This document shows positions 1 through 34,397 of a stretch of 34,397 bases of DNA, piece after piece (position 1 is the first letter of the stretch; each line of letters starts with the position of its first letter). The DNA is from a virus (Duplodnaviria; Heunggongvirae; Uroviricota; Caudoviricetes), in IMG/VR virus record IMGVR_UViG_2541047966_000009. One strand, 5' to 3'. The position numbers and the translations under genes are program-made. The notes under the pieces are model-generated. The model was not told the origin of the DNA and did no database searches. It worked only from the letters and a program-made list of their open reading frames with translations.

Positions 1-504
1 GCCTTCCCCCAAACCAAGGTTTTTGACAAACAGCGCAGGCTCAGGAATATCTGCGCCGTTCTGGTCTTTAGCCAGCTTTTCCGCCAGCTTGTTCAGTACC
101 GTAGTCGCAAAGTTTGGATCATTACCGAGAGCGTCAGCCAGCTCTTTAAGCGTATCCAGTGTCTCAGGGGCGCTGCCTGCAAGTGCCGCAAGTGCTTTGG
201 CCACAAACTCCGTCGTCGCCAGCTTTTTGCTGTTATCACCATTTGCAGGTGTAGGTGCTGTTGGTGTGCCGGTGAATGTCGGACTGGCTTTCGTCGCGTA
301 CTGGGTATGCGGGTCAACTGCCGCGATATGTGCAGCCAGGTCTGTTCCGCTTTTTTCGACCTTCTGTTTGAGGTATGACGTTCGGCTGGCCAGTTGTTTA
401 GCCTGGCGGTTAGAAATTCCGTCAGGTCCGCCCAGAACGGGGTCAGAGACCTCAATCTGGTAGATGCCGCTTTCCCACTGCGGGGTTTCGGGTAGATTTG
501 CCAT
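1..504 (-). CDS. tail fibre protein, N-terminal part (gene runs off the window start)
   Basis: Manual minus-strand translation from ATG at ~504: MANLPETPQWESGIYQIEVSDPVLGGPDGISNRQAKQLA..., resembling the conserved N-terminus of P2/Mu-type tail fibres; starts 2 nt after the gpI-like stop; absent from ORF track because no stop lies in the window. Confidence 0.7.
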   Translation of the reverse strand, partial: MANLPETPQWESGIYQIEVSDPVLGGPDGISNRQAKQLASRTSYLKQKVEKSGTDLAAHIAAVDPHTQYATKASPTFTGTPTAPTPANGDNSKKLATTEFVAKALAALAGSAPETLDTLKELADALGNDPNFATTVLNKLAEKLAKDQNGADIPEPALFVKNLGLGEG

Positions 505-506
505 AA

Positions 507-1085
507 TTAACTGCTCCCGTGGTTGTAACTACCGTCATAACAGGTAGTACTGTTGTATCGAATGGCGACAGACTGATATTCCAGACTTGCCAGATGACAG
601 CGAGCCGGAGCAAAGGCAGCAAGCGTCTGACGTAACAGCGCCGCCTGATCGTTAGTGATGGGTTGTTGAAGGATGACGCGATAGACTGCCCAGGCTTGTG
701 CATCACCATGGACGAAAAGCCCGTTGTACGTGTGTCTGCCGTCATAGCCAATCTGCCCCGTACCTTCAATCAGATCCACTTCGCCGAAGCCAAAACGGCG
801 GATAATTTCCCGGATTGACCACGGTGTTCCTTTATAGCGGTGTAGCTCGATAGCGGATTTGATAAGCATGCGGCGTACATCGTCCGATTCCGCCAGTTCC
901 CAGCCATCGCCGAACAGCGAGAACTGCTCGCCAAGCCATGGCAGCGCGGAACTGTCGACAATATCGACGAGACCGACCATCAGTACGCTCAGGTCGATGT
1001 TATCCAGCCGTCCGGCCAGTCTTCCCAGCGTTCTGAGACTGATATCACCCTCAAGCGGTGGCGGGAGTTGTAGCACCTTAGCCAT
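507..1085 (-). CDS. baseplate/tail protein, P2 gpI / Mu gp48-like
   Basis: 192-aa ORF; position between gpJ-like gene and tail fibre; overlaps gpJ-like stop (operon coupling). Confidence 0.65.
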   Translation of the reverse strand: MAKVLQLPPPLEGDISLRTLGRLAGRLDNIDLSVLMVGLVDIVDSSALPWLGEQFSLFGDGWELAESDDVRRMLIKSAIELHRYKGTPWSIREIIRRFGFGEVDLIEGTGQIGYDGRHTYNGLFVHGDAQAWAVYRVILQQPITNDQAALLRQTLAAFAPARCHLASLEYQSVAIRYNSTTCYDGSYNHGSS

Positions 1086-2181
1086 CGGACACCCCGGTCA
1101 TGTTAAGAGTGATCGCCGTACAGTTTGCCCATTCGTTTTCTGCCACCACCCTCAGTGCCGGTGTCACCAGTTCGACCTGGTACACCCCGGAAACGGACAA
1201 CACGCTGATAATCTGGCTGGGAACAATATCGCGCCCCAGCGTGGCGGTACGGGATGCCACCCAGTTCTGTATGGCGCTGTTAGCGTTGTCCTTTACCAAC
1301 CTTGCATCCTGATCACGATAGATCGTAATCCTGGCTTCAATGGTGTAATCCACCTGAACAGGTGTTTTAGCCCGCACGGTATCAGTGAGTGGTCTGACTT
1401 TTTCGTCAGAACAGAAACTCTCTACCAGAGTGAGGATACTGCTGTCCGGCAGACCAGTGCTGAGCAGCGGATACAGCTCGACAGTGCCGGGAGCGGGAGA
1501 AAGAACAGCAACGTCGACAATGCCGGGATGCGCCCCCATAGCATGAAAACGGTATGCACCACGGCTTCCGGCATTGGTGAATGACTCCGGGGCCAGCCTG
1601 ATACGCTCCCGGAGCCGGTCATCGTCTTCCTGCTCTGAACCGCCAGAGCTGGCCGTCAGATTGGTCACCAGCAGGTCAATGTTATCAATCTCATCGAGTA
1701 ACTGACTGACCTGCGCCGGTTGCCAGCCGTTGCCAGCGGTACCCGGCTCGGTACAGGTGGCCGTGACATTGACCAGCAGCAATCCGGCCTTCAGCACCAC
1801 GTCTGTATCGGTGGCAAAAATAATACTGTCGGAAGCGCTGACGCGGGTGCCTGCCGGGATCAGCACATCAATGGCCAGTGCCTCATCCACAGAGAACTGA
1901 AGTGTGGTGGTGGCAGGCTGCGCGGCAAGGCGGTATACACCGACCAGTTCACCGAGGTAATCAATCATCGGCTCACGGGAAAAAGCGACCAGATTCTGCT
2001 TCGCCGCCTCCTGTACTGCCACCCTGACCAGCATTTCGCGATAGGCCCACAGGTCAATCAGCAGACGTTCAGCCTGTGCCGGGTACAGCGTTTTTCCGGT
2101 ATCCGCTTCATACTTCGCAATCATTTCTGCCGTGATTTTATCGGCATCGCGTTCAATAAAATCGGGTTCTGTCAGCGCCAT
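1078..2181 (-). CDS. baseplate wedge protein, P2 gpJ / Mu gp47-like
   Basis: 367-aa ORF; size and synteny (W-J-I-fibre) typical of baseplate J family. Confidence 0.7.
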   Translation of the reverse strand: MALTEPDFIERDADKITAEMIAKYEADTGKTLYPAQAERLLIDLWAYREMLVRVAVQEAAKQNLVAFSREPMIDYLGELVGVYRLAAQPATTTLQFSVDEALAIDVLIPAGTRVSASDSIIFATDTDVVLKAGLLLVNVTATCTEPGTAGNGWQPAQVSQLLDEIDNIDLLVTNLTASSGGSEQEDDDRLRERIRLAPESFTNAGSRGAYRFHAMGAHPGIVDVAVLSPAPGTVELYPLLSTGLPDSSILTLVESFCSDEKVRPLTDTVRAKTPVQVDYTIEARITIYRDQDARLVKDNANSAIQNWVASRTATLGRDIVPSQIISVLSVSGVYQVELVTPALRVVAENEWANCTAITLNMTGVSDG

Positions 2182-2519
2182 AGCAGTTCCTGAGTACGGG
2201 GTTGTCCGTCTGAGCCTTTCCAGCTCACCCGGAGCGTAAGATGTTCGCCGTCGACGGCGGGTTTAACCGACATAAGCTGGCAGCGGGGTTCCCAGCGCCT
2301 GATGGCATCGACGGATTCGCGAACCACATGCGGAATGGCCCGGCCGACAGGCCAGTCGATATAAAGGTGCAGATTGCTGCCGAACTCCGGGCGATGCGGG
2401 TCGCTGCCGCGGGGAGTCCGCAGGATGATCTGGATGGACTGCCGGATATCATCCAGCCCCCGGACGATTTCGCCGGGAGCCTGCAGAGCTGGTTGCCAGA
2501 ATACTGAGGTCGTTTTCAT
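2172..2519 (-). CDS. baseplate protein, P2 gpW / T4 gp25-like
   Basis: 115-aa ORF; size and position upstream of gpJ-like gene. Confidence 0.65.
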   Translation of the reverse strand: MKTTSVFWQPALQAPGEIVRGLDDIRQSIQIILRTPRGSDPHRPEFGSNLHLYIDWPVGRAIPHVVRESVDAIRRWEPRCQLMSVKPAVDGEHLTLRVSWKGSDGQPRTQELLWR

Positions 2520-2575
2520 GGAGGCAGTATTGCCCCCGGGAAGTAAGCGCCGATATTAAAGGCGTTTAAGAAGGT

Positions 2576-3103
2576 TCAATGGGAATGGTGATTAGAGTTC
2601 TGACCATCAGCAAATATGTTACCCGTTGCATGGGCGCTTCCGTTGATTTCCAGATCACCATTGAGTGTCGCGGGGCCGTTGATCGTGGTAACTCCCGTGA
2701 GGTCGAGTTTTTTCCCTTTGAGAGAGATATCAGCGGCAACCTCCACCACGATACGCTCAATACCTCCTCTGACCGTCAGCGTATGGGTCGCGCGGTTATA
2801 ACTGAACTCCGCGCCATCAGCGTATTTCGTACCCCGGACGTTTTTATCACTGAACGGCGGTTTATCGACGTCTGAGTACACCGCGCCCAGAATAACACCA
2901 TCCTCGCCGTTGGCATCGAGCAGCACCTCAACCTGCTCCCCCACGTCAGGGAGCCAGTAATCCTTGTTATCCTGGGTATTGCGCTGTAGCACGTTAAGCC
3001 AGTTTGTGCGCAGATTATCGCATTCAGGCAGACGAACGCGGGCCTGAACCCTGTCGGCATCAACGGCACTGACCGTACCGACCTGACGGGTGACACCAGT
3101 CAT
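2576..3103 (-). CDS. baseplate spike protein, P2 gpV / Mu gp45-like
   Basis: 175-aa ORF; size and synteny between hub and gpW-like genes. Confidence 0.65.
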   Translation of the reverse strand: MTGVTRQVGTVSAVDADRVQARVRLPECDNLRTNWLNVLQRNTQDNKDYWLPDVGEQVEVLLDANGEDGVILGAVYSDVDKPPFSDKNVRGTKYADGAEFSYNRATHTLTVRGGIERIVVEVAADISLKGKKLDLTGVTTINGPATLNGDLEINGSAHATGNIFADGQNSNHHSH

Positions 3104-4254
3104 TTTTTCTTCTCCTTAATCACCGTCGATGTACTGCCATCCGGGTGATAAACCGTGAGTTTCTGAGTTTTTTGTTTTTTCCCTCTTGTGACTGGCCCCC
3201 GTGCCACTTCCAGCTCTGTGGTGTAGCCGCTGTTACGCTCAAACGCATGGCGGGCAGTGATTATCAGCCATGGACCGGATAACTGTCCAAAGCCCACCAG
3301 TTCAATTTTGTTGCCTGCTGTCAGTTGAGGCGTTCCCGTCAGCGTCAGGGAGCCGTTCTGCTGGTATTCGTTATGTCTGGCCAGTGCTGAATCCGCTTTA
3401 ATCCGGGCACTGTCCGGGTCGCTGACACGGCTGTTAACTTTAAGTGAGTCAGCGCTGGTAACCTTACCACCTTTGAGCTTTTTGTCGCTTTCACGGGTAC
3501 CACCATCAGCTTCGTAGACGATCAGTTTTTTACTGCTGCTTTTCTGGTGTTTTACCTTTGCAGATTTATAGACCCGGTTGATGGTGTCACGCAGGGAAAA
3601 GCGGGCCACATCCTGCGGTTTTAACTGCCTGACCGGCTCCTGACTGCGCAGTGTGGCCAGATGAGAAAAAATCAACTGGTCACTGACCACTTTCACTGCA
3701 TAACCATACTCGCTGGCCAGCCGGCGCAGAAAACCCACGTCGGTTTCAGCATACTGGGTCACCCGGTCGATTTTGATGGACTCAATGCTGCCCACCAGTT
3801 TCAGTCGGTGCTTTCTGGCAATCCGCCCCGCAACAGCTGCCAGCGTGGTGTTCTCAAAACCACGGCTGGATTTAGTCCGCAGAGCACTGTTAACCGAGGT
3901 GGCCACCCCACGGATAGCGACAACGGACGCGGGCGAACTCACTTCGATCTCGTCTATTGAGAATGTACCGCAGGACAGCAGTTTCTCGCCCTGATAACCC
4001 ATTTTCAGCGTCAGCGTGTCACCCTTGCCCGGATACCACTTATCCAGCCAGCGACCATCGGTGTCATCCAGCTCCACCTCAATGGTATCGGACTCATTTT
4101 TGATGTTATCGCTCCAGGTCACACGGGTGACATAAGGCGCGATATCAGAGGTGATATTTTTCTGCAGATACCACAGAGTGAACACCGGCGTCAGCACATC
4201 GCTGACGCCGGTTAACGCTGATACGTCTTGCGCAGTACTGTTTATCTCAGCCAT
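3100..4254 (-). CDS. tail/baseplate hub protein, P2 gpD / Mu gp44 (P)-like
   Basis: 384-aa ORF; size and synteny downstream of tape measure module. Confidence 0.65.
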   Translation of the reverse strand: MAEINSTAQDVSALTGVSDVLTPVFTLWYLQKNITSDIAPYVTRVTWSDNIKNESDTIEVELDDTDGRWLDKWYPGKGDTLTLKMGYQGEKLLSCGTFSIDEIEVSSPASVVAIRGVATSVNSALRTKSSRGFENTTLAAVAGRIARKHRLKLVGSIESIKIDRVTQYAETDVGFLRRLASEYGYAVKVVSDQLIFSHLATLRSQEPVRQLKPQDVARFSLRDTINRVYKSAKVKHQKSSSKKLIVYEADGGTRESDKKLKGGKVTSADSLKVNSRVSDPDSARIKADSALARHNEYQQNGSLTLTGTPQLTAGNKIELVGFGQLSGPWLIITARHAFERNSGYTTELEVARGPVTRGKKQKTQKLTVYHPDGSTSTVIKEKKK

Positions 4255-4457
4255 GGGGCAATATCCTCTTCTGTGCGGGCATCTTCAGCCTCAATAACCG
4301 GGATCAGTAACAACACCCCGGAGGGCAGCACCGGCGTAATGGCCACGTGCGGATTGGCTGCAATAATCCGGGGATAGCCCAGCGGGTCACCGTAGTACTG
4401 CCATGCCAGCGAATCCCAGCGCTCTCCGTCACGGGTAATATGTTCAAGAAACATCAC
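4242..4457 (-). CDS. small tail protein, P2 gpX-like (LysM-like)
   Basis: 71-aa ORF overlapping both neighbours; ...GERWDSLAWQYYGDPLGYPRIIAANP... resembles LysM-type tail protein X. Confidence 0.55.
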   Translation of the reverse strand: MMFLEHITRDGERWDSLAWQYYGDPLGYPRIIAANPHVAITPVLPSGVLLLIPVIEAEDARTEEDIAPWLR

Positions 4458-5338
4458 ACACTCCTCGTCAGTATTCTGGCGGCCATTGCACTTAATCCCG
4501 GAGACATGCGGTTGAATGCTGTGCCGGCGGCGTTAAGCTGCCCGGAAACGGTATCCAGAGCACCTGCAATATTTCTTTTGTCCACACCACTCAGCGCCGA
4601 CTGCGCCTGCTGTACATACGTGGCTGCCTCACTGGCTGTTCTGGCCAGACTGATGGCATCGGGCATGGATTCAGAGAGTGCATTAAACGCCGGAACACTT
4701 TTCCCCAGAGCTCCGGATATATTACCCAGTCCGCTCATCAGTCCAGGCACACGGGTCAGCGCGACAACGGGGTTACCCTTCATTTTCTGCGCCACCCGAA
4801 CGGCACTGATAGTGGTCTGGAGTACAGACTGCGCCTGTTTCGCATAGTTGACGCCGTTACGGACGAACTGCGCCACCCCGGAAGGCGATGGAACAGCACC
4901 CGATACAGCTCCGGCACCGGGAACCTGCCTGCGTATTGCCGGCGGTTGCAGAGGATTTTTCGGGTCACCGGTGTATTCCCGGAGAGACACGGTGGCACTG
5001 ACAGCCAGCACGTTACCGGTGCTGTCTGTCTGCTCGCTGGTTGCGGTCACATCGGTAATCACGAACCAGCCGCGATAGTCACCGTTGCCGAAGACCAGCG
5101 CCAGTGCCTGATGGGCCTTCATGGCTGTTCGCACTCTCGCCAGCTCCACGTCGGGCACACAATAATGCTGATGGAAGACCAGGCTTATCTGGATTTCGTC
5201 CAGCCTGTCGCCGACAAACTGCAGGCCGGGTTTACCCTCGATGCGGGCATGCTCCGCATAATCGACGCCGAACGTGGCCTCGAAGCCGTCCCAGTAGGTA
5301 ATCAGTTCAAACTCAATATCACCCAGTACGGCAAACAT
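4454..5338 (-). CDS. tail protein following tape measure (P2 gpU / Mu gp43 DNA-circulation N-domain-like)
   Basis: 294-aa ORF directly after tape measure gene with overlapping stop/start; Ala/Ser/Gly-rich C-terminal half. Confidence 0.5.
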   Translation of the reverse strand: MFAVLGDIEFELITYWDGFEATFGVDYAEHARIEGKPGLQFVGDRLDEIQISLVFHQHYCVPDVELARVRTAMKAHQALALVFGNGDYRGWFVITDVTATSEQTDSTGNVLAVSATVSLREYTGDPKNPLQPPAIRRQVPGAGAVSGAVPSPSGVAQFVRNGVNYAKQAQSVLQTTISAVRVAQKMKGNPVVALTRVPGLMSGLGNISGALGKSVPAFNALSESMPDAISLARTASEAATYVQQAQSALSGVDKRNIAGALDTVSGQLNAAGTAFNRMSPGLSAMAARILTRSV

Positions 5339-7803
5339 CAGCTGTACTCCTTACGTTGTTTCTGAGCCAGCAGACGCTCCAGCATTTTTTCCAGCTCATG
5401 CAGGCTCATATTCAGGGCACCAGTCAGCCCGGCAGGCGCTGCGGTTTCCTTACCATTGAGGAAAAACTGAGGATTAAAGCTGACCTGGATACCGCCAGAC
5501 GCTCCACCGCCAGTTGCCGTTGCACCACGGCCTGAATATCCGGCAGCCATGATTTTCGGCGACGGGATACGGGGAACATCCGGTGTCATTTCAGCGGCCA
5601 GGCGCTGCCCGGCCAGTGCAGCAAGCGGAGTGGTCCGTTGCAGGCCAATGGCGGCACCCTGCGCGATATTGTCACCAAAGCCCATAAACACGCGACTCGG
5701 TGAATGGATGCCCAGCTTTTCGCTGAACCAGTCACTGATGCTGTCACCCATTCCGGTTACGCTGGTTTTGAGTGACGCCCATTTGTTTCTGATGCCATTT
5801 ATCAACCCGTCAATAAGATGACCACCGAAGTCGGTGAATTTCGCCGGCAGATCAACGCCGAGATATTTCAGCGCAGCCGCAAAGGCTTTATAAAGCAGAC
5901 CAGCCGGAGACCAGTTAACCAGCAGTTTACCAATTCCCACGATGCCGCCGTTAAAGGCTTCCTGAATGTCAGCCCAGCGCTGTTTAAACCAGCTACTGAC
6001 TGCGCCCCAGTTGCGGTAGATAAGGTAAGCTGCTGCCGCGACGGCGGTGATAACGAGACCGATGGGATTCATCAGCAGCGCCCGGCCAATCCAGAGAACG
6101 GCACGCCCGGCGCTCATAATTCCGCGAACCAGCCCCCCTGAGAGCACACCACCCAGTGTTCTGGCTCCTCTGGCGACAGCACCAAAGCCTGTCACCAGCC
6201 AGCGGAGTTTACCGCCTTCCCCCAGTGCGAGCGTCAGACGAAGCCAGTTGGCCCGAAGTAAAACAGCATTTTTCCAGACGCTTACAAAGGGGGAAAGAAG
6301 GAGATTCAGCCCAAGCTTGAGACCGATAGTGGCCATCCTGAAAGCGAGTAATGCGCCCACAACCTTTATGGTGCTGCTGACGAGCTGCGGATTTGCCGCT
6401 ATCCATTTGCCAACACTGTCCATTAAAGGAATAAATGTTTCACCCAACTGGAGCAAAGCCGGACGCAAGGATTGCCCGATGCTGATAGCAGAATCATTAA
6501 AGCCGATCTGCATTCTGCGCCAGCGACCTTCAAGCGTATCATTCTGCTTTGCAGCATCCTTATCCAGGGTAGAAATTGCAGCCGGAGCATTCATTTCCTG
6601 CTTACTGGAAAGGTATTTATCCCAGCCCTGTCGCATTGACAGTAAATGGTTGACAGTCTGAATATCGGTAAAGACCTCAGCCAGACCAAATGACTCCATG
6701 AGTTTCTGCTGACCTTCCTGATCGCCTCTTGCTCCTGCAGCTTTCCATTGCTGCAAGAACGCTTTGCCTTTACTGTCGATAAAACGGTTGGCAATCATCA
6801 GTGAAGCTTCGTACTGCGAAAAACCCTGAGCGACGTAATTCTGCATTGACCCCTGGTAATCCACCCCGGCTTTAGCATATTTCTGGATGGTATCTCCGCG
6901 GCCCATTGCTGCCAGCCAGTTGGACATATTGGTGACCGCTTCCTCTGCAGAGCCACTACCTTTACCGACCTCCAGACTGGCAACAATCTGGGTAATCGCA
7001 TCTTTTCCATAAATACCACGAGCAGCGAAGGCTTTAGCCATACCGGGTAATGCTTTTGCCATATCCTTCAGCTCAAATGACCCAAGTTTGGCTCCTGTTG
7101 CCGCAATACCAAACGCCTGTTCAAGTTCTTTCGCATCAGTGATTCTGAGTGCATCGCTGAAGGCATAAGTCATTTTGGCAAGGTCGGTCATATCGGCTTT
7201 GGTTGCTGTAGCGGTCTTTCCAAGCATCTCTGCAAACGTTGCTGCCCGTTCGGGGGCCATACCATCAGCAACTAATTGTCCGACTCCCCCTAACAGAGAC
7301 TCCTGCAGTTGGTTAACCTTCAGCGAGGCCTGTCTGATAGCCTGGCCAATTGCACGTTCCTGTTTTGCATCCAGGTCTCCTGTGACACTGATATCCCGCA
7401 ACTGTGATTCAAACGAGGCATATTGTTTAACCGAGGCCATGACCGGTGCGCCCAGCGTTCTGCCAATAGCATAGGTTTCTGCACCCTGACCATAGAGCGC
7501 CAGGCGGTTAGCCTTCAACGCATCACCGGTGGCTGATACTGCTGACAGACGGCGCTGCTGACGTTCAATTTGCTCCATGGTGCGGCTTACCCGCAGCAAC
7601 TCGCTGTTGAGATGCTGCATCCGGGAAGAACCCAGTTGACCATAACGTTCTGTTGCCCGGGTTAAGGCATTCTGGCGTTCCTGCAGACGGCGGGAGGTAT
7701 CACCAAGGGAATCAAGGGCGCGTCGGGTGCCACTGACGGCTGAGCGGAAGCTGCTCCCGACAATGCCGCCAATAATGACGCCGACTGAAAATTCACTGGC
7801 CAC
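5338..7803 (-). CDS. tail tape measure protein
   Basis: 821-aa ORF, largest in tail module; Ala/Gly/Leu-rich with hydrophobic segments; GTG start preceded by GAGGA. Confidence 0.8.
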   Translation of the reverse strand: MASEFSVGVIIGGIVGSSFRSAVSGTRRALDSLGDTSRRLQERQNALTRATERYGQLGSSRMQHLNSELLRVSRTMEQIERQQRRLSAVSATGDALKANRLALYGQGAETYAIGRTLGAPVMASVKQYASFESQLRDISVTGDLDAKQERAIGQAIRQASLKVNQLQESLLGGVGQLVADGMAPERAATFAEMLGKTATATKADMTDLAKMTYAFSDALRITDAKELEQAFGIAATGAKLGSFELKDMAKALPGMAKAFAARGIYGKDAITQIVASLEVGKGSGSAEEAVTNMSNWLAAMGRGDTIQKYAKAGVDYQGSMQNYVAQGFSQYEASLMIANRFIDSKGKAFLQQWKAAGARGDQEGQQKLMESFGLAEVFTDIQTVNHLLSMRQGWDKYLSSKQEMNAPAAISTLDKDAAKQNDTLEGRWRRMQIGFNDSAISIGQSLRPALLQLGETFIPLMDSVGKWIAANPQLVSSTIKVVGALLAFRMATIGLKLGLNLLLSPFVSVWKNAVLLRANWLRLTLALGEGGKLRWLVTGFGAVARGARTLGGVLSGGLVRGIMSAGRAVLWIGRALLMNPIGLVITAVAAAAYLIYRNWGAVSSWFKQRWADIQEAFNGGIVGIGKLLVNWSPAGLLYKAFAAALKYLGVDLPAKFTDFGGHLIDGLINGIRNKWASLKTSVTGMGDSISDWFSEKLGIHSPSRVFMGFGDNIAQGAAIGLQRTTPLAALAGQRLAAEMTPDVPRIPSPKIMAAGYSGRGATATGGGASGGIQVSFNPQFFLNGKETAAPAGLTGALNMSLHELEKMLERLLAQKQRKEYS

Positions 7804-7896
7804 GGTGGCTATCCTCTGAAAGCAAAAAAAACGGAAGGGAAGTGTCTGAAACCCATGCAGAACAGCCGCGACTGGCGGCTGTTAAGTGATACGTTG

Positions 7897-8154
7897 TTAC
7901 TGATTGTCGCCGAACTCGCTTTTGATTTGCTCTTCAGCCTGCTCCAGCCACATCTCCAGATCGTCAGTATCGAGGGCATCAATCTCCCCCGGTTGAAACC
8001 TGAACCATCTCGCCAGCAGGCCCTGCACCTGCATCAGTGTTTTTGTCGCTCTTGCCCAGCCCAGTGATTTTCTGAAATCGTTTCTGCAGCTCCATATAGT
8101 CGGCAAGATCCATGTTATCGAGGTCTTCCGGGAGGATACCGGTGCTACGGGCAA
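7897..8154 (-). CDS. tail assembly chaperone frameshift extension (P2 E'-like); probably made as a fusion with the upstream chaperone
   Basis: Second open frame overlapping the 3' half of the gpE-like gene and running 82 nt past its stop toward the tape measure gene; acidic C-terminus ...DTDDLEMWLEQAEEQIKSEFGDNQ. Confidence 0.5.
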   Translation of the reverse strand: MPVAPVSSRKTSITWILPTIWSCRNDFRKSLGWARATKTLMQVQGLLARWFRFQPGEIDALDTDDLEMWLEQAEEQIKSEFGDNQ

Positions 8155-8320
8155 TCAGTGGTTCGTCCCAGTCTGCCGGGTCTTTGTTGATTTTGCGCAC
8201 CTGCTTCAGGTCTTTTACTGTCAGGCGTTTCAGTTCAATCTGTTCAATTCTGGTACCTGCAGCAGTGGTGAAAGGATAAGACAGCGTAAAAGTATCGGAC
8301 TGGGTCTGTGACATGATCAT
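7979..8320 (-). CDS. tail assembly chaperone, P2 gpE-like
   Basis: 113-aa ORF immediately upstream of tape measure gene; classic chaperone position with overlapping alternative frame. Confidence 0.65.
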   Translation of the reverse strand: MIMSQTQSDTFTLSYPFTTAAGTRIEQIELKRLTVKDLKQVRKINKDPADWDEPLIARSTGILPEDLDNMDLADYMELQKRFQKITGLGKSDKNTDAGAGPAGEMVQVSTGGD

Positions 8321-8389
8321 ACTCCTTTGTAAATTCAGAGCAGTATGTCTGGCGGTGGACGTGACGGATATTAAAGGGGATTAAGAAGA

Positions 8390-8405
8390 AGGGGCCGGAG
8401 CCCCT
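8390..8405 (-). terminator. possible weak intrinsic terminator/attenuator inside the tail operon
   Basis: GC hairpin AGGGGC-cgga-GCCCCT (6-bp stem) followed on minus strand by UCUUCUUAAU; lies between the 93-aa ORF and the chaperone gene. Confidence 0.25.
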
Positions 8406-8411
8406 GTGATG

Positions 8412-8693
8412 TCAGCAAGTGCGAAAACCCTTGCAGTTACGCAGGAAAGCGATGAGAAGCGCCTTTCCCTCAGATTTGCCGGTGCCGGAGAACCACTGGT
8501 CGGGCGGCTCCCATGCTTCAATCAAATCGGCCAGTTTGCGGGCCTTTGAACGTGTGCAGTCAATCGGGTCATTGGTTTTACGGGTATTAAAGAGGGTCTC
8601 CACCCCCGGAATATCAAGGAGGGTAAACCACGTACCATTTGACATGCCCAGTGACGCACATCGCCCTCCTTTGTCAGTCAGTTCAACACTCAC
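8412..8693 (-). CDS. hypothetical protein between tube and chaperone genes
   Basis: 93-aa ORF starting 3 nt after the tube stop, same strand as operon; no recognisable motif; entirely overlapped by a plus-strand ORF so coding status uncertain. Confidence 0.35.
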   Translation of the reverse strand: MSVELTDKGGRCASLGMSNGTWFTLLDIPGVETLFNTRKTNDPIDCTRSKARKLADLIEAWEPPDQWFSGTGKSEGKALLIAFLRNCKGFRTC

Positions 8694-8695
8694 CG

Positions 8696-9217
8696 TCAGC
8701 CCCCGATATTGATTCGATAGTCAGTCAGTTGATCAACGCCACCGACGCGGAAGATGTTGGCCAGATAGTCCAGTTGCAGCAACTCTTCACCATCCAGTAC
8801 CTGTCTGATATACGTGCAGGTGAAGCTACTGGAGAACTCGGCGTTCTCGTGCTGTTTGAACGTCCCCAGCGGGTTCTTCTTGAACATAATTGTCAGGAAG
8901 GTGACCAGCGGGATTTCGTCGATCAGCCCCTGCGAGCTGTAGCGCTGGACGCTGGAGCGACACTGCAGCGCCAGCGACTTGTACGGGTTCGCGGCAGACA
9001 ACATCGCATCGCGGTAAAAGCTGTTCCATTTGATTTCGCCTTCCAGTTTGTCAAAACCAGCCGGGAGTTCCACCTTACCCACCATCCCCAGTGCCTTGTG
9101 CTCCTGCATAATCATGGAGACATCGGGGAGTTTAACTTCCTCAGCCCGTCCCAGCAGGTTAGTACCATCCAGATAGATGTTGGCATTCGTGATTCGGTTT
9201 ATCTCAATCTTTGACAT
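8696..9217 (-). CDS. tail tube protein, P2 FII / Mu M-like
   Basis: 173-aa ORF directly after sheath gene; C-terminus ...FRVGGVDQLTDYRINIGG resembles FII-family tube proteins. Confidence 0.75.
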   Translation of the reverse strand: MSKIEINRITNANIYLDGTNLLGRAEEVKLPDVSMIMQEHKALGMVGKVELPAGFDKLEGEIKWNSFYRDAMLSAANPYKSLALQCRSSVQRYSSQGLIDEIPLVTFLTIMFKKNPLGTFKQHENAEFSSSFTCTYIRQVLDGEELLQLDYLANIFRVGGVDQLTDYRINIGG

Positions 9218-10644
9218 CAGTTGCCCCCTTTCAGGGTTAACAGGTATTCCGAGGTGATTTCAGTCTCAAACGTCAGTCGCTCCAGCGGCGGTGGTGGCGT
9301 ATATTTGTAGCTCAGCAACAGGTGCCCGGCGGCCAGCTCCGTCTCCGGATTGCGGGCCGGATCAAACCAGCAACGGAAGCCCAGTACCGCACCATCACCA
9401 GTCATTTTGCGACCGTAGGCGTTGACCGACTCCGTCAGTGCATCAATCAGCGCCTGAGTAATCGGCATGTCGATGTACTGCTGGCTGAAGTAACGAATGG
9501 ACTCGTTGATCACATCACCGGTGCGGCGAACGTTCTCAAAGTTACGCATATGGGTGACCGTTGGCCATGCTGCCGTCCGGTTACCCCACAGACGAAGGCC
9601 GCTGCCGTAACTGCTGAATACCGTGGTGATCCCCTGTTCGTTAAGCAGGTTCACCTCGCTCTGCGGATCGTCAATCATTGCCGACAGCTGGCGCTCCACG
9701 CCGGTGATCCCCAGAATTTCCTGATTGGAGGATGACCACCAGTACCCTTTGTCCAGGTCGACTTTGGCACGCAGGCCCGCCGCACGCTGGCTCAGTGGCT
9801 CCAGACGCTCCGTGTTCGTCACCGGGTCATATACCTTCACATGCGGGTAGCACAGGCGGACACGGTCAGAGCTGGTATTAAAGTTAATGGTGCCTTCCGG
9901 GCCACGTCCCGCCAGAGCCTGCGCAAAAGTGGTACCAACCGGCGCATCAATATAGGTTACTGCTCCCAGTTTCTCAGCCATGGCGATAAGCTCAACCGAG
10001 ACGCTGTTCTGGGTGCAGAATACCGGAGCAATCAGGATTTTGGCGAAGTAGCCAAACAGGTTAAAACTGTCGTTAAGCAGCTTCATGCCGGTACGGTTGC
10101 CTGCAGCGTTAACGGTACCGATGATATCAGCCGGGGTGACTTTGGTCGGATCAGCATAGTTATAGCTGGCCTTCACCGTTGCATCTGCAGCAATGCTTTT
10201 ACCCAGGTTAGTAATCACCCCGGTCTGTGCATCAAGCGAGTAGTCCTGACCTTCAACATAAGGCTGACCGTCGCTGTCCGGTTTCAGTACCAGCTGCGCG
10301 ACCACCGGATTAGCCAGCCGGGCTCTGCCTGTCGCCTTGTCGAACGACACATTCTCACTGACCACAGCGGTTTTATGCACAGACGGATCGAGTACGTTAA
10401 TGACCAGAACGGTGCCTGCACCATGGTCATAAATCGCATCCAGCGCCTGCGGAATGGTAAAGCCGGTGAACTGGCTGCCAAATGCCGCAGCGTCTTTCTC
10501 AGACAGGCACTGTACCAGCGTATTGACATCCCCCATCGGGGCGGTACCAATCAGGCCAATAACGGCAGATTTCACCGTTTTAACCGGGCGGGCTCCGTTT
10601 TCCACCTCAATGGTTTCGACGCCATGCAGATAGTTAGCTGCCAT
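9217..10644 (-). CDS. contractile tail sheath protein, P2 FI / Mu L-like
   Basis: 475-aa ORF; N-terminus MAANYLHGVETIEVENGARPVKTVKSAVIGLIGTAP matches the sheath N-terminal pattern (HGV..EV..G.R.I..S.A.IG..TA). Confidence 0.8.
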   Translation of the reverse strand: MAANYLHGVETIEVENGARPVKTVKSAVIGLIGTAPMGDVNTLVQCLSEKDAAAFGSQFTGFTIPQALDAIYDHGAGTVLVINVLDPSVHKTAVVSENVSFDKATGRARLANPVVAQLVLKPDSDGQPYVEGQDYSLDAQTGVITNLGKSIAADATVKASYNYADPTKVTPADIIGTVNAAGNRTGMKLLNDSFNLFGYFAKILIAPVFCTQNSVSVELIAMAEKLGAVTYIDAPVGTTFAQALAGRGPEGTINFNTSSDRVRLCYPHVKVYDPVTNTERLEPLSQRAAGLRAKVDLDKGYWWSSSNQEILGITGVERQLSAMIDDPQSEVNLLNEQGITTVFSSYGSGLRLWGNRTAAWPTVTHMRNFENVRRTGDVINESIRYFSQQYIDMPITQALIDALTESVNAYGRKMTGDGAVLGFRCWFDPARNPETELAAGHLLLSYKYTPPPPLERLTFETEITSEYLLTLKGGN

Positions 10645-10888
10645 GGGAGTCCTCCGTTTTCACTTCGCTGTCACTGCTGCTTCTGCGCTTTGGTGACTGC
10701 ACAGCTGGTGTGACGGCGGGTTTAGTATCTTCTGGTACCGGCGTCAGATGCTTCAGCGCCACCAGTACCTTCACGTAGTCATGCTCCTCCGGCAGGGAAA
10801 CCGTCTTCCCCGGCCAGAGCAGGATTTCGGTTCCGTCCGACAGCGTGACGCCGCTGGCCGGGCCGGAATAGCGGTATTCTTTCATCAC
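10634..10888 (-). CDS. small hypothetical virion-module protein
   Basis: 84-aa ORF overlapping sheath start and upstream gene stop; Ser/Pro-rich C-terminus. Confidence 0.45.
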   Translation of the reverse strand: MMKEYRYSGPASGVTLSDGTEILLWPGKTVSLPEEHDYVKVLVALKHLTPVPEDTKPAVTPAVQSPKRRSSSDSEVKTEDSHGS

Positions 10889-11349
10889 TCGCTTTCCTCA
10901 TAGTTCACTTCGGTTAACAGCGGGCCGGACAGTAAATCGCTGTCTTCGATAAAGACGCTTTCAGTCGCGAAGTCGAGGGCGTATTGCCACAGCCCCCTGA
11001 CTTCACCGATAAACACCTCGCGGGTCAGCCAGATACGGCGGCGGCAGCCGGGCGGGGTGTGGCCGCCGAGAATGCGGCGGACAGCATCCAGGACATTAAT
11101 CGCCCCTTTTTTACCGTTGAGCTGGCGGAAGACCACCGTGACGCAGAACTGGATAGTCTGAGACTGGATCACCGCACCGGTATCATCCGGCCTGTCAAAG
11201 CGCGAACCGGCATAGCTCAGCAGCAACGCGCCAACCGGATGGTTCAGGCGATATTCAGCCGGTTTCTCCGGGAAGTACTCCACCTGCAGTTGCGGCAGCT
11301 TCTCGCGTAACCGGGCCAGTACCGCATCAAGGACGGGCAGAACGTTCAT
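10885..11349 (-). CDS. Mu gp37-like head-tail joining/neck region protein
   Basis: 154-aa ORF; position between head completion gene and sheath. Confidence 0.5.
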   Translation of the reverse strand: MNVLPVLDAVLARLREKLPQLQVEYFPEKPAEYRLNHPVGALLLSYAGSRFDRPDDTGAVIQSQTIQFCVTVVFRQLNGKKGAINVLDAVRRILGGHTPPGCRRRIWLTREVFIGEVRGLWQYALDFATESVFIEDSDLLSGPLLTEVNYEESE

Positions 11350-11795
11350 CAGTATTTCTCCAGTAAACCGTCACGACCGCCGAAAGTGGCCGGGCGGCTG
11401 CGTACACGAAACTCGCCAGGCTCAGGCACATCTTTCTGAGTGGACGGCAGCCCCAGCGTGAGCCTGTTATCACGTAACTCCCTGAGTTGCCGCAGCGCTT
11501 CTTTGTGGTCATCCTTCACCGTATCCGGGAGGTCACCTTCCGGGCGGCGGGCGTAGAGCCGGTAACGGACCAGCGTGATGGCAATGTCCCGCAGAACAGT
11601 CGGTATCTCTGCCAGTGGCAGGATATAGCGTCCGCGCAGATGGGCATCAATCAGCTCGTCGGCATAGCGGATACAGCTGTCCACCACACGGGTATTCACT
11701 GTTGCAGGCGAGTCGAAGTCCATCTCTTCACTGGTGAGCTCGATCAGCGTTCGTTCCGGCACCTGCGCAAGCAAATCCTCCAGGGTGCAGTACAT
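11349..11795 (-). CDS. Mu gp36-like head-tail connector region protein
   Basis: Start placed at internal ATG (MYCTLEDLLAQVPERTLIEL...) 1 nt after the upstream TGA stop; the ORF-track start at 11957 is TTG and overlaps the upstream gene. Confidence 0.5.
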   Translation of the reverse strand: MYCTLEDLLAQVPERTLIELTSEEMDFDSPATVNTRVVDSCIRYADELIDAHLRGRYILPLAEIPTVLRDIAITLVRYRLYARRPEGDLPDTVKDDHKEALRQLRELRDNRLTLGLPSTQKDVPEPGEFRVRSRPATFGGRDGLLEKY

Positions 11796-11796
11796 G

Positions 11797-12135
11797 TCAC
11801 ACCCCGCGCAGGATACGAATGACGTCGCCTTCACCCCCGGCTTCATCAAGTGCAATACCACAGGATTTACCGTCGCCGGACTGCGGCACGGCTCTGGCCT
11901 GAGCATCTGACTGAACAGCCACACCACGGCTGACAGCGGCCCCGGCCTCGACAGCAATAATGCCCAGAACGCTCACCGGCGTGCTGTCGCCGGTAACAGC
12001 ATCCACTTCGGCAACCCCGAGCGCTGCGGCACCGGCTTTACAGGGGGTATTATCTGCCCCGACAAAACGCTGCTGTGCCAGTGCGGCCCCTGCCGTTACG
12101 GTTGTGATCAGAATGACCTGCTGAGTGGTTCCCAT
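11797..12135 (-). CDS. Ala/Gly/Val-rich small head protein downstream of major capsid gene (possible decoration protein)
   Basis: 112-aa ORF, low-complexity A/G/V composition, starts 9 nt after the capsid stop. Confidence 0.5.
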   Translation of the reverse strand: MGTTQQVILITTVTAGAALAQQRFVGADNTPCKAGAAALGVAEVDAVTGDSTPVSVLGIIAVEAGAAVSRGVAVQSDAQARAVPQSGDGKSCGIALDEAGGEGDVIRILRGV

Positions 12136-12144
12136 AACGCCTCC

Positions 12145-13098
12145 TTATTTACTGATACCGGTAATGAGATACCCGGCATCGCCACCAACCACGGCGACTT
12201 TGTAGATATCGGTATAACGGCAGTACTTCACCTTGCCGCCGGCTCCGTCGTACTTGTCGGCAACAGGCATCCCCTTACGGCGCAGGGTGTAGCCGAAGGA
12301 CGGCTCGTTCTCGTCCGCGCTGTCCGCCCCCGGCTGCGGCTTGCCGACGTAGTGCAGCATCAGATTGTCTCCCCAGATATCCGTCGGCACGCTGTCCTTA
12401 TCCATTGCCGCTTTCATGGACGGCAGGGAGACAGGAGCACCGATGACGATCTCTTCGATCTGAAAGAGGTCCTGCAGGATCTCCGTGGTGATGCGCTTGC
12501 GTTCGTTGGCTCCGATGGCTGCCTGAATTGCCGGGTGGAACTTCAGCAGCGCCATCACGCTGGCCCCCATGGTCATCAGGTTAGGACGCAGCCCCGTGGT
12601 CGTACGGACCGCTTCCATACCGGCTTCAATTACCCCGATGGGGTCCCCCTTACCACCGGCCCAGCGGTCGCCGGCTGTCAGTTTTTTAACGTGCCCGGTA
12701 CGGTAGACCTTTTCATCCTGAGCCAGACGGGCGGCGATAAGTTCACGGCGCAGATTCACGCCATTCGTGGCGCGACGGATGGCCTTGCTCTCCTCGTTAA
12801 ACATGGACTCCGCCTGTTCGCGATAGTCCACTGGCGCAGCCAGATCGTGCTCACCCAGCACCAGATCAAGCGTGCCGGTTTTCTCACGGACCAGAACATT
12901 GCTGTCCGCCCCGACGGCACGCTCGGTGTCATATTCCACAAAGGCGGTTTTCCCGAAGGTCGGCACACGCACGCCTTCCTTGTCCGTCAGCACGACGGGG
13001 AAAATACGTTCGCCAATGAATGCGGCATTTTTATAGCCTCGGGCGATACTGGTCAGTACCGGATCAACGACACGTTTACCTTTTAAGTAATCAGACAT
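12145..13098 (-). CDS. major capsid protein, Mu gpT-like
   Basis: 317-aa ORF immediately after the protease/scaffold gene; size and synteny match the Mu major head subunit. Confidence 0.75.
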   Translation of the reverse strand: MSDYLKGKRVVDPVLTSIARGYKNAAFIGERIFPVVLTDKEGVRVPTFGKTAFVEYDTERAVGADSNVLVREKTGTLDLVLGEHDLAAPVDYREQAESMFNEESKAIRRATNGVNLRRELIAARLAQDEKVYRTGHVKKLTAGDRWAGGKGDPIGVIEAGMEAVRTTTGLRPNLMTMGASVMALLKFHPAIQAAIGANERKRITTEILQDLFQIEEIVIGAPVSLPSMKAAMDKDSVPTDIWGDNLMLHYVGKPQPGADSADENEPSFGYTLRRKGMPVADKYDGAGGKVKYCRYTDIYKVAVVGGDAGYLITGISK

Positions 13099-13112
13099 GC
13101 TCTCTCCTTAAA

Positions 13113-14228
13113 TTACAGGCAGCGTGCGACAGCAGCCTCATAGCTGATGCCTTCTTTTTTGGACAGGGCCACTGCTTTCTGATGCAGGGCCAGACGCTCA
13201 GGATCGGCTTCCGCAAACTCCGCCACATCCACCTTCACCACGTCGCCGACACGATCCTTTGTGGCCTGTTCGGCGAAGTTCATCACCGGCTCCCCGTCGG
13301 AGAGCAATGAACGGAAGGCGGTGGCCAGCGGTGTGCGGCTTTCCCCCTCAGCAAACTCCACCGGCTTGTCGCCACCGGCGACGGCATCCAGCAGGGCAAC
13401 CACCACAGAGGAGGCGCGGGGAGCCAGACGCCCCTCTGCGACCAGTTTTTCTGCAAAGGCCACATTGTCCTTATGCAGTTGCTCCTGTCTGACCTGTGCA
13501 TCACGCGCATCGCGATCAGCAGCCTGCTGCTTCAGGCGGCGGTTCTCCTCCTGAAGGGCTTCAATCTCTTCTTTTGTCATCGATGATTCCTCGTTACTTG
13601 CGGAAGACGGCCCCGGGCCTGTCTCACTGAATTGTGCACCTGCTGCATCCTGCGACAGTGTGTCGCGGTACGCCTCTTCGCGCAGACTGTTGAGCTGCCA
13701 TTCCGGCAGGACTTTTTCTGCCTCGTCCAGACTGAAGCGGGCGATCAGAAAATCGCGCAGCTTTCCCCACAGGGAGGCATTCGTGATGGCCTGCCAGTCG
13801 GCGAACTCCACCACACCTTCTTCCTGCTCACTGAAGGACACCTGTTTCAGCCCTTTGACGGAAGGTGGCTGTGCCCCGAGAAAGCCCACATGGCGAAGGT
13901 AGAGCACGCCGGGCTTCGGATTGGACGGTGAATCCGGGAGGTAGAAAGAGGCGGACACTTTTTTGAATCGTCCGTCGGTGACCATCTCAGCAAACTGCGG
14001 GTCCAACTGGGCAGGCTCTGCCATCAGATCGACGCCGCTGAGCGACAGGGCTTTCACCCAGCCCCACGCCGGGTCTTCCGTTCTGGGATGACCAATCACG
14101 AGTGGTGCTTCATGGACGGACGGGTCATAGGCTTTCACGCAGGCGGCAAGATCGTCTGGCGTGAACGGCAGTTTTTTGCCGTGCATATCGGTATGAGTAC
14201 CGGCTTTAAAAATGTGAATGGCTGACAT
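13113..14228 (-). CDS. head maturation protease / scaffold, Mu gpI-like
   Basis: 371-aa ORF; acidic, coiled-coil-like C-terminal half (EEIEALQEENRRLKQQAADRDARDAQVRQEQL) typical of scaffold; preceded by 214-bp gap. Confidence 0.65.
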   Translation of the reverse strand: MSAIHIFKAGTHTDMHGKKLPFTPDDLAACVKAYDPSVHEAPLVIGHPRTEDPAWGWVKALSLSGVDLMAEPAQLDPQFAEMVTDGRFKKVSASFYLPDSPSNPKPGVLYLRHVGFLGAQPPSVKGLKQVSFSEQEEGVVEFADWQAITNASLWGKLRDFLIARFSLDEAEKVLPEWQLNSLREEAYRDTLSQDAAGAQFSETGPGPSSASNEESSMTKEEIEALQEENRRLKQQAADRDARDAQVRQEQLHKDNVAFAEKLVAEGRLAPRASSVVVALLDAVAGGDKPVEFAEGESRTPLATAFRSLLSDGEPVMNFAEQATKDRVGDVVKVDVAEFAEADPERLALHQKAVALSKKEGISYEAAVARCL

Positions 14229-14442
14229 TTTGCTGTCCCGCGTTATGTTGTCGGAGACAGTTTGTGAGAAATGCAGGCCCGGCGATTTTAATCTGCTTTA
14301 GAAAACATCAGGGGAGAAGGACAGGGAAAGCAATGCGGTGAACCGGAGGCGGTTATAAAACAGAGGCTGTAAAGCCTTTATAAAGGTAATACAGCCCCTC
14401 ATTCGCTGGCAATGATAAATCACCCGCCTGAAGAGAGAAAAC
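14229..14442 (-). promoter_or_regulatory. intergenic gap inside head operon; candidate internal late promoter
   Basis: Only sizeable non-coding gap in the head gene run; contains nested palindromes (CCTTTATAAAGG; GGCTGTA...TACAGCC); Mu has a late promoter upstream of gene I. Confidence 0.3.
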
Positions 14443-14901
14443 TCAGCGACGGGCCGCTGATTCAAGATGGCGGACAATGGTATCGAGGATGGGGATTACC
14501 ACTTCAGGCTGTAGTTCTCCATCCCCCGTCACCGGCAGGAACGGGCGGGCCGGAAGTTCAACAGACTCATTACGCCCCGTTTTACCCCCGAACTGGTGAA
14601 TGGCACCGTAAACAACGTTGGTCCCCACAACAGCCTGCCGGTCGTCATGGTCGGTTGATACTGACCCCATCAGACGCCCGGTATCCTGCAGTGTCTGCCC
14701 GTCACGTTCTTCCGCTGCCAGCGAGGGCATCCACCCCGGACGCCCCTCATCAAGAAAGTTAAACTGTGTTTCCGCCAGCAGGGTTCCGGCGATTTTGCGC
14801 ATCGCGGGCTCCAGGTCTGTGGCAGCAAGATCCAGCGCACGGAGGCTCCGGCGCAGGGATTTATCGTTAATGGTGATACTGACCAGGTTATCGGAAGCCA
14901 T
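14443..14901 (-). CDS. virion morphogenesis protein, Mu gpG-like
   Basis: 152-aa ORF between F-like and I-like genes. Confidence 0.6.
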   Translation of the reverse strand: MASDNLVSITINDKSLRRSLRALDLAATDLEPAMRKIAGTLLAETQFNFLDEGRPGWMPSLAAEERDGQTLQDTGRLMGSVSTDHDDRQAVVGTNVVYGAIHQFGGKTGRNESVELPARPFLPVTGDGELQPEVVIPILDTIVRHLESAARR

Positions 14902-14903
14902 TG

Positions 14904-15725
14904 TTATCCTCTCAGTTCCTGTTGTGCCAGTGGCTGAAGCGTACCCTGATAGCGGGCCAGGTCGGGACGGTATGCTGCCCCCGGTGCATAAGACCAGCCG
15001 ACGTCGGTGGTCACCTTCGTGGTGCCGGTATTAAAGGTGGCCACGTTCCGCATTTCGCCGGTTTTCTCTGAGACCAGTTTCAGTTCCTGGCCCATGGCAG
15101 AGCCGGAGCTGATAACCTTCAGGCCACGGGCACGGACATCCGCCGCACTCAGGGCAATCACACTACAGCGGCAGCGCCAGCCGTTCGGCGGGTAAAATGC
15201 CTGCCAGAACGGGTCATCCCAGCGCAGCACCAGACCATGCAGCGCCAGATGGCTCCTGCGGGTATGGCTGTCGTTGATGCCGGTATACATCCAGTACGGC
15301 CTGTCGTCGACGTTTTCCATCTGTTCCGCCCAACGACCGGCGCTGTAGAGTACGGACATATTGGTGCGAAAGATGGTATCGAGCCGCCACGGACTGCCCT
15401 GCTGAATGGTGACCGGCTCACCCGTTACCGGGTCAGTCGTGTCACGCGGTCCCCACCATCCCTTGCGCTTCAGCGCCGGCTCCAGCTCCTGTCGGAACCA
15501 GCGTTCGGTTTTTCCTTCATCGACAGCCTGCTGCAGTGCCCCACGAATATCTTCCAGGATATCCAGGCGGGTCACTTTAGCGACGGTAAAGGCGCGGGCA
15601 TGGGCTTCCTGCCACATTTCTTCCCAGTCCCAGGTAATCTGATACCCTTTGGACTTCAGGTAGCTGATTGCCCGCTTCGGGGGAAGCGTCATGCAGTACG
15701 CCAGTTCAGCCGTTGTCACGCTCAT
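14904..15725 (-). CDS. head morphogenesis protein, Mu gpF-like
   Basis: ORF after portal; start chosen at ATG (MSVTTAELAY...) preceded by GGGGG; ORF-track start at 15752 is TTG; start uncertain (alternative ATG ~15692). Confidence 0.6.
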   Translation of the reverse strand: MSVTTAELAYCMTLPPKRAISYLKSKGYQITWDWEEMWQEAHARAFTVAKVTRLDILEDIRGALQQAVDEGKTERWFRQELEPALKRKGWWGPRDTTDPVTGEPVTIQQGSPWRLDTIFRTNMSVLYSAGRWAEQMENVDDRPYWMYTGINDSHTRRSHLALHGLVLRWDDPFWQAFYPPNGWRCRCSVIALSAADVRARGLKVISSGSAMGQELKLVSEKTGEMRNVATFNTGTTKVTTDVGWSYAPGAAYRPDLARYQGTLQPLAQQELRG

Positions 15726-17199
15726 GCAGACGCCCCCAGATATTTGCCACAAAGAGAATGCGGGCCAACCGTTCCTGCAGATCGTCCGTGTTCATCTGAG
15801 GGTAGAGCTCCGCCAGTTCGCCCAGCAGCTCAGACGGGTTAACCCCATTTTCGACCCGCTTAAACAGAGGTGCCAGGACGGGTTCCAGCGTGCTATTTAA
15901 CACACCTCCGTTCATCAGAATGTCCAGCGCGTCGTCAAGCTGCTGTTGTGCATCATGATCGGCGCTTATCGCCTCGGCAAATTCCGCAGGCACTGCCCCG
16001 TCCGCAACCGGTGCATCAGAGAGGTCAATATCCCCCTCCTGCAGCTGGTACTCCCGCATGAAGTACTGCGGGGTCAGGCGCAGTCCCGCGCGGGTGAGTT
16101 TTTCGTCGCGGGTGGCGCGGGTGTCATCAATGGTCTCCTGTTCCCACATGGCCCAGACCGGACACGGCACATCGCCGAAGTTCAGGGTGACCACCGTTCT
16201 GATAACCTGATTCACTGCTGCCTGAATGATGTCCGCATCCGCATCGCGGATATCAGCCGTTACCTCCAGCCCGGCCTGTGCAGAGGCCTTGTTACTGTTC
16301 GCTTCCGTGGTCTGATTCTGACCAAGTAATGCAATGGAGATCTCACTGCGTGACAGTGTGATCAGCTCGCGGAATACCTCGCTGCTGTCCGCCTTACCAT
16401 CCGCGGCTTTGAGTTCGATGCTGCTGTCATCGGGGATGGCGGCCACCGCGTCCTCCACCATCTGCTCCATGGAGTCCAGCAGTTTTTCAATCTCTGCATC
16501 ATTTGCACCCCTCGGGTGCTTACCGATCACCCACGGGGAGCCAAACTTTTCGGCAAAGCGGAGCCAGAATTTCATCCCGCCTTTCTTGAAGGCGACCGGC
16601 CAGAAGCACATGGACAGGTCCGGGAAACCGTAAGGATTGTCATACGAGGCATCCTGTGCCGGCACCACGAATTTTGACGGTGACAGCAGCTCACCCTCCA
16701 CACCCGCATCACGTGCCCGGAAGCGCAGGCAGTTGTCCGTATCAAACTGAAACCACTCAGGCGGTTTACCGACAATATCCGTCACTGCCCACGCCCTGAC
16801 CGAACGGCCCCACATGATTTCACAGGGCTGATACCCGTAGAGCACGGCATCACTCATCTCACCGATGATGCGGGACAGATCCAGATCGTCGAGCATGTCG
16901 CGGATGAAACGGAAGACCCGGGCAGAAGCGTGACCGCGCTCCAGTCCACGCTCCAGTGATTTGAGCGCTGCTTTACGTCTGCGGATACAGCCCCCAACCA
17001 GCGGGTCGGTGCGCAGTTCGCGGTAGATACGGATATCCCGTCCCTGAGCCTTGAGAATGGGATCAGGATTGGGCAGATACATGCCCAGTCCGTAAAAGTC
17101 GATCGCGCGGCTGCGGGAGGCAATCTGCGCGGTCAGTGATTTCTGAGGCTCAGAAAAAGCAACAAATTCATCGGGTGAAACCCAGATACCCCTCGCCAT
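15706..17199 (-). CDS. portal protein, Mu gpH (gp29)-like
   Basis: 497-aa ORF directly after large terminase with overlapping stop/start; size and position. Confidence 0.75.
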   Translation of the reverse strand: MARGIWVSPDEFVAFSEPQKSLTAQIASRSRAIDFYGLGMYLPNPDPILKAQGRDIRIYRELRTDPLVGGCIRRRKAALKSLERGLERGHASARVFRFIRDMLDDLDLSRIIGEMSDAVLYGYQPCEIMWGRSVRAWAVTDIVGKPPEWFQFDTDNCLRFRARDAGVEGELLSPSKFVVPAQDASYDNPYGFPDLSMCFWPVAFKKGGMKFWLRFAEKFGSPWVIGKHPRGANDAEIEKLLDSMEQMVEDAVAAIPDDSSIELKAADGKADSSEVFRELITLSRSEISIALLGQNQTTEANSNKASAQAGLEVTADIRDADADIIQAAVNQVIRTVVTLNFGDVPCPVWAMWEQETIDDTRATRDEKLTRAGLRLTPQYFMREYQLQEGDIDLSDAPVADGAVPAEFAEAISADHDAQQQLDDALDILMNGGVLNSTLEPVLAPLFKRVENGVNPSELLGELAELYPQMNTDDLQERLARILFVANIWGRLHERDNG

Positions 17200-18794
17200 C
17201 AGAATCCCTCCAGCATACGGGCTGCCTGACGACGACAGCGTGAGCTTGCCTTCACCGGCCCTTTGTTAATTTCACGGCTGGCGAAATACGCCAGCGCCAG
17301 TGCGATGGCTGAATCCCCGTGGCGTTTACCACCATCAGCCTTTGCTTTTGAGCGTTGCTCCGGCACGCGGGGGACACCGTTCACCACCTGAACGGCCCGC
17401 AGGTCATCCAGTGTGTCTTCATCCTTTGGTAAGTCCACCAGGTTACCGTCTTCCAGTGCAGCTTTGACCGGAGGCATATGCTCCCGGTACCAGCCTTCGG
17501 TTGGCATCACCTGCTGAACCCGGCTGGAGCCGTAGCGCTGCATGGCGTATTCAGCCAGATAGGCACCATTACCACGGGCATCAAACGCTGCACCCAGCAG
17601 ACCGGGCAGGCCATCCATCAGATACCAGGTAATTTGCTCCTGCTGTCTGAACGGCACGTTACGCAGCTCCAGTACGAATGGCACGCGTCGTACCAGGTTC
17701 TTCTCCTGCAGCAGGGGATAGTCCACCGACAAATCACCGCTACGGCCAAAGTCGCGCCCCAGGAAAGAGCGGGCATCAGTGGGGAGTGCCTCCAGCAATG
17801 GTTTCAGATACTCATCAAGCCAGTCCTGCGTCTCGCGGAAGCGAACCTCATCAGACAGCAGTTCATAACCTTCCTTGCAGGTCAGACGCAATACCGGCGT
17901 ATCAGCGGACATGCGGGACTCTATCAGGGCACGGGACAGCCAGGCACCGCCACCGTTGGCCGGAATACAGTCAAGCTCTTCGGATGCGCCGGCACCGTAG
18001 AATTTGTACACCGATGCCATCCAGGCCTGCTCGGATGCCTCCGACCATTCCTTCCCGGTGCGCAGACAGACACGCCGGAACAGCCCCTCAGATACGGCTT
18101 CCCGGAAAGTGATGCGATGTATGCTGCCTCCCTGACGTCCGGCACGGATATCCCCGATAAGCGTATTGAACGGATTGTCGTCACCGTTATGGGTGGAGAT
18201 AACGCGTACCTTTCCCCCCCAGATAAGCATCGCCAGCGCCGCTTTCAGCAGTTCGTCCAGTTGCTCATGGAACGCCGCTTCGTCGATAACAATAATACCC
18301 TGACGGCCACGCAGGTTAGACGGGCGGCTGGAGAGCGCAACAATACGAAAGCCGGAGTCAGGAAATTTGATGGTGTAAGTCCTGATGTGTTTGTCGTCGT
18401 CGTCCTCTTCCCAGAATCCTTCTTCAATTTCACTGGCCGCATAGTTGAATGCCCGTGCCCACATCGCACACGCCTGAATGTATTCGACGGTCATGTCCTG
18501 GTTATAAGCGATGTAATACACATTCATCCCGCCTGCTGGCGCAGAAGAGGCGGCGGTCAGTACGTTATCGGATGCCTCAGCCCATGTAATACCGGTACGA
18601 CGGCTCTTTTCTATCACCTTAAGCGGAGAGGTGTCTGCCACCCAGCGCTGCTGGTAAGGCAACAGAACGGGAGGGGCATCCAGCGCCGAGGTATCAGGCA
18701 AAACGGGAGCAAGGTTATTCCTCCCGTCCATGGGACTCATCCCTTCGGGGCCGCCGCCAGCGGCGTTTAAAATCACTCCGGATGATTTTGTCAT
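17199..18794 (-). CDS. terminase large subunit
   Basis: 531-aa ORF; ...GRQGIIVIDEAAF... Walker-B-like ATPase segment and acidic nuclease-type segments; follows small-subunit-like gene. Confidence 0.8.
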   Translation of the reverse strand: MTKSSGVILNAAGGGPEGMSPMDGRNNLAPVLPDTSALDAPPVLLPYQQRWVADTSPLKVIEKSRRTGITWAEASDNVLTAASSAPAGGMNVYYIAYNQDMTVEYIQACAMWARAFNYAASEIEEGFWEEDDDDKHIRTYTIKFPDSGFRIVALSSRPSNLRGRQGIIVIDEAAFHEQLDELLKAALAMLIWGGKVRVISTHNGDDNPFNTLIGDIRAGRQGGSIHRITFREAVSEGLFRRVCLRTGKEWSEASEQAWMASVYKFYGAGASEELDCIPANGGGAWLSRALIESRMSADTPVLRLTCKEGYELLSDEVRFRETQDWLDEYLKPLLEALPTDARSFLGRDFGRSGDLSVDYPLLQEKNLVRRVPFVLELRNVPFRQQEQITWYLMDGLPGLLGAAFDARGNGAYLAEYAMQRYGSSRVQQVMPTEGWYREHMPPVKAALEDGNLVDLPKDEDTLDDLRAVQVVNGVPRVPEQRSKAKADGGKRHGDSAIALALAYFASREINKGPVKASSRCRRQAARMLEGF

Positions 18795-19336
18795 GTGGCA
18801 ATCCCCAGAATCTCGCGACGAAGCGCCTGTACTGCGTCGCTTGACAGTCCCCCCTTACGGGCAATTTTCTCGGCGTTGCTGGCTGCCTGCTGCGCTCTGG
18901 CCCGTACTTCAGACTGGAACTTTTTGAGGTTGACGGACGCGCGGGACAGCGTAGCCACATTCTTCGCCACCTTCGACAGCAGGGCCACGCGTTCTTTAGG
19001 ATCGACTTCGCCTTCTTCCGCCTCCTGCAACTGGACAATACTCTCGAACAGCTCGGTCTGAATAAGGGCTATCACAGCCTCCGAACGCGCATCCTGATCG
19101 TCTGCTGCGCCTTCGGTCAGCATGCGGGCCGCTTCTGTTGCCGCACGGATAGCACCATAGCGGCGCTCAATCTTCTGTCCATAGCGATGGATAGCGGATT
19201 TGCTGATGACGTACCCCCGCTCACGCAGCAGGGACTCCAGCTCGTTATACCCGCTGAAGCCGGATTCAGTCAGCGCCCGTTCAAGCCAGCGGCGCACGTC
19301 TTCCGGCAGCTTTTCTATTGTGCTGCGTCTGGCCAT
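18791..19336 (-). CDS. terminase small subunit-like protein, Mu gp27-like
   Basis: 181-aa ORF overlapping the large terminase start; basic N-terminus with coiled-coil C-terminal half. Confidence 0.55.
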   Translation of the reverse strand: MARRSTIEKLPEDVRRWLERALTESGFSGYNELESLLRERGYVISKSAIHRYGQKIERRYGAIRAATEAARMLTEGAADDQDARSEAVIALIQTELFESIVQLQEAEEGEVDPKERVALLSKVAKNVATLSRASVNLKKFQSEVRARAQQAASNAEKIARKGGLSSDAVQALRREILGIAT

Positions 19337-19647
19337 TATTCACTCCAGTACTTTTCCGGGCGGGCAATACCCGGACCACATTCCACGGTGTATTCCACCA
19401 GGTCTACGCCGAGGCGGGTCAGGTCAGCAAACCAGTCGCCAGAAGGTTTTTTCTCCAGCTCAACCATTTTACGGTCAGCCAGATAATCCAGTTCGCGGCG
19501 CAGTTCCAGCGGTGTGGTGTCCGGGTAGATGGCACGGGACACATCCAGCAGCAGCGTCTCGCTGGCGGTGTAAGGGCGGGTCTTGTTCAGGGCAACCAGC
19601 AGACTCCAGCGCAGGGATTCGCGGCGTACCCGGGTAATATCGACCAT
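19336..19647 (-). CDS. hypothetical protein
   Basis: 103-aa ORF in operon register between lysis and packaging genes. Confidence 0.45.
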   Translation of the reverse strand: MVDITRVRRESLRWSLLVALNKTRPYTASETLLLDVSRAIYPDTTPLELRRELDYLADRKMVELEKKPSGDWFADLTRLGVDLVEYTVECGPGIARPEKYWSE

Positions 19648-19973
19648 TATTGACCTCCGGTATTGCGGTACTGCTGTACCACTTCCAGTTTGTTATAAAG
19701 CGCGTCCAGTTTGGCCTCAATGACTGTCTGGCCACGGATATAATCCTCTCGACGGACATAATTCAGCGGTAAATCCGCTTTAAATCGCATAAATTCTTTT
19801 TCCAGCTCGCCCCAGTTGGAGGCGGATTGTTGCAGGGCCTGTTCAAGGGAGGCGAATCGTGCCGCCTGGCGTTCTTCTGTTTTACTGAACAACCATTTGG
19901 CGAGCCCTCCCACAAACCCCATGAAGGTGAGCAGAAAACTCACCACCGTCCAGAATTCAACCTGCAGTGTCAT
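19647..19973 (-). CDS. small membrane protein (one N-terminal TM helix), lysis-cassette associated
   Basis: 108-aa ORF; hydrophobic FWTVVSFLLTFMGFVGGLAKWLF then coiled-coil-like region; directly after spanin genes. Confidence 0.5.
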   Translation of the reverse strand: MTLQVEFWTVVSFLLTFMGFVGGLAKWLFSKTEERQAARFASLEQALQQSASNWGELEKEFMRFKADLPLNYVRREDYIRGQTVIEAKLDALYNKLEVVQQYRNTGGQ

Positions 19974-20620
19974 TTCTGTAATCCTTCCCGTTCATCCAGT
20001 AACGCGTTTATCTGGTTCCGCCAGCGACGACATTGTCCTGCGTTGTCGATGATGTTGGCGAGAACGTCACGCTGGGAGACACCCGAATCGCGTAACCGGG
20101 TGTCAGTGGTTTCAGGTTGCCCGGTCGCTGTGCCAGAGCGGGTGCCAGCGGCGGCAACTGAGTCTGAATGACCGGTGTCGACGGATGCATTGTCATATCC
20201 GAGTGCGGCGTTGTACTGGCGCACGAAACCGCGAGTAAACACGCACTCAATGGGATGGCTCTTACCTTTTTCATCAATCCAGCGCTGTGTGACATCGTTA
20301 ATTTGCCCCTGTAGTTGTTTATTCCGGCTCTCCAGTTGAGCAATCTGCTCAAGATAACCGGCTTCAGCCCGCTGCCCGGCGGCCACCTGCTCCTGATACC
20401 GTCTGGCCCAGGCCCGCAGCGCAGCATTCTCAAGCGTTGCCTGCTCCGTTTTGTACGCGTCAAATGCTGACTGCAACTGACTGAGCGCGGTATCACCGTC
20501 ACGCTTTGCAGAGTCATGACCACTTCTGTATCCCATGGCATACAGGCCGACCAGAAAGGCATTGATAAGAATGGCCAGCAGAATGCCGCGCCACGGCAGC
20601 TTTTTAACCAGATGCCACAC
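19970..20620 (-). CDS. i-spanin (Rz-like inner-membrane spanin)
   Basis: N-terminal TM helix (WRGILLAILINAFLVGLYAMGY) then long coiled-coil-like periplasmic domain; start set at GTG preceded by GGGAGG; ORF-track start at 20722 lies deep inside the endolysin gene; start uncertain. Confidence 0.6.
   Translation of the reverse strand: MWHLVKKLPWRGILLAILINAFLVGLYAMGYRSGHDSAKRDGDTALSQLQSAFDAYKTEQATLENAALRAWARRYQEQVAAGQRAEAGYLEQIAQLESRNKQLQGQINDVTQRWIDEKGKSHPIECVFTRGFVRQYNAALGYDNASVDTGHSDSVAAAGTRSGTATGQPETTDTRLRDSGVSQRDVLANIIDNAGQCRRWRNQINALLDEREGLQK
20008..20274 (-). CDS. o-spanin (Rz1-like outer-membrane lipoprotein), embedded in +1 frame within i-spanin gene
   Basis: Internal ATG of the alternative-frame ORF gives MKKVRAIPLSAC...: short signal peptide with lipobox L-S-A-C, then proline-rich mature region (TPHSDMTMHPSTPVIQTQLPPLAPALAQRPGNLKPLTP); wholly inside i-spanin. 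Confidence 0.6.
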   Translation of the reverse strand: MKKVRAIPLSACLLAVSCASTTPHSDMTMHPSTPVIQTQLPPLAPALAQRPGNLKPLTPGYAIRVSPSVTFSPTSSTTQDNVVAGGTR

Positions 20621-21338
20621 AACTGCTGCCTCCCCATGTGAGATATCGCGGTGCCAGTTCGCGCAGGATGCGCTGCGGATAATGGCGGTTCTCCCGCCAG
20701 CTGGCCGCATTGCGTCCGGCATTCACCGTGGCGACATGTCCGAACCAGCGGGTGCTGTCCAGACCTTTCTGTGATGCAAGCCGCCTGTCCCGTTGTACCC
20801 AGCCCAGACCACCGTTATAGCCCGACAGTGTCATGGCCATACGCTCGCAGTCGTTGGCGGCGCTTACGCGCTGCCACAGCCAGCGGTCATAGCTGACCAG
20901 CGCCCGGATAGCCCATGCAGGATTAAACGGCTCACGACTGCTCAGCATCGGTATCAACTGGCTTATCCAGTCGGCAGTGGCAGGCATGAACTGCGCCAGT
21001 CCCTGAGCGCCAGCCGGCGAGACCGCATCAGGTCGCCAGCCGCTTTCCTGATGCAGTTGCGCGGCGAAATCGGCCACCGGCGCAGACAGTCCCCATTCAA
21101 GCCGGGCATTACGGATCACATCATCGCGATACTGCAGCGCAGCCTGCGGAGGCTGCGCTGCGCGGGCCTGACTGAAGAAGCCGCCACACCAGAGCAGCCA
21201 GACAATCACCAGGTTGCCAGCAAGCTGCCACCAGAAGCTGTATTTATCGTTACGTGGTTCTCCGTGCCTGATGGCGGTTACGCCCAGACCAAAGGCGAAC
21301 AGAATAATGAGGGTGATTTGAGGCCAGTTCATGGTCAC
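20604..21338 (-). CDS. endolysin: lytic transglycosylase (SLT domain) with N-terminal membrane/SAR-like segments
   Basis: SLT catalytic region ...AAQLHQESGWRPDAVSPAGAQGLAQFMPATA...; N-terminus has two hydrophobic stretches; sits between holin-like and spanin genes. Confidence 0.75.
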   Translation of the reverse strand: MTMNWPQITLIILFAFGLGVTAIRHGEPRNDKYSFWWQLAGNLVIVWLLWCGGFFSQARAAQPPQAALQYRDDVIRNARLEWGLSAPVADFAAQLHQESGWRPDAVSPAGAQGLAQFMPATADWISQLIPMLSSREPFNPAWAIRALVSYDRWLWQRVSAANDCERMAMTLSGYNGGLGWVQRDRRLASQKGLDSTRWFGHVATVNAGRNAASWRENRHYPQRILRELAPRYLTWGGSSCVASG

Positions 21339-21685
21339 AGTCCTGTTGCCACAGCCAGACAGACCGCTGCAACAATCAGTGCACGGCGGATTAACGCAGC
21401 AGAAAATACAAGGTGAAGGCCGGTCTGCACAGGGAAACGCCCTTCAGCCATCAGTCTGTCGTCATGTTTCAGGTACTGACCGGGACGGGCTTTGGGGAAG
21501 AGCGAACGGTCAAGCCAGTAACCCAGCACTGCTGCCAGCGTGATGAGTGCCAGCTTGTAGATCACAACAGGCAACTGCTGTGGCGAGACCAGAGCGATGG
21601 TGCCCAGCAGCAGCACTGAGGTCAGCAGCCAGCCGCTGAGGCGAGGTTTTTTAACAGGGGGAATGAATTTTTTCAGGTTTTTCAT
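21335..21685 (-). CDS. putative holin/pinholin (3 predicted TM segments)
   Basis: Start at ATG (MKNLKKF...) preceded by strong SD GAGGAG; three hydrophobic segments; first gene of lysis cassette, overlapping endolysin start. Confidence 0.5.
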   Translation of the reverse strand: MKNLKKFIPPVKKPRLSGWLLTSVLLLGTIALVSPQQLPVVIYKLALITLAAVLGYWLDRSLFPKARPGQYLKHDDRLMAEGRFPVQTGLHLVFSAALIRRALIVAAVCLAVATGL

Positions 21686-21932
21686 GTGTGTCTCCTCGTT
21701 TGGTGGAGACAGCATCACAAATGTGGCGGGATACGGATTTTAAACAGCGTTAATAGTGAAGATGTAAACGTGCACTGCATGATGGCTTTGAAAGAACGAC
21801 CAGCCCGGTACCCGAACACCGGGCTGGCCATCGCCCCACAGGAATGCGCTGTGAGCCGACCAAGGTTCAGTCAGTCTCGCGAGACCAGACTAGCCTGCCA
21901 TATTTTTTATAATTGTAAAAGGCTTACAGATT
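21686..21932. promoter_or_regulatory. divergent intergenic region: candidate late-operon promoter (leftward) and dam promoter (rightward)
   Basis: 247-bp non-coding gap between divergent holin and methyltransferase genes; contains perfect 10-bp inverted repeat CCAGCCCGGT-n8-ACCGGGCTGG at ~21800-21827 and AT-rich TTTTTTATAATTGTAAAAGG before dam. Confidence 0.4.
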
Positions 21933-22703
21933 ATGAAAATGCAGACATTACCCATCGTTCCATGGATTGGTGGCAAACGCCGCCTTGCAAAACACATCCT
22001 GCCGCTGTTTCCGGCGCATGAATGTTATGTGGAGCCGTTTTGTGGGGCAGCAGCGCTCTATTTTCTTAAGGTACCCGGCAAGATCGAAGTCATTAATGAT
22101 ATCAACGGTGAGCTGGTGAACCTGTATCGGGTGGTAAAACATCATCTGGAAGAATTTGTACGCCAGTTCAAATGGGCGCTGGTCAGCCGGCAGATCTACA
22201 AATGGCTGCAGATCACCCCGGAAGAAACACTGACGGATATCCAGCGTGCAGCACGGTTCTACTACCTTCAGAAGCAGGCGTTTGGGGGCAAGGTGGCGGA
22301 GCACAGCTTTGGTACCTCCACCATATCCCCGCCACGCTTCAACCTGCTGCGTATTGAAGAAGAACTGTCAGCGGCACACCTGCGGCTTTCCAGAACGGTC
22401 ATAGAACACATGGACTGGCAACAGTGCATAGAACGATATGATCGCCCGCATACGTTGTTCTACTGTGACCCTCCATACTGGGGAACGGAAGGTTATGGTG
22501 TGGAGTTCGGACTAGAAAATTATGATCATATGGCAGATTTAGCACGCAGGATCAAAGGGAAGATGATTATATCGGTGAACGATATCCCGGAAATGCGGCA
22601 GGCATTCAACGGTCTAAATATTCAGTCGGTTGATATCAGCTACAACCTCAAGATCACTGGCAAATCCAGTCGCAAGAAGGAACTCATTATCCTCAACTTT
22701 TGA
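21933..22703 (+). CDS. DNA N6-adenine methyltransferase, Dam-like, apparently orphan
   Basis: 256-aa ORF; SAM-binding motif EPFCGAAALYF near N-terminus and catalytic DPPY (FYCDPPYWGTEGYG) near C-terminus; no adjacent restriction endonuclease candidate. Confidence 0.8.
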   Translation: MKMQTLPIVPWIGGKRRLAKHILPLFPAHECYVEPFCGAAALYFLKVPGKIEVINDINGELVNLYRVVKHHLEEFVRQFKWALVSRQIYKWLQITPEETLTDIQRAARFYYLQKQAFGGKVAEHSFGTSTISPPRFNLLRIEEELSAAHLRLSRTVIEHMDWQQCIERYDRPHTLFYCDPPYWGTEGYGVEFGLENYDHMADLARRIKGKMIISVNDIPEMRQAFNGLNIQSVDISYNLKITGKSSRKKELIILNF

Positions 22704-23898
22704 CCGAATAGTAAGACTTCATGCAGTGAATCAAGTACTGCATGAAGTCAAGGGCTGGTTTTGTGTACCAAAAATAAACAGTGATAGCGGTAATAATTCC
22801 CATAACTAGAACACCACGTATAATCCAGAACGTACGTTTCTGCGTGTCTAGTCGCGCAGAAATACTGCTAAATACACCAGCCACGTCATCTTTAATGAAG
22901 GAATATTCCTTATTAATCTGTTTTTCTTTGTATTCAATTTCTTCGCCTAAGGCCTTTATAGATTGCATCTGGTTCGAAAGTGCCAGCCAGATTAACGTTG
23001 CAGCAAAAATGCATCCCAGAAGAATTATTGTGTTTGTTATCCCTTGGCCTGACCATTTCGTAGCCACTTTGAATTGGGTAGCTACGATAACAGAGGCAAC
23101 AGGAATGCCAAGTATATGGTTCTGGATATCTGAAAACGCTTTGTGGATTTTACCCATTTCTTCGACTTTTGCAGCACGCAGTTGATCCATTACTTTGTCA
23201 TAAGAGAATCCAGAAGAGTAGATACGATACCCTTTCAGAAACTTTTCATGCAGACGCTGAATATTGTCCAGTAAATAAGCGAATACTAGAGGTGAATCAA
23301 TTCCATCACTAACTGCTTGAATACTTTCAATCAGAATATCTAGCTTCTGATCCTTATGGGTATCATCATTGAAACAAGCTATAAGGTTATCAAGATACTC
23401 CCTTTGCAAATTTTGTACATTTTCTGCAGCGAAGTGCGGTAATAGCTTGATAACTTCTTTTTTCAGAAAAACTAACTGACAAGTTGAGTTATCAAAGTAG
23501 GCCGCGGCCTCTTTTAGCAGGTTAACGAACTCGAGAATCTTCCGGTAGTTGCTGATGAAAACGGGGATATCTTCATCATCATTACGAAATTTTGTTTCTA
23601 GGATGAAGTAATTAGCTGGCTCAAGGCACTGATGCTTTGGAGCATTTAGCAATTTTTCATGGGTGGAAAACACAAGTCCCAGTCCACTCCGTGGTGACGT
23701 CACACGTAGGATGATCGTGTTACCTGGAGCGATAGTGCCTGTATCAATAGAAAGACCATATTCACGAGGATCATCAAGCAAAGTATCAACCAGATCACAA
23801 TCGGACTGATCTAAGAGCAACAGCGAACCGACACGAAACCCCTCTTGGAATTCCATACGACGATACAGAGCTGTCAGCATCTCAAATGAAATCGCCAC
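22693..23898 (-). CDS. membrane protein of unknown function (large N-terminal soluble domain, two C-terminal TM helices); candidate effector
   Basis: 401-aa ORF, AT-rich; GTG start 2 nt after NdpA-like stop (coupled), internal ATG 18 nt later; hydrophobic ITNTIILLGCIFAATLIWLAL and TFWIIRGVLVMGIITAITVYFWY near C-terminus; no recognisable catalytic motif. Confidence 0.6.
   Translation of the reverse strand: MAISFEMLTALYRRMEFQEGFRVGSLLLLDQSDCDLVDTLLDDPREYGLSIDTGTIAPGNTIILRVTSPRSGLGLVFSTHEKLLNAPKHQCLEPANYFILETKFRNDDEDIPVFISNYRKILEFVNLLKEAAAYFDNSTCQLVFLKKEVIKLLPHFAAENVQNLQREYLDNLIACFNDDTHKDQKLDILIESIQAVSDGIDSPLVFAYLLDNIQRLHEKFLKGYRIYSSGFSYDKVMDQLRAAKVEEMGKIHKAFSDIQNHILGIPVASVIVATQFKVATKWSGQGITNTIILLGCIFAATLIWLALSNQMQSIKALGEEIEYKEKQINKEYSFIKDDVAGVFSSISARLDTQKRTFWIIRGVLVMGIITAITVYFWYTKPALDFMQYLIHCMKSYYSVKS
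22715..22749. other. perfect 13-bp inverted repeat (hairpin) at the convergent dam / membrane-protein gene ends
   Basis: GACTTCATGCAGT-gaatcaagt-ACTGCATGAAGTC, starting ~12 nt after the dam stop and overlapping the last codons of the minus-strand 401-aa gene; no adjacent U-tract. Confidence 0.4.
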
Positions 23899-23900
23899 GA

Positions 23901-24908
23901 TTAAACCTCAGTCATCCACATTTCCCTAAATTCTTCAGGTACATTACGTAGGGTGATAATATTTGTTTCCGGATCATAATCAATATAGCCTTCAGTTTTC
24001 CCTTCCCGGTCAAACTTAAGTTCCCAATATTTAGACTTGCCTTTAAAAGATACCAGAGCCCGAATGACTCGACCATCAGGAACGAAGCCATCCGATAACT
24101 CCAACTCTTCAGCAGCAAGTTTACCAGATAACTCCTCGGGAGCCTGGGGCCAAATGGCATTAACAAGGGTTTCAAGACTAAGTGGTTCACCAGCCTTACT
24201 TAGTGCATGTAAGTGTTCAAACGCATTCTTAAGAAATGCATCTTTTTCAGCGCCGTCAAGTCCTTTCTCTGCCGCAAATGCTTTTAAAACGTCACGTAAC
24301 TTTTCAGACTCTCGTTTGGCGATTAAGACATCATTACAGCCTAGGAACTGTTTAAAATAGTTTGAAACATTACCTTGCCCCTTAAGAAAACTGATATAGC
24401 GCTCTGCGCCACTTTCCCACGCGGTTAAGTCAATGCGCCCAGCCATACGCAGCTTAGCAATATCAAGATAGGTACTATCTTGGATGTTAAAATCATCTGT
24501 GACAGTGGACCCAATGGTAGCGCTTACAATAGCTATCAACAGGTGTTCATTGTGTCCTATCACGATATTTGCAAAAAGAACATAACCACCAGTAGCCATG
24601 TTTTCTCGCTGAGAACGTTCCGTCAGGTGATGCATCATTCGGCAGGAACTTTGGTAGAAATCATCAACACCTTCGAGAAAGTCCCCAGCCATTCGTTCCA
24701 TAGGATAGTTATCCGTATCGCCTTCAAAATAGCCATAACCTTTACCTGTGCGTCCTGCATATTTTGCACAAATATCGTTTATAAGGCGCTGAGAGGCTTC
24801 AGTAACTAGACCTTCTTCAGGACTCAATCTCTCAGAAGCGTCTCCATTTTGTTGTTTGTCTAAAATGTGAACTACAACGTGTTTAACTTCAATGGTCTGC
24901 TCAGACAT
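23901..24908 (-). CDS. divergent NdpA/YejK-family nucleoid-associated protein homologue
   Basis: 335-aa ORF (same length as E. coli YejK); recalled family similarity in ...GGYVLFANIV..., ...STYLDIAKLRMAGRIDLTAWESGAERYISFLKGQGNVSNYFKQFLG... and C-terminal ...YDPETNIITLRNVPEEFRE; SD AAGGTGG 8 nt upstream; AT-rich. Confidence 0.6.
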   Translation of the reverse strand: MSEQTIEVKHVVVHILDKQQNGDASERLSPEEGLVTEASQRLINDICAKYAGRTGKGYGYFEGDTDNYPMERMAGDFLEGVDDFYQSSCRMMHHLTERSQRENMATGGYVLFANIVIGHNEHLLIAIVSATIGSTVTDDFNIQDSTYLDIAKLRMAGRIDLTAWESGAERYISFLKGQGNVSNYFKQFLGCNDVLIAKRESEKLRDVLKAFAAEKGLDGAEKDAFLKNAFEHLHALSKAGEPLSLETLVNAIWPQAPEELSGKLAAEELELSDGFVPDGRVIRALVSFKGKSKYWELKFDREGKTEGYIDYDPETNIITLRNVPEEFREMWMTEV

Positions 24909-24978
24909 TGGCTATCCACCTTATTTTTTATTGCTTAATGGCAAATAATTTCTGCTATATGTTCTCGTTAGGAACACA

Positions 24979-25386
24979 TTAACCCACATTTTTTAACCGC
25001 TCAATCGTTGCGGATAATTCCTTCAGTTGTTTTTCCATCTCAATCACACGCTGTTTTTCTTCAGCGCCTCGCATGAGATCTCGCCGAACCTCAGGATCTA
25101 ACTGGTTTAGAAGTTCAAGCATTTTAAGGTCTGACGGGCTGAATTGATGTTGTGTTGGTACAGCAACAATTTCTTTAGATGGAATATGTTCTTTACCGGT
25201 AAGTAGCCAATCGATCGATACACCCAAATGGGCACTTAGCGCAACAAGAGCCTCTGCGTTTGGTTCTCTCTCTCCACGCAAATAGTTTTGAAGTGAGCGA
25301 TATGGAATTTTTGATAAGTCAGATAATGCCTTTATTGTCATGCCATTAGCATCCATCACTTCACGCAATCTCTCTTTTGTACTCAT
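24979..25386 (-). CDS. prophage repressor, XRE-family HTH
   Basis: Start at ATG MSTKERLREVMDANGMTIKALSDLSKIPYRSLQNYLRGEREPNAEALVALSAHLGVSIDWLL (HTH at N-terminus), coiled-coil C-terminus; divergent from Ner-like gene; ORF-track TTG start at 25482 unlikely. Confidence 0.7.
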   Translation of the reverse strand: MSTKERLREVMDANGMTIKALSDLSKIPYRSLQNYLRGEREPNAEALVALSAHLGVSIDWLLTGKEHIPSKEIVAVPTQHQFSPSDLKMLELLNQLDPEVRRDLMRGAEEKQRVIEMEKQLKELSATIERLKNVG

Positions 25387-25402
25387 TTGAACATATCTCA
25401 AT

Positions 25403-25430
25403 TTGACACACTCATTTGGGTGTGTACAAT
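25403..25430 (+). promoter_or_regulatory. candidate sigma70 early promoter with overlapping operator-like inverted repeat
   Basis: TTGACA-16 nt-TACAAT about 40 nt upstream of the Ner-like start; inverted repeat ACACAC-n8-GTGTGT (~25406-25425) overlaps spacer and -10. Confidence 0.5.
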
Positions 25431-25468
25431 AGACCCAATAGAGTACATCATAACCTAACAGGAACACG

Positions 25469-25699
25469 GTGCATATGAACAAACAACAAGTTCGGGCACG
25501 GCTGGTTGAACGAGGCAGTAGCTTGCGCCAGTTCGCGCTTAACGCGGGCTATGAACCACGAACAGTCACCCAGGCAGTCAGTCGCTGGGCTGGTAAAAGT
25601 GAACTACCTCGCGGTCGTTTGACTTATCGGATTTTGCGAGATCTATCGGTTGCAATAGGTAAAGAAGTTACCCCCGGTATCCTTAAGGAGGCGTCATGA
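25469..25699 (+). CDS. ner: Ner-like DNA-binding regulator (Mu Ner/Nlp family)
   Basis: 76-aa ORF; ...RARLVERGSSLRQFALNAGYEPRTVTQAVSRWAG... resembles Ner-family HTH; first gene of rightward early operon; GTG start with AGGA 6 nt upstream (ATG 2 codons later). Confidence 0.65.
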   Translation: MHMNKQQVRARLVERGSSLRQFALNAGYEPRTVTQAVSRWAGKSELPRGRLTYRILRDLSVAIGKEVTPGILKEAS

Positions 25700-26004
25700 A
25701 TAAACCAAATACATCAAGCTCAGGTACCCGTATTTTGCGCGTTCTTAAGGCCTTACGTGGCCACGCTTTGAACGGTGTTTCTAACGGGGAACTAGCGGTT
25801 GCACTGCACGAATCACCGGCAAACATCAACCGGGCACTTAACACGCTCATTGAAGAAGGGTTGGCTCTGAAACTAGAAAACGGGCGTTTCGCACCAGGCA
25901 TCCAGTTGCTGCAGATCGCCATGGCCCACAGTAACGAGATGGCACGTGCACAGGATCGCATTAACGAAATCAACCAACGTGTTATTTCAGGTAGTCGTTT
26001 GTAA
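25696..26004 (+). CDS. small winged-helix transcriptional regulator (IclR-type N-terminal HTH-like)
   Basis: 102-aa ORF overlapping Ner-like stop (ATGA); RILRVLKALRGHALNGVSNGELAVALHESPANINRALNTLIEEGLA pattern. Confidence 0.5.
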   Translation: MNKPNTSSSGTRILRVLKALRGHALNGVSNGELAVALHESPANINRALNTLIEEGLALKLENGRFAPGIQLLQIAMAHSNEMARAQDRINEINQRVISGSRL

Positions 26005-26014
26005 GGAGTAATCA

Positions 26015-26926
26015 ATGGGACGCACCAAATCACCGGTTAGCACTGAACTGAACGTCGAGGTACCGCTGTCGGATGATCTCAATGTCAGTCTAAACGCCAT
26101 GACACAGCATCGCATGGAAATCATGCAACAGTTCGGCGATGGTCTGCCCTATGAGCGCGATCGTGTTGCCCATGAGGCACGCTTTTATATGGCACAGAGC
26201 GCTGAGGCCATGCTGGAGGCAGGTAAGCGGCTGATAATCCTTAAGGAAAATGAACCACACGGGGAGTTTATAAAGATTCTTGAAAGTGAGTTGGGGCTGG
26301 CATACCGGACATCTGTGAGAATGATGCAAGCATCGACAAAATACTTATCCCCGGCGCTGAAACCAAATGTGCCAACGTTGGCACATTTGGGAAAAGCCAA
26401 ACTTTTCGAATTAATGACAGAAGACGACGAAGAGCTTGCCGAACTGGCCGACGGCGGCACAGTTGCCGGCCTGACGCTTGACGACGTTGATCGCATGTCA
26501 GTACGCGAACTTCGCCAGGCCCTGCGCGAAGCGCGCGAAACCAACGCAGCACAACAGCGCGTACTCGCCGATAAAAATGAAAAAATTGATTCTCTCTCTA
26601 CCAGACTGGAAAAGAAATCCCGTATTCAGCCGCCTGAGCCTGATGAGGAGGTTAAGAAGCTGCGGGCGGAAGTGACAGCATTAGCGGTTGAGGCGGAATC
26701 TGCTATCGCCGTTCGACTGTCCAGCGCTTTTGAGACACTGTGCGCATATTGTGCTGAAAACATGATTGATACCCCCAGAGACTTCATGGCAGGCCTGGTC
26801 TGTCAACTGGAAAGCACAGCGCGTAGCCTGCGCTCCACATTTGACCTGCCGGACGAGCCAACAGGCAATGCAGCGCCTTCATGGCTGACTGAGCCGACGC
26901 CACAGATTAACGGGCTGGAGGCATAA
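26015..26926 (+). CDS. conserved hypothetical early protein
   Basis: 303-aa ORF between regulators and transposase; acidic, coiled-coil-like middle; no catalytic motif recognised. Confidence 0.5.
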   Translation: MGRTKSPVSTELNVEVPLSDDLNVSLNAMTQHRMEIMQQFGDGLPYERDRVAHEARFYMAQSAEAMLEAGKRLIILKENEPHGEFIKILESELGLAYRTSVRMMQASTKYLSPALKPNVPTLAHLGKAKLFELMTEDDEELAELADGGTVAGLTLDDVDRMSVRELRQALREARETNAAQQRVLADKNEKIDSLSTRLEKKSRIQPPEPDEEVKKLRAEVTALAVEAESAIAVRLSSAFETLCAYCAENMIDTPRDFMAGLVCQLESTARSLRSTFDLPDEPTGNAAPSWLTEPTPQINGLEA

Positions 26927-26929
26927 CCA

Positions 26930-28699
26930 ATGAATGCTGCCCTGACTGAACGACTGGTTTATGTCGCCCGCGCGGCACGTGACGCGGGGCATGGTAAACG
27001 CGGTGCAATATACGACGCTGCCTGTGCTGAACTTGGCATGTCCCGCGCCACTCTGCTGCGCAGGCTGAAGGAGGTCTCTGTGACTGATAAACGCAAAAAA
27101 CGCGCCGATGCCGGGCGCAGCGCCCTGACCCGCGACGAAGCCGCGCTGATATCTGCCACACTGCGTGAGGCCACCCGCAAGAACGGTAAGCGTCTCTATT
27201 CCATCGCGGATGCAGTGGAAACCCTGCGGGCTAACGGCTTTATCTCCGCAGGCAGAACAGATGAAACCACCGGTGAGTTTTTCCCGTTGTCCGAAGATGC
27301 CATCAGCCGAGCCCTGCGTAACTATGGCCTGCACCCGGAACAACTGGATGCCCCTGCACCACATACTGAAGTGGCCAGTCTGCATCCCAATCATGTCTGG
27401 CAGATTGATGCCTCGCTCTGCACGCTTTACTACCTGAGTAATGGACACAAAGGACTGCAGGTGATGGACAGCGCGAAGTTCTACAAGAACAAGCCCGCTA
27501 ACCTTGCCCGTATCGCCAGTGACCGCGTGTGGAGTTACGAGATTACCGACCATGCCAGCGGCTGGATTTACGTTGAGTATGTGACGGGTGCGGAATCCGG
27601 TGAGAACCTGTGTTCTGTGCTTATCAACGCCATGCAGGAGCGTGGCGGCGCAGACGTGCTGCACGGCGTGCCGAAAATACTCTATCTCGACCCCGGCTCG
27701 GCAAACACCGCGGGTATGACGAAAAACATGTGCCGCTCACTGGGCATCGACCTGATAGCACACAAGCCGCATAACGCCCGCGCCACCGGACAGGTGGAAA
27801 AGGCGCGTGACATTATCGAACGCAAGCTGGAGCCGGGTCTGAAGTTCCGGCCGGTTCACAGTCTGGAAGAACTCAACGCGCTGGCCGCGAAATGGCGCAG
27901 CCACTTTAACGCCACGGCTGTTCACAGCCGCCACGGTAAAACCCGCACGGATATCTGGCTGAAGATTACTGCTGAGCAGCTGAAAAAAGCGCCTTCCGTT
28001 GAGGTATGCCGTGAACTGGCTGTGGCGACACCAGAACTCCGCAAAGTCACGCCAAAACTTCGTGTCTCGTTCCGGGGCACTGAATTTGACGTATCAACGG
28101 TACCGGGCGTACTGGTCGGTGAAAAACTGATGATTACCCGTAACCCGTGGCGCAGCGATGTGGCACAGGTGGTTCTGACCGGTGAGGACGGCCACGAGGC
28201 GTTCTTCCTGGTCGAAGAGGTCAGAAAGAACGAGTTTGGCTTTGCTGAAAGCGCGGCGGTATTTGGCGAAAGTTACAAAGCCCTGCCGGAAACCCCGGCG
28301 CAGATGGCGGCAAAAGAAACCGAAGCGCTGGTCACCGGTACAGACAACGCCGCAGATGCAGCTGCCGCACGCAAGGCGAAGGCGCTGCCGTTCGGCGGGC
28401 GGCTTGACCCATATAAACATATTGATGACGCCACACTTCCGGCCTGTATACCGAAGCGAGGTCAGGCCTCTGACGTACGCGGGCTGCGCACTGAACAACG
28501 TCCCATGACTCATGTGGAGGCCGCGAAAGCCCTGCGCGATAAGTTCAGCGCCGACGGCCTTACCTGGACGCCGGAACATTACCGCCAGTTAACGGCACAG
28601 TATCCGGACGGCGTACCGGAAGCCGCACTGGATGAAGTCATGGCCACGCTGACCACGCCGGCCCGCAGCAGCGTTATCAGCATTGTTAACGGCAACTGA
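26930..28699 (+). CDS. DDE transposase, Mu A-like
   Basis: 589-aa ORF; candidate DDE triad in ...HVWQIDAS..., ...ILYLDPGSANTAG..., ...ATGQVEKARDIIE...; directly upstream of AAA+ B-like gene. Confidence 0.8.
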   Translation: MNAALTERLVYVARAARDAGHGKRGAIYDAACAELGMSRATLLRRLKEVSVTDKRKKRADAGRSALTRDEAALISATLREATRKNGKRLYSIADAVETLRANGFISAGRTDETTGEFFPLSEDAISRALRNYGLHPEQLDAPAPHTEVASLHPNHVWQIDASLCTLYYLSNGHKGLQVMDSAKFYKNKPANLARIASDRVWSYEITDHASGWIYVEYVTGAESGENLCSVLINAMQERGGADVLHGVPKILYLDPGSANTAGMTKNMCRSLGIDLIAHKPHNARATGQVEKARDIIERKLEPGLKFRPVHSLEELNALAAKWRSHFNATAVHSRHGKTRTDIWLKITAEQLKKAPSVEVCRELAVATPELRKVTPKLRVSFRGTEFDVSTVPGVLVGEKLMITRNPWRSDVAQVVLTGEDGHEAFFLVEEVRKNEFGFAESAAVFGESYKALPETPAQMAAKETEALVTGTDNAADAAAARKAKALPFGGRLDPYKHIDDATLPACIPKRGQASDVRGLRTEQRPMTHVEAAKALRDKFSADGLTWTPEHYRQLTAQYPDGVPEAALDEVMATLTTPARSSVISIVNGN

Positions 28700-28709
28700 G
28701 GAGGGAAAC

Positions 28710-29876
28710 ATGCTGGTACTGAAGCAGCAACTGAAAGAGGCCCGTATTCCACAGGCGGTGGTGGCGAGAGCTGTCGATGTTTCTGAGGCCACGCTGGCCC
28801 AGATTGTGAATCATAACGCGTGGCCCCGCACCAGCCCCGGAGAAGTGCGCCGGCGTCTTGCGTCCTGGCTGGAAAGTCAGGGGATTGATACAGCGAAGAG
28901 TTTTGATGCTGTACAGGGCGCGGCCACGCCCCGTACAGCGGGTACCACAGATAAAACGAGCCTCAGTGAGGAAGAGAATATGTTACTCAAAAAACAGGTG
29001 TTATTTCCAGCAACCAAAAAAGCGTTTGGTCTTTTCCGTGACCCGTTCGCCGACGAAGCCATGCAGGGTTCTGATGATGTGTTCACCACACCAGACATTC
29101 GCTACGTGCGTGAGGCGTTGTACCAGACAGCCCGTCATGGTGGGTTTATGGCCGTCATCGGTGAGTCCGGTGCGGGTAAATCCACGCTGCGCCGTGACCT
29201 GACTGAACGTATCAACCGCGAGAATGCGCCGGTAATTGTTATCGAGCCATACATCATTGCCATGGAAGACAACGATGTGAAAGGGAAAACCCTGAAGGCA
29301 GCAGCTATTGCCGAAGCCATTATCAGTACCATCGCGCCACTGGAAAGCATCAGACGCAGTCAGGACGCCCGCTTTCGCCAGTTGCATCGCGTCCTGAAAG
29401 ACAGCAGCCAGGCGGGGTTCAGCCACGTTCTGGTGATTGAGGAGGCCCACAGTCTGCCCATTCCGACACTGAAACACCTCAAACGCTTTTTTGAGCTGGA
29501 GTCCGGTTTCAAAAAACTGCTGTCCATCGTGCTGATTGGCCAGCCGGAACTGGCGACAAAACTGTCTGAACGCAACATGGAAGTCCGCGAAGTCGTTCAG
29601 CGCTGTGAGGTGGTCGAACTTCTGCCTCTGGACAATCACCTTGAAGAATTTCTGACGTTCAAACTGCAACGGGCCGGTAAACAACTGACGGACATTATGG
29701 ACGCCAGCGCAGTGGATGCCATACGTACCCGCCTGAGCAATCCGGGAAGTCATCGTAAAAATATGGTCAGCCTGCTGTATCCGCTGGCCGTCAGTAACCT
29801 GGTAATAGCCGCCATGAATCTGGCCGCTGAAATCGGGGTTCCACAGGTCAACGCTGACGTTGTCAAAGGGGTTTAA
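28710..29876 (+). CDS. DNA transposition AAA+ ATPase, Mu B-like
   Basis: Walker A GESGAGKST and Walker B LVIEEAHS; N-terminal HTH-like region; ATG preceded by GAGGAGGG that overlaps the A stop. Confidence 0.8.
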   Translation: MLVLKQQLKEARIPQAVVARAVDVSEATLAQIVNHNAWPRTSPGEVRRRLASWLESQGIDTAKSFDAVQGAATPRTAGTTDKTSLSEEENMLLKKQVLFPATKKAFGLFRDPFADEAMQGSDDVFTTPDIRYVREALYQTARHGGFMAVIGESGAGKSTLRRDLTERINRENAPVIVIEPYIIAMEDNDVKGKTLKAAAIAEAIISTIAPLESIRRSQDARFRQLHRVLKDSSQAGFSHVLVIEEAHSLPIPTLKHLKRFFELESGFKKLLSIVLIGQPELATKLSERNMEVREVVQRCEVVELLPLDNHLEEFLTFKLQRAGKQLTDIMDASAVDAIRTRLSNPGSHRKNMVSLLYPLAVSNLVIAAMNLAAEIGVPQVNADVVKGV

Positions 29877-29878
29877 TA

Positions 29879-30148
29879 ATGAAATCCACCACAGGTATCA
29901 ACCAGCAAATCAGTAAAGTGCAGTCAGCCATTATGGCGCTTAAGGCGACGAACACGGATGTACAAAGCATCACCATCAGGGGTAACAAACCTGTCATCCG
30001 CGTTTCCAGGAGTGCGCATTGCATGCGCATGCTTGAGCAGGGAAAGGCCTGTTATCTGTATACCGGACATGACCACAGGGGATATTTCCGTCAGGGCGTT
30101 TTCGAACTGCACGGCTGTCGCGTCGTGTGGCCGGAATCTTTGTGGTAA
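29879..30148 (+). CDS. hypothetical small early protein
   Basis: 89-aa ORF starting 3 nt after B stop. Confidence 0.45.
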   Translation: MKSTTGINQQISKVQSAIMALKATNTDVQSITIRGNKPVIRVSRSAHCMRMLEQGKACYLYTGHDHRGYFRQGVFELHGCRVVWPESLW

Positions 30149-30175
30149 TCAGCACAACTGGAGAAATCATAAAAA

Positions 30176-30706
30176 ATGGCAAAAAGTACAAAAGGTGCAA
30201 AACGTATCAAGGCCGCAGCAGCACTCTGGGTGCCGGGGACACGTGAAGAGGTCATTGAGGGCATCAGACTGCTCGGTGACGCACACCGTGAACTGGTCAG
30301 GGCTGAAACAGAAATGAATGACGCCATTGGCGATATCACCGCACGTTATGCCCCGCTCACCGAGAGCCTGAAAAAACGCATGGCCGAACTGCAGTCCGGT
30401 ATTCAGACATGGTGTGAGGCACACCGTGATGAACTGACCGGCAACGGGAAGGTGAAGTTCGCTAACCTCACCACCGGCGAGGTGCAGTGGCGAAACCGTC
30501 CGCCATCAGTCAGTATCCGTGGGGCGGATAATGTTATTGAATTACTGAGACGTCTGGGGCTTGAGCGCTTTATCCGTGTAAAGGAGGAAATAAATAAAGA
30601 CGCTATCCTGAATGAAAAGGACGCCGTGAAAAATATTCCCGGTATTACCATAAAAAGTGATATTGAGGATTTTTCAATAATTCCTTTTGAGCAGGATGTG
30701 CAGTAA
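30176..30706 (+). CDS. gam: host-nuclease inhibitor Gam (Mu Gam family)
   Basis: 176-aa ORF (Mu Gam ~174 aa); basic N-terminus and coiled-coil-like core; position after A/B as in Mu. Confidence 0.7.
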   Translation: MAKSTKGAKRIKAAAALWVPGTREEVIEGIRLLGDAHRELVRAETEMNDAIGDITARYAPLTESLKKRMAELQSGIQTWCEAHRDELTGNGKVKFANLTTGEVQWRNRPPSVSIRGADNVIELLRRLGLERFIRVKEEINKDAILNEKDAVKNIPGITIKSDIEDFSIIPFEQDVQ

Positions 30707-30803
30707 ACACACCACGTTAATTATTTAATAAAAACATTTTCTTTTTTATTCCGGCGTCAGCGCCGTGGGCTTCTGCACGCCGGAAACAGAGGAGAATTAA
30801 ATT

Positions 30804-30998
30804 ATGATATTTAAATGTATTCAGTGCGAGAGGGATATAACAGCCCTGCGTTTTCACAGCGCCATCGCCGTGATGTCCGGTAAGTACCACGTACCTGCAG
30901 TACGTGTCACCCTGGTCTGTCCGTACTGCAGCCAGCATTTTTCGGCGGACGTGCCCGTCATGGAATTCTCCCGCCCTGACAGGGAGGACGCGCAATGA
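30804..30998 (+). CDS. small zinc-ribbon-like protein
   Basis: 64-aa ORF with two CxxC pairs (CIQC ... CPYC); SD GAGGAG upstream. Confidence 0.45.
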   Translation: MIFKCIQCERDITALRFHSAIAVMSGKYHVPAVRVTLVCPYCSQHFSADVPVMEFSRPDREDAQ

Positions 30999-31267
30999 TT
31001 ACCCCACAGGAAGCACGACAGCGCACCCGAACTCTTGTTGAACACTATGTCAACGAGTGTGAATGCCGCGACCTCACCGATGTGAAGCACGTCCTGACGG
31101 CGCTAATCAGCATGGCCACGCAGGCCATTGTGGCAACCAACGGAAAGGAGGCTGCCCTGCAGGTACTGATGAACACACTCACCCACACGGCAGAGCACGA
31201 GGTGCCGTACCGGGTGGAAACCACTGCAGAAGGCGGCCTGAACATCACCGTCGACCGGAAACACTGA
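30995..31267 (+). CDS. hypothetical small early protein
   Basis: 90-aa ORF overlapping previous stop (ATGA). Confidence 0.45.
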   Translation: MITPQEARQRTRTLVEHYVNECECRDLTDVKHVLTALISMATQAIVATNGKEAALQVLMNTLTHTAEHEVPYRVETTAEGGLNITVDRKH

Positions 31268-31276
31268 GGGCGCGGC

Positions 31277-31579
31277 ATGACACGGAACACCGAACTCACC
31301 CGCACCGCCCTCTACCGTCTGGCCCTGCAGCGTTTCGGGCCGGACGCACAGGCCCTGAAACTGACAGAAGAGGCCGCTGAACTGGCGGCCAGTGCCGCCC
31401 GCAACCTGAACGGACAGGGCAGCGAAAGTGACCTCGCGGCAGAGCTGGCAGACGTGGAAATCATGACAGAGCAGCTGCGCCTTCAGGGAATGGACCGGCT
31501 GATTGACTTCCACAAACAGAAAAAACTGGAACGCCTTGCCGCACGGTTGGGCGTCACATACACCGGAGAAATCATATGA
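31277..31579 (+). CDS. MazG-like nucleotide pyrophosphohydrolase domain protein (tentative)
   Basis: 100-aa ORF; paired helix motifs LTEEAAELAASA and DLAAELADVEIMTEQL resemble the EExxE / ELADV signature of small MazG-like proteins. Confidence 0.45.
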   Translation: MTRNTELTRTALYRLALQRFGPDAQALKLTEEAAELAASAARNLNGQGSESDLAAELADVEIMTEQLRLQGMDRLIDFHKQKKLERLAARLGVTYTGEII

Positions 31580-31959
31580 ACCGCACCGAACAGACGCCAC
31601 AACTGACGCCGGAAGATGCTGTACAGCGTATTCGGGTACTGGAAGACGAAAACGAATACCTGCGCAAGAGATTTGAAGAGGTGGACCTGTACTTCGGGCG
31701 CAATCTGGTCGTCATGAAAGCTGCAGTGATTGAGTGGCGGGCCACCGGTGATGCCAGGAACGGCATGGCGTGGATTTACAACACCCTGTGTGGGCCGGGC
31801 GAACTGCCGCCGCAAGAGGAGAAAGAGGCACAGGAATACTTCAACAGGGAAACTGAAGTTATCGACAGAAAACTGGCTGCCCTGTACCACTGGTTCAGGA
31901 AATACCACAGGACACACGCCGCACCTGACCAGACCACCACAGGAGGTACCAGTGACTGA
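31576..31959 (+). CDS. hypothetical early protein
   Basis: 127-aa ORF overlapping previous stop. Confidence 0.45.
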   Translation: MNRTEQTPQLTPEDAVQRIRVLEDENEYLRKRFEEVDLYFGRNLVVMKAAVIEWRATGDARNGMAWIYNTLCGPGELPPQEEKEAQEYFNRETEVIDRKLAALYHWFRKYHRTHAAPDQTTTGGTSD

Positions 31960-32167
31960 CACCATTATGGAAATTGTGGTATGGGCTTTCCTGCTTACTG
32001 GTATAGCCGTGTGCATCTGCGCCGGATTCGCCCTGGTTGCCCTGCTGACCCACGTGGTGACGCAGTGGTTATGGGAAAAGCTTAAAGCAGCATACAGCCT
32101 GAAAGAGCTGTCCGACGCTGTTCGGGCATGGGAACAGCAAAAAAATACCGGAGATACTGAACAATGA
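31952..32167 (+). CDS. small membrane protein (single TM)
   Basis: GTG start 5 nt after AGGAGG; hydrophobic EIVVWAFLLTGIAVCICAGFALVALL; ORF-track start at 31730 overlaps the upstream gene in another frame. Confidence 0.4.
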   Translation: MTDTIMEIVVWAFLLTGIAVCICAGFALVALLTHVVTQWLWEKLKAAYSLKELSDAVRAWEQQKNTGDTEQ

Positions 32168-32847
32168 CAGACCAGGATAAGCACATTGAGAAACTGAAAA
32201 AGTTGCTGGCGCTGGCAGCATCCGGCAACCCGCATGAGGCTGCTCTGGCACTGCGCCGCGCCCGTAAACTGATGGATGTTCACGGCATCACACATTCCGA
32301 CATCGCCATGAGTGATATTGATGAAACCATCAGTCACTACTGGCCGACAGGCAGCCTCCGTCCGCCGCGCTACATGCTGGGCCTGATGAACATCATCCGC
32401 GAGGCATTTGGTGTTAACTCCATCATTCACCCCGGCACATATCCGGGTGTGGGGTTCTACGGCAACCGGGAACGGGCCGCACTGGCCGCGTACACCTGGG
32501 AAGTGCTGGCCCGTCAGCTGAAAAAGGCGCGTCAGCAGTATATCAGTGCACAGAACAAAAGAATAAAAACCGCCACCCGCACCAGCCGTGGAGACCAGTT
32601 TGCTGAAGGCTGGGTGCTGGCCGTTATCAGTGAAATACAGTCCTTCGCCCTGACCGATGACGAACGTGAACTGATGCAGCAGTGGCTGGAACATAAATAC
32701 CCGCAGACGCAAACCACCAGGGCGCGTAAACCGGGAAGAAGTCGCAATGGCGACGCCTCGCGCTATGCGGGGTTTCGAGAAGGGCAGAACGTCAGACTGC
32801 ACCGACCGGTCAGTGGGCGGGAACAGCAGAAACTGGAGGCCAGATGA
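32164..32847 (+). CDS. conserved phage protein with DUF2786-like N-terminal domain
   Basis: 227-aa ORF; N-terminus HIEKLKKLLALAASGNPHEAALALRRARKLMDVHGI matches the pattern recalled for DUF2786. Confidence 0.5.
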   Translation: MTDQDKHIEKLKKLLALAASGNPHEAALALRRARKLMDVHGITHSDIAMSDIDETISHYWPTGSLRPPRYMLGLMNIIREAFGVNSIIHPGTYPGVGFYGNRERAALAAYTWEVLARQLKKARQQYISAQNKRIKTATRTSRGDQFAEGWVLAVISEIQSFALTDDERELMQQWLEHKYPQTQTTRARKPGRSRNGDASRYAGFREGQNVRLHRPVSGREQQKLEAR

Positions 32848-33074
32848 TTACGTTATCAGGTAACAGCCGGAAATTAAAAGCCTGCCGAATATCTGCCAGA
32901 TACCTTTTTGCCCGCGCCTTTTTTAAGAACGTCAGGCCGGGGATCACAATTGGTGTTATTGCCGGACGCGAACAGGTTGAAAAATACATGTCAGGTGCAT
33001 GGTGGAATAAAGACCCTGTCATTGCTGCCCGTAATATTCATATCAGTTGGGGGGATATTCAGAATGACGACTGA
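32844..33074 (+). CDS. hypothetical small protein
   Basis: 76-aa ORF overlapping neighbours. Confidence 0.35.
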   Translation: MITLSGNSRKLKACRISARYLFARAFFKNVRPGITIGVIAGREQVEKYMSGAWWNKDPVIAARNIHISWGDIQNDD

Positions 33075-33279
33075 ATCTGTTGTATGTGCCCTGTTCTGGT
33101 ATTGTTTTGTCGGTTGGTGTACTGCTGAACTGCACCGCCGTTCAGGGTTTTATTCACGTTACAGTGGTGCCGGTTACTGGATTAGCTGGTCGGTGATGTT
33201 CCTGTGCTGGCCTGTGGCACTTCCTTTATATGTCGATTATATCGGTGATGCAGGCAGAAGGAGCAACGATGATGACTAA
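33064..33279 (+). CDS. small membrane protein (two hydrophobic segments)
   Basis: ATG MTTESVVCALFWYCFVGWCTAEL...WISWSVMFLCWPVALPLYV; ORF-track start at 32908 overlaps the upstream gene. Confidence 0.4.
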   Translation: MTTESVVCALFWYCFVGWCTAELHRRSGFYSRYSGAGYWISWSVMFLCWPVALPLYVDYIGDAGRRSNDDD

Positions 33280-33721
33280 ACAACGTCTTATCCAGCTCAT
33301 TCATATTGCCCGTAATGAACTGGGTATGGATGAAGACACCTACCGCCAGATGTTACAGGGGCTGACCGGTAAAGCCTCAACCAAAGGAATGGATACCACA
33401 CAACTAAACTGCGTGCTGGAATCCATGAAAAGGAAAGGCTTTCGCGTTAGGCCTGCAGGAAAAGCCAGCTCCGGTTTACCGCTGGATAACCATCCGCAAT
33501 CCAGGAAAATCCGTGCGCTATGGCTTGAAATGGCTGCTGCCGGCATTGTTCGTGACCGTTCAGAAAATGCATTAGCGCGGTGGATCAAGCGGGAAACGGG
33601 CATCAGCGCCCTGCGCTGGCTCAATACTGAACAGGCAAGCAGTGTTATTGAGAAACTGAAGAAGTGGCAGCGCAGAGCTGCGGGAGTAAAACATGAGCGA
33701 CCTGAATCAGTTTCGAAGTAA
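33269..33721 (+). CDS. GemA / Mu gp16-like regulatory protein
   Basis: Start ATG preceded by AGGAG; ...YRQMLQGLTGKASTKGMDTTQLNCVLESMKRKGF... resembles GemA-family proteins; precedes Mor-like gene as in Mu. Confidence 0.55.
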   Translation: MMTKQRLIQLIHIARNELGMDEDTYRQMLQGLTGKASTKGMDTTQLNCVLESMKRKGFRVRPAGKASSGLPLDNHPQSRKIRALWLEMAAAGIVRDRSENALARWIKRETGISALRWLNTEQASSVIEKLKKWQRRAAGVKHERPESVSK

Positions 33722-34082
33722 AGGGCCGGAACTCCTGGTGGAACTGGCACAGCATACCTCTGAGACCGTTCGCGAGATTATTGATATTGAGCCCGCAATT
33801 GCCGACCAGATTGGTCAGGCCGTCGCGAACCGCATGATGCAGGTCTGGGGCGGGCAAAACGTTTATTTCCCGATGGGCATGGTATGGAAGGTCAGTCAGC
33901 GCGACCGGGAAATCTTCAGGGAGTTTAACGGACGTAATCACCATGAACTGGCCCGCAAATTTGGTGTTTCGCTTCAGTGGGTCTACAGCGTGGTTAAGCG
34001 GGTAAGAAAAGAAGAACTGGATCGGATGCAGGGCAAGCTATTTGCTGATGAACCCGATGTAGATACGGAGAAAAAAGAGTAA
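33693..34082 (+). CDS. mor: Mor/C-family transcriptional activator (middle/late gene activator)
   Basis: 129-aa ORF (Mu Mor is 129 aa); C-terminal ...GGQNVYFPMG...REFNGRNHHELARKFGVSLQWVYSVVKR... resembles the Mor/C HTH region. Confidence 0.7.
   Translation: MSDLNQFRSKGPELLVELAQHTSETVREIIDIEPAIADQIGQAVANRMMQVWGGQNVYFPMGMVWKVSQRDREIFREFNGRNHHELARKFGVSLQWVYSVVKRVRKEELDRMQGKLFADEPDVDTEKKE

Positions 34083-34397
<315 letters not shown>

Follow-up and report, generated by a model that had tools for sequence, protein, structure and literature searches.

Positions 29879-33279 of the window, by which is meant the whole 34,397-nucleotide stretch of DNA that was analysed, carry ten co-oriented plus-strand genes between the transposition gene B and the GemA/Mor pair. 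This interval is very likely the accessory part, of the Mu 'semi-essential early' type, of the single early operon of a BcepMu-like Escherichia coli prophage. The region is ordinary in kind, and the conservation of an RNA hairpin between Gam and the gene that follows it is unexpected.

The prophage and its predicted early operon

The window represents a BcepMu-like transposable prophage of a common type: of 5,426 complete E. coli genomes, 640 carry it, and its insertion sites are numerous. Homology among the copies breaks at 34244/34245, which places the prophage end at approximately 34245. Most of the region shows 95-97 % identity among the E. coli copies, and Escherichia phage PhiKM (PQ738613; classed as Bcepmuvirus) matches most of the interval at 96 % nucleotide identity with equal gene order. 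Among named phages the closest relatives of the A and B proteins are those of BcepMu (68 and 59 % identity, respectively), which also shares the gene order and encodes GemA (gp02, 45 %) and Mor (gp01, 54 %). Gene coordinates follow the RefSeq annotation of NZ_CP082080 (E. coli, 100 % identical), converted to the window, and agree with a mechanical list of ORFs. The features are as follows.

25403-25430, + strand, promoter-like site (TTGACA-16-TACAAT, 11/12 consensus match; consensus scan only)
28710-29876, + strand, transposition protein B (AAA+/ExeA family; annotation, BcepMu gp08 homologue), left flank
29879-30148, + strand, g1, 89 aa, basic (pI 9.9), Kil-like 'post-B' protein (phrog_2041, E 3e-36)
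30176-30706, + strand, Gam, 176 aa (PF07352, E 1e-40, above cut-off; phrog_491, E 9e-73)
30734-30796, + strand, structured intercistronic element with an extended hairpin downstream of a U-rich tract (fold and conservation)
30804-30998, + strand, g3, 64 aa, four-cysteine zinc-ribbon protein (C5, C8, C39, C42; phrog_3401, E 2e-40)
30995-31267, + strand, g4, 90 aa (phrog_3691, E 1e-54)
31277-31579, + strand, g5, 100 aa, candidate MazG-like all-alpha nucleoside triphosphate pyrophosphohydrolase (phrog_2245, named 'nucleoside triphosphate pyrophosphohydrolase', E 6e-34)
31562-31569, + strand, junction repeat ACCGGAGA, 8 nt, copy 1, in the g6 ribosome-binding region (sequence reading)
31576-31959, + strand, g6, 127 aa, rare cassette gene, Ea22-C-terminal-like (tblastn to lambdoid/Stx phages)
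31952-32167, + strand, g7, 71 aa, GTG start, small membrane protein (phrog_3958, E 5e-38)
32147-32154, + strand, junction repeat ACCGGAGA, copy 2, before g8 (sequence reading)
32164-32847, + strand, g8, 227 aa, basic (pI 10.1), DUF2786 N-terminal helical hairpin and DUF7168 (PF23771, E 5.5e-26; PF10979, E 4.4e-11; both above cut-off)
32844-33074, + strand, g9, 76 aa, basic (pI 10.1; phrog_3681, E 2e-53)
33064-33279, + strand, g10, 71 aa, aromatic- and cysteine-rich (phrog_6436, E 5.5e-16)
33272-34082, + strand, GemA (33272-33721) and Mor (33693-34082), final early-operon genes, right flank (annotation; BcepMu gp02/gp01 identity)

The original prediction had described nine or more small genes in a dense, overlapping and non-structural run in the early region of a transposable phage. 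This description held, with nine small genes plus Gam recovered between A/B on one side and GemA/Mor on the other. The placement between B and GemA/Mor was likewise correct, except that the interval includes Gam and does not start after it. Only 2 nt separate B from g1, and the successive junctions up to GemA measure 27, 97, -4, 9, -4, -8, -4, -4, -11 and -8 nt, so that the 97-nt Gam-g3 spacer is the sole long one among gaps of 2-27 nt and overlaps of 4-11 nt. Ribosome-binding sites of the GGAG/GAGG type precede the region's genes, and terminator-like matches did not exceed shuffled expectation in the scan. The only strong promoter-like site, at 25403-25430, separates the divergent repressor gene from the first gene of the early set and presumably serves as the early promoter from which the entire early operon, this region included, is transcribed. 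From the gene geometry and the consensus scans, we infer that the ten genes are co-transcribed in a single operon.

All ten genes matched a PHROG family (E 5e-16 to 1e-76), and dN/dS values, obtained against E. coli and cross-genus relatives where substitutions sufficed, ranged from 0.05 to 0.43. The region is GC-rich, with both strands full of overlapping alternative ORFs, and the PhiKM depositors annotated a minus-strand ORF at the position where RefSeq and conservation support g3. It could be argued that several short ORFs are spurious and that the real product is an antisense ORF (31483-32802, 439 aa) or a non-coding RNA. This is highly improbable, since the plus-strand ORFs combine family membership, ribosome-binding sites and dN/dS below 0.45, the cysteine motif of g3 is invariant across genera, and the antisense frame shrinks from 454 codons to 340 or 259 in close relatives and to at most 142 in distant relatives that keep g8.

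The proximal genes

The g1 product, named 'HI_1482 family' by PGAP, shows remote homology both to Mu Kil and to BcepMu gp07. Comparison by hhalign gave a probability of 72.5 % for Mu Kil (E 3.3e-5; 24 % with another alignment) and 63 % for gp07, and a g1-family HMM run on 2,344 ORFs matched only g1 homologues, Mu Kil (3e-5; 21.5 bits) and gp07 (1e-4). The AF2 model of g1 reached a pLDDT of 92.1. Expression of Mu kil yields spherical cells (PMC3961180, citing Waggoner 1989), and by analogy one would expect g1 to poison the host or alter its morphology.

The second gene certainly belongs, by its profile match and 62 % identity to Mu Gam over 169 aa, to the Ku-like Gam proteins, which bind double-stranded DNA ends and inhibit host nucleases; it would be expected to shield linear phage DNA ends against host exonucleases. 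In some relatives a DUF3164 gene takes the position of Gam.

A conserved hairpin downstream of Gam

The Gam-g3 spacer holds a stem-loop at 30749-30785 (core 30752-30782), and the element as a whole folds at -30.7 kcal/mol (z -3.9). Its conservation was evident in 637 E. coli genomes, with one copy per prophage, as well as in at least 75 viral contigs and at least 12 genome loci, where the neighbouring genes differ, always directly 3' of Gam or DUF3164; pair counts and covariation were computed for the hairpin. An Rfam search returned no match for the element, and it was not found in BcepMu. The hairpin would mark the border between the proximal pair and the distal genes and most likely works on the transcript, influencing its stability, its processing or the translation of the next gene. 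The original prediction had missed this element, the Kil relationship, and both the Ea22-like nature and the rarity of g6.

The distal genes

The zinc ribbon proposed earlier lies in g3 and is real as judged from its sequence pattern: the CxxC…CPxC motif is invariant in all 18 distinct homologues (Escherichia, Photorhabdus, Xenorhabdus, Brenneria and others). Pfam returned only generic, sub-threshold zinc-finger matches for g3, and comparison with Mu gp6, gp13 and Com-type proteins gave none. The g4 gene (dN/dS 0.21-0.43) is limited to the E. coli lineage and one other genus, with tblastn matches only in loci L001-L003 and L013, and Pfam and PDB searches with its product found no match.

The MazG-like assignment of g5 is plausible. 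Residues E31, E32, E35, E56 and D59, corresponding to the MazG-type EExxE…ExxD motif, are invariant or nearly so, and newer RefSeq records name the protein a nucleoside triphosphate pyrophosphohydrolase. The motif and the PHROG match agree with the earlier proposal, whereas the curated Pfam cut-offs were not reached: g5 scored 15 bits against PRA-PH (cut-off 21.3), and within its family PRA-PH matched eight of ten members and MazG four of ten, all below threshold. In the PDB, neither sequence nor profile searches found a MazG structure. The phage MazG-like protein Atd1, from Pectobacterium phage PcCB7V, hydrolyses (p)ppGpp (bioRxiv 10.1101/2022.06.09.495361); it is a small single-domain protein that resembles g5 in its length of approximately 100 aa, in the EExxE and ExxD acidic motifs and in belonging to a type encoded among phage early or accessory genes, although g5 differs from such small phage enzymes in falling under the Pfam MazG and PRA-PH thresholds. 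By analogy with Atd1, g5 could purge pools of nucleotides or alarmones or alter their composition.

The g6 product is, by sequence, homologous to the C-terminal part of the ead/Ea22-like proteins of Stx phages; 97 records of lambdoid or Stx phages matched it in tblastn at 51-64 % identity. It aligns with residues 141-239, approximately, of a 257-aa protein of 933W (L0069, exo-xis region), sharing a short coiled-coil stretch in the C-terminal 100 or so residues, but it stands alone, without the long stretch of N-terminal and coiled-coil sequence that this protein has, and the phage that carries it is Mu-like, not lambdoid. Both are accessory genes expressed early, as presumed in the case of g6. 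Ea22 is prolysogenic (PMC7093339, PMC10834534), and relatives of g6 tip lambdoid phages towards lysogeny. The absence of a match between g6 and PDB sequences fits the report that the C-terminal domain of lambda Ea22 is unlike that of its Stx-phage homologues (PMC10834534). Of the 640 complete E. coli genomes with the prophage, just 6 carry the gene, in a constant slot within prophages that occupy many chromosomal insertion sites.

A PADLOC model named DpdH (PDLC02890) covers g6 end to end (E 2e-91), which would make it a prophage-borne defence gene of the 7-deazaguanine Dpd restriction system. There is hardly any chance of this, as the model has only 127 positions and is near-identical to g6, whereas the DpdH of Dpd islands is described as containing a DNA-replication-type ATPase domain (PMC11888242), and nothing of the kind is apparent in the 127 aa of g6. 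Moreover, no other dpd genes occur in the window or beside eight other copies, and the true relatives of g6 are the Ea22-like proteins of lambdoid exo-xis regions. The label looks like the product of a mis-clustered model.

Small membrane proteins had also been anticipated, and the case is strong for g7, whose one long hydrophobic segment spans residues 6-38, approximately (Kyte-Doolittle maximum over 19 residues, 2.63). It is weaker for g10 (maximum 1.51), which is probably a two-segment small membrane protein. The g7 gene is dispensable, being missing from one E. coli class. The g8 protein (AF2 pLDDT 80.8) is predicted to have a core resembling a KH-like alpha/beta domain and a disordered, Arg/Lys-rich C-terminal tail. 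Pfam and PDB searches with g9 gave no match, and some E. coli prophages encode a 135-aa coiled-coil-type protein in its place.

Variation among relatives

Profile searches assigned a family to every ORF, and comparison across relatives revealed variable content rather than a set of ORFs that are all invariant and have defined transposition roles. A, B, GemA and Mor persist across 48 species (with B identities of 50-95 % at 48 loci outside E. coli), whereas the intervening content varies and the B-to-GemA interval spans approximately 0.7-4.3 kb in intact-looking loci, deleted copies being shorter. The number of loci with each gene was 26 for g1, 24 for g8 (Pasteurellaceae and Eikenella among them), 22 for g3, 18 for g10, 16 for g5, 15 for Gam, 3 for g4 and 3 for g9; g7 was restricted to E. 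coli, and g6 was found in none of the loci from other species. Several of the cross-species loci are decayed prophages, and those of Photorhabdus hold Gam remnants, so some of the gene absences reflect decay and not design. In a Buttiauxella relative, dS was at least 1.3 for g1, g3, g5 and g8 versus 0.43 for A and B, which points to module exchange.

Accessory status, as originally predicted, is thus supported but uneven, since g1, g3 and g8 are widely conserved across genera and only two hot spots vary within E. coli. The interval is 3401 or 2816 bp long in the E. coli classes, and the 585 bp between the ACCGGAGA copies (g6 and g7) are exactly the part missing in one class. PhiKM and most of the approximately 640 related E. 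coli prophages lack g6 and carry alternative alleles of g7 (70 % identical) and g10 (42 % identical).

The constant position of g1 directly after B, the recurrence of g1, g3 and g8 across genera, the high identity of most of the region within E. coli and the contribution of Gam to Mu DNA survival might instead suggest conserved transposition or replication auxiliaries, functionally core and accessory-looking only through their small size. Such a reading is improbable: relatives with A and B 80-95 % identical have most of the genes missing or different, BcepMu shares none but the remote g1 homologue, in naturally occurring E. coli variants g6, g7 or g9 is missing or g10 is of the divergent type, and the equivalent Mu region can be deleted (PMC3325207).

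Comparison with Mu and BcepMu

The Mu semi-essential early (SE/SEE) region (Mup05-Mup15) comprises 14 ORFs on a long early transcript, and its deletion removes killing (PMC3325207). It shares with the interval studied here the position between B and GemA/Mor, the strand, the dense packing, a Kil-type gene directly after B, the inclusion of Gam and a remainder of small proteins of unknown function, cysteine-rich ones among them. However, homology is limited to Gam and, remotely, Kil, and profiles of g3, g5, g8 and g10 found nothing in Mu. Gam is second in this region but sixth in that of Mu, which has no MazG-like, DUF2786/DUF7168 or Ea22-like genes. Unlike in Mu, no gene of the element lies beyond Mor (there is neither a C gene nor any late gene downstream), B is ExeA-like, and the transposase is of the rve/Tn552-like type found in BcepMu.

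The overall genome plan is identical to that of BcepMu, in which gp07-gp03 lie between gp08 (B) and gp02 (GemA) and gp07 directly follows B. The BcepMu interval nevertheless contains five genes (gp07, a pyrophosphatase, DUF3164, HU and gp03) compared with ten, its pyrophosphatase has no detectable similarity to g5, and Gam, the zinc ribbon, DUF2786/DUF7168 and the Ea22-like gene are absent.

Functional interpretation

Host takeover and anti-defence had been proposed as the functions of the region. The former is supported by relatives of Gam and, remotely through Mu Kil, of g1; the latter found little support, its only links being the generic ones of DNA end protection by Gam and the analogy of g5 to Atd1, and PADLOC yielded nothing credible beyond the mislabelled g6 match. 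An interval that is chiefly an anti-defence island, with small proteins acting against RecBCD, abortive-infection signalling or restriction, is accordingly unlikely, although it accounts for part of the evidence: Gam blocks host exonucleases, Atd1 counters TIR-STING toxicity via (p)ppGpp removal, and the region is variable, fast-evolving and subject to hot-spot cassette turnover, as counter-defence loci often are. Against it stand the dN/dS values, which lie well below 1 for all genes and give no hint of diversifying selection, the ties of g1 and g6 relatives to host killing and the lysogeny decision and not to immunity, the lack of a detectable relation between g5 and BcepMu's own pyrophosphatase and, as a weak argument, the failure of Pfam, PHROGs, NCBIfam, PADLOC and PDB searches to match any characterised anti-defence family besides Gam.

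The preferred reading remains that of an accessory segment of the early operon, for whose genes we infer every biochemical activity and phenotype. Loss of the repressor would activate the early promoter near 25.4 kb, leading to transcription of the Ner-like gene, DUF3102, A and B. The transcript would then extend over ten small, translationally coupled genes as far as GemA and Mor, with no terminator recognisable on the way. The region would fall into three groups, namely a conserved proximal pair (g1 and Gam), a structured RNA and a mosaic distal set (g3-g10). Its content presumably turns over by recombination, whole modules being swapped between phage lineages while small cassettes are gained and lost at the two E. 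coli hot spots, one of which is bounded by the 8-nt repeat situated in ribosome-binding regions.

Organization of the early interval

The interval at 29879-33279, flanked in the Mu-like early operon by transposition protein B and the regulators GemA and Mor, carries ten small genes, designated g1, Gam and g3-g10.

Genes of the early interval: window coordinates, strand and product length (RefSeq annotation of the identical record and mechanical ORF list), with matches in the presence/absence matrix
29879-30148, +, g1, 89 aa, match in 26 loci
30176-30706, +, Gam, 176 aa, match in 15 loci
30804-30998, +, g3, 64 aa, g3 family matched in 22 loci
30995-31267, +, g4, 90 aa, match in 3 loci
31277-31579, +, g5, 100 aa, match in 16 loci
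31576-31959, +, g6, 127 aa, match in no locus
31952-32167, +, g7, 71 aa, E. coli only
32164-32847, +, g8, 227 aa, match in 24 loci
32844-33074, +, g9, 76 aa, match in 3 loci
33064-33279, +, g10, 71 aa, match in 18 loci

All ten proteins match a PHROG family (E 5e-16 to 1e-76), and dN/dS, estimated against E. coli variants and relatives from other genera wherever substitutions suffice, ranges from 0.05 to 0.43. A 439-aa antisense ORF at 31483-32802 is unconserved in relatives that retain g8 and was rejected as a gene. [quoted passage not shown] The dense run of small ORFs originally predicted therefore stands as ten genes, but the interval assigned to it takes in Gam, at the second position, instead of starting after it. 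None of the ten proteins matched NCBIfam, PADLOC returned no match for g1, g4, g5, g8 or g9, and PDB searches gave only chance-level matches, both by sequence (g3, g4, g5, g6, g8 and g9) and by profile (g1 and g5 families). For g4 and g9, the Pfam and PDB sequence searches provided no leads.

Neighbouring genes of the interval overlap by 4-11 nt or are separated by 2-27 nt, the sole exception being the 97-nt spacer between Gam and g3, and GGAG or GAGG is found upstream of most starts. Only one promoter-like site is strong; at 25403-25430, it has the divergent repressor gene on one side and the first early gene on the other. Terminator-like sites are no commoner than in shuffled sequence. From the short gaps and overlaps, translational coupling, the single promoter-like site and the lack of a terminator excess, we infer that a single transcript starting at the early promoter spans A, B and the interval. 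The semi-essential region of Mu, comprising 14 ORFs, lies on the long early transcript (PMC3325207).

Variability across species and within E. coli

The presence/absence of these genes was compared over 51 loci, including 48 loci from other species anchored on B. The flanking genes A, B, GemA and Mor are present in nearly all loci and the interval genes are patchy, in agreement with the proposal of an accessory, variable early region with a host-takeover flavour. The more specific suggestion of anti-defence functions gained no direct support. The B-to-GemA distance ranges from ~0.7 to 4.3 kb in loci retaining both genes, and DUF3164 takes the position of Gam in many loci, as in BcepMu. Comparison with a Buttiauxella relative yielded a dS of ~0.43 for A and B and of at least 1.3, or saturated, for g1, g3, g5 and g8, indicating that the history of the inner genes differs from that of the flanks.

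In the Photorhabdus loci (L025-L032), B and GemA are 720-786 bp apart, and the zinc-ribbon gene (the g3 homologue) is immediately preceded, at a distance of ~100 nt, by what is left of the Gam C-terminus (…DFSIIxFEQKIK*). These short intervals are therefore considered deletion derivatives and not minimal functional arrays. The persistence of g3 in them was accordingly rejected as a sign of a core gene, since the Gam pseudogene remnants mark these prophages as decayed. The longest B-to-GemA interval seen (4.3 kb) is that of Eikenella glucosivorans (L046, 8137-12443), which contains a g8 homologue, DUF3164 and an HU-like protein, as well as a ~385-codon open frame that is a raw six-frame call and may be spurious. 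This locus illustrates how far the cargo of the slot diverges in distant relatives.

Within E. coli, the prophages exhibit two hot spots in the interval, between g5 and g8 and after g8. The first is empty in some prophages; it holds only a g7 allele of 70% identity in most genomes, and g6 together with g7 in 6 genomes. The 8-nt direct repeat ACCGGAGA occurs at 31562-31569 and 32147-32154, in the ribosome-binding regions of g6 and g8, and its two copies flank the 585-bp g6+g7 cassette. In the E. coli '83% class' (e.g. PEC403, locus L053), which is without g6 and g7, g5 and g8 join exactly through this repeat, and the junction alters the g5 C-terminus to …YTGDTEQ. At the second hot spot, the majority, ST131 among them, has g9 with a g10 allele of 42% identity; the alternatives are g9 with g10, or two proteins of 135 and 67 aa.

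Relationship of g1 to Mu Kil

The first gene, g1, sits 2 nt after B; it is positioned directly after B in 26 of the loci examined, and likewise in Mu and BcepMu. It has no Pfam or NCBIfam match, and newer PGAP records name it 'HI_1482 family'. Comparison of the g1 profile with Mu Kil using hhalign gave a probability of 72.5% (E 3.3e-5, 64 columns) with the larger alignment (A4) and of only 24.5% with the smaller one (A2). A library-wide profile search recovered 199 representatives of the g1 family (80-125 aa), and Mu Kil directly matches three representatives of this family (best E 1.6e-7). Moreover, a family HMM built from 142 representatives and searched against 2,344 six-frame ORFs detected Mu Kil (E 3e-5) and BcepMu gp07 (E 1e-4) besides the g1 homologues, and no false match. 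On the basis of the profile matches and the common position after B, we group g1, HI1482, BcepMu gp07 and Mu Kil as a single, remotely related family. Expression of Mu kil is reported to lead to cell death and to spherical cells (PMC3325207; PMC3961180), a phenotype known for Mu Kil only, and by analogy g1 should be toxic or shape-altering for the host. The literature search on HI1482 returned nothing functional.

Functional leads for Gam, g3, g5, g7, g8 and g10

The PF07352 profile is matched by Gam from position 1 to 148 (of 149) with 139.5 bits (cut-off 28.3), and identity with Mu Gam is 62%. We infer from this similarity that it binds double-stranded DNA ends and shields them from exonucleases.

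The predicted zinc-ribbon protein corresponds to g3, a four-cysteine zinc ribbon whose CxxC…CPxC motif shows no variation among 18 distinct homologues representing several genera. At the g3 site, the GenBank record of Escherichia phage PhiKM (PQ738613) has a minus-strand hypothetical ORF (4839-5060, ~window 30717-30938). Against this ORF, the + strand gene is backed by RefSeq, cross-genus conservation and the invariant cysteine motif. Homology to Mu gp6 was considered and rejected: KCxxC…CPxCS can be seen by eye in both proteins, yet the g3 HMM scores neither gp6 nor gp13. A translational activator of the Mu Com type was also rejected, as the zinc-finger matches of g3 include no Pfam Com family; no mom-like gene is present in the interval. 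The likeness to Com is thus reduced to a general analogy, that of a small zinc protein beside structured RNA. With respect to the predicted small membrane proteins, g7 has one strongly hydrophobic segment and fits the description, while the segment of g10 is weaker and aromatic-rich.

The MazG-like assignment concerns g5. Metal-binding acidic motifs of the form EExxE … ExxD are the mark of the MazG/all-alpha NTP pyrophosphohydrolase superfamily, and in g5 the corresponding residues are E31 E32 xx E35 and E56 xx D59, each with complete invariance or a conservation of at least 90% among 10 homologues. The protein matches phrog_2245 (E 5.7e-34), whose label of nucleoside triphosphate pyrophosphohydrolase is an annotation, not an assay, and more weakly phrog_4856 and phrog_1992. 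The motifs and the phrog_2245 match are in line with the prediction, but the curated Pfam thresholds are missed and NCBIfam is empty. The score of g5 against PRA-PH (PF01503) is 15.0 bits, under the 21.3 cut-off, and across the family all matches are sub-threshold, to PRA-PH in 8 of 10 members (best E 0.001) and to MazG (PF03819) in 4 of 10 (best 0.018). PDB sequence and profile searches with g5 found nothing, and a relationship to the BcepMu pyrophosphatase gp06 was rejected owing to the absence of similarity. Hence g5 is described as MazG-like, and not as a proven enzyme of this type. For Atd1, a MazG-like enzyme of phage origin, (p)ppGpp hydrolysis and relief from TIR-STING toxicity have been described (bioRxiv 10.1101/2022.06.09.495361); its likeness to g5 is one of analogy only.

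The g8 protein contains DUF2786 (PF10979, residues 8-44, 43 bits against a cut-off of 23.9) followed by DUF7168 (PF23771, residues 46-189, 91.3 bits against 25.5). All 59 database relatives possess one or both of these domains, mostly both, and the literature on them yielded nothing functional.

An Ea22-like cassette

The g6 protein resembles ead/Ea22-like proteins encoded by Stx and other lambdoid phages over their C-terminal ~100 residues (51-64% identity), with matches in 97 phage records (E down to 5e-36). It maps onto the C-terminal 100 residues of the 933W protein and onto positions 292-415 of 416 in phrog_18739; at 127 aa, it does not have the full ead/Ea22 architecture of an N-terminal domain, a long coiled coil and a C-terminal domain. 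The ead/Ea22-like genes are located in the exo-xis region, whereas g6 is found in a Mu-like early region. This Ea22-like cassette has crossed from lambdoid to Mu-like phages. Ea22 favours lysogeny (PMC7093339, PMC10834534).

A PADLOC-DB profile of 127 positions named 'DpdH' (PDLC02890) matches g6 end to end (E 2e-91). The DpdH of Dpd islands is described as an ATPase-domain protein (PMC11888242). The identity of g6 as DpdH was rejected, since the 127-aa protein has no ATPase domain and no dpd genes occur in the window or in eight other contexts. The name of PDLC02890 looks wrong, and this label could produce false Dpd calls.

A conserved hairpin in the Gam-g3 spacer

The 97-nt spacer between Gam and g3 is predicted to fold into an extended hairpin (-30.7 kcal/mol, z -3.9 relative to shuffles).

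Structured element of the Gam-g3 spacer
30734-30796, U-tract and hairpin
30749-30785, stem-loop

In 637 E. coli genomes, each prophage has a single copy of the hairpin core CGGCGTCAGCGCCGTGGGCTTCTGCACGCCG (30752-30782) and the rest of the genome has none, so a host repeat of the REP/BIME type was rejected. An intrinsic terminator was also rejected, as no U-run follows the stem on either strand, and the hairpin has no family match in Rfam. Copies were located in genome loci (at least 12) and in viral contigs (at least 75), and their neighbours differ; the gene upstream is Gam or DUF3164, and the one downstream belongs to the g3 family in 84 of 100 instances, other genes being present in the rest. 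A covariance model detected diverged hairpins after DUF3164 in Serratia-, Brenneria- and Pectobacterium-type loci, some without g3. A strict tie to g3 was therefore rejected, given that in loci without g3 the diverged copies precede g5 or another gene. The element is far better conserved than the adjacent g3, the protein identity of which is only 56-58%, and across genera its conservation exceeds that of the coding genes on either side.

Among 44 distinct but related sequences, 95% of stem cells are paired, as compared with 34-53% for slid partners, although the stem is partly fixed by the search pattern. Two outer stem pairs covary (U:A/A:U and U:A/C:G), while the one-sided stem changes read directly from the sequences are all C-to-U, giving G·U on the + strand. 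An alternative to the extended stem is a shorter local hairpin, CGGCG-UCAR-YGCCG. In the extended structure of the window, the U-tract pairs with the Shine-Dalgarno sequence of g3 as the lower stem. We read the hairpin as an RNA-level element at the border of the conserved proximal and the variable distal early genes. It is conceivable, but in our judgement improbable, that it is an undescribed cis-acting RNA switch of BcepMu-like phages, which would tune the expression of the distal accessory genes on the early transcript. Such a switch might be run by a neighbouring phage protein, either the g3 zinc ribbon, modelled on the action of Mu Com on mom mRNA, or g8, a basic protein with a putative KH-like core (the KH domain being a beta-alpha-alpha-beta-beta-alpha fold with a GXXG loop between two helices).

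Prophage identity and spread

The interval is 96% identical to that of PhiKM, which is classed by GenBank in Bcepmuvirus, and the chromosome of E. coli MS20655 contains a segment matching it with 100% identity. The gene order (repressor, early genes, A, B, small genes, GemA, Mor) is that of BcepMu read reversed, and identity to BcepMu amounts to 68% for A, 59% for B, 45% for GemA and 54% for Mor. The right prophage end was placed at window 34244/34245, where homology with other copies breaks off. Of 5,426 complete E. coli genomes, 640 contain the interval; it occupies 712 places, and the chromosomal neighbours are diverse, as expected for a transposable phage. The MS20655 copy adjoins torS, a frameshifted pseudogene according to RefSeq, and the neighbours of other copies include ycaL, a corA fragment, sitD, purT, gyrA and fhuF. 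This diversity of insertion sites is consistent with near-random transposition.

A low-GC (0.40-0.47) cargo block adjoins the repressor at 21933-25482.

Genes of the cargo block
21933-22703, +, type II/orphan DNA methyltransferase-like gene (PADLOC MTase_II, E 4e-115)
22693-23898, -, 401-aa protein, no Pfam match, weak KwaA-like match (E 8e-5)
23901-24908, -, homologue of the 37-kDa nucleoid-associated protein (PF04245, E 6e-81)

In IAI39, other genes occupy this position. The block may represent a module for defence or lysogenic conversion that is carried by the prophage.

Comparison with Mu and BcepMu

The placement between B and GemA/Mor on the early-operon strand is the same in Mu, and the same but inverted in BcepMu. 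The early region of Mu has Gam, GemA, Mor and, remotely, Kil in common with the window and nothing else, while the BcepMu interval has only the g1/gp07 relation in common with it. The interval thus belongs to a kind of system already known from Mu, that of the semi-essential early region, but its genes are nearly all different. The Kil homology, the Ea22-like cassette, the repeat at the hot-spot junction and the conserved hairpin are the additions made here.

These results extend the concept of the semi-essential region to the BcepMu lineage and do not overturn current understanding. A former block of 'hypothetical proteins' is resolved into a Kil homologue, a MazG-like enzyme, an Ea22-like cassette, two hot spots and an RNA element, supplying candidates for host-takeover and counter-defence screens. 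Roughly 12% of complete E. coli genomes carry this prophage family, among them those of ST131 and further extraintestinal pathogens; its early accessory genes therefore rank with the most widespread phage genes of clinical E. coli that are still uncharacterised.
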